From the NCBI GenBank assembly GCA_036740275.1, contig DAINEH010000022.1, positions 609-64,608 on the forward strand: a stretch of DNA of 64,000 nt. Reading direction: 5' to 3'. The DNA is from Paracoccaceae bacterium (GTDB taxonomy: Bacteria > Pseudomonadota > Alphaproteobacteria > Rhodobacterales > Rhodobacteraceae). The position numbers and the translations under genes are program-made. Position 1 is the first letter of the stretch; each line of letters opens with the position of its first letter. Positions 1-64,000 of the stretch are shown here, piece by piece. The notes beneath the pieces were generated by a model. The model was not told the origin of the DNA. It searched no databases and worked only from the letters and a program-made list of their open reading frames with translations.

Positions 1-473
1 TGTCGCGACGCTTATCCTCCTTGGTGGCTTGCCTTGTGACTTCCGGCCTGTGACGCAGGGCTTAATGCCTTTGTCCTTCAACGGATATCTAAACTAAACA
101 GCGCATCAGCCGCTGCCGGCCGGAAGCCGCTCCGCCTTGAGAAGCTCCCAAGCTGGGCCGCCGCGCCTGTGTCGCTGCGGGCCGGGCGCGCCGCCATGAA
201 GAACCGGATCGAGCAGATGCGGGCATCTGTTGCTGCCTGAGTTCGGTGTTCATGCCGTCTTTGATTCAACCGATCAGACGTCCCCTTCGGTCCCCGGGGC
301 GCATTCTCGTTTCCAGGACCTGAAGGACCGCATTTTGTCTGAGTAACATCGGCCGCCGAGTTCGGCGCCTGACCCCGTTTTGTGATAGTGACTTGCCCGC
401 CGCGCGGCTTGACAAGCTTGGTCGTTCAAGTTGATCGTATCGCCGTGCGACGATGCACCTCAAAACCAAAAGC

Positions 474-516
474 GACGCAGCTGGACACCTCCGTATCCTC
501 TGCGTCTTATTGTTTT
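474..516 (+). terminator. Leader stem-loop plus U-rich tract upstream of the amide transporter/amidase operon (candidate AmiR-controlled attenuator)
   Basis: GACGCAG (474-480) pairs with CTGCGTC (500-506), with inner GGA/TCC pairing, followed by TTATTGTTTT (507-516). It lies 50 nt upstream of the 567 start codon, so it sits in a 5' leader rather than after a gene. Confidence 0.4.
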
Positions 517-566
517 GAAAGCGTGATCCGGTTTTCTGCTCTTTCGCCAGAACAGGGAATACGACC

Positions 567-1777
567 ATGAGACAACTCGCTAAAGTTCATATGACGGTTG
601 CCGCCTGCGCACTGATAGCGGCGCAGGCTGCGCATGGGGAAGCAAAGATCGGGGCTATCTTCGATCTGACCGGCGGCCTGAACATCTACGGCATCCAGCA
701 GGACAACGCGCTGAAACTTGCCGTCGAATCCATCAACGCGGCGGGCGGCCTCTTGGGTGAGCCGATCACGGTCGTCGGCTATGATGCGCAGTCCGAGCAA
801 TCGAAATACACCCAGTATGCCAATACCGCGATCCTCAAGGATGATGTCGATGCGCTCTTTGCGGGGCTGACCAGTTCCTCGCGCGAGGCGATCCGGCCGA
901 TCGTGCGCAAGGCGAATGTGCCCTATTTCTATTCGTCGCTCTACGAAGGCGGCGCCTGCGACAAGCAGACCTTCGTCACCGGGCCTTCCGCATCCCAGCA
1001 GCTTTCCGTCCTGATCACTGGGCCGTCAAGAAATACGGCAAGAAGATCTTCATCATGGCGCCGGACTACAACTTCGGCACGATCTCGGCGCACTGGGTGC
1101 ATGAATATGCCAAGCAACACGATGCCGAAGTCGTGGGCGAGGACATTCTGGCACTGACGGTGACCGACTATGCGCCGACCATCCAGAAGATCCAGGCCGC
1201 CAAGCCCGACTTCGTGGTCGCCCTGCCGGTCGGGGCCAGCCAGACAGGTTTCCTTGAGCAGTTCGCGGCGGCCGGGCTGAAGGACAGCATCGGCGTCGTC
1301 TCAACCAACTACGGCTCGGGCAACCAGCAGGTCGTCGTCTCGCCCGAGGCTGGCAAGGGCCTGATCGCCGATCAGGGCTACTTCATGGTCGTCGACAACC
1401 CGGCCAATGCCGAGTTCGTCAAGCTCTGGACGGCCAAGTATGGCGACAAGGAACCGATCATCTCGGGAGCGGTCGATACGTGGAATGCCGTCCATCTCTG
1501 GGCCGAGGCGGTCAAGAAGGCGGGCACGACGGACGCTGCGCCGGTGATTGCCGCGCTGGAAAGCGGGCTGACCTTCGATGCCCCGAACGGCACCGTCAAG
1601 CTTGAGCCCGGCTCGCATCACCTGCGGCAGAACATCTATATCGTCGAGGGCGATGACCAGCACAGCTTCAAGGTTCTTGAAACCATTGCGGATGTGGCCC
1701 CGGTGTTCGAGAACGAGAAATGCGATCTCGTTGCGAACCCTGACCTGGTCGAGCATTTCGACCCTGCTTCCAACTGA
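567..1777 (+). pseudogene. Periplasmic amide/urea-type (Leu/Ile/Val-binding family) ABC substrate-binding protein, frameshifted
   Basis: Two overlapping ORFs (567-1157 and 1055-1777) together make one ~400-aa type-I binding protein with a signal peptide (MRQLAKVHMTVAACALIAAQAAHG). Reading QQLSVLI then switching frame near 1011-1019 gives ..HWAVKKYGKKIFIMAPDYNFG.., a continuous protein. The first frame runs into an Arg/Ser-rich nonsense tail. Confidence 0.8.
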
Positions 1778-1850
1778 TCCGTGAGCTAACTGGTGGGAGG
1801 GGGCAGGCTGCACTCCTCCCACCTGAGCGACCCACTTTCGGGAGGAAACC

Positions 1851-2718
1851 ATGGGTATCGACTATCTGGCGACGGTGCTGCTGTCGTCGCTTTCCAGCGC
1901 ATCCATTCTGCTGATCGCGACCATCGGTCTTGCGGTGGTTTTCGGCCTGATGGGGGTGATCAATCTCGCCCATGGGGAGTTTCTGATGATCGGGGCCTAT
2001 TCGGCGCTGACGGCGGCGCAGATGGGCGTTCCCTACATCCTTTCGATTCCCATCGCGGTCGTGGTGACAATGGCCATCGGCGCCGTGGTGGAGATGCTGA
2101 TCATCCGCAGGCTTTACGGGCGCATCTTCGACACGATGCTGGCGACCTGGGGGATCAGCATCGTCTTCTATCAGCTCGCGGTCCTCATTTTCGGCACCGT
2201 GACGCCCGGCATCGGCATGCCGCAATACAGCATCAGGATCGGCGCCTACAGCCTCGCGGGGTATCCTCTGCTGATGATCGGCGTCGCGGCACTGATGGGG
2301 GCGTTTGTCTATCTGCTGATGACGCGAACCGTCTATGGCATGAAAGCCCGCGCTTCGATCCAAGAGCCGGAAATGGCGCAAGCCATCGGCATTGAGTCGG
2401 CCCGCGTGAGCACCCTGACCTTTGCAATCGGCTGCGGCCTTGCCGGGTTCGCGGGCGCTGTCCTGCTGCCGATCGTTCCGGCCACGCCTTCCATGGGCTT
2501 TGCCTTCGTCATCAAGGCCTTCCTGACCGTGGTCGTGGCCGGGCCGGTGACGCTGACCGGCTCCGCCTTGACAGCCCTCGGCCTTGGGGGGGGGCGCGTC
2601 GATCACTGCGAGTTACCTCACCTCGGTTGCGGGTGACATCTTCTTCTTCCTGATCACCGCTGTCCTGCTCTGGCTGTATCCCCTTGGGATCTCGGCCAAG
2701 TGGCGCCGCAAGCTCTGA
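1851..2718 (+). pseudogene. LivH-type branched-chain/amide ABC permease, frameshifted in a G9 homopolymer
   Basis: Good SD (GGAGG 1841-1845). The multi-TM LivH-like sequence ends in a nonsense tail (GGGRVDHCELPHLGCG*) after a run of 9 G (2586-2594). With 8 G the frame continues as ..GGGASITASYLTSVAGDIFFFLITAVLLWLYPLGISAKWRRKL* and stops at 2716-2718, a typical LivH C-terminus. Confidence 0.8.
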
Positions 2719-2726
2719 GGCACCGG

Positions 2727-3887
2727 ATGCCACTTTCGCAAACTCTCCATGACCGCGCGGGCACGGTCTTTCCATTGATAGCCACGGTCCTCGCCTTGGG
2801 CGCGGCAAAGGTCATCGACCCCTACCTCGCCTATGTCGCGACCTCATGGATCATCTTCGGCCTGCTTGGCCTCAGCCTTGATGTCGTCTGGGGGCGCGGC
2901 GGCTTCCTGAGCCTGACGCAGACGGCGTTTTACGGGCTTGGCGGCTATTTCGGGAGCCTTGTCGCCGTCAACCTGTCCGAGGCAACGGGCCATTCGGTTC
3001 TCTGGAGCCTGCCTGCGGGCGCGCTCTTCGGCGCGGTGATCGCCGCCGGTCTGGGCTGGATCATCTTCTATGCCCGCATGGGTCCGCTGCAAAGCACGAT
3101 CCTGTCCTACACCTTCACCCTGCTTCTGTGGTCGGTCAGCCAGTCCTTCAAGCTCACTGTCGGTTCGGCGGTCATCGGGGGCGACAACGGAATGTCGAAC
3201 ATTCCGGGCTATGTCCTTGGCTTTGGAAAAGGCGCCGAAGCGCTTGGCCCTGATGCCGGGCTGATGTTCGTCATCTTGGTTGCATCGGCCGCCTACTTTG
3301 CGACCCGCCACCTGATGAAAGGCACCTTCGGCACCATCATCGACAGCATCCGGCTTGATGGTCAGAAGACCGAGCTTCTCGGCTATGACGTGCGCCGCTA
3401 TCAGGTTCTGAACTTTGCCTGGTCCGGCGGGCTGGCAGGGCTGGCAGGGGCGCTGTTTGCCGGCTGGGCCAATTATCTGAACCCGTCGATCTTTTCGGTG
3501 CAGGAGGCGCTTCTGGTGCCGATCTATGTGCTGGTCGGCGGCCTCGGCACCCTTGCCGGCCCCTTCGTCGGTGCGCTGCTGATCGGCGGGCTGTCGTTCT
3601 GGCTGGGTGGCGGCGCGGTCGGCGGGCAGACAACGCTGATCCTTGGGATCGTGCTGATCCTCTTGGTTCTGTTTCTGAAGAACGGGGTGCTTGGCGGCCT
3701 TGACCAACTCCGGCGCTCCACGTTGCCTGATCCCAATGCCGCAGCGCGCGGTGCCGGTGCGGTTTCGATCAACGCGACGGAACTGGAGCAGATCCTGACC
3801 GGGGCCGAGGCGCAGGCGGGACCGGCGAAACCCTTGAAGACCGAAAAACTGTTCAAGCGTTTCGGCGGTGTGATCCCCGTGAACTAG
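2727..3887 (+). CDS. LivM-type ABC permease; N-terminal part of a fused permease/ATPase gene interrupted by an in-frame TAG
   Basis: ATG at 2727 follows GAGG (2717-2720). The multi-TM LivM-like body has a last ~20 aa (LKTEKLFKRFGGVIPVN) that form the conserved first beta-strand/FGG motif of a LivG-type ATPase. The ORF then stops at TAG 3885-3887, in frame with the next ORF. Confidence 0.8.
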   Translation: MPLSQTLHDRAGTVFPLIATVLALGAAKVIDPYLAYVATSWIIFGLLGLSLDVVWGRGGFLSLTQTAFYGLGGYFGSLVAVNLSEATGHSVLWSLPAGALFGAVIAAGLGWIIFYARMGPLQSTILSYTFTLLLWSVSQSFKLTVGSAVIGGDNGMSNIPGYVLGFGKGAEALGPDAGLMFVILVASAAYFATRHLMKGTFGTIIDSIRLDGQKTELLGYDVRRYQVLNFAWSGGLAGLAGALFAGWANYLNPSIFSVQEALLVPIYVLVGGLGTLAGPFVGALLIGGLSFWLGGGAVGGQTTLILGIVLILLVLFLKNGVLGGLDQLRRSTLPDPNAAARGAGAVSINATELEQILTGAEAQAGPAKPLKTEKLFKRFGGVIPVN

Positions 3888-4544
3888 GTGTCGCTGGCGT
3901 TCGTTCCGGGGCGGCCCTTCTCGCTGATCGGGCCGAACGGGGCAGGCAAAAGCTCGTTCCTGAAAACCTGCGTCGGAGTCTATGAGCCGGAGGGCGGCAC
4001 AGTCACCATCGGCGGCAGGGATGTCACGAAAGCCCCGATCTTCCGGCGCGTTCATGCCGGCATGGGGGTCAAGAACCAGAAGCCGCAGGTCTTTGGCGAT
4101 CTGACTGTCAGGGTCAACCTGTGGATCGCAGCCTATTCCCGCGTCAAGGACCGGGAAAAGGCCGCCGGGATTGCGGGCAAGATCATCGCCATGCTCGGGC
4201 TTCAGGATCAGGCCGGCGTGCAGGCCTCGGCGCTGTCGCATGGCCAGCAGCAGTGGCTGGATATCGGCATGGTCCTTTGTCTCGCCCCGCGCGTCGTTCT
4301 TCTGGACGAACCCGCTGCGGGCATGACCAACGAGGAAACCCGCGAGCTTTCGGGGCTTGTCCGCATACTGGCCAGGTTCACCACCGTCATCGTCGTCGAG
4401 CATGACATGGAGTTCGTGCGCACCCTTCAGGGCCACGTCACCGTTCTGCATCAGGGCGAGGTCTTCGCCGAAGGCGACATCGAGACGTTGCGCGCCGACG
4501 ACCGGGTTCTCGACATCTACCTCGGGAGGCGCGAGCATGTTTAG
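3888..4544 (+). CDS. LivG-type ABC ATPase lacking its own N-terminus; C-terminal part of the interrupted permease/ATPase fusion
   Basis: It starts directly after the TAG, in the same frame, with VSLAFVPGRPFSLIGPNGAGKSS (Walker A), then LSHGQQQWLDIG (signature-like) and VVLLDEPAAGM (Walker B). The N-terminal strand is encoded in the preceding ORF. Confidence 0.8.
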   Translation: MSLAFVPGRPFSLIGPNGAGKSSFLKTCVGVYEPEGGTVTIGGRDVTKAPIFRRVHAGMGVKNQKPQVFGDLTVRVNLWIAAYSRVKDREKAAGIAGKIIAMLGLQDQAGVQASALSHGQQQWLDIGMVLCLAPRVVLLDEPAAGMTNEETRELSGLVRILARFTTVIVVEHDMEFVRTLQGHVTVLHQGEVFAEGDIETLRADDRVLDIYLGRREHV

Positions 4545-5235
4545 GATCAGCAATGCCACTGGCGGATATGGCAAGACCACCATCATCCGCGACGTCGCCT
4601 TGCAGGTCGCAAAGGGTGAGGTCGTCGCCCTTCTGGGCCGGAACGGTGTCGGCAAGTCGACCCTGATGCGCTACGCGACAGGGCTGATCCCGCCGATGGG
4701 CGGGCAGGTCGAGATCGGCGGCCAGATCGCGCCGCCGACGCCGGCCAAGCGCGCCAAGCTCGGCCTCGGATATGTGCCGCAGGGGCGGTTCGTGTTCCCG
4801 CGCATGACGGTGACCGAGAACATCGCCGTCGCCGCCGCCAGCAATGGCCACAGCGCCAGGGATGCCGTCGCCGAAGCCATGGCCGACTTTCCGATGCTGA
4901 AACCCAAGGCCAACGATCTCGCCGGCGGGCTTTCCGGCGGGCAGCAGCAGGTTCTGGCGCTGGCTCGCGCGCTGGCAATCCGGCCGAAGATCCTGTTGCT
5001 GGATGAGCCGACCGAAGGGGTGCAGCCCTCGATCATTGACGAGATGGCCGGCATCCTGAAACGGATCAACCACGAGCGCGGCATCGCCATCCTGGTGGCC
5101 GAGCAGGATCTGGACTTCTGCCTGTCAATCGCCAGCCGCGCCTATGTCATGGAGAAGGGTTCGATCCGTCTGGAAACCGACCGCGAAAGCCTGAAGGCCG
5201 ACAAGGCGCTTCAACAGCAATTGCTGGGGGTCTGA
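4537..5235 (+). CDS. LivF-type ABC transporter ATP-binding protein
   Basis: ATG 4537 follows GGGAGG (4524-4529) and overlaps the upstream stop. Motifs: Walker A GRNGVGKST, signature LSGGQQQ, Walker B ILLLDEPTEG. The track ORF from 4357 has an implausible Ser-rich extension. Confidence 0.88.
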   Translation: MFRISNATGGYGKTTIIRDVALQVAKGEVVALLGRNGVGKSTLMRYATGLIPPMGGQVEIGGQIAPPTPAKRAKLGLGYVPQGRFVFPRMTVTENIAVAAASNGHSARDAVAEAMADFPMLKPKANDLAGGLSGGQQQVLALARALAIRPKILLLDEPTEGVQPSIIDEMAGILKRINHERGIAILVAEQDLDFCLSIASRAYVMEKGSIRLETDRESLKADKALQQQLLGV

Positions 5236-5236
5236 G

Positions 5237-5392
5237 ATGAAGGACGACGTCACTCTGACGCAGGATCAGCAGTCCCGCATTTCCAGAACGCTCGCGCGCA
5301 TCCGCGAAGGATTGGCGCGGTTTTCCGCCACGGAGCCGCCTGAGCCCGCCCCCACTTTCAAGCCGGAGGCTTTCGATGACCAACCCCGTTGA
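5237..5392 (+). CDS. 51-aa ORF, possible AtzG/GatC-like (DUF4089-like) small partner of the downstream amidase
   Basis: Not in the ORF track because it is under 60 aa. ATG 5237 lies 1 nt after the LivF stop. Translation: MKDDVTLTQDQQSRISRTLARIREGLARFSATEPPEPAPTFKPEAFDDQPR*. It overlaps the amidase start by 17 nt. The helical N-half plus the EPxPxF C-terminal motif resemble small GatC/AtzG-type amidase subunits as I recall them. Confidence 0.45.
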   Translation: MKDDVTLTQDQQSRISRTLARIREGLARFSATEPPEPAPTFKPEAFDDQPR

Positions 5393-6743
5393 AAGCCTGT
5401 CCGGCCAGGTCGCGGCCTTGGCCGGAGGCTCCGCAACGCCAAGCTCTCTGGCAGAACACGCGCTTGAGCGCGCGGCAGAGCTTGGCGATCTGAACGCCTT
5501 CGTTGCTTTGGACCCCGGAACCATCCTCGCCCAGGCCAAGGCGGCAACGGCACGCCGAAAGGCCGGGCGGGCGCTGAGCGCGATCGACGGCATCCCGATC
5601 GCAGTCAAGGACAACTACCTGACCCGCGATTTTCCGACCACCGCCTGCTCGCGCGCCTTGCCGGGCGAAAGCGACGGCGTCGATGCGACAGTCGTTGCCA
5701 AACTGCGGGCCGCAGGCGCCGTGATTTTCGGCAAGACCAACATGCATGAATGGGCTTACGGCGCGACGAATGGCACATCGTCCTTCGGCCCCACGCTCAA
5801 CCCCCATGACAAGGGCCGGATCACCGGCGGCAGCAGTGGCGGCTCGGCCGCAGCGGTGGCCGCCGGCATCGTTGGTGCAGCACTTGGCAGCGATACGGGC
5901 GGATCGGTGCGCATTCCGTCGGCTGCCTGTGGCATCTACGGCTTCAAGCCAGGTTACGGACGCGCCTCGCGCCATGGCGTCCTTGCGCTCAGTTGGTCTC
6001 TGGACGCGCCGGGACCGCTGGCACGAGAGCTTGACGATATCGAACGGCTGCTGCCCTACTTCCTTGGCCCTGACTCTGCCGACCCTTCCACCTTTGGCTC
6101 GGTGCCGATGCAGCCCACCGGGTTTCGCGCCGAGCCTTTGCTGCTTGCCCTGACCGGCAAGGGGCTTGAGCGTTCGGACGAGGTAGAGGCCGCCCTTGCC
6201 GCGGCCTTGCGGGCGGGTGGAATGCCGGTCGCCGAGGCGGAGCTGCCGGCGATCGACAGCTACTTCGCGGCATGGGAAGCGATCCTGCACTGCGAGGCCA
6301 CCGCCTATCACCGGGAACGTCTGGCGACCTCTGCGGCAGGCTTTTCGCCGGTGACGCTCGCGCATCTGAAGGCCGGGACACAGATCACCGCCGATGAATA
6401 TCTTCGGGCACAGGCCATCAGGACCTCCTTCGTCGAGATGCTTCTGAAACGAATGGGGAAATGGGACGCACTGGTGTTGCCGACATTGCCGGTCGTGGCC
6501 CCTCTGGTCGGGGAAGACTGGCAAGAGTTTGGTGGACGCAAGGTAACGACGCAGGATAGCATGACCTGGTTCTGCTGGATCGGAAACCTTGCGGGCCTTC
6601 CATGTGTGACGATTCCGGTTCCGAACTCCGGTTCCGGGCTGCCGGTAGGAATGATGCTGATGGGCCGCCCCGGGAAAGACGAGGACTTGCTGGCAATCGC
6701 CAAGATGCTGGATAGCCGGATCAACGGAAAGGCGACATCTTGA
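5376..6743 (+). CDS. Amidase-signature (AS) family amidase
   Basis: 455 aa. Gly/Ser-rich AS motif GGSSGGSAAAVAAG, catalytic-Lys context IPIAVKDN, and GSDTGGSVRIPSAACG. SD GGAGG lies 6 nt upstream. Confidence 0.92.
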   Translation: MTNPVESLSGQVAALAGGSATPSSLAEHALERAAELGDLNAFVALDPGTILAQAKAATARRKAGRALSAIDGIPIAVKDNYLTRDFPTTACSRALPGESDGVDATVVAKLRAAGAVIFGKTNMHEWAYGATNGTSSFGPTLNPHDKGRITGGSSGGSAAAVAAGIVGAALGSDTGGSVRIPSAACGIYGFKPGYGRASRHGVLALSWSLDAPGPLARELDDIERLLPYFLGPDSADPSTFGSVPMQPTGFRAEPLLLALTGKGLERSDEVEAALAAALRAGGMPVAEAELPAIDSYFAAWEAILHCEATAYHRERLATSAAGFSPVTLAHLKAGTQITADEYLRAQAIRTSFVEMLLKRMGKWDALVLPTLPVVAPLVGEDWQEFGGRKVTTQDSMTWFCWIGNLAGLPCVTIPVPNSGSGLPVGMMLMGRPGKDEDLLAIAKMLDSRINGKATS

Positions 6744-7876
6744 GCAGGCCGGGCCTGAGGATCGGAGTCCTCTTTTCGCAGTCAGGACCGATGGCGATGA
6801 CAGAGAATGCCCATATCAAGGGCATCCTTCTGGCTTGCGAAGAGATCAACGGGGGCGGTGGCATAGCGGGGCGGATGATCGACCCGATCATCCTGGACCC
6901 GGCCGGGTCGGATGCGCGCTATGCCGCGCTTGCCACCGAACTCTTGCTGAAGCACCGGGCCAACGTCATCTTCGGCGCCTGTCTTTCGACCAGCCGCAAG
7001 GCCGTGCTGCCGGTGGTCGAACGGTTCAACGGTATCCTCTTCTACCCGTCGGTCTACGGGGGGTTCGAGTATTCGCCGAACGTGGTTTACGGTGGGGCGG
7101 TGCCGAACCAGGTTGTGCTGCCCTTGCTCGAATACCTTCTTCAGAACCGGGGGAAGCGGTTTGCCCTGATTGGCTCGGACACGCTTTACGCCCGCGAAGT
7201 GAACCGTATCGTCATGGAGTTTCTTGCGGAAAGCGGCGGGGAAATCGCTCTGGAAACCTATGCACCGCTCGGCGCAACGGAGGGACACTTCGGGGTCATC
7301 CTCTCGCGACTGTCGGACGGGGGCGCGGATGCGATCATTTCCACGGTCGTCGGCGAAGACAGCATCTCGCTCTACAACGCATTTTCCGCGGCCGGGCTGA
7401 ACGGAGAGCGGCTGCCCATCGCTTCGCTCACCACGACAGAATCCGAACTGGGGCGTATCCGGCCGGAGGCGCGAGTCGGCCATATCTCGGTCACGTCCTA
7501 TTTTTCGACCCTCCCGTTGCCAGCAAGCGTTTCGTTCCGCAGCGCGTTTCACCAGCGTTTCGGCAGCGGTGAAGAACCGGGCGTCTACAGTCAGGTCTGC
7601 TATTCGCAGGTCCATATGTTCGCCGATGCCGTGCGCCAGGCCGGCAGCGATGAAACCGACACCCTGCTGTCTGCACTGTCCGGCGCGGTCCTCAAGGGTC
7701 CGGCCGGCGATCTTTTCCTGGATACGGATACCAATCACGCCTCGCTTCGGCCGCTGATCGGCAAAGCTGCGGCGGACGGCACCTTCGAGATCATCTGGCG
7801 GGGTGCGAATGTCATTCGACCGGACCCCTATCTGGTGGGCTACGACCGGTCGGTCGCAGGGCGCATGACAGCATGA
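6740..7876 (+). CDS. amiC: AmiC-like amide-sensing negative regulator (cytoplasmic periplasmic-binding-protein fold)
   Basis: 378 aa with no signal peptide. IGVLFSQSGPMA..., RKAVLPVVER, YPSVYGGFEYSPNVVYGGAVPNQ closely parallel Pseudomonas aeruginosa AmiC as recalled. TTG start overlaps the amidase stop (TTGA). Confidence 0.85.
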   Translation: MSRPGLRIGVLFSQSGPMAMTENAHIKGILLACEEINGGGGIAGRMIDPIILDPAGSDARYAALATELLLKHRANVIFGACLSTSRKAVLPVVERFNGILFYPSVYGGFEYSPNVVYGGAVPNQVVLPLLEYLLQNRGKRFALIGSDTLYAREVNRIVMEFLAESGGEIALETYAPLGATEGHFGVILSRLSDGGADAIISTVVGEDSISLYNAFSAAGLNGERLPIASLTTTESELGRIRPEARVGHISVTSYFSTLPLPASVSFRSAFHQRFGSGEEPGVYSQVCYSQVHMFADAVRQAGSDETDTLLSALSGAVLKGPAGDLFLDTDTNHASLRPLIGKAAADGTFEIIWRGANVIRPDPYLVGYDRSVAGRMTA

Positions 7877-8472
7877 CCGAAGAGACTTCGTCTCGAAGCG
7901 ATACGTTGTTGCGCCGGCTGCGGCGGATGCGCGTGCTTGTCATTCACCCCGACGATCCCGAACGGGAAATGTTTCTGGCCCATCTTCGGCGGATCGGCTG
8001 TCAGGTTGAAAGCATCTGGCCCGCACCGTCGTCCCTGCCTGATAAGGCCGATGTCGTCCTTTTCCTGGTCAACCGAATTCACGACAAGGGAGCCTTGTCC
8101 TGGATGTCGACGGCGGACGATATCGCCCGCATCGGCATCATCTCGTTCGAGACGCCGGAGATCCTGGAAGAACTGGAACGCCTGCACGTTCATGGCGTGC
8201 TGTCCAAACCCATCCGCCTCTTCGGTGTGCTTGCGGCTCTTACGACTGCAATCAGCCTCGTGCGCCGCGAAGCACGGCTGAACAAGCGTATCCTCGCCCT
8301 GGACAATACCCTGAAAGCCCGCCGCAAAGTCGAGAAGGCGGTCCAGATCCTCGCCGAAAACCGCTCGATCTCCGAGGCGGAGGCCTACGCGCGTATCCGG
8401 GAACGTTCGATGCAGTCAAAGGAAAGCATATCAAGCATTGCGGATGCGATTGTCGCGGCGAGCGATATATGA
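7873..8472 (+). CDS. amiR: AmiR-like ANTAR-domain transcription antiterminator
   Basis: 199 aa. The pseudo-receiver N-domain (RVLVIHPDDPE...RIGCQVESIWP) plus a coiled-coil and a C-terminal ANTAR-like helix bundle (KAVQILAENRSISEAEAYARIRERSMQSKESI) parallel P. aeruginosa AmiR. ATGA overlap with amiC. Confidence 0.88.
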   Translation: MTEETSSRSDTLLRRLRRMRVLVIHPDDPEREMFLAHLRRIGCQVESIWPAPSSLPDKADVVLFLVNRIHDKGALSWMSTADDIARIGIISFETPEILEELERLHVHGVLSKPIRLFGVLAALTTAISLVRREARLNKRILALDNTLKARRKVEKAVQILAENRSISEAEAYARIRERSMQSKESISSIADAIVAASDI

Positions 8473-8518
8473 CACCCGTCTAGGTGAAATTCGCCGGACG
8501 CAACACTATGGGCAAATC

Positions 8519-8553
8519 GCGCAAAGCTATGCTTAGAACGCAAGGCTTTGCGC
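8519..8553. terminator. Stem-loop between convergent amiR and gyrB (possible bidirectional terminator)
   Basis: GCGCAAAGC (8519-8527) pairs with GCTTTGCGC (8545-8553), a 9-bp stem with a 17-nt loop. There is no clear U-tract on either strand. Confidence 0.35.
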
Positions 8554-8567
8554 AATCCTACACCGCC

Positions 8568-12310
<3,743 letters not shown>

Positions 12311-12375
12311 CGGTTCGTCCTCGGGCGGCAAGACAGCATCATATAGGCTATCCGGCCGCCAAAGAGAACAGGCGG

Positions 12376-13413
12376 TCAGCCCCAGTCGAGCACGACCTTG
12401 CCGCTTTTGCCGGATCGCATCGTCTCGAACCCATCCCGGAACTCATCCACCTTGAAGCGGTGGGTGATCACGCGGCGGATGTCGAGGCCGTTTTCCAGCA
12501 TGGCGATCATCTTGTACCAGGTCTCGAAAATCTCGCGACCATAGACGCCCTTGATGGTAATCGCCTTGAAGACGATGCGGGACCAGTCGACCGGCGACTT
12601 GCCCGGCGGGATACCGAGCATGGCGATGCGACCGCCCATCACCATGTTCTCGACCATCTGGTCGAGGGCGATCTGGCTGCCGGACATTTCCATGCCGACA
12701 TCGAATCCTTCCTTCATCTTCAGCTTGCCTTCAACCTCGCGCAGGTCCTGCTTGGCGACGTTGACGGGGACCACATCCGTGACAGCGGCGGCAAGGTCGA
12801 GCCGGTCCTGATTGATATCGGTGATGACGATGTGGCGCGCGCCGACATGGCGGGCGACGGCGGCGGCCATGATGCCGATGGGACCGGCGCCGGTGATGAG
12901 CACATCCTCGCCCACCAGATCGAAGGACAGCGCGGTGTGGACGGCGTTGCCCAGGGGGTCGAGGATCGCGCCGATGTCATCGTCGATCTCATCGGGCAGC
13001 GGCACCACGTTGAAGGCGGGCAGGCGCAGGTATTCGGCAAAGGCGCCCTGTTCGTTGACACCGATGCCGCGCGTGGCGGGGTCAAGGTGGAACTTGCCGG
13101 CGCGGGACTGGCGCGACTGCTTGCCGATCAGGTGGCCCTCGCCGGAGCAGCGCTGGCCAATGGTCAGGCCTTCGACGTTCTTGCCGATCTCGACAATTTC
13201 ACCGGCAAACTCATGGCCGGTGACAAGGCCGACAGGAACGGTCTTCGCCGCCCATTCGTCCCAGTTCCAGATATGAATGTCGGTGCCACAGATGCCGGTC
13301 TTTTTGATGCGGATGAGCACGTCATCCGGGCCGATCTCCGGCACCGGGCGGTTCTCCATCCAGAGGCCAACCTCGGGTTTCACCTTCGCCAGTGCCTTCA
13401 TGTCATTGCGCAT
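12376..13413 (-). CDS. tdh: L-threonine 3-dehydrogenase
   Basis: Zn-ADH family. [22 protein letters not shown]...ICGTDIHIW...[12 protein letters not shown] matches the Tdh N-terminus. The start at 13413 overlaps the kbl stop (TGATG); 13401 is an alternative start. Confidence 0.93.
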
Positions 13414-14603
13414 CAGATCGCCCCCACAGCCTTGCCCGCACCCCTGAAGGCGTCGAGCGCGAAATCGAGATCATTGCGGGTCAGCCTCGCATTCATCTGC
13501 GTGCGGATGCGCGCCTGACCCTTGGGCACCACCGGGAAGAAGAAGCCGGAGACATAGACGCCCCGGTTGTAAAGCTCTGCCGCCATCGCCTGAGCGAGCT
13601 TTGCGTCGCCGAGCATGACCGGGATGATCGGGTGTTCGCCCGGCAGCAGGCGGAAACCGGCATCTGCAAGGCCCGCGCGCCAGTAGCGGGCATTGTCGAA
13701 AAGCTGCGTCCGAAGGTCGTCCGCCGCCTCGACCAGATCAAGGGCGGCGATGCCAGCGGCAACCACGGCGGGGGGCAGGGCGTTCGAGAAGAGATAGGGC
13801 CGCGCCCGCTGGCGCAGAAGGTCGATCACGGCTTGCGGCCCGGCGATATAGCCGCCAAGCGCGCCGCCCAAAGCCTTACCAAGGGTGCCGGTCAGGATAT
13901 CGACATCGACCCCGGCATGGGCGGGCGTTCCCCGGCCTTGCGGCCCCATGAAGCCGGTCGCGTGGCAGTCGTCGACCATCACGAGTGCGCCGTATTTCGT
14001 CGCCAGCGCCGTCACGTCCTTCAGGTTCGCCAGATAGCCGTCCATCGAAAAGACGCCATCCGTTGCCACCATGATGAACCGCGCACCATCGGCCCGCGCC
14101 GCCTTGAGTTGCGCCTCAAGGTCCGCCATGTCGGAATTGGCGTAGCGGTAGCGCTTGGCCTTGCAGAGCCGGATGCCGTCGATGATCGAGGCATGGTTGA
14201 GCGCGTCCGAGATGACCGCATCCTCCGGCCCCAGAAGCGGCTCGAACAAGCCGCCATTCGCGTCGAAACAGGCGGCGAAGAGGATGGAATCCTCCTTGCC
14301 GAGGAAGCGGGCGATCCGCGCTTCAAGCTCCCGGTGGAGGTCCTGCGTGCCGCAGATGAAGCGGACCGAGGCCATGCCGTAGCCGTGCCCGTCCATCGCG
14401 CCCTTGGCGGCCGCAATCAGCGCGAGGTGATCGGCAAGGCCAAGGTAGTTGTTGGCGCAGAGGTTCAGCATGTCGCGCCCGGCAACCTTCACATGCGCGC
14501 CCTGCGCCGAAGTGATCAGGCGTTCGCGCTTCATCAGCCCGTCGGCTTCGATGCCGCGCAGGGTATCGCCCAGGTGGGAAAGAAAGGTCGATTTGTCCGT
14601 CAT
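13413..14603 (-). CDS. kbl: 2-amino-3-ketobutyrate CoA ligase (glycine C-acetyltransferase)
   Basis: 396-aa PLP-dependent alpha-oxoamine synthase ([22 protein letters not shown]) coupled to tdh in the classic kbl-tdh arrangement. Confidence 0.93.
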
Positions 14604-14626
14604 TGCAGATGATCCTCCTGAATAGC

Positions 14627-14655
14627 GGAATACGCGTCGATCGGGCTTTCGTCAA
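14627..14655 (-). promoter_or_regulatory. Candidate sigma70-type promoter of kbl-tdh
   Basis: The minus strand reads TTGACG (14655-14650), a 17-nt spacer, then TATTCC (14632-14627), followed by AGGAGG and ATG 14603. It is flanked by direct ATAGCGGA repeats. Confidence 0.3.
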
Positions 14656-14693
14656 TATAGCGGATAGCAATCCGCAAAACAGGAATCGCTCAC

Positions 14694-15254
14694 CTAACTG
14701 TTCTGCACGATTAGGATCGCGCGGGCGGGGCCGCCTTCGGCTTCAATCCGGTGTGGTCTGTCGGCGAAATAGCGGGCGGTGTCACCGACGCCGAGCTGCT
14801 GACAGTCATCGCCCGATACGACCTCCACCTTGCCTTCAAGGACGGTCAGGTGCTCCCGGCATCCCGGCCCGTGCGGGTCGCTCACAAGTTTGCCTCTGGT
14901 CTCAAAGCGCAGGTCATAGACTTCATGCTCCCCGGCGGCCTCTGCCGGCGACAGGATGCGAATCTGCACGCCCTGTCCCCTGCCGCCGATGACCGGGGCC
15001 GCCTCGGCGCGGATCACCTCGATCCCCGGCGCGGTGCGGCCTTCGAGAAGCCCGGCGAAATCGACCTGCAGAGCCTGCGTCAGATTCCAGAGTGTCGCGA
15101 CCGTGGGACTCGATTCGCCGCGTTCGATCTGGCTGACCATGGACCGGCTGACACCCGATAGCTTCGCCACGGCATCAAGGCTGAGGCCCTTGGTCTTGCG
15201 CGCCTCTTTCAGCGAGGCGGCAAGGCGGTCGTGGATGTCGGATCGCGCGTTCAT
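14694..15254 (-). CDS. XRE-family HTH transcriptional regulator with C-terminal cupin domain
   Basis: 186 aa. HTH segment LSLDAVAKLSGVSRSMVSQIERGESSP plus a cupin-like C-terminal half. Confidence 0.85.
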   Translation of the reverse strand: MNARSDIHDRLAASLKEARKTKGLSLDAVAKLSGVSRSMVSQIERGESSPTVATLWNLTQALQVDFAGLLEGRTAPGIEVIRAEAAPVIGGRGQGVQIRILSPAEAAGEHEVYDLRFETRGKLVSDPHGPGCREHLTVLEGKVEVVSGDDCQQLGVGDTARYFADRPHRIEAEGGPARAILIVQNS

Positions 15255-15285
15255 GCGCGAAACGTGGGCCTGCGGCGGTGAAAGG

Positions 15286-16203
15286 TCAACGGGGCAACAT
15301 CGCCTCGCCGTCTGGGTCGGAGGCTTCCGCGAGAAGCCAGTCGCGGAAGGCGATGAGCGGCGGATAACCAGCGCCGACGGAGGGCCAGACGAGGTAATAG
15401 GCCTCCGGCCCCTCCACTGGGTCTCCAGAAGCGCGCACGAGACGGCCGTCGGCGAGTTCCGGCTTCGCCAGGAATTCCGGCAGAAGCGCCACGCCCAGCC
15501 CGTGGATCACCGCCTGGATCATCGGCGCGAACTGGTCGAAGAGCATCCCTTGTTGCACCGGGCCGGTGACGCCGTGATGGGCGAACCAGCGCGCCCAGGC
15601 ATTGGGCCGGGTCTCCAGTTGCAGAAGCGGCAGGCCGATCAGGTCGCGCGGGCCGGAAAGCGGATGGGCCGCGAGGAAATCCGGGGCACAGCAGGCCACC
15701 AGCCTTTCGTCGAAAAGCCGTGCCGAGCCGGCGCCGGACCAGTCGTCCCGGCCGAAATGGATCGCGGCATCGAAGCCTTCCTCGTCGAAGTCGAAGGGCT
15801 TCAGCCTTGTGCCAAGGTTGATGGTGACGCCGGGATGCACCGCGAGAAAGCGCGGCAGCCGCGGCGCCAGCCAGCGTGTGCCGAAGGTCGGCAGGATGGC
15901 GAGCGACAGCGTGCCGCCGCCGGTGCTCGACCTGACCCGCATCGATCCGCGCGAGATGAGATCGAGCGCCTTGCCGACGTCGCGGGCATAGGCCAGCGCC
16001 TGATCGGTCGGCAGAAGCCGCCGGCCTTCGCGCAGGAACAGCGTCACGCCAAGCTGCGCCTCCATGTTCTGGATCAGCCGGCTGACCGCGCCCTGCGTCA
16101 GGTCAAGGTCGCGGGCGGCGGCGAGCGTCGAGCCGGTACGGATCACCGCTTCGAACGCGGTGAGGAGAGAGATCGAGGGGAGCAGGCGGCGCGGTGTCGC
16201 CAT
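15286..16203 (-). CDS. LysR-family transcriptional regulator, divergent from gcdH (GcdR-like)
   Basis: HTH segment LLTAFEAVIRTGSTLAAARDLDLTQGAVSRLIQNME. ATG 16203 (MATPRRLL) is preferred over the GTG-extended track start at 16233. Confidence 0.85.
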   Translation of the reverse strand: MATPRRLLPSISLLTAFEAVIRTGSTLAAARDLDLTQGAVSRLIQNMEAQLGVTLFLREGRRLLPTDQALAYARDVGKALDLISRGSMRVRSSTGGGTLSLAILPTFGTRWLAPRLPRFLAVHPGVTINLGTRLKPFDFDEEGFDAAIHFGRDDWSGAGSARLFDERLVACCAPDFLAAHPLSGPRDLIGLPLLQLETRPNAWARWFAHHGVTGPVQQGMLFDQFAPMIQAVIHGLGVALLPEFLAKPELADGRLVRASGDPVEGPEAYYLVWPSVGAGYPPLIAFRDWLLAEASDPDGEAMLPR

Positions 16204-16227
16204 GTATGTGTTCCATGCATAGAATAA

Positions 16228-16251
16228 CGCCACAATAGCGCTGTTGCGGTG
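16228..16251. promoter_or_regulatory. Imperfect dyad in the LysR-gcdH intergenic region (candidate LysR box)
   Basis: CGCCACAATAGCGCTGTTGCGGTG is centred on AGCGCT, with 9 of 12 positions symmetric. Confidence 0.25.
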
Positions 16252-16307
16252 GAAAACAATGGCGCATAGTGCATATCAGACGCCGCCCAGACAGCCACGA
16301 GGACGAG

Positions 16308-17516
16308 ATGGCCCTGAAACCGAAAGACGCCCCCGACCTTTCCCGCTTCGATTGGGAAGATGCTCTCCGGATGGAAGACCAACTGTCCGAAGAGGAGCGG
16401 ATGCTGCGCGACGGCGCCCGCGCCTATGCGCAGGAAAAGCTGCAACCCCGCGTGATTGCTGCCTATCGTGAGGAATCGACCGACCCGGCGATCTTCCGCG
16501 AAATGGGCGAGATGGGGCTTCTCGGCGTCACGGTGCCCGAGGAATACGGCGGCATCGGTGCCTCCTACGTGGCCTACGGGCTGATTGCACGCGAAGTCGA
16601 GCGGGTTGATTCGGGCTACCGGTCGATGATGTCGGTGCAGTCCAGCCTCGTCATGTATCCGATCTATGCCTATGGCTCGGAAGAGCAGCGCAAGAAATAC
16701 CTCCCGAAGCTCGCCTCTGGCGAATACATCGGCTGCTTCGGCCTGACCGAGCCCGATGCAGGCTCTGACCCCGCCGGCATGAAAACCCGCGCCACCAAGA
16801 CGGCGAACGGCTATGTGCTGAACGGCGCCAAGATGTGGATTTCCAACGCGCCCATCGCCGATGTCTTCGTCGTCTGGGCGAAGTCCGATGCGCATGGCGG
16901 CAAGATCCGGGGCTTCGTGCTGGAAAAAGGCATGAAGGGGCTTTCGGCGCCGAAGATCGGCGGCAAGCTGTCGCTCCGCGCCTCGATCACCGGTGAGATC
17001 GTGATGGCGAATGTCGAGGTCGGCGAGGACGCGCTTTTGCCGAATGTCGAAGGGCTGAAGGGCCCGTTCGGCTGCCTCAACCGCGCCCGCTATGGCATTT
17101 CCTGGGGCGTTCTCGGCGCTGCCGAATTCTGCTGGCATGCGGCGCGGCAATACGGGCTTGACCGCAAGCAGTTCAACCGGCCGCTGGCGCAGACCCAGCT
17201 TTACCAGAAGAAGCTGGCCGACATGATGACCGAGATCACGCTTGGCCTGCAGGCATCCTTGCGCGTCGGTCGCCTGATGGACGAGGCGAAGGCCGCGCCC
17301 GAAATGATCTCGCTCGTCAAACGCAACAACTGCGGCAAGGCGCTGGATATCGCCCGGGTGTCGCGCGACATGCATGGCGGCAACGGCATCCAGGAGGATT
17401 TCCAGATCATGCGCCATATGGTGAACCTTGAGACGGTGAACACCTACGAGGGCACGCATGACGTCCATGCGCTGATCCTCGGCCGCGCGATCACCGGGCT
17501 GCAGGCGTTCTTCTGA
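16308..17516 (+). CDS. gcdH: Glutaryl-CoA dehydrogenase
   Basis: Acyl-CoA dehydrogenase motifs [14 protein letters not shown] and [14 protein letters not shown]. The N-terminus [22 protein letters not shown] is typical of GcdH. ATG 16308 chosen. Confidence 0.9.
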
Positions 17517-17614
17517 CGGTTTCGCCGGGGCAGGCCTTCGACGAAAGTGCCCGGGCCCGGCACCTGATGCCTCCGGCGGAGGTATTTCGGGCAAGATGAA
17601 ACGCAAGGGATTTC

Positions 17615-19804
17615 ATGGACAGAGCCGACATCGTTCACCAGAACTTCCTGAGGCGGGTTGCCAGTGGCGACCTGCCCCAAGGTGCTGCGCCAATGGGACC
17701 GCTTTCGGCAACGGAGGCGGTTTCGGTGTTCCGGTCAGGGTGCCTCAGCCGAGCGCTCGACCGGCAGAGCCGGGCGATGCAGAAGGCGGGGCAGGGGTTC
17801 TATACCATCGGCTCGTCGGGGCATGAGGGAGTGGCGGCGGTGGCGGCGGCGCTTCGGCCGACCGACATGGCCTTTCTCCACTACCGCGATGCGGCCTTCC
17901 AGATCGCGCGGGCGGCGCAGGTGCCGGGGCAGTCGATCGCCTGGGACATGCTCCTGAGCTTTGCGTCCTCGTCCGAGGACCCGATTTCGGGCGGGCGGCA
18001 CAAGGTGCTGGGCTCGAAGGCACTTTCCATTCCGCCTCAGACTTCGACCATCGCCTCGCATCTGCCGAAGGCGGTGGGTGCTGCCTATGCCATAGGTGCT
18101 GCGCGGCGGCACAGGCCGGAGCATCAGGATCTGCCGGACGATGCCATCGTCTGCTGTTCCTTCGGCGATGCCTCGGCCAACCATTCGACGGCGCAGGGCG
18201 CGTTCAACACCGCCGGCTGGACATCGTACCAATCAATCCCGCTGCCCCTGCTTTTCGTCTGCGAGGATAACGGCATCGGCATTTCGACGAAGACGCCGAA
18301 GGGCTGGATCGCCGCGAACTTCTCCACGCGGCCAGGCCTGAAGTACTTCTCCTGCAACGGGCTTGATATCTACGAGACCTTCCGCGTCGCATCTGAGGCT
18401 ACGGCCTATGTCCGGAACCGCCGGAAGCCGGCCTTCCTGCACATCGGCACCATCCGGCTCTACGGCCATGCCGGGGCCGATGTGCCGACGACCTATCTGC
18501 CGCGCGAGGAAGTCGAGGCCGAGGAGGCGATGGATCCCTTGCTGCATTCGGTCCGTCTGCTCTCCGAGGCGGGCGCGCTGGAGCCTGCGGACGCGCTGGC
18601 GATCTACAACCAGACGAATGCCCGCGTGGTACGGGTGGCCGATGAGGTTATCACCCGGCCGAGGCTGAAGACGGCCGCCGAGGTCATGGCCGCGATCATT
18701 CCGCCGAAGCGGGTCTGCAAGCCAACCAACGGCCCTTCGGCCGAGGCGCGGGCGGCGGCTTTCGGCGGCGACATGAAGGCGATGGAAGAGCCGCAGATCA
18801 TGTCGCGGCTCATCAACTGGGCGCTGACCGACCTGATGTTGGAGCATCCCGAGGTCGTGATGATGGGCGAGGATGTCGGTCGCAAGGGCGGCGTCTATGG
18901 CGTTACGCAGAAGCTCCATGCCCGTTTCGGCCCCGACCGGATGATCGACACGCTGCTTGATGAACAGTCGATCCTCGGCCTTGCCATCGGCATGGCGCAG
19001 AACGGCTTCGTGCCCATGCCCGAGATCCAGTTCCTCGCCTATCTCCACAATGCCGAGGACCAGATCCGGGGCGAGGCGGCGACGCTGCCCTTCTTCTCGA
19101 ACGGGCAGTACACCAATCCGATGGTGTTGCGCATCGCCGGGCTTGGCTATCAGAAGGGCTTCGGCGGGCATTTCCACAATGACAATTCGGTGGCGGTACT
19201 GCGCGACATTCCGGGGCTTATCCTCGCCTGCCCGTCGAACGGGGCGGACGCCGCGAAGATGCTGCGCGAATGTGTGCGGCTGGCGCGCGAGGAACAGCGG
19301 CTGGTGGTCTTCCTGGAGCCGATCGCGCTTTACCCGATGCGCGACCTTCTGGCCGAGAAGGATGGCGGCTGGATGCGACCCTATCCTGCCCGGAACGAGA
19401 CGATTCCGCTTGGTGAGGTCGGGGTGCATGGCAGCGGAACCGACCTTGCCATCGTGACCTTCGGCAATGGCTACTACCTCTCGCGGCAGACTGAGAAGCG
19501 GCTGGCGGATGCCGGGGTGAAGGCGCGGGTCGTCGACATGCGCTGGCTGTCGCCGCTGCCGACCGAGGCGCTGGTCGAGGCGGTAAAGGGTGCTGAACGC
19601 ATCCTGATCGTGGATGAGACCCGCCATTCCGGCGGCGTGGCCGAGGCGCTGATGGCGCTTTTCACCGAGCGGACCAATGTGCCGCATGCGCGGATCACGG
19701 CGGAGGACAGTTTCATCGCCACCGGCCCGGCCTATGCGGCGACGATGCCCTCGGCGGACGGCATCTTTGCTGCCGCGATGGACCTGATGGGGGCCGCGCA
19801 ATGA
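17615..19804 (+). CDS. Fused E1 alpha/beta thiamine-diphosphate-dependent 2-oxoacid dehydrogenase component
   Basis: 729 aa. The N-half carries the TPP motif GDASANHSTAQGAFNTA...CEDNGIGIS. The C-half is a transketolase-like pyrimidine-binding/C-terminal domain (MGEDVGRKGGVYGVT...EIQFLAYL). Confidence 0.85.
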   Translation: MDRADIVHQNFLRRVASGDLPQGAAPMGPLSATEAVSVFRSGCLSRALDRQSRAMQKAGQGFYTIGSSGHEGVAAVAAALRPTDMAFLHYRDAAFQIARAAQVPGQSIAWDMLLSFASSSEDPISGGRHKVLGSKALSIPPQTSTIASHLPKAVGAAYAIGAARRHRPEHQDLPDDAIVCCSFGDASANHSTAQGAFNTAGWTSYQSIPLPLLFVCEDNGIGISTKTPKGWIAANFSTRPGLKYFSCNGLDIYETFRVASEATAYVRNRRKPAFLHIGTIRLYGHAGADVPTTYLPREEVEAEEAMDPLLHSVRLLSEAGALEPADALAIYNQTNARVVRVADEVITRPRLKTAAEVMAAIIPPKRVCKPTNGPSAEARAAAFGGDMKAMEEPQIMSRLINWALTDLMLEHPEVVMMGEDVGRKGGVYGVTQKLHARFGPDRMIDTLLDEQSILGLAIGMAQNGFVPMPEIQFLAYLHNAEDQIRGEAATLPFFSNGQYTNPMVLRIAGLGYQKGFGGHFHNDNSVAVLRDIPGLILACPSNGADAAKMLRECVRLAREEQRLVVFLEPIALYPMRDLLAEKDGGWMRPYPARNETIPLGEVGVHGSGTDLAIVTFGNGYYLSRQTEKRLADAGVKARVVDMRWLSPLPTEALVEAVKGAERILIVDETRHSGGVAEALMALFTERTNVPHARITAEDSFIATGPAYAATMPSADGIFAAAMDLMGAAQ

Positions 19805-20838
19805 AGACCGCTGTCGTCATCTGCCCCGGCCGGGGCACCTATACCAAGACCGAGCTTGGCTATCTGAAGCGGCATTTCCGTGACCGGGCGCTGATGGCCG
19901 GTTTCGACGGCACGCGCGAGGCGTTGGGGCAGGAGAGCCTGACTGCCCTAGACGGCGCGGCGACCTATTCGGTCGCCAAGCATACACGGGGCGACAATGC
20001 CTCGGGGCTGATCTATGCGGCGACGCTGGGAGACTTCCGCGCCATCGACCGGGGCGAGGTCGAGATTGTCGCCGTGACCGGCAATTCGATGGGCTGGTAC
20101 TCGGCGCTCGCCTGTGCCGGTGCGCTTTCGGCGGAAGCGGGGTTTGAGGTGGTCAACACCATGGGCACGCTGATGCAGGAGGCGCTGATCGGCGGGCAGT
20201 TGGTCTATCCTAGCGTCGGCGAGGACTGGGTGCCGGACCCGGCGCGGAAAGCGCGGCAGATGGCGAAGGTCGCGGAGATTGGGGCGCGGCCCGATCATGT
20301 TTTCGGCCTGTCCATCGACCTTGGCGGTATGCTGGTTCTGGCCGGCAACGAGGCCGGGCTGAAGGCCTTCGAGGCCGAGGTTCCGCCGGAGCAGGGTCGA
20401 TTCCCGATGCGGCTGTCGAACCATGCCGCCTTCCACACCGCGCTTCAGACGCCGGTCGCGGAGCGTGGCCAGGCAAGGCTGTCGTCCGGCCTTTTCGGCC
20501 AGCCCGACCTGCCGATGATTGACGGGCGGGGCGCGATCTGGTGGCCGAGTGCTACGGACGCGCAGGCGCTCTGGGACTACACGCTTGGCCATCAGGTGGT
20601 CGAGCCCTATGACTTCACCCACGCCATCCGCACCGCCGCGCGCGAATTCGCGCCCGACCTCTTCATTGTCGCCGGACCCGGTACCACCTTGGGCGGGGCG
20701 GTGGCGCAAAGCCTGATCCTGGCCAACTGGCGCGGCATGGGATCGAAGACCGATTTTCAGACACGGCAACAGACGGCGCCGCTTCTGGTCTCCATGGGTA
20801 TGGACGACCAGCGCGCCATCGTCACCAAAGGAGACTGA
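19801..20838 (+). CDS. FabD-like (malonyl-CoA:ACP transacylase superfamily) acyltransferase
   Basis: 345 aa, ATGA-coupled to the E1 gene. Nucleophile elbow VTGNSMGWYSAL (compare GHSLGEY) and a later NHAAFHT (compare AFHS). Confidence 0.7.
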   Translation: MKTAVVICPGRGTYTKTELGYLKRHFRDRALMAGFDGTREALGQESLTALDGAATYSVAKHTRGDNASGLIYAATLGDFRAIDRGEVEIVAVTGNSMGWYSALACAGALSAEAGFEVVNTMGTLMQEALIGGQLVYPSVGEDWVPDPARKARQMAKVAEIGARPDHVFGLSIDLGGMLVLAGNEAGLKAFEAEVPPEQGRFPMRLSNHAAFHTALQTPVAERGQARLSSGLFGQPDLPMIDGRGAIWWPSATDAQALWDYTLGHQVVEPYDFTHAIRTAAREFAPDLFIVAGPGTTLGGAVAQSLILANWRGMGSKTDFQTRQQTAPLLVSMGMDDQRAIVTKGD

Positions 20839-20839
20839 C

Positions 20840-22336
20840 ATGAGCCATATGGATGTGTTGAAGGCCGCGGGCCTTACTCAAGCGGACCTGACCGGCGGCA
20901 CGATGGCGGTGTGTTCGCCCATCGATGGGACGGAAGTGGCGAAGGTGCGGGAAACCGCCGCCGCCGACATGCCGAAGATCATCGCCAAATCGCAAGAGGC
21001 GTTCCGCGCCTGGCGTCAGGTTCCCGCCCCGCGCCGGGGCGAGCTGGTGCGGCTTCTGGGTGAGGAACTTCGCACCGCGAAGGCGGAGCTTGGAGCGGTT
21101 GTGACGCTCGAAGCCGGCAAGATCACCTCGGAAGGCCTTGGCGAAGTGCAGGAGATGATCGACATCTGCGATTTCGCTGTCGGCCTTTCGCGCCAGATCT
21201 ACGGGCTAACCATCGCTTCAGAGCGACCCGGCCACCGGATGATGGAGACCTGGCATCCGCTTGGGCCTTGCGCGATCATCACCGCCTTCAACTTCCCCGT
21301 CGCCGTCTGGGCCTGGAACGCCGCGCTGGCGCTTGTCTGCGGCGATCCGGTGATCTGGAAGCCCTCGGAAAAGACGCCGCTGACGGCAATGGCGACGCAG
21401 AAGATCATGGACCGCGCGCTGAAGCGTTTCGGCGATGCGCCCGAGGGGCTTTGCCAACTCGTGATCGGCGGCCCGGCCATCGGCGAGGCGCTAGTGAATT
21501 CGAAGGACGTGCCCATCGTCTCCGCCACCGGATCGACCCGCATGGGGGGAATCGTCGGCCCGAAAGTCTCCGCCCGCTGGGGCCGGCCGATCCTTGAGCT
21601 TGGCGGCAACAACGCGATGATCGTGGCGCCTTCGGCCGATCTCGACATGGCTGTGCGCGCGATTGTGTTCTCCGCAGTCGGCACCGCCGGGCAGCGCTGC
21701 ACCTCGCTCCGCCGCCTGATCGCGCATAATTCGGTCAAGGATGAGCTGGTTGCGAAACTGACCAAGGCCTATGCGAGCCTGCCGGTCGGCGATCCCCGCG
21801 CGCAAGGCACGCTTGTCGGGCCGCTGATCGACGTGGCCGCCAAGGACCGGATGCAGGCGATGCTGGGTCAGGCCAAGGCCGAAGGTGGTGCCGTGCATGG
21901 CGGCAAGGTCGTGACCGCGGGCGTGCCGGACGGGGCCTATGTCGCCCCCGCCATCGTCGAGATGCCATCGCAGACTGATACTGTCAGGACGGAAACTTTC
22001 GCGCCGATCCTCTATGTCCTTGGCTACGACACGCTCGATGAGGCCATCGCGATCCAGAACGACGTGCCGCAGGGCCTGTCCTCCTGCATCTTCACGCTGA
22101 ACATGCGCGAGGCGGAGACCTTCCTTTCCGCCGCGGGGTCGGATTGCGGCATCGCCAACGTCAATATCGGGCCTTCGGGGGCCGAGATCGGCGGCGCTTT
22201 CGGTGGCGAAAAGGAAACCGGCGGTGGCCGTGAATCCGGTTCCGACGCCTGGCGCGGCTACATGCGGCGGCAGACCAACACCATCAACTATTCGGCGCAA
22301 CTGCCGCTTGCGCAGGGCGTCAAGTTCGACATCTGA
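20840..22336 (+). CDS. ALDH7-type aldehyde dehydrogenase (alpha-aminoadipic semialdehyde / piperideine-6-carboxylate dehydrogenase-like)
   Basis: 498 aa. Motifs ELGGNNA and GTAGQRCTSLRR (catalytic Cys in ALDH7-style context). Adjacent to a lysine dehydrogenase-like gene. Confidence 0.8.
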   Translation: MSHMDVLKAAGLTQADLTGGTMAVCSPIDGTEVAKVRETAAADMPKIIAKSQEAFRAWRQVPAPRRGELVRLLGEELRTAKAELGAVVTLEAGKITSEGLGEVQEMIDICDFAVGLSRQIYGLTIASERPGHRMMETWHPLGPCAIITAFNFPVAVWAWNAALALVCGDPVIWKPSEKTPLTAMATQKIMDRALKRFGDAPEGLCQLVIGGPAIGEALVNSKDVPIVSATGSTRMGGIVGPKVSARWGRPILELGGNNAMIVAPSADLDMAVRAIVFSAVGTAGQRCTSLRRLIAHNSVKDELVAKLTKAYASLPVGDPRAQGTLVGPLIDVAAKDRMQAMLGQAKAEGGAVHGGKVVTAGVPDGAYVAPAIVEMPSQTDTVRTETFAPILYVLGYDTLDEAIAIQNDVPQGLSSCIFTLNMREAETFLSAAGSDCGIANVNIGPSGAEIGGAFGGEKETGGGRESGSDAWRGYMRRQTNTINYSAQLPLAQGVKFDI

Positions 22337-22367
22337 CGGGTCTTTCCGTCCGTCAAAAACGGCCTTC

Positions 22368-22410
22368 CGGCCCGGTCCGTCATCTTGATGGGTCGGGCCG
22401 TCACTTTTTT
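22368..22410 (+). terminator. Rho-independent terminator after the gcdH..ALDH7 unit
   Basis: CGGCCCG (22368-22374) pairs with CGGGCCG (22394-22400) and the stem extends inward with wobble pairs. T6 follows at 22405-22410. Confidence 0.55.
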
Positions 22411-22499
22411 GCGAAACCTCATCCATATCGCCGGTTTGTCGCGCGCAATCGACGCCTGAACCGGCGAATGTGACGTGCAAAGACGACTGGAGAACTACT

Positions 22500-23576
22500 A
22501 TGGCTTTTACGAAAATTGCGGTGCTCGGGCTTGGTAAAGTCGGACATCTGGCCGCCGAACTGCTGCTTGAGGCAGGGTTTGAGGTGACGGGTATCGACGC
22601 CCGCGAGGTCAAGGCGCCTTTCCCGACTCGCGCCGTCGATCTGAAGGACACGGGCGGTCTGGCCGAGGTGCTGAAGGGCCAGGAAGCGATTCTGTCCTGC
22701 CTGCCCTACCATCTGAACATCGGCGTCTCGACCGTTGCGCACAGGCTTGGCCTTCACTATTTCGACCTGACCGAAGACGTGCCGACCACCAAGCACATCC
22801 GTGAGCTTGCCAAGACGTCCAAAGGCCTGATGGCGCCGCAATGCGGGCTTGCGCCGGGTTTCGTCGGCATCGTTGGTGCGCATCTCGCTGACCAGTTCGA
22901 CAAGGTCCGCTCCATCCGCCTGCGCGTCGGCGCGCTGCCGCAAAACCCGACCGGGCTTCTCGGCTATGCCTTCAACTGGTCGCCCGAAGGTGTCGTCAAC
23001 GAGTATCTCAACGACTGCGAAGTGATCGAGGAAGGCCAGCTCAAGACCGTCTCCGCGATGGAATGGCTTGAGACGATCTATATCGACGGGATGCAGCTTG
23101 AGGCTTTCACGACCTCCGGCGGGCTTGGCACGATGTGCGAGACCTATGCCGACAAGATCGAGAACCTCGATTACAAGACCATGCGCTATCCCGGCCACGT
23201 GAAGCTGATGAACTTCTTCTTCCACGAGCTTCTGATGCGTGAAAACCGGGCCGAGGCGGGCCGCATCCTGACCAACGCCAAGCCGCCGGTGGACGAGGAT
23301 GTGGTCTACGTCCATGTCGCCGCCGAGGGGATGCAGAACGGCCAGATGCGCCGCAAGGAATTCGTCCGCTCCTATTATCCGATCGAGATCGGCGGCAAGA
23401 GCCGGACGGCCATCGCATGGACCACCTCGGCCTCGGTCGTCGGCGTGATCGAGATGGTGCGCGCCGGCAAGCTGCCGCAGTCAGGTTTCCTCAAGCAGGA
23501 AGAGATCGCGCTGGAGCCCTATCTGGAGACGAAAACCGGTAGCCTTTACAAGACCGGCGCCCGCAGCCGCCACTAG
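22500..23576 (+). CDS. Saccharopine dehydrogenase-family enzyme (L-lysine 6-dehydrogenase-like)
   Basis: Rossmann N-terminus MAFTKIAVLGLGKVGHLAAELLLEAG and SD GGAGA 6 nt upstream of ATG 22500. About 358 aa with a saccharopine-DH-like C-terminal half. Confidence 0.75.
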   Translation: MAFTKIAVLGLGKVGHLAAELLLEAGFEVTGIDAREVKAPFPTRAVDLKDTGGLAEVLKGQEAILSCLPYHLNIGVSTVAHRLGLHYFDLTEDVPTTKHIRELAKTSKGLMAPQCGLAPGFVGIVGAHLADQFDKVRSIRLRVGALPQNPTGLLGYAFNWSPEGVVNEYLNDCEVIEEGQLKTVSAMEWLETIYIDGMQLEAFTTSGGLGTMCETYADKIENLDYKTMRYPGHVKLMNFFFHELLMRENRAEAGRILTNAKPPVDEDVVYVHVAAEGMQNGQMRRKEFVRSYYPIEIGGKSRTAIAWTTSASVVGVIEMVRAGKLPQSGFLKQEEIALEPYLETKTGSLYKTGARSRH

Positions 23577-24760
23577 GCGCGGGCAGGGACTGGAAGGTCG
23601 CGGCCCGCGCGGGCCGCGGCCGGCTTCGCTCGCTTGCGGTCGAGGAAGGCGGCGAAGACGATCATCGACACGATTCCGCCCGAAACCAACGCGAGATCGA
23701 GGCCGGTGGACGGCACCAGCGCGATTTCCTTCACCGCCCGCGCGACGAAGGACAGGAGCGTGCCCATCGCAAAGACCGGCAGCGCCTGCCGCCCCATCAC
23801 CGCAAGGGGGGCCACAACCGGGTTGTCGGCAAAGCGGCGGAAGCCGGGGATCGTGCTGACGGCATAGGCAAGTGCCAGGACGTGAAGAAGCCGGGGCAAG
23901 GATACATAGGTCTTGTCGAAGGCGACGAAGAGCCACGGCACGCCATTCACCGACGCCCAGCCGAGATTGCGGTTCATAAAGCTGCCGAGCGTGTCCCACT
24001 TCAGCCAGACCACGGCAAGAACGACAAAGCCCCAGGCAAGCACGACCAGCGGGCGCCAGACCGGCACGAACCGCGCACCGCGCTTCATGGCAAGGCCGGT
24101 CAGAAGGCCGGTAACGAACAGCAGTTGCCAGGCAAGGGGGTTGAAGAACCAGCCACCGGGAAGCGGGTAAGCCGGCAGGTCCAGCCGGTAGGTCCCTGCG
24201 AGGAACCAAAGCGCGACTGAGGCGGCGAGGGTTCTGAGCGACCAGCGGCTGCCCACCATCAAAAGAACCGGCGTCGCCAGAAGCAGCACTGCATACATCG
24301 GCAGGATGTTCACATAGCCGAACTGGTGGCCGAGTGTCGGGACGCCGATGAGCACGCCGTAAGGGTCGCTCAGCAGGTGCTGGAAATTGTCTTTCAAGGC
24401 GAGTGTGATCGAGCCGCCGAAGCGCCAGGTGGCGAAGACGATGGCGATGGCCCAGAACGACAGGAACAAGTGGACGAGGTACAGCGTCCAGGCCCGGTGC
24501 CAGATCTTGGCGATCCCCGGCCAGAGCGGCCCGCGCTCCATCCCGCCGGAATAGGCCAGCGCCGCCGAGATACCCGAGATCATCACGAAGGCTTCGGCGG
24601 CGTCGGAAAAGCCGAAGTTGCGGTTGGTCAGCGTCTCGAAGACTGTTCCTGGAACATGGTTGATGAAGATCATCACCAAGGCGAGGCCCCGCAGCACGTC
24701 GATGCGCCCGTCGCGCTGTTTCGGGATAGGTGCAGGGCGGGGCGGGTTCTGGTCAAGCAT
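23573..24760 (-). CDS. opgC: OpgC-like membrane acyl(succinyl)transferase for periplasmic glucans
   Basis: 395 aa and polytopic (RIDVLRGLALVMIFINH... acyltransferase-3-like first helix). It is the last gene of an opgG-I-H-C order, as described for Rhodobacter sphaeroides. Confidence 0.75.
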   Translation of the reverse strand: MLDQNPPRPAPIPKQRDGRIDVLRGLALVMIFINHVPGTVFETLTNRNFGFSDAAEAFVMISGISAALAYSGGMERGPLWPGIAKIWHRAWTLYLVHLFLSFWAIAIVFATWRFGGSITLALKDNFQHLLSDPYGVLIGVPTLGHQFGYVNILPMYAVLLLATPVLLMVGSRWSLRTLAASVALWFLAGTYRLDLPAYPLPGGWFFNPLAWQLLFVTGLLTGLAMKRGARFVPVWRPLVVLAWGFVVLAVVWLKWDTLGSFMNRNLGWASVNGVPWLFVAFDKTYVSLPRLLHVLALAYAVSTIPGFRRFADNPVVAPLAVMGRQALPVFAMGTLLSFVARAVKEIALVPSTGLDLALVSGGIVSMIVFAAFLDRKRAKPAAARAGRDLPVPARA

Positions 24761-26528
24761 CGGCCGTCCCCCTTTTCCTTGCCGCCGTCGACGGCCCTGC
24801 GGCGTCCGCCGGTTGCCCCCAGCGCGCTAGGATTTCGTCGTGACGTGCCAGGATATGCGGCGTTGCGCGTTCTTCTGCCGTGGCGAAGGTCGTGGCACCC
24901 TTGGCGGAATGCGAGGTCCAGGCGATCAGGAAGGGCGCCAGGATCATCGGCCCGAGGACCGGGACCAGCCAGGGCAGGAGCGCGGGAATGAAATAGCCCG
25001 AGGCGAAGAGGCCGACGAGGCCGATGGAAACCATGAAATGACAGGTCTCGAAAGCCTCGGCCACCGTCACCCGCGCCTCGCCCCGGCGGTTGGCGGGCCA
25101 GCCGCCATCGGCGCCGCGCAGCACCTGGAAAACCGAGCGCGACTGGAACGCCATCAGGATCGGTGCGATCAGGCTCGACAGCAGAAGGTCGGCAAGGGCC
25201 GAGATGGTGACGCTGAACGGGCGCCCGAAGGCGAGGAGGCGGTCGGTCATCGCCGCTTCGAACAGGATCAAGAGCTTCGGCATGATGAGAAGGCCGATGA
25301 TGCCGATGAAAAGGCCGATGGCCTTGGCCGTCTCGTCGCTTGGGAAGACCGGGAAGAACTGGTGCGGGTCGGGGAAGTAGTCCGGCGGCGGCAGCGTCGC
25401 ACGGTCCAGTAGCGAGGAGATCAGGAAGCCGGCCCAGAAGACCGGCGCGACATAGGCCATGATGCCGAGGACAAGGGACATGCGGCTCCAGCCCAAGAGG
25501 CCTGCCGCCGGCACGATCCGGCTGTGTTGCAGGTTGCCCTGGCACCAGCGCCGGTCACGCTTGGCATGTTCGATCAGGTTTTCGGGGCCTTCCTCATAGG
25601 AACCGCCAAGATCGGGGTCGAGCCGCACGGTCCAGCCGGCGCGGGCCAGAAGTGCTGCCTCGACCACGTCATGGCTAAGGATATGGCCGCCAAAGGGCGG
25701 CGGGCCATCAAGCTCGGGCAGGCCGCAGGCGGCGGCCCAGGCGCGGGTGCGCACGATGGCGTTGTGGCCCCAGAACGGCCCGGCGGTGCCTTGCAGCCTG
25801 GCGAGGCCACGGGCGAAGACCGGCGAATAGAAGGCAGCGGCGAACTGCATGGCGCGGCCGAAGACCGACCGGGCGCGCACCACCGTCGGCAGCGTCTGCA
25901 GAAGGCCGAGTTTCGGATCAGCCTCGATCCGGCGGATCATCTCAAGGATGGTCCCGGCTTCCATCAGGCTGTCGGCGTCAAGGATCAGCGCATAGTCGTA
26001 GGCCGCACCGCTTTTGCGGAAGAACTCGGCGATATTGCCGGCCTTGCGCCCGGTGTTCTTGGTGCGGCGCCGGTAGAAGAGCCTCCCCTCGGCGCCGGTT
26101 TCGGCGAGAAGGCGGTTGTACCAGAATGCTTCGCCGGCAATCGCCTCGGGCTTGTAGCTGTCGGACAGGATGGCGAAGTCGACCTCGGCAGGGGCGGATT
26201 TCAGCGCCTCGATCATCGCGGCCACACGGGCGAAGGTCGGCGCGGGGTCTTCGTTGCAAACCGGCATGAGGATGACGGTCTTGCCCTGGATCGCTGCCGT
26301 CGAACGCACCCGACCGCGCGCCGGCCAGAGGCCGATCAGCGAAAGGGCGGCGCCCCAGGCCAGCCAAGCAGTGGAGAGCGTCAGCAAAGCGGCGCTGACG
26401 AATGCGTAGGGCGTCAGCCCGCCCGCCGAAGAATACTGCAGGAACAGCGCCGCAGCACCGCCGCCCGCGAGGACCGGCAGGGTGACGGCCAGCGTCCGAA
26501 GAAGCAGGAGATGCGCCCCCTGCGCCAT
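24753..26528 (-). CDS. opgH: Glucans biosynthesis glucosyltransferase H (GT2)
   Basis: 591 aa. Motifs ILDADSLM (DxD) and RDRRWCQGNLQH (QxxRW-like), with flanking TM segments. Confidence 0.9.
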   Translation of the reverse strand: MAQGAHLLLLRTLAVTLPVLAGGGAAALFLQYSSAGGLTPYAFVSAALLTLSTAWLAWGAALSLIGLWPARGRVRSTAAIQGKTVILMPVCNEDPAPTFARVAAMIEALKSAPAEVDFAILSDSYKPEAIAGEAFWYNRLLAETGAEGRLFYRRRTKNTGRKAGNIAEFFRKSGAAYDYALILDADSLMEAGTILEMIRRIEADPKLGLLQTLPTVVRARSVFGRAMQFAAAFYSPVFARGLARLQGTAGPFWGHNAIVRTRAWAAACGLPELDGPPPFGGHILSHDVVEAALLARAGWTVRLDPDLGGSYEEGPENLIEHAKRDRRWCQGNLQHSRIVPAAGLLGWSRMSLVLGIMAYVAPVFWAGFLISSLLDRATLPPPDYFPDPHQFFPVFPSDETAKAIGLFIGIIGLLIMPKLLILFEAAMTDRLLAFGRPFSVTISALADLLLSSLIAPILMAFQSRSVFQVLRGADGGWPANRRGEARVTVAEAFETCHFMVSIGLVGLFASGYFIPALLPWLVPVLGPMILAPFLIAWTSHSAKGATTFATAEERATPHILARHDEILARWGQPADAAGPSTAARKRGTADA

Positions 26529-26529
26529 G

Positions 26530-26706
26530 TCAGTGCTTCACGGCCCGCCCGGCCGTGCCGAAGATGCCGCGCAGAAGCGCCGCGATTCCACCGGCGTCCA
26601 GCGACTGGACCGGCATGGCCAGCGGCGCTTCAGGAAGCGCTGCGATGGCGGGGATTTCGGCCCCCGCGGCCTTCAGGTCGATTGCGGACTTGCCTTGCAA
26701 GGTCAT
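26530..26706 (-). CDS. opgI: Small ORF between opgG and opgH (opgI-like)
   Basis: 58 aa from an ATG that overlaps the opgG stop (ATGA), ending 1 nt before the opgH start. Its position matches opgI of the R. sphaeroides opgGIHC operon. The sequence itself is uninformative. Confidence 0.5.
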   Translation of the reverse strand: MTLQGKSAIDLKAAGAEIPAIAALPEAPLAMPVQSLDAGGIAALLRGIFGTAGRAVKH

Positions 26707-28292
26707 GACTTCACCCATTGGAACGACCAGATCTCGGACAGTTTTCTGCCGTAACCCGCGATATGCGCCGTCAGCTCGACGACGGCGCCTTTCTCGGCCG
26801 AAATATCGACCACCATGCGCCAGGTATCGCTGCCGGGCAGCTTTGACAGGGTCAGAACCTCCGCCTTGCCGCCGACGACATCGAGAACCGGCTCGACCTT
26901 CTGGTCGGTCTCCGGCAGGCGGCCCAGCATTCCGCCCTGAAACTCCACCACGAATTTCTGTAGGTCCGGCGGATTTTCAACCCCCGCCGCACCGCCAATT
27001 CCGCCACGCGTGGCCGAAACAATCGCGCGGTCGTCGGAATGATCGGGATCCAGCCGGCCCCAGTGCATCCGGTAGGCGAACTCGCGCGTATCGCCGGCCT
27101 TCACCGGCTGGTCCGGCACCCAGAAGGCGCCGATGTTGTCATGCACCTCGACATCGGTCGGAAGCTCGAAAAGCCGGACCTTGCCTGGCCCCCAGTCGCC
27201 GATCGGTTCGATATCGACCGACGGACGGAGATCGTAGCGGGCGCCGGCGTCCTGATAGTCCTCGAACTCCCGCCCCCGTTGATAGAGGCCGAAGCGCTGG
27301 GGGCGGGTTTCACTGTAATAGGAGGTTGCGAGCCCGGTCGGGTTGTCAAGCGCGCGCCAGATCACGTCGCCATCGGCGCGGACGATCCTGAGGCCGTTGC
27401 TGTCATGGACGCGGGGGCGGTAATCGTTGAACCGCGCCCGGTTCACATCGGCAAAGAGGAACATTGAGGTCAACGGCGCCACACCGAGCTGCTCGACGTC
27501 GTTGCGGAAGAAGAGCCGTGCCGTGACCTCGACCACCGTTTCGACGCCGGGGGTGACGACGAAGCGGTAGGCGCCGGTCACGCTCGCGCTGTCGAGCGAG
27601 GCGTAGATGGTGACGGTTCCGGCCCCCGGTGCCGGGTATTCAAGCCAGAAGCCGCTGAAGCGCGGGAACTCCTCGGCCTTGGTCAGGCCGCTGTCGATGG
27701 CGAGGCCGCGCGCCGACAGCCCGTAGGTGTTGCCTAACCCCAGCGCCCGGAAATAGCTCGCCCCGACGAAGGAGATGATCTCATCCATCTTGTCGCCGCG
27801 ATTGAGCGGATGGGTCAGCTTGAAGCCGGCCACGCCGGGAAGTGCTGCGCCCGCCGGCACATTCTGTTTCAGAGGGCCGCGATAGTCGAAGTCATCGGTG
27901 GTGAAGGACAGCCCGGTCGCCATGCCATCAACCACCTCATAGAGGTGGACCGGCTCCTTGAAGAGCCAGCCAAGGTGGAACGGCAGAAGGTTCCAGACGC
28001 TGTCCGCCGCCCTCCATCGGGCCTTGGTGGGGCGAAACTGAATGAACTGATAGTCGTCGTAGGTCAGATCCTTGAAGAGCGGCGACAGGTCCTCTGGCTC
28101 CGGCGCCGGTGCGGCGGCGCGGGCGCGGGCGGCTTCGGTCAGCAGATCGAAGCTGAAAGGCTCACCCGTTGCGGTCTGGCCGAGGGCAGGGGCGCCGGTC
28201 CAGAGCACGGGAAGGCTGAGGGCGGTGGTACCCATTGCGAACAGAAACGCGCGTCGGGACGGGGCAGAGATATGAGAAGTTCTCAGGGTCAT
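26703..28292 (-). CDS. opgG: Periplasmic glucan biosynthesis protein OpgG/OpgD family (Tat signal)
   Basis: 529 aa. Twin-arginine leader SRRAFLFAMGTTALSLPVL. MdoG-family body (LPFHLGWLFKEPV..., SLDSASVTGAYRF...). Confidence 0.9.
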   Translation of the reverse strand: MTLRTSHISAPSRRAFLFAMGTTALSLPVLWTGAPALGQTATGEPFSFDLLTEAARARAAAPAPEPEDLSPLFKDLTYDDYQFIQFRPTKARWRAADSVWNLLPFHLGWLFKEPVHLYEVVDGMATGLSFTTDDFDYRGPLKQNVPAGAALPGVAGFKLTHPLNRGDKMDEIISFVGASYFRALGLGNTYGLSARGLAIDSGLTKAEEFPRFSGFWLEYPAPGAGTVTIYASLDSASVTGAYRFVVTPGVETVVEVTARLFFRNDVEQLGVAPLTSMFLFADVNRARFNDYRPRVHDSNGLRIVRADGDVIWRALDNPTGLATSYYSETRPQRFGLYQRGREFEDYQDAGARYDLRPSVDIEPIGDWGPGKVRLFELPTDVEVHDNIGAFWVPDQPVKAGDTREFAYRMHWGRLDPDHSDDRAIVSATRGGIGGAAGVENPPDLQKFVVEFQGGMLGRLPETDQKVEPVLDVVGGKAEVLTLSKLPGSDTWRMVVDISAEKGAVVELTAHIAGYGRKLSEIWSFQWVKS

Positions 28293-28908
28293 TCTTCAAG
28301 GTTTGCAATGCTCTAGGCGACCGCCGCGACTCAGCGGCCCGCTCTTGACGCGCATTCATGCCGGTTCTGGCCGCGAAGCAAGAGGAATGCTGATGCTGCA
28401 ACTGCAAATGCGCGAATTTCTGCGACCGCGAAGGTTTATCTGCCGCAGTTAATGGCCGCGGCTCGGCACATTTTTGCCAACTGCCTATTTTTTGTGCAAA
28501 TGTCGCTTTCTCACCTCAGCCTGCGCGGCGTTGCGGGGCCAGACGGAGCAACGCTATCGGCACCCTGGGCGCCTCAGCCCCGCGTGGAAAATTGCATCGC
28601 GCCGACATATCGGATTGCGGCTGCGCGAAATGAAAAAGGGCGGAAACGGACAATGCCCCGCATACCTCGGCATGCGCACCGCATCATCCGTTCCCGCCAA
28701 TCGAACTGTCGGACACTCGTTACCCCGGCAACCGGTTACTGACACAACGACCAACGTCTGGATCGGAAGGTTACTCTTACGAGGTCCACTCACCCGATCA
28801 GGGATCGATCAGCCGTTCCGTGAGCCAGCCAGCCGACGCTTATCCCTGAATTCCACCCGCACCCATTGTCTGTTGGTTGCGACAGCGCGGAAATGGTTCA
28901 AAGAAAAA

Positions 28909-30189
28909 TTACTGGCAGCCCGAAAGCTGCAGCAGCCCCCAGCCGAAGCGTTTGTCACGGCCGGGCTGGCCAAGGTCGCGCACGTCGCGGCGCAGGGAAT
29001 CGATGACGCCTTGCCGCCCGCGTGCGCCGCGACCGATCTCATGTGCGATGACCGCCGAGGCGATGGCGGTTGCGTAGGAGGTGCCGGATCGGTAGCCGCT
29101 GCCATCGCCACTCGCGACCAGAAGGTCGACACCAGGTGCTGCGAAGGCGATCTCGGATCCGGTATTGGCAGCACCGTAAAGGCGTTGGCGCGCATCCACC
29201 GCCGTAATGGCGATGACATTGGGATCGGCGGCCGGATAGGAGACGACGCCGCGGCCCTCGTTGCCGGCCGCCGCCACGAGGACGGTGCCGCCTGCGTCTG
29301 CGGACGACAGGAGCCGGGCAAGTACCCGGTTCTCCGGACCGGAGATCGACATGTTGACGATGTCCACTCGCTCCGCGACCAGCCAGTCGAGGCCGCGCGC
29401 GAAATGGTCAAGGCGCATGCCGTTGCCGGCATCGTCACGAGCGAAGGCGACGGCAGAAAAGATGTCGGCGCCGACGGCCAGGCCCGACACGTCCGATAAG
29501 CCCTTTGGCATGGCGATAAGCGACACGAGGCCTGTCGCATGATCGGTGTCGGCCGGGGAATCGCCGTCGTCGAGAACCGACCGGGTGACGAGGGGAACAT
29601 TGGAAAGGCCGCGCTGTGCGGTGTCGACGGGGCCGTCGATCAGCCCGATACGGACCGGGCGGGACAGCGCGCAGGCACCCGTTGCCTTGGCGCCGATCAT
29701 CTCCTGCGCATAGGCACGCCCCGCCGAGGCGGAAAAGATGGTGTTGCGGTCCAGCGCGACGCCAGGCCCGGCGGCGGCGATCCTGCGCTGCATGTCGGCA
29801 GAAGAAATGCGACCCGCAAGATCGAGCGCGATGAGGGAGAGGCCGAGGCTCCGAAGCTCCTCGCGCCGCAGGACCTGGCCTTGGGCCTGCCGCACCAGAT
29901 CTTCTGCGCGGTCGATGGCGGCGGGCGTTCCCGCCGCGAGATATTCGAAATTCCCGTTGCCCAGCACCCGCGTCCGGCCGAAGGCGGGCGCGGAGTCCGG
30001 CGTCCGGGTGCCGGCGCGCGGCGGGGCCTGGCGCCTGACGGGCTTTGGCGGTCCCGGATGAGGCTCGGATCGGGCAGCCTTCGCTTCGGCTGAGCCGGCC
30101 AATGTCGTGTGCGCCGCCACGTCAGCGATGGCAGCGCCGGCGACGGAGCTGGTCAGAACGACAAGAAGCAGGGCAAGACGGACCCTCAT
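28909..30189 (-). CDS. Secreted S8 (subtilisin-family) serine peptidase
   Basis: 426 aa with a signal peptide (MRVRLALLLVVLTSSVAGA). Catalytic contexts IGLIDGPVD (Asp), HATGLVSLI (His), AAGNEG (oxyanion Asn) and GTSYATA (Ser). ATGA-coupled to the anti-sigma gene. Confidence 0.88.
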   Translation of the reverse strand: MRVRLALLLVVLTSSVAGAAIADVAAHTTLAGSAEAKAARSEPHPGPPKPVRRQAPPRAGTRTPDSAPAFGRTRVLGNGNFEYLAAGTPAAIDRAEDLVRQAQGQVLRREELRSLGLSLIALDLAGRISSADMQRRIAAAGPGVALDRNTIFSASAGRAYAQEMIGAKATGACALSRPVRIGLIDGPVDTAQRGLSNVPLVTRSVLDDGDSPADTDHATGLVSLIAMPKGLSDVSGLAVGADIFSAVAFARDDAGNGMRLDHFARGLDWLVAERVDIVNMSISGPENRVLARLLSSADAGGTVLVAAAGNEGRGVVSYPAADPNVIAITAVDARQRLYGAANTGSEIAFAAPGVDLLVASGDGSGYRSGTSYATAIASAVIAHEIGRGARGRQGVIDSLRRDVRDLGQPGRDKRFGWGLLQLSGCQ

Positions 30190-30761
30190 CTGGCGATTTC
30201 CGCGCTCTCCACAATGGCCCCGGCGGCGGCAAGTTCCGCAACGGCGGCGGCAGGATCGACGCCCTCGGGCGGCGCCACATGATAAAGGCCAAGCGCGGAG
30301 GGGCCGTCGACGATCACATAGTTGCCAGCGACAAGGAGATCGGAAATTGCTCCGGCGGTTGCGTCGGCACGGAAGGCGACAAGCAGGCTTTCGTCCGCCG
30401 GCGCGGCGCCCGCCTGGCGGTAGGTATCATCGGGGGCGCGCATCGCCTGAACCGCGATCACCCCGGACAGGATCGCGCCTAGGGCGAAGGCGGCGGCAAG
30501 CGCCGCGAGAGAGGGCCTCTGCGTCGGCGCGCCTTGGGCAAGGTCGCGCCCAAGCCGCGCCAGCCCCAAGTCGCCCGGCGAATTCCCGGGAAGCTCCTCC
30601 TGCACGGAAGATCGGATGCGGTCGAGGAGCCTCAATTCCTCCTCAAGGCCGGCATCGGTTGAAAGCGCCTGCTCCACCTTCGCCTTCTCTTCGACGCTGA
30701 GCGAGCCATTCAGGTAGAATGGCAGCAATTCCGAGATTTCGTTTCGCACTCTGTCACCCAT
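30186..30761 (-). CDS. Single-pass anti-sigma factor (non-zinc ASD) with a ~75-aa periplasmic domain
   Basis: 191 aa. N-terminal anti-sigma-like helix bundle (ISELLPFYLNGSLSVEEKAKVEQAL), one TM (LAALAAAFALGAILSGVIAV) and a periplasmic beta-alpha-beta-beta-alpha-beta-patterned tail. It overlaps the sigma gene by 8 nt. Confidence 0.75.
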   Translation of the reverse strand: MGDRVRNEISELLPFYLNGSLSVEEKAKVEQALSTDAGLEEELRLLDRIRSSVQEELPGNSPGDLGLARLGRDLAQGAPTQRPSLAALAAAFALGAILSGVIAVQAMRAPDDTYRQAGAAPADESLLVAFRADATAGAISDLLVAGNYVIVDGPSALGLYHVAPPEGVDPAAAVAELAAAGAIVESAEIAR

Positions 30762-31332
30762 AACTCTTCCGGCCCCCGGTTGCGCCTTTGATCGTCAGAC
30801 ACCGGAGCATGAGCTGCTTGGCGTGGAACACACGCGACTTCACCGTACCCTCGGGAACACCAAGTACGCCGGCGATCTCAGGATAGCTCATCTCCTCGAA
30901 GAAGGTGAGTTCCAGCGCAATCCGGTGTTCGACGCTCAAGCCCTCAAGGCAGGCGCGAACCGCCTTGGAATCCTCGGCCTGCGCGATGGCGGTGGCGGCA
31001 TCCGTGCTCTCGTCAATCTGTTCCGGCAGCGTCTCCTGATAAACAACCCTGTCATTCCGGCGGTGAATCTCCATCGCCTTGCGCCAGGCGATGGCAAAGA
31101 TCCAGGTCCGCGCACTCGACTGCCCCCTGAAAGCCGCAGCACTACGCCACACTTCGAGAAAGACGTCATGCATGATGTCGGCGGAGCGGTGCCGATCGTT
31201 CAATCTTAGAACAATGAACCGGAAAAGCGGGCGTTCGAGCTGGCGGTAGAGCTGGTCAAACGCCATCCGGTCCCCGCGCGCGATCCGCGCAACGAGGCTG
31301 TCGATCTCAGCTCCATTGTTCTTTTCGGCCAT
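30754..31332 (-). CDS. ECF (sigma-70 group IV) RNA polymerase sigma factor
   Basis: 192 aa. Region 2 (FDQLYRQLERPLFRFIV...DIMHDVFLEVW) and region 4 HTH (SYPEIAGVLGVPEGTVKSRVFHAK). Confidence 0.92.
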   Translation of the reverse strand: MAEKNNGAEIDSLVARIARGDRMAFDQLYRQLERPLFRFIVLRLNDRHRSADIMHDVFLEVWRSAAAFRGQSSARTWIFAIAWRKAMEIHRRNDRVVYQETLPEQIDESTDAATAIAQAEDSKAVRACLEGLSVEHRIALELTFFEEMSYPEIAGVLGVPEGTVKSRVFHAKQLMLRCLTIKGATGGRKSYG

Positions 31333-31590
31333 TTGATACCCAGGTGCCGGCAGGCAATCCGGCCAGGTGCGATCTCAAATGGATACACCTCTCCCCTTCA
31401 ATCGCCCATGACCCGCGATGACGCAAGAGAGACAGGCACAAAGCTCAGCCTGCCGCATCCCTTCGCCGCGGGAATCGCGGACCTGATAATCTCGTGAGCC
31501 TCTGACTCATCGGATGCATTCTGTCGGTCACGCCCTATAGTCTCCGGCGGGGGGCATCCTTCGCTGCCCTTTGTACGGAGAAGGGCCAAG

Positions 31591-33738
31591 TTGAAACGAC
31601 TGCTTACCGGGCTTTTGCTGGCAGTCGTCCTAGTGCTTCTCTGGGCGAAGTTCGGGCAACTGGCCGACCCGGCCCGGCTGGCAGAACTCTATGACAAGGC
31701 AAAGGTCTGGCAGCAGCAAAGTGCTGTGCTTGTGGCGGTGCTGTTCTTCCTTGCCTATGTCACCGTGACGGCGTTGTCGCTGCCGGTCGCCATCTGGATG
31801 ACGCTTGCCGCTGGGGCGCTTTTCGGATTCTGGGGCGGTCTGGTCTTGGTGTCCTTCGCCTCCGCCATCGGCGCGACGCTGGCCTTCACTGCTGCGCGTT
31901 ATCTGCTGCGTGACTGGGTCCACGCAAGGCTTGGCGGGCGCGCGAAATCCATCGACGAGGGCTTGCGGAAGGACGGCGCCTTCTATCTTTTCACCCTGCG
32001 CCTGGTGCCTGTGGTCCCGTTCTTTGCAGTGAACCTCCTGATGGGGCTGACGCCCATCGGAGCACGGAGCTTCTACCTCGTCAGCCAGGCCGGCATGCTT
32101 GCGGGCACGGCGGTCTATGTGAATGCCGGGACGCAGATCGGCCAGATCGACAGTCTCCATGGCCTCGTGTCATTGCCGATCCTACTGTCTTTCGCGCTCC
32201 TCGGTCTCTTTCCCTGGATGGCGCGGTTTCTCATCAGGCTACATGGCCGAATGAGCGTCTACAAAGGCTGGCAACGGCCGACGCGCTTCGATGCCAACCT
32301 GATCGTGATCGGGGCCGGCGCGGCTGGGCTGGTTTCGGCCTATATCGCGGCGGCGACGAAGGCGAAGGTCGCTCTGATCGAGGCGGGGGAGATGGGCGGC
32401 GATTGCCTGAACTTCGGCTGCGTGCCGTCGAAGGTGTTGATCCGCAGCGCTAAAGCGGCGCATCAGATGCGCCATGCTGACCGCTATGGTCTTGCAGCCG
32501 CAAGTCCCGCGATCCCCTTCGATAAGGTGATTGAGCGGGTGCATGACATCATCGCCCGGATCGCACCGCATGACAGCGTCGAACGCTATGAAGGGCTGGG
32601 GGCCGAAGTCATCAGGGGCTATGCCCGGCTTGTCGATCCCTGGACGGTGGAGATTGCGCTGAATGGCGGCGGCACGCGGCGGCTGACCGGGCGCGCGATC
32701 GTTCTGGCCACCGGGGCTGCACCCGTCGTGCCATCGCTCCGCGGCCTAGATGCCGTCGGCTACCTGACCTCGGACACGATGTGGCAGGCGCTGAGGGAAC
32801 GCCCCCAAGCCCCGGCGCGGCTCGTGGTCCTTGGTGGCGGGCCGGTCGGCACCGAACTGTCGCAGGCCTTCGCCCGGCTTGGTTCCGCCGTCACGCAGGT
32901 CGAGATGGCGCCGCGCCTTCTTGTCCGCGAGGATGAAGAGGTGTCGGCGCTGGTGCGTGCGTCGCTTGAAGAGGACGGCGTGACGGTCCTGACGGGGCAT
33001 CAGGCTGTGGCTTGTGGCCTGACCGACGGCGAGAAGTGGATCGAGGTCAGCCGTGACGGCGTGTCGCGCCGGATCGCCTTTGATGAGCTGATCGTCGCCA
33101 TCGGTCGCGCGCCGCGCCTTGCCGGCTACGGGCTTGAGGCGCTTGGCATTCGCACGGGCCGTGTTGTCGAGACCAACGAGTATCTCGAAACGCTTTTCCC
33201 GAACATCCTCGCGGCGGGGGATGTCGCCGGCCCCTACCAGTTCACCCATGCCGCGGCGCATCAGGCCTGGTTCGCGACGCTGAACGGGCTTTTTGGCGAT
33301 CTGAAGCGGTTCCGTGCCGACTACCGCGTCGTCCCGTGGGCGACCTTCAGCGACCCCGAGGTGGCCCGCGTCGGCCTTTCCGAGGCGGAAGCGCGCGAAA
33401 AGGGTGTCGCATATGAGGTCACGCGCTACGGGATCGACGATCTTGACCGGGCCATCGCCGACGGCGCCGATCAGGGCTTCGTCAAGGTGCTGACCGAACC
33501 GGGCAAGGACCGCATTCTTGGCGTCACCATCGTCGGCGAACATGCCGCCGATCTCTTGGCGGAATTCGTTCTGGCGATGAAGCGCGGGCTTGGGCTGAAC
33601 AAGATCCTCGGCACGATCCATATCTATCCGACGCTGGCCGAGGCCAACAAGTTCGCGGCGGGGGAATGGCGGAAGGCCCATGTGAACCCGCGCGCGCTTT
33701 CGCTTCTGGACCGCTACCACCGCTGGCGGCGGGGCTGA
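31591..33738 (+). CDS. Bifunctional DedA/TVP38 (SNARE-associated) membrane domain fused to a pyridine-nucleotide-disulfide oxidoreductase (mercuric reductase/lipoamide dehydrogenase-like)
   Basis: 715 aa with a TTG start after GGAGAAGGG. The N-terminal ~220 aa hold 5-6 TM helices (RLVPVVPFFAVNLLMG). Then FAD motif LIVIGAGAAG, redox-active GGDCLNFGCVPSK, and a C-terminal dimerisation domain with HIYPTLAE. Confidence 0.85.
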   Translation: MKRLLTGLLLAVVLVLLWAKFGQLADPARLAELYDKAKVWQQQSAVLVAVLFFLAYVTVTALSLPVAIWMTLAAGALFGFWGGLVLVSFASAIGATLAFTAARYLLRDWVHARLGGRAKSIDEGLRKDGAFYLFTLRLVPVVPFFAVNLLMGLTPIGARSFYLVSQAGMLAGTAVYVNAGTQIGQIDSLHGLVSLPILLSFALLGLFPWMARFLIRLHGRMSVYKGWQRPTRFDANLIVIGAGAAGLVSAYIAAATKAKVALIEAGEMGGDCLNFGCVPSKVLIRSAKAAHQMRHADRYGLAAASPAIPFDKVIERVHDIIARIAPHDSVERYEGLGAEVIRGYARLVDPWTVEIALNGGGTRRLTGRAIVLATGAAPVVPSLRGLDAVGYLTSDTMWQALRERPQAPARLVVLGGGPVGTELSQAFARLGSAVTQVEMAPRLLVREDEEVSALVRASLEEDGVTVLTGHQAVACGLTDGEKWIEVSRDGVSRRIAFDELIVAIGRAPRLAGYGLEALGIRTGRVVETNEYLETLFPNILAAGDVAGPYQFTHAAAHQAWFATLNGLFGDLKRFRADYRVVPWATFSDPEVARVGLSEAEAREKGVAYEVTRYGIDDLDRAIADGADQGFVKVLTEPGKDRILGVTIVGEHAADLLAEFVLAMKRGLGLNKILGTIHIYPTLAEANKFAAGEWRKAHVNPRALSLLDRYHRWRRG

Positions 33739-33744
33739 GGTGCA

Positions 33745-34932
33745 TTAGGCGAAACGCTGCTGCGAGAGGAGGTAGCGGTCGATGATCGGCAGTGTCGCGG
33801 CACCGATGGCGCGGGCATTGCGGCCGACCGAGGCTTCGGCGAGGGCTGGTGTTTCGATGCCTTGGGTGTCGATCCTGCCAACCTCCTCGCGCGTCCGGTC
33901 GATGATCCGGCCACGGATCGCCGGCGGGCAGTTCGCGTCGATCAGGATGCATTCGAAGTCGATGACTGAGGCGACAGCGACCGCGGCAATTGCGAGGTGT
34001 CGCGCCGTGCGGTCGATCCAGTCGACAAGCGGCTGGCCGAAATCCGACCAGTCGCACGCCGGGTCCCAGAGCCTGGCAGGGTCGGTACCGGCCCGTTCGA
34101 GCGCCCGTTCCAGAAGGAAGAGCGAGGCATGCTGAATAAGCTGCTGATTGCCGCTTGCGTCTGACACCGGGATCGAGCCGAAGGCGCCGGCATTGCCGGT
34201 CCGCCCGGAGTAGACGGTGTCGTTCAGGACCACGCCGCCGCCGATGAAGGAGCCGATGAAGAAATAGGCGTAGTCCGAAAACTCCCGCCCGCGGCCGAAG
34301 ATGTGCTCGGCGGTGCAGGCGGCGGTGGTGTCATTCTGCACCGTCACCGGCAGGCCGGTGATCTCAGCCACGCGCAGGCCGACATCGAAGTGGCGCCAGA
34401 TCTGCATCTCTTCGCGCGGGGCATTCACGGTATCGAGCCAGTTCCAAAGCTCGAACGGGGCCGCGACCCCGATGCCGGCAATCCGGTTGACCTGCCGGGC
34501 GGTCAGCGCGCCGGTCAGTTCCGCATGGCCTTCGGCCAGGAAGGCCATCAGCGCATCCGGCTTCGGATAGGCATAGTGGATCTTGCGCTGGGCGCGGAGC
34601 TTCCCCGACACGTCGGTCAAGACCAGATCGGCGCTTCTGCGGCCGATGTTCAGCCCGAAGGACAGGATGCCGTCGGGGTTCAGCGTCATCGGAATCGAGG
34701 GCTTGCCGACCTTGCCGCGAATCGGTTCGCCCCTCAGCAGAAGCCCGTCCTTTTCCAGCGCCCGGATGATAATCGAGACGGTCTGCGCCGAAAGGTTCGA
34801 CCGACGCGCAATCTCGGCGCTTGGCAGGCCAGCATGGCGATGGATCAGCGAAAGGACGAGCCTTTCGTTGTGATCGCGAATCCCTGACTGGTTCGCGCCC
34901 CCTTGGGGATCACGGATTGCTGCGGCTTCCAT
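33745..34932 (-). CDS. ROK-family transcriptional repressor (FrcR-like)
   Basis: 395 aa. N-terminal wHTH (IRDHNERLVLSLIHRHAGLPSAEIARRSNLSAQTVSIIIRALE) plus a ROK sugar-kinase-like body. Divergent from the sugar ABC operon. Confidence 0.85.
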   Translation of the reverse strand: MEAAAIRDPQGGANQSGIRDHNERLVLSLIHRHAGLPSAEIARRSNLSAQTVSIIIRALEKDGLLLRGEPIRGKVGKPSIPMTLNPDGILSFGLNIGRRSADLVLTDVSGKLRAQRKIHYAYPKPDALMAFLAEGHAELTGALTARQVNRIAGIGVAAPFELWNWLDTVNAPREEMQIWRHFDVGLRVAEITGLPVTVQNDTTAACTAEHIFGRGREFSDYAYFFIGSFIGGGVVLNDTVYSGRTGNAGAFGSIPVSDASGNQQLIQHASLFLLERALERAGTDPARLWDPACDWSDFGQPLVDWIDRTARHLAIAAVAVASVIDFECILIDANCPPAIRGRIIDRTREEVGRIDTQGIETPALAEASVGRNARAIGAATLPIIDRYLLSQQRFA

Positions 34933-34986
34933 TCGGCTGCCTTATCTCCTCCCTCGCCAAGGTCAAGCCTACTCATATCCTGATTA

Positions 34987-35001
34987 ATAAATCAAATTTA
35001 T
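34987..35001. promoter_or_regulatory. AT-rich inverted repeat next to a TTGACA box (candidate ROK-repressor operator/promoter)
   Basis: ATAAATcaaATTTAT (34987-35001) sits in a strikingly AT-rich 40-bp patch. TTGACA is at 35009-35014, about 105 nt upstream of the binding-protein start. Confidence 0.3.
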
Positions 35002-35119
35002 TTATTTATTGACAGAGGCCGCGAAACCGCACAGATTCGGCGGCGAGGACAGGCAGATTCGACTGTCCAAGAGCGGCAGCCGGGTGATCCCGCGCCGTGT
35101 TCACGTCAGGGAGGACGAC

Positions 35120-36133
35120 ATGAAGAAATATCTACTTGGCGCCGCAGTCGGCGCGCTTTGCCTCGGCTCGGCCGGTGCTGCTTTGGCCGAAAGCGCCTGC
35201 CTCATCACCAAGACGGACACCAACCCGTTCTTCGTGAAGATGAAGGAAGGCGCCGAGGCGAAAGCCGCCGAGCTTGGTATCGAGCTCAAGTCCTACGCGG
35301 GCAAGGTCGACGGCGACAACGAAAGCCAGGTCGCCGCGATCGAGGCCTGCATCGCCGATGGCGCGAAGGGCATCCTGCTGACCGCCTCCGACACCGCCGC
35401 GATCGTCGACTCGGTCAAGGCTGCGCGCGACGCCGGCATACTCGTGATCGCGCTCGACACTCCGCTCGACCCGATCGACGCCGCCGACGCAACATTTGCC
35501 ACCGACAACTTCCAGGCCGGCCTGCTGATCGGCCAGTGGGCGAAGGCGACGATGGGCGACGCGGCCGCAAGCGCCAAGATCGCCCTTCTCGACCTTGCCA
35601 TCGGGCAGCCGTCGGTCGACGTGCTGCGCGACCAGGGTTTCCTGCAAGGCTTCGGCGTCGACCTCGGTGATCCGAACAAGTGGGGCGACGAAACCGATCC
35701 GCGCGTCGTCGGCCACGACGTCACCGCCGGCAACGAGGAAGGCGGGCTGAAGGCGATGGAAGCGCTGCTGGCCAAGGACCCGGACATCAACGTCGTCTAC
35801 ACGATCAACGAGCCGGCCGCCGCCGGCGCCTATGAGGCGCTGAAGGCGGTGGGCAAGGAAGGCTCGACGCTCATCGTCTCGGTCGACGGCGGCTGCCCGG
35901 GCGTCGCCAACGTCAAGGACGGCGTGATCGGCGCAACTTCGCAGCAATATCCGATGCTGATGGCATCGAAGGGCATCGAGGCGATCGCCGCCTTTGCCAA
36001 GGACGGCACCAAGCCGGCGCCGACCGAAGGCAAGAACTTCTTCGACACAGGCGTGGCGCTCATCACCGACAAGCCGGTCGAGGGAGTCGAGTCGATCGAC
36101 TCGGCGAAGGGCACGGAGCTGTGCTGGGGCTGA
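35120..36133 (+). CDS. frcB: Periplasmic sugar (fructose-type) ABC substrate-binding protein
   Basis: ATG 35120 after GGGAGG; signal peptide [47 protein letters not shown]... closely resembles Sinorhizobium FrcB as recalled. Confidence 0.8.
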
Positions 36134-36175
36134 ACCCCGGTCAAAAATCCGGATTTGATGCTATGATCTAACAGA

Positions 36176-36201
36176 GGGCGGCCAATCGCGCCGCCCTTTT
36201 T
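36176..36201 (+). terminator. Rho-independent terminator/attenuator after the binding-protein gene
   Basis: GGGCGGC (36176-36182) pairs with GCCGCCC (36190-36196), with a 7-nt loop, followed by TTTTT (36197-36201). Confidence 0.75.
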
Positions 36202-36236
36202 GCGAGGCCCGCGTTGGATACATGAGGAGCGTGACG

Positions 36237-37310
36237 ATGGCGAGCGAACCAACCACCGCGACCACATTCGAGGAGGGCCTCAAGGGCGCCTCCGAAACGG
36301 TCGCGGAGTTCCACGAAGAAACCAACATCCTGAAGAAGCTTCAGCACTGGCTCCACCAGACACCGTCGGCCGTGCCGATGATTGTTCTCGTGGTCTCCGT
36401 GATCGTCTTTGCCGTGCTGTCGCAGAACTTCTTCAAGGCGACAACGATGTCGACGATCCTGCAGCAAATCGCCATCGTCGGCATTCTCGGCGTGGCGCAG
36501 ACCCTCGTCGTCCTGACGGCGGGCATCGACCTGTCGGTGGGCGCGATCGCGGTTTTTTCTTCGGTCCTGATGGGCCAGATGACCTTCCGCTACGGCGTGC
36601 CCGCTCCGCTGGCCATCCTGATCGGGTTGGCTCTGGGCACGCTCATGGGATACATCAACGGATATCTGATCTCGCGGCTGCGATTGCCGCCCTTCATCGT
36701 GACGCTTGGCACGTGGCAGGTCTATCTCTCCTCGAACTTCATCTTCTCGGCCAACGAGACGATCCGCAGCCAGGACATTGCGGCCAATGCGCCATCGCTT
36801 CAGTTTTGGGGCTATGCGATCCAGCCCGGTGGCGTGAAGGTGCTCTACGCAGTCTTCCTCATGATCATTCTTGTCGCCATCATGTCCTACGTACTGCGCC
36901 AGACCGCCTGGGGGCGCCACGTCTATGCCGTGGGCGATGACGCCGAGGCCGCTAAACTCGCCGGTGTCCGGACCGACCGGGTCATCATCCAGGTCTATTC
37001 GCTGGCGGGTCTATTCTGCGCCATCGCCGGCTGGGTTATGATCGGTCGCTTCGGCTCGGTCTCGCCGACCGCCTCTACGGGGCAGCTTGGCAACATCCAG
37101 TCGATCACTGCCGTTGTGATCGGGGGTATCTCGCTCTTCGGCGGGCGCGGCTCGATCATCGGCATGTTCTTCGGGGCGCTGATCGTGGGCGTCTTCGAGA
37201 TGGGCCTGCGTCTGGTCGGCACCGACCCGCAATGGACGTTCTTCCTCATCGGCGTGCTTATCATCTTCGCCGTCGCCGTAGACCAGTGGATCAGAAAGGT
37301 GTCGTCATGA
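36237..37310 (+). CDS. frcC: Sugar ABC transporter permease (RbsC/FrcC type)
   Basis: About 357 aa and multi-TM. ATG 36237 has AGGAG 7 nt upstream; 36222 is an alternative start. Confidence 0.85.
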   Translation: MASEPTTATTFEEGLKGASETVAEFHEETNILKKLQHWLHQTPSAVPMIVLVVSVIVFAVLSQNFFKATTMSTILQQIAIVGILGVAQTLVVLTAGIDLSVGAIAVFSSVLMGQMTFRYGVPAPLAILIGLALGTLMGYINGYLISRLRLPPFIVTLGTWQVYLSSNFIFSANETIRSQDIAANAPSLQFWGYAIQPGGVKVLYAVFLMIILVAIMSYVLRQTAWGRHVYAVGDDAEAAKLAGVRTDRVIIQVYSLAGLFCAIAGWVMIGRFGSVSPTASTGQLGNIQSITAVVIGGISLFGGRGSIIGMFFGALIVGVFEMGLRLVGTDPQWTFFLIGVLIIFAVAVDQWIRKVSS

Positions 37311-38086
37311 CCGAACCCATCGTGAAGGCCCGCAACCTCGTCAAGCGCTACGGCAAGGTCACCGCGCTCGACCACTGCGACTTCGAGTTGATGCCGGGCG
37401 AAATCCTTGCCGTCATCGGTGACAACGGTGCCGGGAAGTCCTCGCTCATCAAGGCGCTGTCGGGGGCGGTCCAGCCGGACGAAGGCGAGATCTGGCTGGA
37501 CGGGCAGAAGGTTCACTTCTCCTCGCCGCTCGAGGCGCGGGGCCACGGCATCGAATGCGTCTACCAGACGCTTGCGATGTCGCCCGCGCTCTCCATCGCC
37601 GACAACATGTTCATGGGGCGCGAGCTCAGGAAACCCGGCATCATGGGGTCGTGGTTCCGCAAGCTCGACCGGCCGAAGATGGAGAAGTTCGCCCGCGAGA
37701 AGCTCAACGAGCTTGGCCTTATGACGATCCAGAACATCAACCAGGCAGTCGAGACCCTGTCGGGCGGCCAGCGGCAGGGCGTGGCGGTGGCGCGGGCGGC
37801 GGCCTTCGGCTCCAAGGTGGTGATCCTCGACGAGCCGACGGCGGCGCTGGGCGTCAAGGAAAGCCGCCGGGTGCTGGAACTGATCCGTGACGTCAGGGCG
37901 CGGGGGATTCCGATCATCCTCATCAGCCACAACATGCCACATGTGTTCGAGGTCGCGGACCGTATCCATATCCACCGCCTCGGGCGGCGGCTCTGCGTGG
38001 TCAAGCCGCAGGATTACACGATGTCGGACGCGGTGGCTTTCATGACCGGCGCCAAGGAGCCGCCGGCCGAGTCAATGGCAGCCTAG
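37307..38086 (+). CDS. frcA: Sugar ABC transporter ATP-binding protein
   Basis: ATGA overlap with the permease. Walker A GDNGAGKSS, signature LSGGQRQ, Walker B VVILDEPT. Confidence 0.9.
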   Translation: MTEPIVKARNLVKRYGKVTALDHCDFELMPGEILAVIGDNGAGKSSLIKALSGAVQPDEGEIWLDGQKVHFSSPLEARGHGIECVYQTLAMSPALSIADNMFMGRELRKPGIMGSWFRKLDRPKMEKFAREKLNELGLMTIQNINQAVETLSGGQRQGVAVARAAAFGSKVVILDEPTAALGVKESRRVLELIRDVRARGIPIILISHNMPHVFEVADRIHIHRLGRRLCVVKPQDYTMSDAVAFMTGAKEPPAESMAA

Positions 38087-38094
38087 GGGGGCGC

Positions 38095-38712
38095 GTGTCC
38101 ACAATCGAGGACCGCGTGGCTGCCATCGTAGCGCGCCTGCCCGAAAGGGCAGGCGCGCGCCGCCTTGTCGCGCTGGCCGGGCCGCCCGCGACCGGCAAGT
38201 CGACCATCGCGGAAGCGCTCCGCGACGCCCTTGCCGCCAGAGGCGCAAATGCCGTCGTGGTGCCGATGGACGGCTATCACCTCGACAACCGGATATTGTC
38301 CGAGCGCGGTCTACTGCCGCGAAAAGGCGCGCCGGAGACCTTCGATGCCCGGGGCTTCATCGCCATGATCCGCCGGCTGAAGGCCGGGGAAGAGACCTTC
38401 GTGCCGGTCTTTGACCGCACCCGCGACATTGCCATCGCCGGGGCGGGGCTGGTTCCCGCCGCCGCTGACACGATCATCGTCGAGGGCAACTACCTGATGT
38501 TCGACGAAGACCCCTGGCGCGAACTCGCTCTGCTTTGGGATGCGGCCCTGTTCCTCGATGCCTCCGAAGCCGTGCTGCGCGAACGGCTGGTGCAGCGCTG
38601 GCGCCACTACGGGCTTTCGGAGGACGCCGCTTTGGCGCGGGCAGAGGAGAACGACCTGCCGAACGCAAGGCGCATCCTCGCGGGTCGTCTCGGCGGCGCC
38701 ATCACCGTCTGA
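38095..38712 (+). CDS. frcK: P-loop nucleoside/sugar kinase-like protein (FrcK-like)
   Basis: 205 aa with a GTG start. P-loop LAGPPATGKST and DGYHLDN, typical of the uridine/pantothenate-kinase-like family. Same position as frcK in frcBCAK. Confidence 0.65.
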   Translation: MSTIEDRVAAIVARLPERAGARRLVALAGPPATGKSTIAEALRDALAARGANAVVVPMDGYHLDNRILSERGLLPRKGAPETFDARGFIAMIRRLKAGEETFVPVFDRTRDIAIAGAGLVPAAADTIIVEGNYLMFDEDPWRELALLWDAALFLDASEAVLRERLVQRWRHYGLSEDAALARAEENDLPNARRILAGRLGGAITV

Positions 38713-38729
38713 GCATGCCTGCGGCACTT

Positions 38730-39224
38730 TCAGGGAAGCAAAGCGGTCATTCGCTCCACCACCTCTTCAACGGGCGTGCCAATGTCGATGGTCAGATGCG
38801 CTTCATCCGGTCCCGGCGGCTCAAGCTGGGCCAATTGGCTATCCAGCAGCGTTGCCGGCATGAAATGGCCCTGCCGAGCCCGAAGGCGCTGGCCGAGGAC
38901 TGCGGCCTCGCCGGTCAGCAACAAGAAGATCACCGGGCATACCGCTTCCGCCCGGATCAGGTCGCGGTAGCTGCGGCGGAGCGCCGAACAGGCGACGACG
39001 ACTTCGGGTGCCTGCGTCGCCCGGATCGCCGCCGCGACCGCCTTGAGCCACGGCAGGCGGTCAGCGTCGGTCAGGGGAACACCCCCGGCCATCTTCCTGC
39101 GGTTCGCCTCGGGGTGAAGGTCATCGCCCTCGATGAACGGAGCACCGATCCGATTGGCAAACACTCGCCCCACAGTGCTTTTTCCGGCGCCGGAAACGCC
39201 CATGACCACAACAGCCCGTTTCAC
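38730..39224 (-). CDS. gntK: Gluconokinase
   Basis: VVVMGVSGAGKSTVG P-loop and a GntK-like body (FIEGDDLHPEANRRKM). GTG 39224 overlaps the upstream stop (GTGA). The track ATG at 39248 would overlap the upstream gene by 28 nt. Confidence 0.85.
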   Translation of the reverse strand: MKRAVVVMGVSGAGKSTVGRVFANRIGAPFIEGDDLHPEANRRKMAGGVPLTDADRLPWLKAVAAAIRATQAPEVVVACSALRRSYRDLIRAEAVCPVIFLLLTGEAAVLGQRLRARQGHFMPATLLDSQLAQLEPPGPDEAHLTIDIGTPVEEVVERMTALLP

Positions 39225-40114
39225 CCGTGCGCACCCTCGGCGAGCCAAAGAAAATAGGCGGCGTGGTCAAGGTCGGCGCCGCCCGAAAGCGCCACGAGAC
39301 CGGCATAGCCTTCGCGCGCCGTCCGCGAAACTGGTAAGGTCAGACCCTTCTCCGCCGCCAAGGCCAGCGCATTGTCGAGATCCTTCAACTGCAGCGCGGC
39401 GCGCCCGCCGGGGACGAAGTTCCCCTCCACCATGCGCTTGCCATGAAGGTCGAGAATGCGGCTGTCGGCAAAGCCGCCGCGCAGCGCCTCGCGCAAAAGT
39501 CCAAGGTCGCAGCCCGCCGCCTCGGCCAAGAGAAAGGCTTCGGCCACGGCGGCAATGGTGCTGCCGACAATGACCTGATTGGCGAGCTTTGCCGCCTGAC
39601 CCGCCCCGGTCTCACCAATCCGCGTCGGGCGGCCCATTGCCTTCAGGATCGGCTCTGCGCGGGCGAAATCTGCCTCCGACCCGCCAACGAGGATGGCAAG
39701 CGCCCCGACTTCCGCCCCGGCGACGCCACCCGAGACCGGCGCATCAAGATAGCCGACAGCCTTCGCCTTGGCGAGGGCAGCAAGCCCAATGTCGGTGGCG
39801 GGCTCGACCGAGGCCATGTTGATGACAAGGCCGCCCTTGCCCATCGCGGCAATCACGCCTTGACCCTCCAGCACGTCGCGCGTGACCGGCCCGTCGAGCA
39901 ACATGGAAATCACCACCTCGCTGTCGCGGGCGGCATCCTCAGCCGTCGCACAGACTTCGGCAGCAGGCTTAAGCGCCGCCGCCCGGTCGGTGGTGCGATT
40001 CCAGACCCGAAGCTCGTGCCCTGCCGCCGCAAGCCTGTGGATCATCGGCGTGCCCATCAGACCTGTGCCCAGAAAGCCGATCCTCAATCCATTTCCTCCC
40101 ATGCCTCCGGCCAT
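39221..40114 (-). CDS. NAD(P)-dependent oxidoreductase, 3-hydroxyisobutyrate/6-phosphogluconate dehydrogenase-like family
   Basis: RIGFLGTGLMGTPM Rossmann motif plus a HIBADH-type C-domain. The start is at 40114 or 40102. The track's 55-aa upstream extension overlaps the gnd promoter region and looks non-coding. Confidence 0.8.
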   Translation of the reverse strand: MAGGMGGNGLRIGFLGTGLMGTPMIHRLAAAGHELRVWNRTTDRAAALKPAAEVCATAEDAARDSEVVISMLLDGPVTRDVLEGQGVIAAMGKGGLVINMASVEPATDIGLAALAKAKAVGYLDAPVSGGVAGAEVGALAILVGGSEADFARAEPILKAMGRPTRIGETGAGQAAKLANQVIVGSTIAAVAEAFLLAEAAGCDLGLLREALRGGFADSRILDLHGKRMVEGNFVPGGRAALQLKDLDNALALAAEKGLTLPVSRTAREGYAGLVALSGGADLDHAAYFLWLAEGAHG

Positions 40115-40227
40115 TCCGTCAGAACCGGCCGATTTGCGCAAGGGTGACTGGTAGCGCAAACTCTGTACATCCGGCGCACGGCACGCGACAGTGGCAGCCG
40201 CCTGATTGCGAACGGAGGGGGACGCGG

Positions 40228-41628
40228 ATGAAACACGCTGACATCGGCTTGATCGGACTTGGGACGATGGGAGCCGCATTGGCGCTCAACATCGCCGAGA
40301 AGGGCTTCGGCATTGCCGTCTTCAATCGCACGACCAGCGTGACGCGAGAGTTCTTCGCGTCCGCCGGCGATCTGGCGCAAAGGATCGTGCCGACCGAAAG
40401 CCTTGCCGATCTGGTGGACGCCATCGCCAAGCCCCGCGCCATCATCCTGATGGTGCCGGCTGGGCCTGTGGTCGATGACCAGATTGCCGCCCTCCGCCCG
40501 CTTCTCGATGCCGATGACCTCATCATCGATGCCGGCAACGCGAATTTCCAGGACACCGTACGCCGCATGAAGACCGCGACCGGGCCCTTCCTTGGCATCG
40601 GCGTTTCGGGCGGCGAGGAGGGTGCGCGCCACGGGCCGGCGATCATGGGCGGCGGCGCGCGCGAGCATTGGGACCGCGTGGCGCCGATTCTTGAGGCGAT
40701 CAGCGCGAAATTCGAGGACGAGCCTTGCGCGACATGGATGGGGCCGGATGGGGCCGGACATTTCGTCAAGACCGTGCATAACGGCATCGAATATGCCGAC
40801 ATGCAGATGATCGCCGAGACCTATGGCATCATGCGCGACGGCCTCGGACTGTCCGACGACCGGATCGGCAAGACCTTTGAGGGCTGGAACAAGGGGCCGC
40901 TCGAATCCTACCTCATCGAGATTTCCGGCATCGTGGCGCAAAGCAAGGATGCCGCGACGGGCAGGCCGCTTCTCGACGTCATCGTCGATTCCGCCGGCCA
41001 GAAGGGCACCGGGCGCTGGACAGCAATCGAGGCGCAGCACCTCGCGAGCCCGGTCCCTGCGATCGAAGCCGCCGTCGCCGCCCGCAATCTTTCGGCACGG
41101 CGCAGCGAAAGAACCGAGGCAGAGGCGCTTTTCGGTCGCGGCGGCGCCAGGCTTGCCGAAGGTTCCACCACGCTGGATGCGCTGGAACAGGCGCTGATCG
41201 CCGGCAAGATCATGTGTTATGCGCAGGGGTTCGGCATGCTCGCGGCTGCTTCCGCCCAATTTGGCTGGAACATCCATCTGCCCGATGTCGCCCGTGTCTG
41301 GCGCGCGGGCTGCATCATCCGGTCGCGGATGCTGAACGACATGGCGAGTGCGCTTGAGGAAAACAGCGCCCGCAACCTGCTGCTGGCACCTGCCTTCACG
41401 CGGATGGTGCGCGATACCGAAGGCGCGCTCAGGTCTGTCGTGGCCTCCGCCGTGACGGCAGGGATCGCGGTCCCCGCGCTCGGCTCTGGCATCGCCTATT
41501 TCGACACGCTGAGGACCGCGCGCGGCACGGCGAACATGATCCAGGGCCAGCGCGACTTCTTCGGGCTGCATGGGTTTGAGCGCATGGATACCGGCGCAAA
41601 GGGCCAGCACGGCCCCTGGGCGCACTGA
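40228..41628 (+). CDS. gnd: 6-phosphogluconate dehydrogenase (decarboxylating)
   Basis: 466 aa from ATG 40228 after GGAGGGGG. Motifs IGLIGLGTMG, IIDAGNANF, GVSGGEEGAR and HNGIEYADMQ. Confidence 0.93.
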   Translation: MKHADIGLIGLGTMGAALALNIAEKGFGIAVFNRTTSVTREFFASAGDLAQRIVPTESLADLVDAIAKPRAIILMVPAGPVVDDQIAALRPLLDADDLIIDAGNANFQDTVRRMKTATGPFLGIGVSGGEEGARHGPAIMGGGAREHWDRVAPILEAISAKFEDEPCATWMGPDGAGHFVKTVHNGIEYADMQMIAETYGIMRDGLGLSDDRIGKTFEGWNKGPLESYLIEISGIVAQSKDAATGRPLLDVIVDSAGQKGTGRWTAIEAQHLASPVPAIEAAVAARNLSARRSERTEAEALFGRGGARLAEGSTTLDALEQALIAGKIMCYAQGFGMLAAASAQFGWNIHLPDVARVWRAGCIIRSRMLNDMASALEENSARNLLLAPAFTRMVRDTEGALRSVVASAVTAGIAVPALGSGIAYFDTLRTARGTANMIQGQRDFFGLHGFERMDTGAKGQHGPWAH

Positions 41629-41633
41629 GGTCG

Positions 41634-42893
41634 TCAGGCGATCAGGATGGCGCGGAAATCGTTGACATTGGTCAGCGTCGGGCCGGTGACGACCTGATCG
41701 CCGATGGCGCCGAAGAAGCTGTGGGCGTCGTTGGCGGCAAGGGCGGAAACAGGGTCTTTTCCGGCCCTTTTTGCCTTATCGAGCGTTTCCGGCCTGACCA
41801 CCGCCCCGGCCACCTCTGCCGCGCCATCCACCCCATCGGTGTCGCAGGCGATGGCATGGATGCCGGACGCACCGTCCAGCGCAATGGCCAGTGCGAGACT
41901 GAATTCCGCATTCGGCCCGCCGATGCCATGGCCGCGCCGGGTGACGGTCAGTTCACCGCCCGACAGAAGCATGACGGGCGCCGCGCCCGGCTGGCGCTCT
42001 GCCTTGATCTTCAGGGCGAGTGCTGCCTGATCCTTCGCGACGTCCCGCGCTTCGCCCTCCAGCGCATCGCCCAGTAGCCGTACCTCGCAACCCGCAGCCC
42101 GCGCCAGTTCGGCGGCGGCGGCGAGCGATTGCGACGGGGCAGCGTAAAGCAGGTTCTCAACCCGCGACAGTCGCGCATCGCCGGGCGGCACGACCCCGGT
42201 TGGCCGGCTCAGCGCGGCGCGGACGCTTTCCGGCACATCCACCAGCCAGCGGTCGAGAATGCCCCGTGCCTCGGCGGCGGTGGATGCGTCTCCCACGGTC
42301 GGACCCGAGCCGATGAAGGCCGGATCGTCGCCGGGCACGTCCGAGATCATCAGGCTCAGCATCCGCGCTGGATAGGCCGCGGCGGCAAGCTGGCCGCCCT
42401 TCACGCGCGACAGGTGCTTGCGGAGGGTGTTCATCCGGTCGATGGGCGCGCCCGACGCCAGAAGGGCGGCGTTGACCGCTGACTTGTCGGCAAGCGAAAC
42501 GCCGTCCGCCGGGGCGACCAGAAGCGCCGATGCCCCACCCGATATGAGGGCGAGCACGAAGGTATCCTCACCCAACCCGCCGAGAAGGTCGAGCATCCGG
42601 GCGGTTGCGCGAAACCCTGCTTCATCGGGGACCGGATGGGCGGCCTCGACGATCTCGATCCCACGGCAGGGCCGACCGTAGCCATAGCGCGTGATCACAA
42701 GCCCCTCGCAGGGCCCCCAGGCGGCTTCGACCGCCTCGGCCATCCGGGCGCTGGCCTTGCCGGCGCCCACGACGACCACGCGGCCTTGGGGCCGGGACGG
42801 CAGATGTTGTGCCAGTGACCGCATCGGGTCGGCGACCTCGACCGCGCGGTCGAACAGCCCACGCAGGAAAGCGACCGGATCGGAAATCGTCAC
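41634..42893 (-). CDS. Glycerate 2-kinase / hydroxypyruvate reductase-type protein (DUF4147 + MOFRL)
   Basis: 419 aa. Motifs VVVGAGKASARMA and LISGGASALL, and a C-terminal GTDGVDG-like ACDTDGVDG. Confidence 0.8.
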   Translation of the reverse strand: MTISDPVAFLRGLFDRAVEVADPMRSLAQHLPSRPQGRVVVVGAGKASARMAEAVEAAWGPCEGLVITRYGYGRPCRGIEIVEAAHPVPDEAGFRATARMLDLLGGLGEDTFVLALISGGASALLVAPADGVSLADKSAVNAALLASGAPIDRMNTLRKHLSRVKGGQLAAAAYPARMLSLMISDVPGDDPAFIGSGPTVGDASTAAEARGILDRWLVDVPESVRAALSRPTGVVPPGDARLSRVENLLYAAPSQSLAAAAELARAAGCEVRLLGDALEGEARDVAKDQAALALKIKAERQPGAAPVMLLSGGELTVTRRGHGIGGPNAEFSLALAIALDGASGIHAIACDTDGVDGAAEVAGAVVRPETLDKAKRAGKDPVSALAANDAHSFFGAIGDQVVTGPTLTNVNDFRAILIA

Positions 42894-43900
42894 GCCACGG
42901 CCCCGCTCGATGCGCGGATCACCAGTTCAACCGGCGTCCGGGTTTCAGGTTGCGGCATCACGCCCTCCTCAAGCCATTCCAGCACCGTCCGCGCGACGCC
43001 TTCGCCAAAGCTGGCGATGTCGCAACGGACCGTGGTCAGCGCAGGGTAGCATTGCGCGCATTCCTCGATATCGTCGAATCCGACAACTTTGAACGCCTTC
43101 CCAACCTCGCAGCCGATCTCGGCCGAGCCGCTGAGGAGGCCAAGCGCGATCAGGTCGTTGAAGCAAAGAACCGCGTCGACGTCCGGATGGTCGCGGCGCA
43201 GCACCGAGGCCGCATCGCGCCCGAAGGCCCGGCTGGCGCGACCGGGCAGGAAAAGCGGTTCTAATCCATGCGAATGCAGCACCTCCAGGTAGCCCGACAT
43301 GCGGTCCTGGGTGACCTCGCGCCCTTCGATCCCGCCGACGAAGGCGATCCGCCGCGCGCCCTTCTCCAGAAGATGCTCGGTCGCGAGGTGGCCGCCCGCG
43401 CGGTAATCCGGTGCCGCGAAGGGGAAAAGCCCGGTTCGCCCATCGACCTTGCGCAAGACCTGCATCGCCGGAATCCCCGCGCGTTCGATGGCGTCGAAGG
43501 CAGACGCATCGGCCCCGTAGGCTGGCGAGACGATGAGGGCGGAGACGCCATGCTCGATCATCGCGCCGATCACGTGCGCCTGAAGCCTGCTGTCTTCATC
43601 CGTATTGGCCAGCACGGCGGCATAGCCACGCTTTCCCAGCGCCATCTGCAGGGCGGTGGCGAACTCGGTGAAGAAGGGGTTCCTGAGGTCGTTGATGACA
43701 AGCCCGATCAACCCGGCATTGGCCGAACGCATCGTCGCCGCCGTGCGGTTGTAGACATAACCGAGATCGGCCATGGCAACGCGAACCTGGGCGCGGGTCT
43801 CTTCCCGCACAGCCGGGCTTTGCTGGAGGACAAGGCTGACGGTCGACTTTGACACGCCCGCGCGTTCGGCCACGTCGATGATGGTGGGGCGCCTTTCCAT
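42890..43900 (-). CDS. LacI-family transcriptional repressor
   Basis: 336 aa. HTH segment TIIDVAERAGVSKSTVSLVLQ plus a periplasmic-binding-protein-like effector domain. Embedded in the operon it probably controls. Confidence 0.9.
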   Translation of the reverse strand: MERRPTIIDVAERAGVSKSTVSLVLQQSPAVREETRAQVRVAMADLGYVYNRTAATMRSANAGLIGLVINDLRNPFFTEFATALQMALGKRGYAAVLANTDEDSRLQAHVIGAMIEHGVSALIVSPAYGADASAFDAIERAGIPAMQVLRKVDGRTGLFPFAAPDYRAGGHLATEHLLEKGARRIAFVGGIEGREVTQDRMSGYLEVLHSHGLEPLFLPGRASRAFGRDAASVLRRDHPDVDAVLCFNDLIALGLLSGSAEIGCEVGKAFKVVGFDDIEECAQCYPALTTVRCDIASFGEGVARTVLEWLEEGVMPQPETRTPVELVIRASSGAVA

Positions 43901-43906
43901 CCCGGC

Positions 43907-45070
43907 TCAGCCAATGCCGTGGATCGCCAGAAGCTGGCGCATCCTGATTTCGGCAAGATCGGGGTCACGGAGAAGCCCCGCGTTGTCGGCAAGCCGGAAC
44001 ACCTCGGCGTAATGAGTGATGTCGCGGCTCGACTGGAAGCCGGCGGGCATGATGAAGTGGGTCTGATAGCCGTTGAGCCAGGCAAGAAAAGCGATGCCCG
44101 CCTTGTAGAACCGCGTCGGCGCCCGGAAAATCTCGCGGCTGAGGGGGACGGTCGGGGCGAAAAGCCGATGGTAGGTCTGCATGTCGCCTTCCGCCAGCGC
44201 CTCAAGCGCCTGCGCGGCGGCCGGCGCAATGGCGGCGAAGATACCGAGAAGCGCATGGGAGTAATGCGCGCCATCCCCGGCGATCAGGTCCGCATAGTTG
44301 AAGTCGTCGCCGGTATAAAGCCGCACGCCCGCGGGCAAGCGCTTGCGGAAGGCTTCCTCATGCGCCTGGTCGAGAAGCGAGATCTTGATGCCGTCGACCT
44401 TGGCGGGGTTCTCGGCGATGAGGTTCAGGACGAAATCCGAGGCAGCGTCGACATCCGTCGTGCCCCAGTAGCCCTTGAGCGCGGGGTCGAACATGTCGCC
44501 GAGCCAGTGCAGGACCACCGGGTCTTTCGCATTGTCGATCAGGCGTCGGTAGACCTTGTGATAATTCTCTGTTCCGGCCCCAATCGCGGTAAATGCGCGA
44601 GAAGCCATCAAGATGATCTTGCCGCCCGCATCCTCGATAGCTTCCATCTGCACCTCATAGGCCCGGGCGATGCCGTCCGGCGTGCCAAGGTCAGAGGCGG
44701 AGGCATGATCGGTGCCCGCGCCGCAGGCGACGCGCGGTTTCAGGGGATGCGCTTTCGCGGCCTTCATGGTCCGCTCGATCAGTTCCCTTGCGGTCGGCCA
44801 GTCCACGCCCATGCCGCGCTGGGCGGTGTCCATCGCCTCGGCAAGTCCAAGACCCTGATCCCAGAGCGACTGCCGGAAGGCGAGCGTCGCCTCCCAATCC
44901 ACGGCGGGCCGGGTGTCCCAGGGATTCCGCTCGCGCAAAGGGTCTGAGACGACATGGGCAGCCGCAAAGGCCGTCCGCGTGAGCGGAACGCGCGGCGCAC
45001 GCGGGACAAGCGGCGTACCGGTCAGGGTGTAGGCTTCGAGGCGGGCATCCGACGTGGGCAGAATCAGCAT
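43907..45070 (-). CDS. Conserved TIM-barrel-like protein (DUF993 / DapA-superfamily-like), function unknown
   Basis: 387 aa, clearly coding by codon bias and operon position. The family call is from memory of DUF993-type proteins next to Gfo/Idh/MocA genes and is tentative. Confidence 0.55.
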   Translation of the reverse strand: MLILPTSDARLEAYTLTGTPLVPRAPRVPLTRTAFAAAHVVSDPLRERNPWDTRPAVDWEATLAFRQSLWDQGLGLAEAMDTAQRGMGVDWPTARELIERTMKAAKAHPLKPRVACGAGTDHASASDLGTPDGIARAYEVQMEAIEDAGGKIILMASRAFTAIGAGTENYHKVYRRLIDNAKDPVVLHWLGDMFDPALKGYWGTTDVDAASDFVLNLIAENPAKVDGIKISLLDQAHEEAFRKRLPAGVRLYTGDDFNYADLIAGDGAHYSHALLGIFAAIAPAAAQALEALAEGDMQTYHRLFAPTVPLSREIFRAPTRFYKAGIAFLAWLNGYQTHFIMPAGFQSSRDITHYAEVFRLADNAGLLRDPDLAEIRMRQLLAIHGIG

Positions 45071-45091
45071 GGGACGGGCTTTCGCTTGAGG

Positions 45092-45400
45092 TCAGAAAGG
45101 CAGGTCGAAGACGAGAATGCCGTCGAGCCCGCCTTCGGCATGCTCAACAAGGGCAGCGCCGACGCGCTTGTGGTCGGGATGTTCCTGATAGGCGGCGAGC
45201 GCGTCCCAACCGGCGAAATCGGCGGTGAAGCCGTGCATGTAGCCGCGTTCGATTCCTTCAGGGCTTTCGCTCCGCCCGGAATGGACAGCGCCAAGGCCGG
45301 GGATGCTGCCTTCGATGCTGTGAAGATCGTCGAAAATGGCCTGAATCGTGTCTTCCGAGACGTCTTCCCGGAACCGGATCAGGACGATATGGCGGATCAT
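45092..45400 (-). CDS. Dabb (stress-responsive alpha/beta-barrel) family protein
   Basis: 102 aa, starting MIRHIVLIRFREDVSEDTIQAIFDDL... Confidence 0.75.
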   Translation of the reverse strand: MIRHIVLIRFREDVSEDTIQAIFDDLHSIEGSIPGLGAVHSGRSESPEGIERGYMHGFTADFAGWDALAAYQEHPDHKRVGAALVEHAEGGLDGILVFDLPF

Positions 45401-45403
45401 GGC

Positions 45404-46990
45404 TTAGCCTCCGTGCGCGGCCTTGATCATGTCGGCGGCCTTTTCGCCGATCATGATCGCGGTGGCGTTGGTGTTGGCCGAGACCAGCGTCGGCATGATG
45501 GAATTGTCGACGATCCTGAGCCGCTCGATCCCGTTGAAGCGCAGTTCCGGATCGACGACCGCCGTGGGATCCGTCCCCATGCGGCAGGTCCCGGCGGGAT
45601 GGTGGTCGGTCTTGGCATTGGCGCAGGCGTAGTTAAAATAGTCCTCGTCGGTTCGCACCTCCGGCCCGGGCAGGACTTCGGATTTCACGAAGGGCGCGAG
45701 CGCTTTCTGGGCCATGATCTCGCGGGCGAGCTTCAGGCCTCGGATCGACATTTCGCGGTCATAGGGATCGGACCAGTAGTTTGGGTCGATCAGCGGCGCG
45801 GCCTTGGGATCGGAGGACGCCAGCCGCACGGTGCCGCGCGAACGCGGGCGGAGATAGGCCGAATTGAGGGTGACGCCGCCGTTCTCCATCGCCTTGACGC
45901 CCGCCTCGATCCCCGACCCGAGGCCGAGGTGAAACTGGATGTCGGGCGACCGCGCATCGGGGTCGGCATACCAGAAGCCGCCGGTTTCGAAGAGCGAGGA
46001 AGCGACGGGGCCGGAGCGGGTCAGCAGGTACTGAAGCCCGGCGATCACCGACAGATGCGGCTTGGAATAGCGGTCGTAGGTATGCGGGCCGGTGCATTCG
46101 GCGATGACGAAAAGATCGAGGTGATCCTGCAGATTCGACCCTACTTCGGCCTGATCGTAGACGACCGGTACCCCGACCGACCGTAGGTGATCCGCCGGGC
46201 CGATGCCGGAAAGCTGGAGGAGACGCGGCGTGCCCATTGCACCGGAAGAGACGATAACCTCCGCATCGGCGCGGATCACGCCTTCGCCCGCGAGATCCAC
46301 GCCCATGGCGCGGCCGTTTTCAACCACCAGCCGCAAAACCTGCGCGCCGGTGCGGATCGTCAGGTTCGGACGGCCCCGCACCGGGTTGAGGAAGGCGATG
46401 GAAGCCGAAGACCGGCGCACATTGCGCTGGGTCAACTGGTAATAGCCGACGCCGTCCTGAACCTCTCCGGTCATGTCGAGGTTGCGCGGGATGCCGATTT
46501 CCCCGGCGGCCTTGAAATAGGCCTCGCAGATCGGCAAAGGCGCGGCGGGCTTACTGACGCCGAGGGGGCCCCCCTTGCCGTGGTAGCGGTTGTCGTAGGT
46601 GTCGTTATCTTCCGACTTGCGGAAATAGGGCAGCACGTCCTCGTAGGACCAGCCGGGGCAGCCGCGCTGGCGCCATTCGTCATAGTCCAGCGCATTGCCG
46701 CGCGTGTAGATCTGCGCGTTCACCGTCGAGCCGCCGCCGAGGACGCGGGCCTGGGTGTAGCGGATCACCATATCCTTCATGTGCTTCTGCGGAACGGTCT
46801 GCCAGCCCCAACTGCCGATGCCCTTGGTCATTTTCGCAAAGCCTGCGGGCATGTGATAGAAGGGATGCCAATCGCGTGGCCCAGCTTCGAGGAGGAGGAC
46901 GCGGGCGGAGGGGTTCTCGCTCAGCCGGGCGGCGAGGACAGAGCCTGCCGAACCGCCGCCGACAATGATGAAATCATAGCCCGAAGCCAT
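45404..46990 (-). CDS. GMC-family FAD oxidoreductase (choline dehydrogenase-like)
   Basis: 528 aa. Motif YDFIIVGGGSAGSVLAARLSE and a C-terminal HPAGTCRMG active-site region. Confidence 0.9.
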   Translation of the reverse strand: MASGYDFIIVGGGSAGSVLAARLSENPSARVLLLEAGPRDWHPFYHMPAGFAKMTKGIGSWGWQTVPQKHMKDMVIRYTQARVLGGGSTVNAQIYTRGNALDYDEWRQRGCPGWSYEDVLPYFRKSEDNDTYDNRYHGKGGPLGVSKPAAPLPICEAYFKAAGEIGIPRNLDMTGEVQDGVGYYQLTQRNVRRSSASIAFLNPVRGRPNLTIRTGAQVLRLVVENGRAMGVDLAGEGVIRADAEVIVSSGAMGTPRLLQLSGIGPADHLRSVGVPVVYDQAEVGSNLQDHLDLFVIAECTGPHTYDRYSKPHLSVIAGLQYLLTRSGPVASSLFETGGFWYADPDARSPDIQFHLGLGSGIEAGVKAMENGGVTLNSAYLRPRSRGTVRLASSDPKAAPLIDPNYWSDPYDREMSIRGLKLAREIMAQKALAPFVKSEVLPGPEVRTDEDYFNYACANAKTDHHPAGTCRMGTDPTAVVDPELRFNGIERLRIVDNSIMPTLVSANTNATAIMIGEKAADMIKAAHGG

Positions 46991-47002
46991 GCCGTATCCT
47001 TT

Positions 47003-47761
47003 CTAGAGCCGCGGGATGGAGAGGCCGCCATCCACCGGAATGACCGTGCCGGTTGCGAAAGCCATCTGCCCGGTGGCCAAGGGCACGATGACCTTGCCGA
47101 TGTCGGCTGGCTGGCCCCAGCGCCCGGCGGGCACCAGTCCGGTCTCGATCCGCTGGGTGTATTTGTCCTTCACGCCGGCGGTCATTTCGGTTTCGATGAT
47201 GCCGGGGCGCAGTTCGAAAACGCCAATGCCGAGGGGCGCGAGGCGGGCGGCGAAGAGCGAGGTCATCATCGAGGCCCCGGCCTTGGAGATGCAGTATTCC
47301 GCCCGCTCGATCGACACCATTCCCGCGGAAACTGAGGTGATGAAGCTCATCGAGCGGTATTGCGGGGACCGCCGCCCGGCCATCCGGCGCGCCACTTCCT
47401 GCGCGAGGAAGAAATTGCCGCGCAGGTTGATGCCCAATGCGTGGTCAAAGTTTTCGGGCGTCAGGTCGAGCATGTCGCCGCGCAGCTTTGCCGGTACGCC
47501 TGCATTCGACACGAAAGTCGTGACCGGCCCCATCTCGGCTTCGATCGCGGCAAGAACCTCGCCTGCGCGGGCCACGTCGCTCAGGTCGTGGCGGAAGTAA
47601 CGCGCCTCGGGGCCAAGCACCCGCAGCGCGTCCTTGACGGAAGTATCCCCGGCGTCGGGCAGCGAGGCGATGGCGATGGAAAAGCCCTTCGCCGCGAGCG
47701 CTTTGGAGATGCCAAGGCCGATGCCCTGCTGGCCGCCGGTGACAAGGGCGACGCCGCTCAT
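47003..47761 (-). CDS. Short-chain dehydrogenase/reductase (SDR)
   Basis: 252 aa. Cofactor motif VTGGQQGIGLG and catalytic YCISKAG (YxxxK). Confidence 0.9.
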   Translation of the reverse strand: MSGVALVTGGQQGIGLGISKALAAKGFSIAIASLPDAGDTSVKDALRVLGPEARYFRHDLSDVARAGEVLAAIEAEMGPVTTFVSNAGVPAKLRGDMLDLTPENFDHALGINLRGNFFLAQEVARRMAGRRSPQYRSMSFITSVSAGMVSIERAEYCISKAGASMMTSLFAARLAPLGIGVFELRPGIIETEMTAGVKDKYTQRIETGLVPAGRWGQPADIGKVIVPLATGQMAFATGTVIPVDGGLSIPRL

Positions 47762-49248
47762 GCCGCCACCTGAAGGATGCGGTCGGCGGTCCGAAGCGAC
47801 AGCGCGGCGATGGTGAGCGAGGGGTTGACCCCCGCGGAGGTCGGCAGGACCGAGGCATCGGCGATCCAGAGGTTGTCGAGGTCATGCGCCTTGCAGAAAG
47901 GATCGACGACGCTCACCATCGGATCGGCGCCCATCCGGGCGGTGCCGCATTGGTGGCTCGGCGTCCGCTTTTCGAAGGCTTTCGAGAGCACAATCGGCCA
48001 TCCGGCGCGGCGCAGAGCCTGTTTCAGCCGCTTCGTCAGCAGTTCATGCGCCGCCCAGTTGGTGCGCCGCCAGTGCAGCTCGATCTTGCCGTTCTTCACC
48101 AGAACCCGGCTGTCCGGCACCGGAAGATCTTCGGACATGGTCATCATGTGCACCGAATGCTCGGAGATCCAGTGGGCAATCGGCAGCGGCAACCCGGCCT
48201 CGGCGGCAAGAATCGGGCCGGTGATGCGGCCGACCATCTGGATGTTTCCCAGGGGTTCGCCGTTAGGGCCGCCGGTCAGGTACCAGTCATTGAACTGGAT
48301 GGTCTTTTCATAAACCGTGGTGTTGCGGCGGAAGGGGTTGATGCCGATGACGCCCGACAAGTTGTGGTTCATGAAATTGCGCCCGACCTGATCGGAGCGA
48401 TTGGCAAGGCCAGCGGGATTCACATCATCCGCCGACGAGAGGAGGATCACCGCCGACATCACCGCGCCCGCCGAAAGGCAGATATGGCCGGCGGTGAGCC
48501 TTTCCAAGCGCCCGCTGCGTTCAAATTCGACAGCGGTGACGCGCCGCTCCTCGGCGATCAGCCGGGTGACGCGGGCGCCGGTCATCAGCGTGACATTGGG
48601 ATGCTTCAGCGCCTCGGCCAAAGCCGCCGTCTCGGCATCCAGCTTGCCGCCGCAGGTGTCGGGGAAGGCATCCCAGCCGGTCGGCGCGCGGGCGAGCCAG
48701 CGGTCGAGGTCAACGGCAAGTGGCAGCGGGCCGGGATGCAGGCCCTGCGCCGCGAGCCTGCGTCGCAGATCGGCGATGAAGGGCTCATCCGGGACCGGCG
48801 GGAAGGGGTAAGGGCCGGAATGCGGTGGTTCGGTCTGGTCGTAGCCAAGCTCGCCCCGGACACGGTAAAGCGCCTCGGCCTCTTGGTAGAAGGGTTCGAG
48901 GTCTTCGTAGCCGATGGGCCAGCCGGGCGTGGTGCCTTCGATATGCTTAAGCGGGCGGAAATCTTCGGCACGGTAGCGGAGCAGAACGGCGCCGTAGAAT
49001 TTCGAATTTCCGCCAACATAGGCATAGTTTCCGGGGTTGAACGCCTCGCCGTTCTGGTCATGCCACATCTCTTTCGGGCGGAAGTACCCCTGCCCGAAGA
49101 TCGCTGCCGGATCGCGCGCCTCGGGGCAGTCCTGAAGCCGCTCACCACGCTCAAGGATCAGGATGCGGCGGCCCGAAGGGGCAAGGCGCGACGCCATCGT
49201 GGCGCCGCCGATGCCCGAGCCGATGATGATGATGTCGGCGTCGCTCAT
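47758..49248 (-). CDS. GMC-like FAD-dependent oxidoreductase (small, pyranose/glycoside-oxidase-like subgroup)
   Basis: The 496-aa product starts at ATG 49248, which overlaps the upstream stop (ATGA). Motif MSDADIIIIGSGIGGATMASRL and a C-terminal HQCGTARMG. Confidence 0.85.
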   Translation of the reverse strand: MSDADIIIIGSGIGGATMASRLAPSGRRILILERGERLQDCPEARDPAAIFGQGYFRPKEMWHDQNGEAFNPGNYAYVGGNSKFYGAVLLRYRAEDFRPLKHIEGTTPGWPIGYEDLEPFYQEAEALYRVRGELGYDQTEPPHSGPYPFPPVPDEPFIADLRRRLAAQGLHPGPLPLAVDLDRWLARAPTGWDAFPDTCGGKLDAETAALAEALKHPNVTLMTGARVTRLIAEERRVTAVEFERSGRLERLTAGHICLSAGAVMSAVILLSSADDVNPAGLANRSDQVGRNFMNHNLSGVIGINPFRRNTTVYEKTIQFNDWYLTGGPNGEPLGNIQMVGRITGPILAAEAGLPLPIAHWISEHSVHMMTMSEDLPVPDSRVLVKNGKIELHWRRTNWAAHELLTKRLKQALRRAGWPIVLSKAFEKRTPSHQCGTARMGADPMVSVVDPFCKAHDLDNLWIADASVLPTSAGVNPSLTIAALSLRTADRILQVAA

Positions 49249-50771
49249 CCCTGCCTCACCCAAGGTGTGCGGGTCTTGCCGATGCGCATGACCAGCGTCT
49301 TTACCTCAAGGAATTCGTCGAGGCCGTAGCGCCCGTTCTCGCGCCCCTGGCCGGATTGCTTCATGCCGCCGAAGGTCAGTTCAGGGAAGCCGTCCATCCA
49401 GGTGTTGGTCCAGACCGTTCCCGCCTGCGCCCGGCGCGAGAACTCAAGGCAGGTGTTGACGTTCTCGCTCCAGACCCCCGCCGACAGGCCATATGCGGCG
49501 TCATTGGTCAGTGCCAGCGCCTCTTCGATGGTGCGGAAGGTCAGGACTGAAAGCACGGGACCGAAGACCTCTTCCCGCGCGATGGCCATGCCGGGGGTGA
49601 CGCCGCGCACGACCGTCGGCTGGTAGAAATCGCCCGAAAGCCCCGGTACCGACAGGCGTGCGCCGCCCAAGGCAACCTCGGCTCCGGCCTTTTCGGCGTC
49701 GCGCACATAGGTGTCGATCTTGCCCAGATGCTGCGGCGTGATGATCGCGCCGACTTGGGTAGCGGGGTCGAGCGGGTCGCCGAAGGCCACCTTGCGCGAC
49801 AGGGCGACGACGCGGGTGATGAGGTCGTCGGCCACATCCTCATGCACGATGATCCGGCTGCCGGAGTTGCAGCATTCGCCGGCGTTGAAATAGACGCCGA
49901 AGGTCACGGCATCGGCGGCGCTCTCCATGTCGGCGTCGGGGAAGATCACCTGCGGGTTCTTGCCGCCAAGCTCCAGCGCCACCTTCTTCAGTGTGGCCGA
50001 TGCGGCGGCGGAGATTGCCTTGCCGACGGCGGTGGAGCCGGTGAAGGTCACCATGTCCACCTCCGCGTCGGTCGTCATGGTGCCGCCGACATCGGGGCCG
50101 TAGCCGAGGACGATGTTGACGACGCCAGCGGGTAGGCCCGCCTCGATCAGCAACTCACCCATGATGACGGTGGAGGAGGGCGTCATCTCGGATGGCTTCA
50201 CCACGCAGGAACAGCCGGCGGCGAGCGCGAAGGGCAGTTTCTGGCCAAGGATCCAGAAGGGGAAATTCCAGGGCGTGATGATGGAGACGACGCCGATGGG
50301 TTCCTTCACCACGACGCCCAGCATGTCGGGTCCAAGCGTGTTGTGGCTGTCGCCATGCATGGTCCTGGCGAGCGAGGCGGCATAGCGCCAGAGGTCGGCG
50401 GCACCCGAGGCTTCGCCCCGCGCCTGGGTGATCGGTTTGCCGCTTTCCAGTGTCTCGATCAGCGCGATCCGCTCGGAATTGGCCTCGATCAGATCGGCGG
50501 CTTTCAGAAGCACGGTGGCGCGGGTCTTGCTGGAAGTGCGGCTCCAGATGCCGCTGTCGAAGCTTGCCCGGGCGGCACGGATCGCGGCCTCGGCATCCTC
50601 GCGGCCGCCCAAGGCGGAGCGGCTGGCAAGGACGCCATGCGCCGGGGAGTGGCGGTCGAAGGCCTTGCCCGACAGGCTTTCCCGCCACTCACCACCGATC
50701 AAATGGCGGCCAAGGAACGGCTCTTGTGGCAGGGCAGCACCCGAGGCGGCGATCACGGTCATTTGGGTCAT
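49245..50771 (-). CDS. NAD(P)-dependent aldehyde dehydrogenase
   Basis: 508 aa from ATG 50771. Motifs ELGGKNP and FNAGECCNSG (catalytic Cys). The track's 45-aa extension overlaps the upstream gene. Confidence 0.9.
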   Translation of the reverse strand: MTQMTVIAASGAALPQEPFLGRHLIGGEWRESLSGKAFDRHSPAHGVLASRSALGGREDAEAAIRAARASFDSGIWSRTSSKTRATVLLKAADLIEANSERIALIETLESGKPITQARGEASGAADLWRYAASLARTMHGDSHNTLGPDMLGVVVKEPIGVVSIITPWNFPFWILGQKLPFALAAGCSCVVKPSEMTPSSTVIMGELLIEAGLPAGVVNIVLGYGPDVGGTMTTDAEVDMVTFTGSTAVGKAISAAASATLKKVALELGGKNPQVIFPDADMESAADAVTFGVYFNAGECCNSGSRIIVHEDVADDLITRVVALSRKVAFGDPLDPATQVGAIITPQHLGKIDTYVRDAEKAGAEVALGGARLSVPGLSGDFYQPTVVRGVTPGMAIAREEVFGPVLSVLTFRTIEEALALTNDAAYGLSAGVWSENVNTCLEFSRRAQAGTVWTNTWMDGFPELTFGGMKQSGQGRENGRYGLDEFLEVKTLVMRIGKTRTPWVRQG

Positions 50772-50772
50772 G

Positions 50773-51540
50773 TCAGGTTCCCGGAAACTGGGGTTTGCGC
50801 TTTTCGCGGAACGAGGCGACGCCTTCGTCGCGGTCCTCCGTGGCGGCGATGGCGGCACTTCCGAGCGCCTCGACCATCGCGCCGCGGTCTTCGTCCCGTG
50901 CGGCATGGATCATGGATTTGGTGATTTCGACCGCGCGCGGCGAGAGCGTAACGGCGCGTTCAAGGATTGCTTCGGCGGCAGCGCGCGGGTCTTCGGCGAC
51001 CTCGGCCACGAAACCGGCGGCAAGGGCGCGTTCAGCGCTGATGCGGCGACCGAAAAGCGCCATCTCCTTCAGGATCGGTTCGGGCAACAGGCGCGCGAGC
51101 CGCTGCGTCCCCGACCAGCCCGGCACGATGCCGACACCGGCTTCGGGCAGGGCGAGGGTCGCTTTCGGCGCCATCACGCGGATGTCGCAGGCGGCGGCCA
51201 GTTCCAGCCCACCGCCGAAGGCATGGCCGTTCAGGACCGCGATGGTCGGTTTCGAGAGCCGTGCCAGCCGGTCAAAGATGCGGTGGCCGTCGCGAACCCA
51301 GTGGCGGGCGAATTCGGCGGGCGAGAGGTCGCCCCAGCCGTTGATGTCGGCTCCGGTGCAGAAGGCGCGGTCGCCCTCGGCGGTCAGCATCACACAGGCG
51401 ACGGCGCGGTTGTGCTCGATCGCGACGAGATGGGTTTCCAGCGCCTGCAACATATCGACCCTGAAGGCGTTCATCTTCGCCGGATTGTCGAGCTTGAGTT
51501 CGGCAACCTGCCCGTGCAGGATCAGGTGGACGGCGCTCAT
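50773..51540 (-). CDS. Enoyl-CoA hydratase/isomerase (crotonase) family protein
   Basis: Motifs FCTGADI and GHAFGGGLELAAACD. ATG 51540 overlaps the upstream stop (ATGA). Confidence 0.88.
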   Translation of the reverse strand: MSAVHLILHGQVAELKLDNPAKMNAFRVDMLQALETHLVAIEHNRAVACVMLTAEGDRAFCTGADINGWGDLSPAEFARHWVRDGHRIFDRLARLSKPTIAVLNGHAFGGGLELAAACDIRVMAPKATLALPEAGVGIVPGWSGTQRLARLLPEPILKEMALFGRRISAERALAAGFVAEVAEDPRAAAEAILERAVTLSPRAVEITKSMIHAARDEDRGAMVEALGSAAIAATEDRDEGVASFREKRKPQFPGT

Positions 51541-53108
51541 GGCCGCCACCCCATCGGCCCTTCCTTCAAGAGCGACAGCGGCATGAGTTTCGCATCCGGC
51601 GCGATCTTCACCCGGCCCTGTGACGCGGCGGCGATGTCACGCTCAGGCTCGATCCCCGGCATGATCTCGGTCGCGACAAGGCCCTTGTCGCCCAGCCGCA
51701 TCACGCAGCGTTCGGTGACATAGAGCACCTCCTGCCCGATCTGGCGCGCGCGGCGGCCCGAGAAGGTGACATGCTCCACCTGCTCCACCATTTTGGTGAA
51801 CTTGCCGGGCTTGGCGACCTTCAGCCCCTCTGCCGTCAGCTCGATTTCTGCCCCGGCCTCGAACCAGCCCGAATAGACAATCTTTTTCGCATGCGAGGTG
51901 ATGTCGACAAAGCCGCCGCAACCGGCGGTCAGGTAGGGCTTCTTGCCCAGTTTGGAGACGTTGACGTTGCCCTCCACATCGACCTCAAGGAACGACAGGA
52001 ATGACATGTCGAAGCCCGCGCCCTGGAAGTAGATGAACTGCTGCGGCGAGGGGACGAAACCGTCGGCGTTGGAGGCGCAGCCGAAGGCGAAGCCGGTCAG
52101 CGGCATGCCGCCCACGGCGCCTTGTTCGATGACCCAGGTCACGGCCTCGGGGTGGCCCTCCTCCAGGAGGATACGCGGCACCATGGCGGAGATACCGAAG
52201 CCAAGGTTCGCCGCCATCCCGGCGCGAAGCTCCATCGCGGCGCGGCGGGCGATGATCTTTTCGACGCCATGCTCGGCAAGTTTGAAGCTCGCCCAAGGCC
52301 GCATGATCTGGCCGGAGATCGCCGGGTCATAGGGCGTCTCGCAGGTCTGTTTCTGATGCGGGTCGACTACGATCAGGTCGATCAGGTGCCCCGGCAGCCG
52401 CACGTCATGGGGTCGGAGGCTGCCGCGCTTGGTGACACGGGAAACCTGCGCGATGACAAGGCCACCGTGATTCTTCACGCAGATCGCCTGCTCCAGCCCG
52501 CCGAGATAGGCGCCCTCATGTTCATAGGTCAGGTTGCCATGCTCATCCGCCGTGGTGGCGCGGAGGATGCAGACGTTGGGCACGATATTGGGGAAATGGA
52601 GCCAGGTGTCGCCGTCAAATTCAACGCGCCGGACGATGGGCGCCGCCGCGCCCCTATCGTTCATGGCGCAGCCTTCGCGGATCGGGTCGGCGAAGGTGTC
52701 GAAGCCAACCTTGGTCAGCACGCCGGGGCGGCGCGCGGCGGCTTCGCGGTGCATGTCGAACATGATGCCGGAGGGCACGTTATAGGCCGCGACCCGTTCC
52801 TCGACGATCATCTTCCAGATTTCCGGCATCGGCAGGCTGGAGGGGCCGGAGGGGTAGGAGCCGGCGAGGACACGGGCCAGAAGCCCGTCCTTGGCGATAT
52901 GGTCCATGCCCTTCACGCCGTACATGTCGCCCGCCGCGATCGGGTGGAGCGTCGTCAGGTTGCGGGGATGGCCTTCGGCATCGAAGCGCTCGCCGATGGC
53001 TTGAAGCACCAGATCCGGGCAGCCGAGCGAGGAGGAGGAGGAGACGGTGACGACCGCGCCATCCGGGATGCGCCCGACGGCTTCGACGGCGCTGACGATC
53101 TTGCTCAT
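51537..53108 (-). CDS. Family I acyl-CoA:acetate/3-ketoacid CoA-transferase (fused alpha/beta, YdiF-like)
   Basis: 523 aa. By-eye parallel to E. coli YdiF along its length (..IRATTADEHGNLTYE.., ..GFVDITS..). Confidence 0.8.
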   Translation of the reverse strand: MSKIVSAVEAVGRIPDGAVVTVSSSSSLGCPDLVLQAIGERFDAEGHPRNLTTLHPIAAGDMYGVKGMDHIAKDGLLARVLAGSYPSGPSSLPMPEIWKMIVEERVAAYNVPSGIMFDMHREAAARRPGVLTKVGFDTFADPIREGCAMNDRGAAAPIVRRVEFDGDTWLHFPNIVPNVCILRATTADEHGNLTYEHEGAYLGGLEQAICVKNHGGLVIAQVSRVTKRGSLRPHDVRLPGHLIDLIVVDPHQKQTCETPYDPAISGQIMRPWASFKLAEHGVEKIIARRAAMELRAGMAANLGFGISAMVPRILLEEGHPEAVTWVIEQGAVGGMPLTGFAFGCASNADGFVPSPQQFIYFQGAGFDMSFLSFLEVDVEGNVNVSKLGKKPYLTAGCGGFVDITSHAKKIVYSGWFEAGAEIELTAEGLKVAKPGKFTKMVEQVEHVTFSGRRARQIGQEVLYVTERCVMRLGDKGLVATEIMPGIEPERDIAAASQGRVKIAPDAKLMPLSLLKEGPMGWRP

Positions 53109-54109
53109 TTCGCGGCTCCGTAGTTGACGGTCTGGCGTTTGCCGCTCGCCGCCGCCTCGCGCACTGCGAAGGCAACGGCGAGCGACTTGACCCCGTCCCA
53201 GCCGGTTGCTGCGGGCTTGCCCTTCCCCTGAACTGCGGCGACGAATTCACCGACGCCCCGCCCGTAGAGGTCATGCGCCGGGTAGGGGACGGTTGCGCGG
53301 CCGGCCTTCGTGACCAATTCAATCTCGCCCACCGGCCTCTGAGTCATCACGCCGCGCGCGAAGATCGAGCCTTCGGTGCCGTGGACCTCAAACCCCGATC
53401 CGGCGAAGGGGTGGGTGAAGCTTTCATGGCTCATCACCATGGCGCCCGAGGGCATGGTCCAGACCGACATGGCGCTGTCCTCGACCCCCTCGCCCATGCC
53501 GGAGGCGGTCATCTGCGCGACGACGGTTTCCGGGTCTTCGCCCAAAAGGAAGCGGGTCACATCGGCGTCGTGGACGGTAATGTCGGGGATTACACCGCCG
53601 CCGGCGTCGGCGGAATTGATGCGCCAGCCTTGCAGGTTCTCCGGCAGGTGGACGGCGTGGAAGAGGCGGAGCGACAGAACCTTGCCGATGCGACCAGAGG
53701 CGATCAGGTCGCGCACCGCCCGGTGGCTGCCGGAACAGCGCAGGTGGTGGTTGGTGGCGAAGACGACGCCGGCCTTTTCGGCCGCCGCAACCATTTCGGC
53801 GGCATCGGCGACCGTCATGGCGAGCGGTTTTTCGCAAAGCACGTGCTTGCCGACGGCGATGGCTGCGAGCGCTTGCGACAGGTGCTTTTCATTGGTCGTC
53901 GAGATGTAGACGGCTTCGACCGCCGGATCGGCCAGAGCCTCACCAAGGTCGGTGAAGGACTTGGGGATGCCATGCTCGCGGGCATAGTCGGCGCCGCGCG
54001 CGGCAGACCCGCTGAGGACGCTGACGATTTCACCGCCGTCTTGCGCCCGGATGGCGCGGATCATGTATTGCGCGGCAATGGTGCTGGCACCGATCAAAGC
54101 CCATTTCAT
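53105..54109 (-). CDS. Gfo/Idh/MocA-family NAD(P) oxidoreductase (1,5-anhydro-D-fructose reductase-like subgroup, tentative)
   Basis: 334 aa. Motifs WALIGASTIA..., HVLCEKPLAMT, FATNHHLR and GGGVIPDITVHDAD. It strongly resembles my recollection of Sinorhizobium AFR. First gene of the operon. Confidence 0.8.
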   Translation of the reverse strand: MKWALIGASTIAAQYMIRAIRAQDGGEIVSVLSGSAARGADYAREHGIPKSFTDLGEALADPAVEAVYISTTNEKHLSQALAAIAVGKHVLCEKPLAMTVADAAEMVAAAEKAGVVFATNHHLRCSGSHRAVRDLIASGRIGKVLSLRLFHAVHLPENLQGWRINSADAGGGVIPDITVHDADVTRFLLGEDPETVVAQMTASGMGEGVEDSAMSVWTMPSGAMVMSHESFTHPFAGSGFEVHGTEGSIFARGVMTQRPVGEIELVTKAGRATVPYPAHDLYGRGVGEFVAAVQGKGKPAATGWDGVKSLAVAFAVREAAASGKRQTVNYGAAK

Positions 54110-54126
54110 GACGGCTGCCTTTCGAT

Positions 54127-54163
54127 TTTGGAACGTTCCAAACTTTTATTATAACGTTTCAAA
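54127..54163. promoter_or_regulatory. Two LacI-type operators (O1 a perfect palindrome, O2 12/16 identical) overlapping a TATAAT box
   Basis: O1 is TTTGGAACGTTCCAAA (54127-54142), a perfect 16-bp palindrome 18 nt upstream of ATG 54109. O2 is ATTATAACGTTTCAAA (54148-54163), centred 21 bp away. On the minus strand 54153-54148 reads TATAAT. Confidence 0.6.
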
Positions 54164-54223
54164 AGCGTCAACCCGATTCTCCGTCGGGGCTATGCTTCGG
54201 CGGGGGATTGGCGTGAAGCAAAG

Positions 54224-54252
54224 AAAAAGGGCGCGGCCTGATCGCCGCGCCC
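54224..54252 (-). terminator. Rho-independent terminator of katG
   Basis: GGGCGCGGC (54229-54237) pairs with GCCGCGCCC (54244-54252), with a 6-nt loop. The minus strand continues with TTTTT (54228-54224). It lies 21 nt after the katG stop. Confidence 0.75.
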
Positions 54253-54272
54253 CAAAACTTGTTACCCGGTGA

Positions 54273-56597
<2,325 letters not shown>

Positions 56598-56641
56598 TTA
56601 GTTTAACTTGGAAGTTCTGATCGGCCTGATAAGTTCTGGTT

Positions 56642-57553
56642 ATGATAAACATGACCTTGAAGCAGCTTCGCTATGTTGACGCCTTGGCCCGACAGGGGCA
56701 CTTCGGCCGGGCAGCCGATGTCAGTGCCGTCACCCAGCCCGCCCTGTCCATGCAGATCCGCGATCTTGAGGCCTCACTCGGCACGGCACTTTTCGAACGC
56801 GGGCCGCGTGAGGTGCGCCTTACGGAGTTCGGCGAAACCTTTGTCGACCGGGCGCGCGCAATCCTCAGATCGGTCGAGGAGCTTGAGGATCTGGCGCGCG
56901 CGGCCGGAGAGCGGCTGAGCGGGCGGCTGAGAATCGGGGTCATTCCGACGATCGCGCCCTACTTCCTGCCGCGGGTGATCGGCGCGCTAAGCCGGCACTA
57001 TCCCGAGCTAGACCTGCAACTGCGCGAAACCACAACGGCGAAGCTCTTGCAGGAGATTGCCGATGGTCGGCTCGACACCGCCATCGTGGCGCTTCCGGTC
57101 TCCGAGCCGTCGCTGGTCGAGGTGCCGCTCTTCTCTGAAGATTTCGTCCTTGTCCGGCATCGTGACGAGGCGCACAAACCGGTACCCAGCCGCGAGATGC
57201 TGCGCGAAATGCGGCTTCTCCTGCTGGAGGAGGGCCACTGCTTCCGCGACCAGGCGCTGTCGTTCTGCGACATGGCCGGCGCGCGCCCGAAGGAGTTGCT
57301 CGATGGCAGTTCGCTCGCCACGCTGGTGCAGATGGTGGGCGCCGGGATCGGCGTGACGCTGATCCCGGACATGGCGGTGGCGGTCGAGACAGGATCGGCA
57401 CCTGTCGCCGTCTCGCGCTTTGCCGGGCCGCAGCCATCGCGCACCATCGGCATGGTCTGGCGCAGGACCAGCCCCCTGACCCGGCAGTTGCAACAGATCA
57501 GCGAGATCGTGAAGGACGTGGGCGAGGCTGCACTGGCTGGCGATAGCCGGTAG
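56642..57553 (+). CDS. oxyR: Hydrogen-peroxide-sensing LysR-family regulator OxyR
   Basis: HTH segment LRYVDALARQGHFGRAADVSAVTQPALSMQIRDLE. Both redox cysteines are in E. coli-like context (EEGHCFRDQALSFCDMAG). Divergent from katG. ATG 56651 is an alternative start. Confidence 0.9.
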   Translation: MINMTLKQLRYVDALARQGHFGRAADVSAVTQPALSMQIRDLEASLGTALFERGPREVRLTEFGETFVDRARAILRSVEELEDLARAAGERLSGRLRIGVIPTIAPYFLPRVIGALSRHYPELDLQLRETTTAKLLQEIADGRLDTAIVALPVSEPSLVEVPLFSEDFVLVRHRDEAHKPVPSREMLREMRLLLLEEGHCFRDQALSFCDMAGARPKELLDGSSLATLVQMVGAGIGVTLIPDMAVAVETGSAPVAVSRFAGPQPSRTIGMVWRRTSPLTRQLQQISEIVKDVGEAALAGDSR

Positions 57554-57568
57554 GGCGACCCGCAAATG

Positions 57569-57603
57569 AAAAACCCGCCGCGCGATCCGTGTCGCGCGGC
57601 GGG
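57569..57603 (-). terminator. Strong rho-independent terminator after the beta-helix gene (also closes oxyR)
   Basis: 12-bp GC stem CCCGCCGCGCGA (57574-57585) / TCGCGCGGCGGG (57592-57603) with a 6-nt loop. The minus strand continues with TTTTT (57573-57569). Confidence 0.8.
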
Positions 57604-57624
57604 GGTACGCAGCAATGGGCGGTA

Positions 57625-59295
57625 TCAGAAGCTTTCGTAGGCGCCCGCGTCCGGGGCCTTGCCCTTCGGCCGCGGCGACTTGGCGATGTCCACGGGTGGA
57701 GCCAGCGTCGGCGCGCCCTTGTCGATGGCGGTCGAGGTCGACTTCAGGGTGAAATCCTGGTTGGCGACCGAGTTGAACTCGCCCAAGGCATTTGTGACCG
57801 TGATGTTGTTGGTCTGAAGGATGCCAAGCGCCGGATTGGTCGTGACCTTGAGCGAGCTCAACAGATTGTTCGCGACGGTCACGTTCTGCGACGGTGTGCC
57901 GTTCTTGTGGTTCGACACGCGGAGCCACGGCCAGTTGCCGGTGGTCCCCATGGCGTGGACGACTGTGTTGTTGGTGATGACGCTGTTCAAGCCGCCGCCG
58001 ATGGTGATGCCGTGATATGCGGTGGACGAGATCAGGTTGTTGCGGATGACAAAGCCGTCATACATCCCGTCGAAGAGACCAATCCCCTGCAGTTTGCAGT
58101 TGATCGGGCTCCGCGCGCCGACGAACTCCAGGAACTTGTTGCCTTCGATGACGATATTGCGCACCACGCCGGTACCGATCTTTCCGGTAGGGCCCCGCGA
58201 AAAGCTCTGGATGCCGTCGATATGGGTGCCGGTGGTCTGGCGGCAGTTCTGCGCCCTGTTGCGGCGAACGACGGAGTTGTCGCCAAGCGCGCGGAATGCG
58301 TCGCCCGCGAAGCCGTCAACAATATTCTCTTCGACGAGGGCATTCTGTCCCAGTACGAAGACACCGTTGTAAACGCCGGTAAGACGGTTGCGGAAGACTG
58401 TCTGGCGCTGACCATCGATCAGGAAGCCGGAGCGCTGGTTGTTGTTCCAGTCGGTCGTGTTCCACTGCTGGTAATTCGTGGAATTGGCCGCCGCACGCAC
58501 GTCGAGATCGGAAAACACCAGGTCGCTGCTGTCATTGTAGCTGCGAACCTGCGCCACGAGGCCGTTGGCGGCTGACGTCGGCCAGACCTTGAGGCCGTTG
58601 ATGACGATCTTGCTCGATGCACGAACGTTGATGCTGTCGACATGGGCGACCTGGCCTGGCATCGACGTGATGGTCACAGGTGACGTGAACTGCAGACCAG
58701 CCAGGACCATCTGGCCATGGTAGCCGCCGAGCAGGTAGATGCGGTCGCCGCCCTGGACCTTGCCGGACTGCAGCAGCGCGCCGAGACTGTTGTAGGTCTG
58801 GCTTGCGGTCATCACAGGGGCCGGCCCCGTGGGGGTCGTTGTGGACGGCGTCGGGGGGGTGCCGGTGGAACCGGTTTGTGACGGCGCGGTGACGACGGGC
58901 GTGGTCGGAGCGGGAGCCGTCGGTGTGGTGGTGGTGGTTCCACCAGTCGTGCCGGACGCTTCCCCGTGGCCGCGGGCGCTGACCCATTTCGCGCCAGGGG
59001 AGACCGCAATCTTATGCGGTTCCTTTGTCTCCGCGCCATTCTGTGCGGTTCCGGTGGCCGGCGCGTCAGTGACGGCAACAGGAGGAATTACTGGTGGCTG
59101 AGTGACAGCGTTCTGCTCCGCGGAGGGGGCGGATACATCGTCCGGGGCGGTTGCCTGCAGCGAAATCGCGGCGACTGCCGTGTTTGCGACGGGTCCCGGG
59201 GTTAGCGGCTGCACGAAGTATTCTGCCGCACTGACCTGTGATCCCAGGATGCTCAGTCCCACGCTTGCCATGAGCAGTGACTTGACGAATGTCAT
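57625..59295 (-). CDS. Secreted right-handed parallel beta-helix repeat protein (polysaccharide lyase/epimerase-like) with a Thr/Pro-rich linker
   Basis: 556 aa. Signal peptide MTFVKSLLMASVGLSILGSQVSA. Linker ...TTGGTTTTTPTAPAPTTPVVTAPSQTGSTGTPPTPSTTTPTGPAP. Repeated PbH1-like units (..VIRNNLI.., ..VITNNTV.., ..VTVANNLL..). C-terminal PDAGAYE motif typical of beta-helix glycan enzymes. Confidence 0.8.
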   Translation of the reverse strand: MTFVKSLLMASVGLSILGSQVSAAEYFVQPLTPGPVANTAVAAISLQATAPDDVSAPSAEQNAVTQPPVIPPVAVTDAPATGTAQNGAETKEPHKIAVSPGAKWVSARGHGEASGTTGGTTTTTPTAPAPTTPVVTAPSQTGSTGTPPTPSTTTPTGPAPVMTASQTYNSLGALLQSGKVQGGDRIYLLGGYHGQMVLAGLQFTSPVTITSMPGQVAHVDSINVRASSKIVINGLKVWPTSAANGLVAQVRSYNDSSDLVFSDLDVRAAANSTNYQQWNTTDWNNNQRSGFLIDGQRQTVFRNRLTGVYNGVFVLGQNALVEENIVDGFAGDAFRALGDNSVVRRNRAQNCRQTTGTHIDGIQSFSRGPTGKIGTGVVRNIVIEGNKFLEFVGARSPINCKLQGIGLFDGMYDGFVIRNNLISSTAYHGITIGGGLNSVITNNTVVHAMGTTGNWPWLRVSNHKNGTPSQNVTVANNLLSSLKVTTNPALGILQTNNITVTNALGEFNSVANQDFTLKSTSTAIDKGAPTLAPPVDIAKSPRPKGKAPDAGAYESF

Positions 59296-59650
59296 TTGGT
59301 ATTCCTTGATCGGTGAGTGTGTCCCTGCTCAGAACAATGCCGTCCAAGATGGCAAAGTTGGGGCACAAATGCAGTCGGGGTGTGTCGCTCCGGGCGAATG
59401 AGCATAATCACGTAAGGACAATCTTAAGGTTTTCGGCGTGATGTCGCCGAAAACGTCCAGCCGCAGTTTATGCTATGGAAACAAACTCAACCGGACGTTG
59501 ATTGTTGGTTTTCTTGCGCGAGAATGGCAGTCGTCTGACAGTGCTGCACTGGGTGCGATGCCACTGCGGTCCGTTCGAATTTCCCGAAAACGGGGCGCGA
59601 ACCGCAGTCGTTCCGATCTGAGGGCTGGCGATTACTGTGGCGCAGTATCG

Positions 59651-62221
59651 TTATGCGGGCATCGTGCGGCGCATCCGGCTTCTCAGGGTCAAGAGGGTTT
59701 TCGGTTCCGGAAGATGGCGCAGCGGAACTGAGGCCGCGACGCCTAGCGCGACGCCGCCGAAGATGGCGAGAAGGTCGAAAACCGGTCCCGGCAGGATGCC
59801 CGCCAGCGGCAGCATCAGCACTTCGGGGGCGAAGCGGTGAAGGAGGTAGATCAGGAAGCTCGCGCGCGCGATTTCAAGAACGATGCGGGCTACGGCCCTC
59901 GGCATCCGGATGTGCGGCAGGTAAAGCAAGGCAGCGATCACCGCGAACTGCGCGCTATACTTGATCCAGGCGCCAAACCAGTTGCCGCCGAGGAACGCCG
60001 CAGCGGGCATCAGAAGTGCTGCCGCCGCAAGGACGGCAAGACGCCGGCCCCGGCTGTCGGCGGTCGCGGCGCACCAGCCGAAGGCGCAAAGGTAGAAGAT
60101 CCAGGGCAGCGTGAAAATCTGGCGGCCACCCAATGGCCAAAGTTCAGGCCCGACCAGCCGCGCGACGGACGCCCCGGCCAGCAGCAAGAGACCAAAGCGG
60201 AACGGCTCGGCGCCGATCAGGCGGCGGACGGTCGGGATCAGCGCCAGCAAGGCCAGTACAAGAAGAAGCTGCGTATAGGCTTCGACGAACCAGTAGAGAT
60301 AGGGCAGCATGTCCTGCCGCACCGGATCACCGAAGCCGAAATTCCCGGCAAGAAAGACCGAGACCCAGGGCACCTGCCCCCAGACCAGCGCATAGGCGAT
60401 CAGGATCAGGTAATAGGGCACGAGGACCTTCCAGAGCGGCCGCAGAAGGCCCGGAACGTCACCCGTCGCCAGAAAGCCGCGCTGGAATCGCCCGAGCCCG
60501 TAGCCGATCAGCACCACCATCGCCGCCGCACCGCCATAGGTCGGCCAGAGCGTCTGATGCTGGACCAGGACGGCGAGAATGGCGAGCGCGCGGATCAGAA
60601 GGTCGGCGCCGATGCCGGCCCCCGCCGCATTCGACGGGCCGGGCGTATGGCGAATACTGCCAAGCTCGGACAGGCTCATCCGTTCCCAGCCACGCGGCAG
60701 ATGGCCGAGGAGCCGCTCCACCTCCATCGAAAGCTCGACATGGCGAAGCGAGTCGCCGCCAAGGCTGGCGAAACTGTCGCTGGGCCGGACGGGTCGCGGA
60801 TCGAAGCAGTGCCGGAAAACGCCAGCTAGGTCGCTGCTCGCTCGTTGGGCGGGCGTGTTCTTGCGCAGGCTTTCGTAATCGACCTTGCCGGAAGCAAGGC
60901 GCGGCAGGTCCGGCACCCTTACGACGCGCACGTGGCGGTTGGTCAGCCCGGTCGCCCGGACGATGAGGTCGGCCACCTCCTCGGGGTCCTGCGCGGAGAC
61001 GTAGCTCGCCGTCAGGCCGCAGTCATCCCCGACCACGGCGGCGCGGATGCCCTGGGCGGCGAGCGCCGCCTCGACCGCATCATGGCCGACCCGAACCCCG
61101 GCGATCTTCGACATCCGCCGCAGCCGGCCGACGATCCGGTAAAGTCCGGCCTCATCACGAACTGCCAGATCGCCGGTCGCCAGCGCGTCGATCTCAGTCC
61201 CGCGCGCGAGATCGGCGCGGGTTTCGGCATAGCCCATCATCACATTGGCGCCGCGATAGATGAGTTCGCCCTCGACGCCAGGTTCTCCAATCGTGCGGCC
61301 ATCGGCGGCGCGCAAGGAAAGGCTGCCGCCGGGGATCGCGATGCCGATGCGGTCGGGCGCCTGTCCTGCCAGTTCCGGCGGCAGATAGGCGATCCGGGCG
61401 GTGGCCTCGGTCTGGCCGTACATGGCGAAGAAACGGCCATCGCGGGTGGCCATGTGGTCGTGCCAGCGCTGGACCCGGTCAGCCGCCATCGCGCCGCCCG
61501 CGACCGTCAGCATCCGAAGCCGTGGCAATGCGGCATCCTTCAGGCCGATCCGCTCAAGCAGTTCGAACGTATGCGGCACGCCGGATAGATTGGTGCAACC
61601 GGCAGACGCGAGCCCGTCAAGGAACCCCGGCGCCAGCACCGAACCCTGATGAAGCCAGAGACAGGCCCCCGCAGCGAGGTGCGAATTCAGGACCGAAAGG
61701 CCATAGGAATAGTGCAGCGGCAGGACCAGCCCGGCACGGTCCTCGGGGCCAAGTTTCAGGTACTCGGCGATGGAGCCGGCGTTGCTTTCCAGCGCCGTGC
61801 CGGAAAGGCGGACGCCCTTGCCGTGGCCGGTGCTGCCCGAGGTCATGAGGATAAGCGCGAGATCGGGGTGAATCTCGCCGCTCTGCGCCCGGCCACCAGC
61901 CAGCAGCCGCCAGCGTCCGTCCAGCCGCCGGAACTGGGACTCAGGGTGGAAGCGGTCGGCGAAGCCGCGCATGGCGTCGCTGTCACCCGAAGGTAAAAGC
62001 GCCACCGCATGTCCCGCCGCGAGGGTGCCAAGGTAGGCAGTGATCGCATGGGCCGACGCCGCCGCCTCGACCGCCACGAGCCGCCTCGGACCCGGAAGCC
62101 GGGCGGCGAAGGCTGCGGTTCGGCGGGCCAGATCGGCATAGCTGACCGTGCCTTCGCCGGGAACGATCAGCGCGGTTCGCTCTCCGTGGCGGGCAAGGTC
62201 GCGGACGAAATCGGGGATCAT
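59651..62221 (-). CDS. Tri-domain fusion: ANL adenylation domain, phosphopantetheine carrier domain, AT3-type integral-membrane acyltransferase
   Basis: 856 aa. Adenylation motifs LMTSGSTGHGKGV, MYGQTEA, ATGDLA, GRLRRMSKIAGVRVG and LASGKVDY. Carrier motif SLGGDSL. The C-terminal ~290 aa hold about 9-10 TM helices beginning LIRALAILAVLVQH (AT3-like conserved His). Confidence 0.85.
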   Translation of the reverse strand: MIPDFVRDLARHGERTALIVPGEGTVSYADLARRTAAFAARLPGPRRLVAVEAAASAHAITAYLGTLAAGHAVALLPSGDSDAMRGFADRFHPESQFRRLDGRWRLLAGGRAQSGEIHPDLALILMTSGSTGHGKGVRLSGTALESNAGSIAEYLKLGPEDRAGLVLPLHYSYGLSVLNSHLAAGACLWLHQGSVLAPGFLDGLASAGCTNLSGVPHTFELLERIGLKDAALPRLRMLTVAGGAMAADRVQRWHDHMATRDGRFFAMYGQTEATARIAYLPPELAGQAPDRIGIAIPGGSLSLRAADGRTIGEPGVEGELIYRGANVMMGYAETRADLARGTEIDALATGDLAVRDEAGLYRIVGRLRRMSKIAGVRVGHDAVEAALAAQGIRAAVVGDDCGLTASYVSAQDPEEVADLIVRATGLTNRHVRVVRVPDLPRLASGKVDYESLRKNTPAQRASSDLAGVFRHCFDPRPVRPSDSFASLGGDSLRHVELSMEVERLLGHLPRGWERMSLSELGSIRHTPGPSNAAGAGIGADLLIRALAILAVLVQHQTLWPTYGGAAAMVVLIGYGLGRFQRGFLATGDVPGLLRPLWKVLVPYYLILIAYALVWGQVPWVSVFLAGNFGFGDPVRQDMLPYLYWFVEAYTQLLLVLALLALIPTVRRLIGAEPFRFGLLLLAGASVARLVGPELWPLGGRQIFTLPWIFYLCAFGWCAATADSRGRRLAVLAAAALLMPAAAFLGGNWFGAWIKYSAQFAVIAALLYLPHIRMPRAVARIVLEIARASFLIYLLHRFAPEVLMLPLAGILPGPVFDLLAIFGGVALGVAASVPLRHLPEPKTLLTLRSRMRRTMPA

Positions 62222-62527
62222 GGACGGCGCGCCTCGGCTCAGGGTCGGGCTGAGCGCTAAGGTAGCTGATTGAAACAGTCAAGAATGAAGAAAAGTGAAA
62301 CACTCAAGAATTGATCGGCGCGAACACCCCGAAGGGCGACGCGCTGCGCCTGGCTGACCCGCAACGGGACAAGATGCCGTCAAGATATTGATCCAGGGCT
62401 GGCTGCCACCGCGCGCCAGATGCGTCCTCTCGGGCGAACCCTGAAGGGGGCTATCAATGAGAATATGGGTAATGGTGCCAGAAGAGGACTCGCAAGAACA
62501 GCGCAAGGCAATGTAATAGCTTTCGTA

Positions 62528-62614
62528 TCTGCCGAGCGGTTATTGCCTGTACGCCCTCCGATACCCCAGTACACTATTTGTTCAGAGGTTCGAGTCTGGA
62601 TCGACGATCCGCCA
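62528..62614 (+). pseudogene. Degenerate tRNA-Ser-like relic (possible fossil integration site)
   Basis: It contains GCCGAGCGGTT (class II tRNA D-loop), a GTAC...GTAC variable-arm-like segment, CAGAGGTTCGAGTCTGG (T-arm-like) and ...TCCGCCA (G73 + CCA). No matching 5' acceptor strand or anticodon arm can be folded. Confidence 0.3.
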
Positions 62615-62688
62615 CTAGGGTCAGGACCCATTGATCTGCTTGAGGCTACCGTCGCTGCGTGATTCAAGGCCCCGAGCTGACGGGGGTG

Positions 62689-63424
62689 ATGATGAGTAAT
62701 CTTTTCTGGCTGACGGACGAGCAGATAGAGCGGCTGAAGCCGTTCTTTCCGAAGAGCCATGGCAAGCCGCGCGTTGATGACCTGCGTGTTCTGAGTGGGA
62801 TAGTCTTCATCAATCGCAATGGCTTGAGATGGTGCGATGCTCCGCGTGAGTAGGGGCCGCCGAAGACGCTCTACAACCGGTGGAAGCGATCGGGTGACAT
62901 GGGGGTCTTCGCGCGAATGATGGAGGGGCTGGCCTCCGAGGGCACCGAGCAGAAGACCATCATGATCGACGCCACCTACATCAAGGCGCACCGCACGGCT
63001 TCGAGCCTGCGGGCGAAAAAGGGGGGCGGGACGACCAGCGCGGGCGTCTGATCGGGCGCACGAAAGGCGGGCTGAACACCAAGTTGCACGCTGTCACGGC
63101 CGCCAAGGGTCGTCCGCTGAAGTTCTTCATGACCGCAGGCCAGGTCAGCGACTATACCGGAGCCGCAGCCCTGCTGGGCAGCTTGCCATCGGCGGAATGG
63201 CGGCTCGCAGACCGGGGCAATCCAGCCTGCGTGTCGCCATCGGTTCGAGACCGCTGGCGAGGGCCGGCTGATTCAGAGATGCGTTGAAAGACAAGGGGAT
63301 ACGCCCCTGCATCCCCGGCCGGAAGTCGCGCAGCAAGACCGTCCGCTACCACAAACGACGTTACCGGCGCCGCAACCGCATCGAGATCATGTTCGGTCGA
63401 TTGAAAGATTGGCGCAGGATCGCA
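62689..63424 (+). mobile_element. Decayed IS5-family (IS427/IS1031-like) insertion sequence; transposase pseudogene
   Basis: MSNLFWLTDEQIERLKPFFPKSHGKPRVDDLRVLSGIVFINRNGLRWCDAPRE is followed by TAG (62851-62853). The frame then continues GPPKTLYNRWKR...IDATYIKAHRTASSLRAKKGG, shifts at the AAAAAGGGGGG run to ..RLIGRTKGGLNTKLHAV..ADRG, then carries a ~40-nt insertion and a TGA before FRDALKDKGIRPCIPGRKSR..IEIMFGRLKDWRRIA. The 3' end and terminal repeat could not be identified. Confidence 0.8.
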
Positions 63425-63437
63425 TCCTCGCGCTCAC

Positions 63438-64000
63438 CTACGCCCGCTGCAAATCGCTGATCCTGCCGGACGAACTCGCCGACCAGGGCATCATGGCGAT
63501 GTACCGGCAAAGCGCCGTGGCCCAATCCTGCATCGCGGGGGAGAGATAGCCCTTTCGGGTCGCGTCGGCGACCTTTTCACGGGCGCGCTCCTCGCTCATT
63601 GTGGCGAGGTTCGTATTCCGCTCCGCGAGTATCGCCTGGACGGTCACGATGAGTACAAACCTGGCAGGGTCCGGCGCGGCCAGCAGCTCCGCCACCTGTT
63701 CAACCGTCTTCTGGTCTTTCATCGGCGCGCCCGCGATCTTCGACTGGGTGGCCTTCATCTTTTCGATGAGGGCGGGAACGTCTTCGGGCGGGGTGTTGGG
63801 TTCCAGGTTGAGGGCTTCGATCACCTGTTGCAGGAAATCCGCTTCGTGGTTCATGTCAGCCAGCTGATTGCCGAGTGCGGTGCGGTGAAGAGCCGGATGG
63901 TGAACAAGCCCGCCGCCCTTGAAGACCGCCGGATCGAAGCCGTCATCCGGCCGCTTCGCTCCCCCCGGCGCAAGGCGGCACAGGGCTCTGCAACCGAGCG
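63438..64000 (-). CDS. Phage Mu gpI-like protease/scaffold protein fragment (open at window edge, C-terminus possibly truncated)
   Basis: The reading frame stays open upstream of the track's ATG (63854) to the window end (..GGLVHHPALHRTALGNQLADMNHE..). The coiled-coil-like middle and GYLSPAMQDWATAL resemble Mu-like prophage I proteins as recalled. The last ~25 aa look unrelated and abut the IS remnant. Confidence 0.35.
   Translation of the reverse strand, partial: LGCRALCRLAPGGAKRPDDGFDPAVFKGGGLVHHPALHRTALGNQLADMNHEADFLQQVIEALNLEPNTPPEDVPALIEKMKATQSKIAGAPMKDQKTVEQVAELLAAPDPARFVLIVTVQAILAERNTNLATMSEERAREKVADATRKGYLSPAMQDWATALCRYIAMMPWSASSSGRISDLQRA

Follow-up and report, generated by a model that had tools for sequence, protein, structure and literature searches.

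What reaction is carried out by a protein that joins an adenylation (A) domain, a carrier (T) domain and an AT3 membrane acyltransferase in one chain, and what would a bacterium need it for? The question is raised by one gene in the window, that is, the whole 64,000-nucleotide stretch of Paracoccaceae DNA analyzed here. As read from its sequence, A-T-AT3 is an ATP-driven acid-activating enzyme with its own carrier and a membrane-spanning AT3 acyltransferase in one protein. The 856-aa product has a 100% identical counterpart in an Albidovulum sp. MAG, where it is named only "AMP-binding protein". Full-text literature searches found no published characterization of the architecture; two literature matches, Xenorhabdus AT38 and a 2005 domain survey, were irrelevant to it.

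Domain make-up of the protein

The fusion of the three domains in one polypeptide, proposed in an earlier note on this DNA, was borne out by a single ORF with zero internal stops and by domain matches in the following order.

59651..62221, minus strand: A-T-AT3 fusion gene, 856 aa, ATG start, uninterrupted ORF
60842..62221, minus strand: adenylation (ANL) domain, about residues 1-460; Pfam AMP-binding, 137.2 bits
60647..60829, minus strand: carrier (thiolation) domain, about residues 465-525; Pfam PP-binding, 17.3 bits, with homologues above cut-off
60749-60751, minus strand: predicted phosphopantetheine serine, Ser491, in the motif LGGDSL
59714..60610, minus strand: AT3 (Acyl_transf_3) membrane domain, residues 538-836, 10 predicted TM helices
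60590-60592, minus strand: R544 of the R-X10-H motif in TM1
60557-60559, minus strand: H555 of the R-X10-H motif in TM1

The AMP-binding score of the A domain lies above the gathering cut-off (GA) of 29.9. Its motifs comprise the P-loop T127SGSTG, A4 (LPLHYSYGLSV), A5 (MYGQTEATAR), TGD351, GR366..SK372 and SGK446, and the ANL core motifs T127SGSTG, Y268GQTE, T349GD351, G365R..SK372 and G445K446 vary little or not at all among relatives. The three stretches singled out in the earlier note were found at the places claimed: HYSYGLSV at residues 170-177, LGGDSL at 487-492 and LAVLVQH at 549-555. Exosortase A-associated acyl-CoA ligases (TIGR03098), which are linked to envelope or EPS modification, gave the best NCBIfam match, at 161 bits against a cut-off of 592, but this family lacks a fusion to T or AT3. 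Sequence relatives in the PDB are CmnG, VinN, MatB and oxalate-CoA ligase, while DltA is a distant match only (E=6e-9) and the NCBIfam models for Aas and MbtM match at 55-92 bits. A Foldseek search with the full-length model returned only A and A-T structures, at E of about 1e-22.

HMMER alignments place S172 opposite the amino-binding Asp of CmnG (TFDPSV) and opposite D230 of VinN (SWDFGL), so this Asp is absent from the A domain. The A4 residue for the amino group had been suspected to be missing, and it is, although it maps to S172 rather than to G174. Across the A-T-AT3 family the position of the GrsA D235 Asp is occupied by S, C or A. R276 in the A5 region is invariant in the family and aligns with R331 of VinN, which lies in the β13–β14 substrate loop (PMC11253843). 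The substrate is probably a small, polar or anionic, non-α-amino carboxylic acid.

Within the carrier, the PP-binding match of the query spans residues 474-506 and is below GA (20.8). Among 31 relatives at 25-62% identity, 19 matched PP-binding at E<=1e-3, the best at 1.4e-9 and with scores of up to 39.8 bits. F484, L487, G489, D490 and the serine of LGGDSL, S491, are invariant in the 31 sequences, which come from both Proteobacteria and Actinomycetota.

The C-terminal region matched Acyl_transf_3 with 26.6 bits (E=4e-6), below GA (31), with residues 543-834 covering nearly the full profile (7-324 of 326). The profile was matched by 26 of the 31 family members at 25-62% identity (best 4e-14), and relatives above the cut-off include P0128 (61.2), L080 (41.6) and P0181 (39.6). 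Exactly 10 residues lie between R544 and H555; H555 is invariant in the 31 relatives and R544 is at least 90% conserved. The spacing equals that of R14 and H25 in OafA, where both residues of the AT3 R-X10-H motif in TMH1 are essential (PMC7448272). The RXXR motif after TMH2 is present in the query as R578-F-Q-R581, of which R578 alone is conserved in the family.

A structure model of the T+AT3 region (pLDDT 88, pTM 0.87) contained 10 helices. Lys and Arg residues cluster on alternate loops, consistent with an N-in/C-in topology, and an N-in AT3 domain would therefore place the A-T module in the cytoplasm. In a Foldseek search of the PDB the best TM-score of the model was 0.36, to HGSNAT (8vli), at a non-significant E of 1.5. 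The BFVD fold search with the T+AT3 model and the phmmer search of PDB sequences with the AT3 region gave no match, and aligning the family with one E. coli OpgC sequence by hhalign yielded no significant score.

At least 598 species genomes, from Alpha- and Gammaproteobacteria and Actinomycetota, contain the fusion, which is conserved down to about 25-30% identity. With the T+AT3 region as the query, 93 of the best 150 representatives carried the fusion (780-960 aa); 1198 clusters at 50% identity matched at E<=1e-3 in total. Of 80 genome loci, drawn from three phyla or classes, 76 have the gene at full length. The P-loop, TGD351, K446, S491, R544 and H555 show little or no variation at 25-62% identity.

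The acyl donor and related systems

The AT3 O-acyltransferases (OafA/OafB, OatA, Oac, OpgC, ExoH/ExoZ and NolL; PF01757, TmAT superfamily) share the 10-TMH domain, the R-X10-H motif in TM1 and the N-in topology. Known members use acyl-CoA donors, and they either stand alone or have an SGNH or racemase domain at the C-terminus (PMC9558356, PMC12423673), whereas the present protein has an A-T module fused at its N-terminus. Acyl-CoA is every AT3 donor demonstrated to date (PMC9558356), which lends something to the reading that the carrier is not the donor: the A domain would make acyl-CoA locally (or acyl-AMP only), AT3 would use acyl-CoA, and the T-like segment would be a linker. The sub-threshold PP-binding score of the query and the many CoA ligases among the top A-domain matches point the same way. 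Nevertheless, GGDS with Ser491 is invariant across phyla and many members score above the PP-binding cut-off. In P0128 (61.2 bits for Acyl_transf_3, 40 bits for PP-binding) each of two AT3 domains is preceded by its own T domain, and a Photobacterium variant retains T with a different acyltransferase. The reading in which the carrier is not the donor is very improbable, and the presence of a fused A-T module favors a carrier thioester over acyl-CoA as the AT3 donor.

In that Photobacterium variant, which lends independent support to the donor module, TM-SGNH is joined to an A-T module of the same lineage and an MBOAT gene comes next. This layout resembles DltA-DltC-DltD plus DltB, so the analogy with Dlt drawn in the earlier note is apt as a working principle. 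The DltABCD parts are the adenylation enzyme DltA, the carrier protein DltC, the MBOAT DltB and the SGNH-like DltD, which bring about D-alanylation of teichoic acids. As proposed for A-T-AT3, the acyl group proceeds from ATP-dependent adenylation through a carrier phosphopantetheine thioester to a polytopic membrane acyltransferase with a catalytic His, and so to the outside. The membrane domain here is nevertheless AT3/TmAT and not MBOAT, and the protein may work like Dlt while not being a member of it. It is also a single polypeptide, the amino-binding Asp is absent, and the family is predicted to be iron-regulated.

ANL activation is likewise coupled through a carrier to an acyltransferase in Aas (acyl-ACP synthetase/2-acyl-GPE acyltransferase) and in MbtM-MbtL-MbtK (mycobactin lipidation), the Mbt genes being IdeR-regulated. 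In both, however, the acyltransferase is of the PlsC or GNAT type and acts at or inside the cytoplasmic face, and the carrier is a separate protein. AimS of Acinetobacter baumannii is a stand-alone AT3 protein induced by Fe/Zn starvation, with essential His and Arg residues, that leaves cellular metal content unaltered (PMC13345540). It shares AT3 with A-T-AT3, as well as a metal-starvation response that for A-T-AT3 is predicted, but has neither the A-T module nor a link to FbpABC.

Genomic surroundings and predicted iron control

Around the gene and at its promoter, the following features were located.

57625..59295, minus strand: secreted right-handed beta-helix protein, 556 aa, with a choice-of-anchor Q C-terminus (Pfam Beta_helix, NCBIfam choice_anch_Q)
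62267..62281, strand (.): candidate RirA/Iron-Rhodo operator TGATTGAAACAGTCA, TGA-N9-TCA palindrome type, 46-60 nt upstream of the ATG
62271-62286 and 62296-62311, minus strand: 16-nt direct repeat occurring twice in the promoter region, ATTCTTGA(G/C)TGTTTCA, read from the sequence
62692-62850: IS remnant, DUF4096 fragment
63438-63854, minus strand: Mu-like prophage protein fragment

The accessory patch described in the earlier note was largely recovered. GC is 0.57-0.58 on both flanks and 0.63-0.70 inside the gene, the secreted beta-helix gene lies downstream and co-directional, and the IS remnant and phage debris correspond to the DUF4096 and Mu-like fragments. A tRNA relic was not confirmed, since ARAGORN found no tRNA in 55000-64000. 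No convincing terminator was found between the A-T-AT3 and beta-helix genes, so the two may be co-transcribed. A beta-helix gene likewise follows the 88%-identical orthologue (L086), in the corresponding position, and is absent from P0009 and more distant loci; this neighbor is conserved only among close relatives. Elsewhere, the gene lies near polysaccharide export genes in Rubellimicrobium and adjoins a glycosyltransferase in Oharaeibacter.

An FbpABC-type ferric-iron ABC importer shares an operon with the gene, or is divergent from it, in 28 of the 80 loci; its FbpA-type binding protein, permease and ATPase are adjacent in three different arrangements. NCBIfam labelled the neighboring ABC transporter as a 2-aminoethylphosphonate importer, far below cut-offs, and this assignment was rejected on the PDB matches, which led to the FbpA ferric-iron family. 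No fbpA, fbpB or fbpABC was found within the 64-kb window itself.

Of the 44 actinobacterial loci, 37 have an IdeR/DmdR iron box at the promoter; 48 such sites fall at the promoters and 3 lie elsewhere in the 914 kb, although many of these loci are related by descent and the counts overstate their independence. The consensus at these loci is TTAGGTAAGGCTTACCTAA (cf. PMC7174319). The box also occurs at loci whose upstream genes have no relation to one another. Among 37 proteobacterial loci, 15 have a TGA-N9-TCA box of the RirA/Iron-Rhodo class (PMC1698941), at -37 to -85 in 14 and at position 0 in the 15th, against a background frequency of 0.31 per kb. The upstream regions of the proteobacterial loci contained neither Irr ICE boxes nor E. 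coli-type Fur boxes.

In the window the TGATTGAAACAGTCA box, at -60, overlaps a TTGAC -35-like element and is identical in L086. The low-information motif has 22 hits in the 64 kb, so the site in the window is statistically weak alone. Of the direct repeat, L086 has the proximal copy only and L001 has its TTGACTGTTTCA core. Across two phyla the gene thus appears to be under iron control by unrelated regulators, IdeR and RirA-type. The link to iron is new here, and rests on predicted operators and gene order.

These data bear on generic decoration of envelope glycans, in which LPS, EPS, periplasmic glucan or a wall polymer would be O-acylated with an unusual acid and iron would have no special role. 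Most characterized AT3 proteins do acylate extracytoplasmic glycans (PMC9558356), and the polysaccharide export genes, the glycosyltransferase and the beta-helix neighbor could be taken in the same sense. Across the 80 loci, however, no glycan-synthesis gene is a conserved neighbor, and it is the iron operators and FbpABC that are conserved instead. We regard this reading as distinctly unlikely; a glycan modification induced by iron would merge it with the explanation preferred below.

A proposed role in ferric-iron acquisition

With moderate confidence, we favor A-T-AT3 as an iron-starvation-induced, self-contained, ATP-driven transmembrane acyltransferase that would form part of siderophore-independent ferric-iron acquisition. 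The predicted iron-starvation regulons, together with the apparently frequent co-transcription with FbpABC, make this the most likely place for the product. In the first step the cytoplasmic N-terminal A domain would convert a free non-α-amino acid into acyl-AMP, and it would then load the fused carrier by attaching the acyl group to its phosphopantetheine thiol at Ser491. The acyl-pantetheine arm would enter the cytoplasm-facing AT3 cavity in place of the pantetheine arm of acyl-CoA. Finally, R544 and H555, which lie at the inner and the outer end of TM1, respectively, would hand the acyl group over to a hydroxyl or a water molecule outside the membrane. The gene linkage, predicted operators, topology, residue conservation and architecture come from the analysis itself; we infer both the carrier-to-AT3 transfer and the extracytoplasmic acceptor.

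In another explanation, AT3 is a vectorial releasing domain for the export or assembly of a small iron ligand: it would hydrolyze or esterify the carrier-bound acid outside, releasing a chelating acid or a simple ester-type siderophore for FbpABC. The iron regulon and the FbpABC linkage agree with this, as do an EntS-type MFS_3 exporter that adjoins the gene in Marinobacterium, the malonate- and oxalate-activating ligases among the closest sequence relatives of the A domain, and the polar pocket with its invariant Arg. Nevertheless, release of a free acid is not known for any AT3 protein, export of acids by simple transporters could cost far less, and siderophore biosynthesis genes are not conserved nearby in the 80 loci. 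Ligand release of this kind is unlikely, in our judgment.

The favored reading, a transmembrane acyltransferase serving ferric-iron acquisition, can be extended, speculatively, to the whole family as a missing component of siderophore-independent Fe(III) uptake. Carrier-to-AT3 group translocation would put a small anionic acid (e.g., a dicarboxylate) outside, as an ester of an envelope polymer or in released form, where FbpA would take iron from it as an Fe(III) ligand or synergistic anion, and the family would then contain the first AT3/TmAT enzyme to draw on a carrier-protein thioester instead of acyl-CoA. We hold this extension only tentatively and think it unlikely as a whole.

The A-T-AT3 family is large, with hundreds of 50%-identity clusters in three major lineages, yet bears only generic names. 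If true, the fused loading module would mean that the AT3 fold can take a protein-tethered pantetheine thioester, and therefore that acids without a CoA pool could cross the membrane. To our knowledge, it is not well understood how FbpABC sources Fe(III) in bacteria without transferrin receptors, or in monoderms. The A-T-AT3 gene would be a concrete, testable candidate for how FbpABC obtains it.

Domain architecture and conservation of the fused protein

The protein under study, termed A-T-AT3, combines an ANL adenylation domain (A), a carrier domain (T) and an Acyl_transf_3 membrane domain (AT3).

59651-62221, minus strand: A-T-AT3 gene, one uninterrupted ORF of 856 aa

The earlier note's proposal of a three-domain fusion in a single ORF was borne out. 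Pfam placed AMP-binding (137 bits), PP-binding (17.3 bits, cut-off 20.8) and Acyl_transf_3 (26.6 bits, cut-off 31; profile positions 7-324 of 326) in this frame, and the motifs HYSYGLSV, LGGDSL and LAVLVQH lie where that note had put them, at residues 170-177, 487-492 and 549-555. Distant members exceed the curated cut-offs for both domains that are weak in the query. With the near-whole profile covered in the query and an AT3 match in 26 of 31 diverse members (19 matched PP-binding), the suggested AT3 homology of the C-terminal region also held. The protein is a member of the AT3 family with an unprecedented donor module.

The query matched a protein of an Albidovulum sp. MAG at 100%. Each of the top 120 homologues (51-89% identity) has a length of 837-957 aa, aligns with at least 93% of the query and carries a generic name only. 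The carrier and AT3 part alone (residues 465-856), scanned against 1.84 billion representatives, matched 1198 clusters at E<=1e-3, of which 841 reached E<=1e-10. Lengths of 780-960 aa in 93 of the best 150 matches, with match starts near residue 405-530, indicate that the fusion is retained to about 30% identity. Among the matches listed, relatives were confirmed in at least 598 species-representative genomes, belonging to Rhizobiales, Rhodobacterales, Rhodospirillales, Caulobacterales, Sphingomonadales, some Gammaproteobacteria and many Actinomycetota. A full-length ORF was present in 76 of 80 fetched loci; the truncated homologous ORFs of the other four (L028, L035, L038 and L065; 517-663 aa) may be frameshifts or pseudogenes.

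In an alignment spanning 25-62% identity, residues invariant or at least 90% conserved were the P-loop, YGxTE, TGD351, R366 and K446 (adenylation domain), F484, L487, G489, D490 and S491 (carrier) and R544, H555, Y792 and H795 (AT3). The LGGDSL serine expected to be kept in relatives, S491, is invariant across phyla. The spacing of R544 and H555 is the exact R/K-X10-H of AT3 proteins, both residues of which are essential in OafA (PMC7448272). A confident AlphaFold model of the T and AT3 part (pLDDT 88, pTM 0.87) has ten membrane helices, and fold searches with it returned no significant match (top TM-score 0.36, HGSNAT). Alternate loops of the AT3 domain are enriched in basic residues, consistent with an N-in/C-in topology in which the A-T module is cytoplasmic and TM1 carries R544 at its inner and H555 at its outer end.

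The carrier as proposed donor and the putative substrate

Reviews describe AT3 proteins as stand-alone or fused to SGNH, racemase or NRF domains, with the A-T fusion not among these forms, and give acyl-CoA, not ACP, as the donor (PMC9558356, PMC12423673). That acyl-CoA also serves here, with the carrier bypassed, is very improbable. Use of the carrier is favored by the invariance of Ser491 and by the domain order of P0128, a metagenomic relative of 1212 aa (AT3 61 bits, PP-binding 40 bits) in which carrier and AT3 units stand in tandem, A-T-AT3-T-AT3, one carrier ahead of each AT3. A fusion in Photobacterium sanctipauli (locus L085) argues in the same direction, since its A-T module is joined to an SGNH domain with an MBOAT gene next to it.

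L085 9998-14071: A-T-TM-SGNH fusion; A-T 38% identical, one TM helix, then GDSL/SGNH replacing AT3

The MBOAT ORF (83 bits) begins 1 nt past the stop of this gene, a layout that resembles a fused DltA-DltC-DltD plus DltB. The query may work in a Dlt-like way, but with AT3 as its membrane domain it does not belong to the Dlt systems. Chemically, a holo-carrier and CoA share one and the same pantetheine arm, so entry of the carrier's arm into the AT3 cavity is plausible, and we infer transfer from carrier to AT3. Another metagenomic relative, P0252 (1435 aa), has a sulfotransferase domain N-terminal to A-T-AT3.

The closest solved relatives of the A domain are the stand-alone NRPS-type A domains CmnG, VinN, HitB and PltF, together with malonate and oxalate CoA ligases. 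HMMER alignments put S172 where CmnG (TFDPSV) and VinN (D230) have the amino-binding Asp. Family members carry Ser, Cys or Ala at this position, which supports the earlier suspicion of a non-amino acid substrate; the L085 module likewise lacks the Asp (QYSFG). Invariant R276 aligns with VinN R331, which lies in the beta13-beta14 substrate loop (PMC11253843). The remaining specificity-code positions were anchored by motif, hence the pocket (S172, Y173, S176, T239, A241, M267, A275, R276) is a predicted one; with low confidence, it suggests a small polar or anionic acid.

Genomic setting and importer linkage

Features flanking the A-T-AT3 gene, and one counterpart
57625-59295, minus strand: secreted, Thr/Pro-rich, right-handed beta-helix protein with a choice-of-anchor Q C-terminus, directly downstream
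L086 10927-12663: beta-helix counterpart, directly downstream of the 88%-identical orthologue
62587-62596: T-loop-like GGTTCGAGTC
62692-63420: IS4/5-family transposase (DUF4096), apparently broken by a stop and frameshifts
63438-63854: Mu-like prophage protein fragment

The low-GC flanks, adjoining beta-helix gene, IS remnant and phage debris described previously were all recovered. The reported tRNA relic was not: ARAGORN found no tRNA, and only the T-loop-like stretch is present. The beta-helix gene is missing at more distant loci. Just past it, a catalase-peroxidase with two peroxidase domains is divergent from a LysR regulator (54273-57553), a pair we take to be katG-oxyR-like. DUF4096-type IS copies also flank the Mesorhizobium cantuariense orthologue.

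When all ORFs of the 80 loci were clustered, the sole widely conserved neighbors were three ABC importer genes, in 28 loci. Weak NCBIfam matches had pointed to an aminoethylphosphonate-type importer, and were overruled by the FbpA-family matches of the binding protein (E=1e-67 to 7w3w; 8e-142 to Bordetella FbpA 1y9u), which by sequence clearly places in the FbpA/HitA/SfuA ferric-iron family. The importer is divergent from the A-T-AT3 gene in 16 loci, upstream and co-directional in 10 (with stop/start overlap where checked, L058) and downstream in 2-3; the linkage recurs in two Rhizobium species. The window itself has no fbpABC. Beside this linkage, plain glycan decoration is an unlikely role for the enzyme.

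Predicted iron operators and proposed function

TTAGGTTAGGCTAACCTAA serves as the DmdR1 site in front of siderophore clusters (PMC7174319). This IdeR/DmdR box was searched in all loci with up to 5 mismatches, the promoter zone being -300 to +120 relative to the start of the gene or operon. It was predicted in 37 of 44 actinobacterial loci, with 48 sites in this zone versus 3 elsewhere in 914 kb, related loci being non-independent samples in this as in the other counts; the consensus is a perfect palindrome, TTAGGTAAGGCTTACCTAA. In twelve box-positive loci fbpABC is absent and the upstream genes are unrelated to one another, so the box belongs to the A-T-AT3 gene itself.

Promoter region of the A-T-AT3 gene
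62267-62281, at -60: TGA-N9-TCA box, predicted candidate iron operator
62271-62286 and 62296-62311: 16-nt direct repeat ATTCTTGA(G/C)TGTTTCA, coding-strand sense

TGA-N9-TCA forms the core shared by two similar motifs, the RirA IRO box and the Iron-Rhodo-box found in Rhodobacteraceae (PMC1698941). Exact copies lie at -37 to -85 in 14 of 37 proteobacterial loci (a 15th is at position 0), against a background of 0.31 per kb; Phyllobacterium, Mesorhizobium cantuariense and Leisingera have one-mismatch boxes at this position, and the box is identical in the 88%-identical relative. It overlaps a TTGAC -35-like element; even allowing for this, TCA recurs at the fixed spacing far more often than chance would give. 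Within the window there are 22 hits in 64 kb versus 10 +/- 2.8 in shuffles (0 of 100 reached 22); this excess, probably a codon-usage effect inside genes, makes the motif weak evidence taken alone. The proximal copy of the 16-nt repeat contains the box; L086 has this copy only, and its TTGACTGTTTCA core is kept in Rubellimicrobium (L001).

Two oceanospirillal-type loci share an upstream element, ATAGGACTTACTC(T/G)CATCTG (L019 ~9690-9740, two copies; L022 ~7200-7250), which did not match the iron boxes tested. An EntS-like MFS_3 exporter gene lies downstream of and convergent to the L019 gene.

An AT3 precedent is AimS of A. baumannii, which is metal-starvation-induced (PMC13345540). Release of a small iron ligand is a possible though rather unlikely outcome here, somewhat ahead of glycan decoration. 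The most likely reading, held at slightly better than even, is an iron-starvation-induced, self-loading transmembrane acyltransferase. The A domain would adenylate a small non-amino acid, the acyl thioester would form on Ser491, and the AT3 domain would move the acyl group to an extracytoplasmic acceptor, the enzyme serving ferric-iron acquisition jointly with FbpABC.
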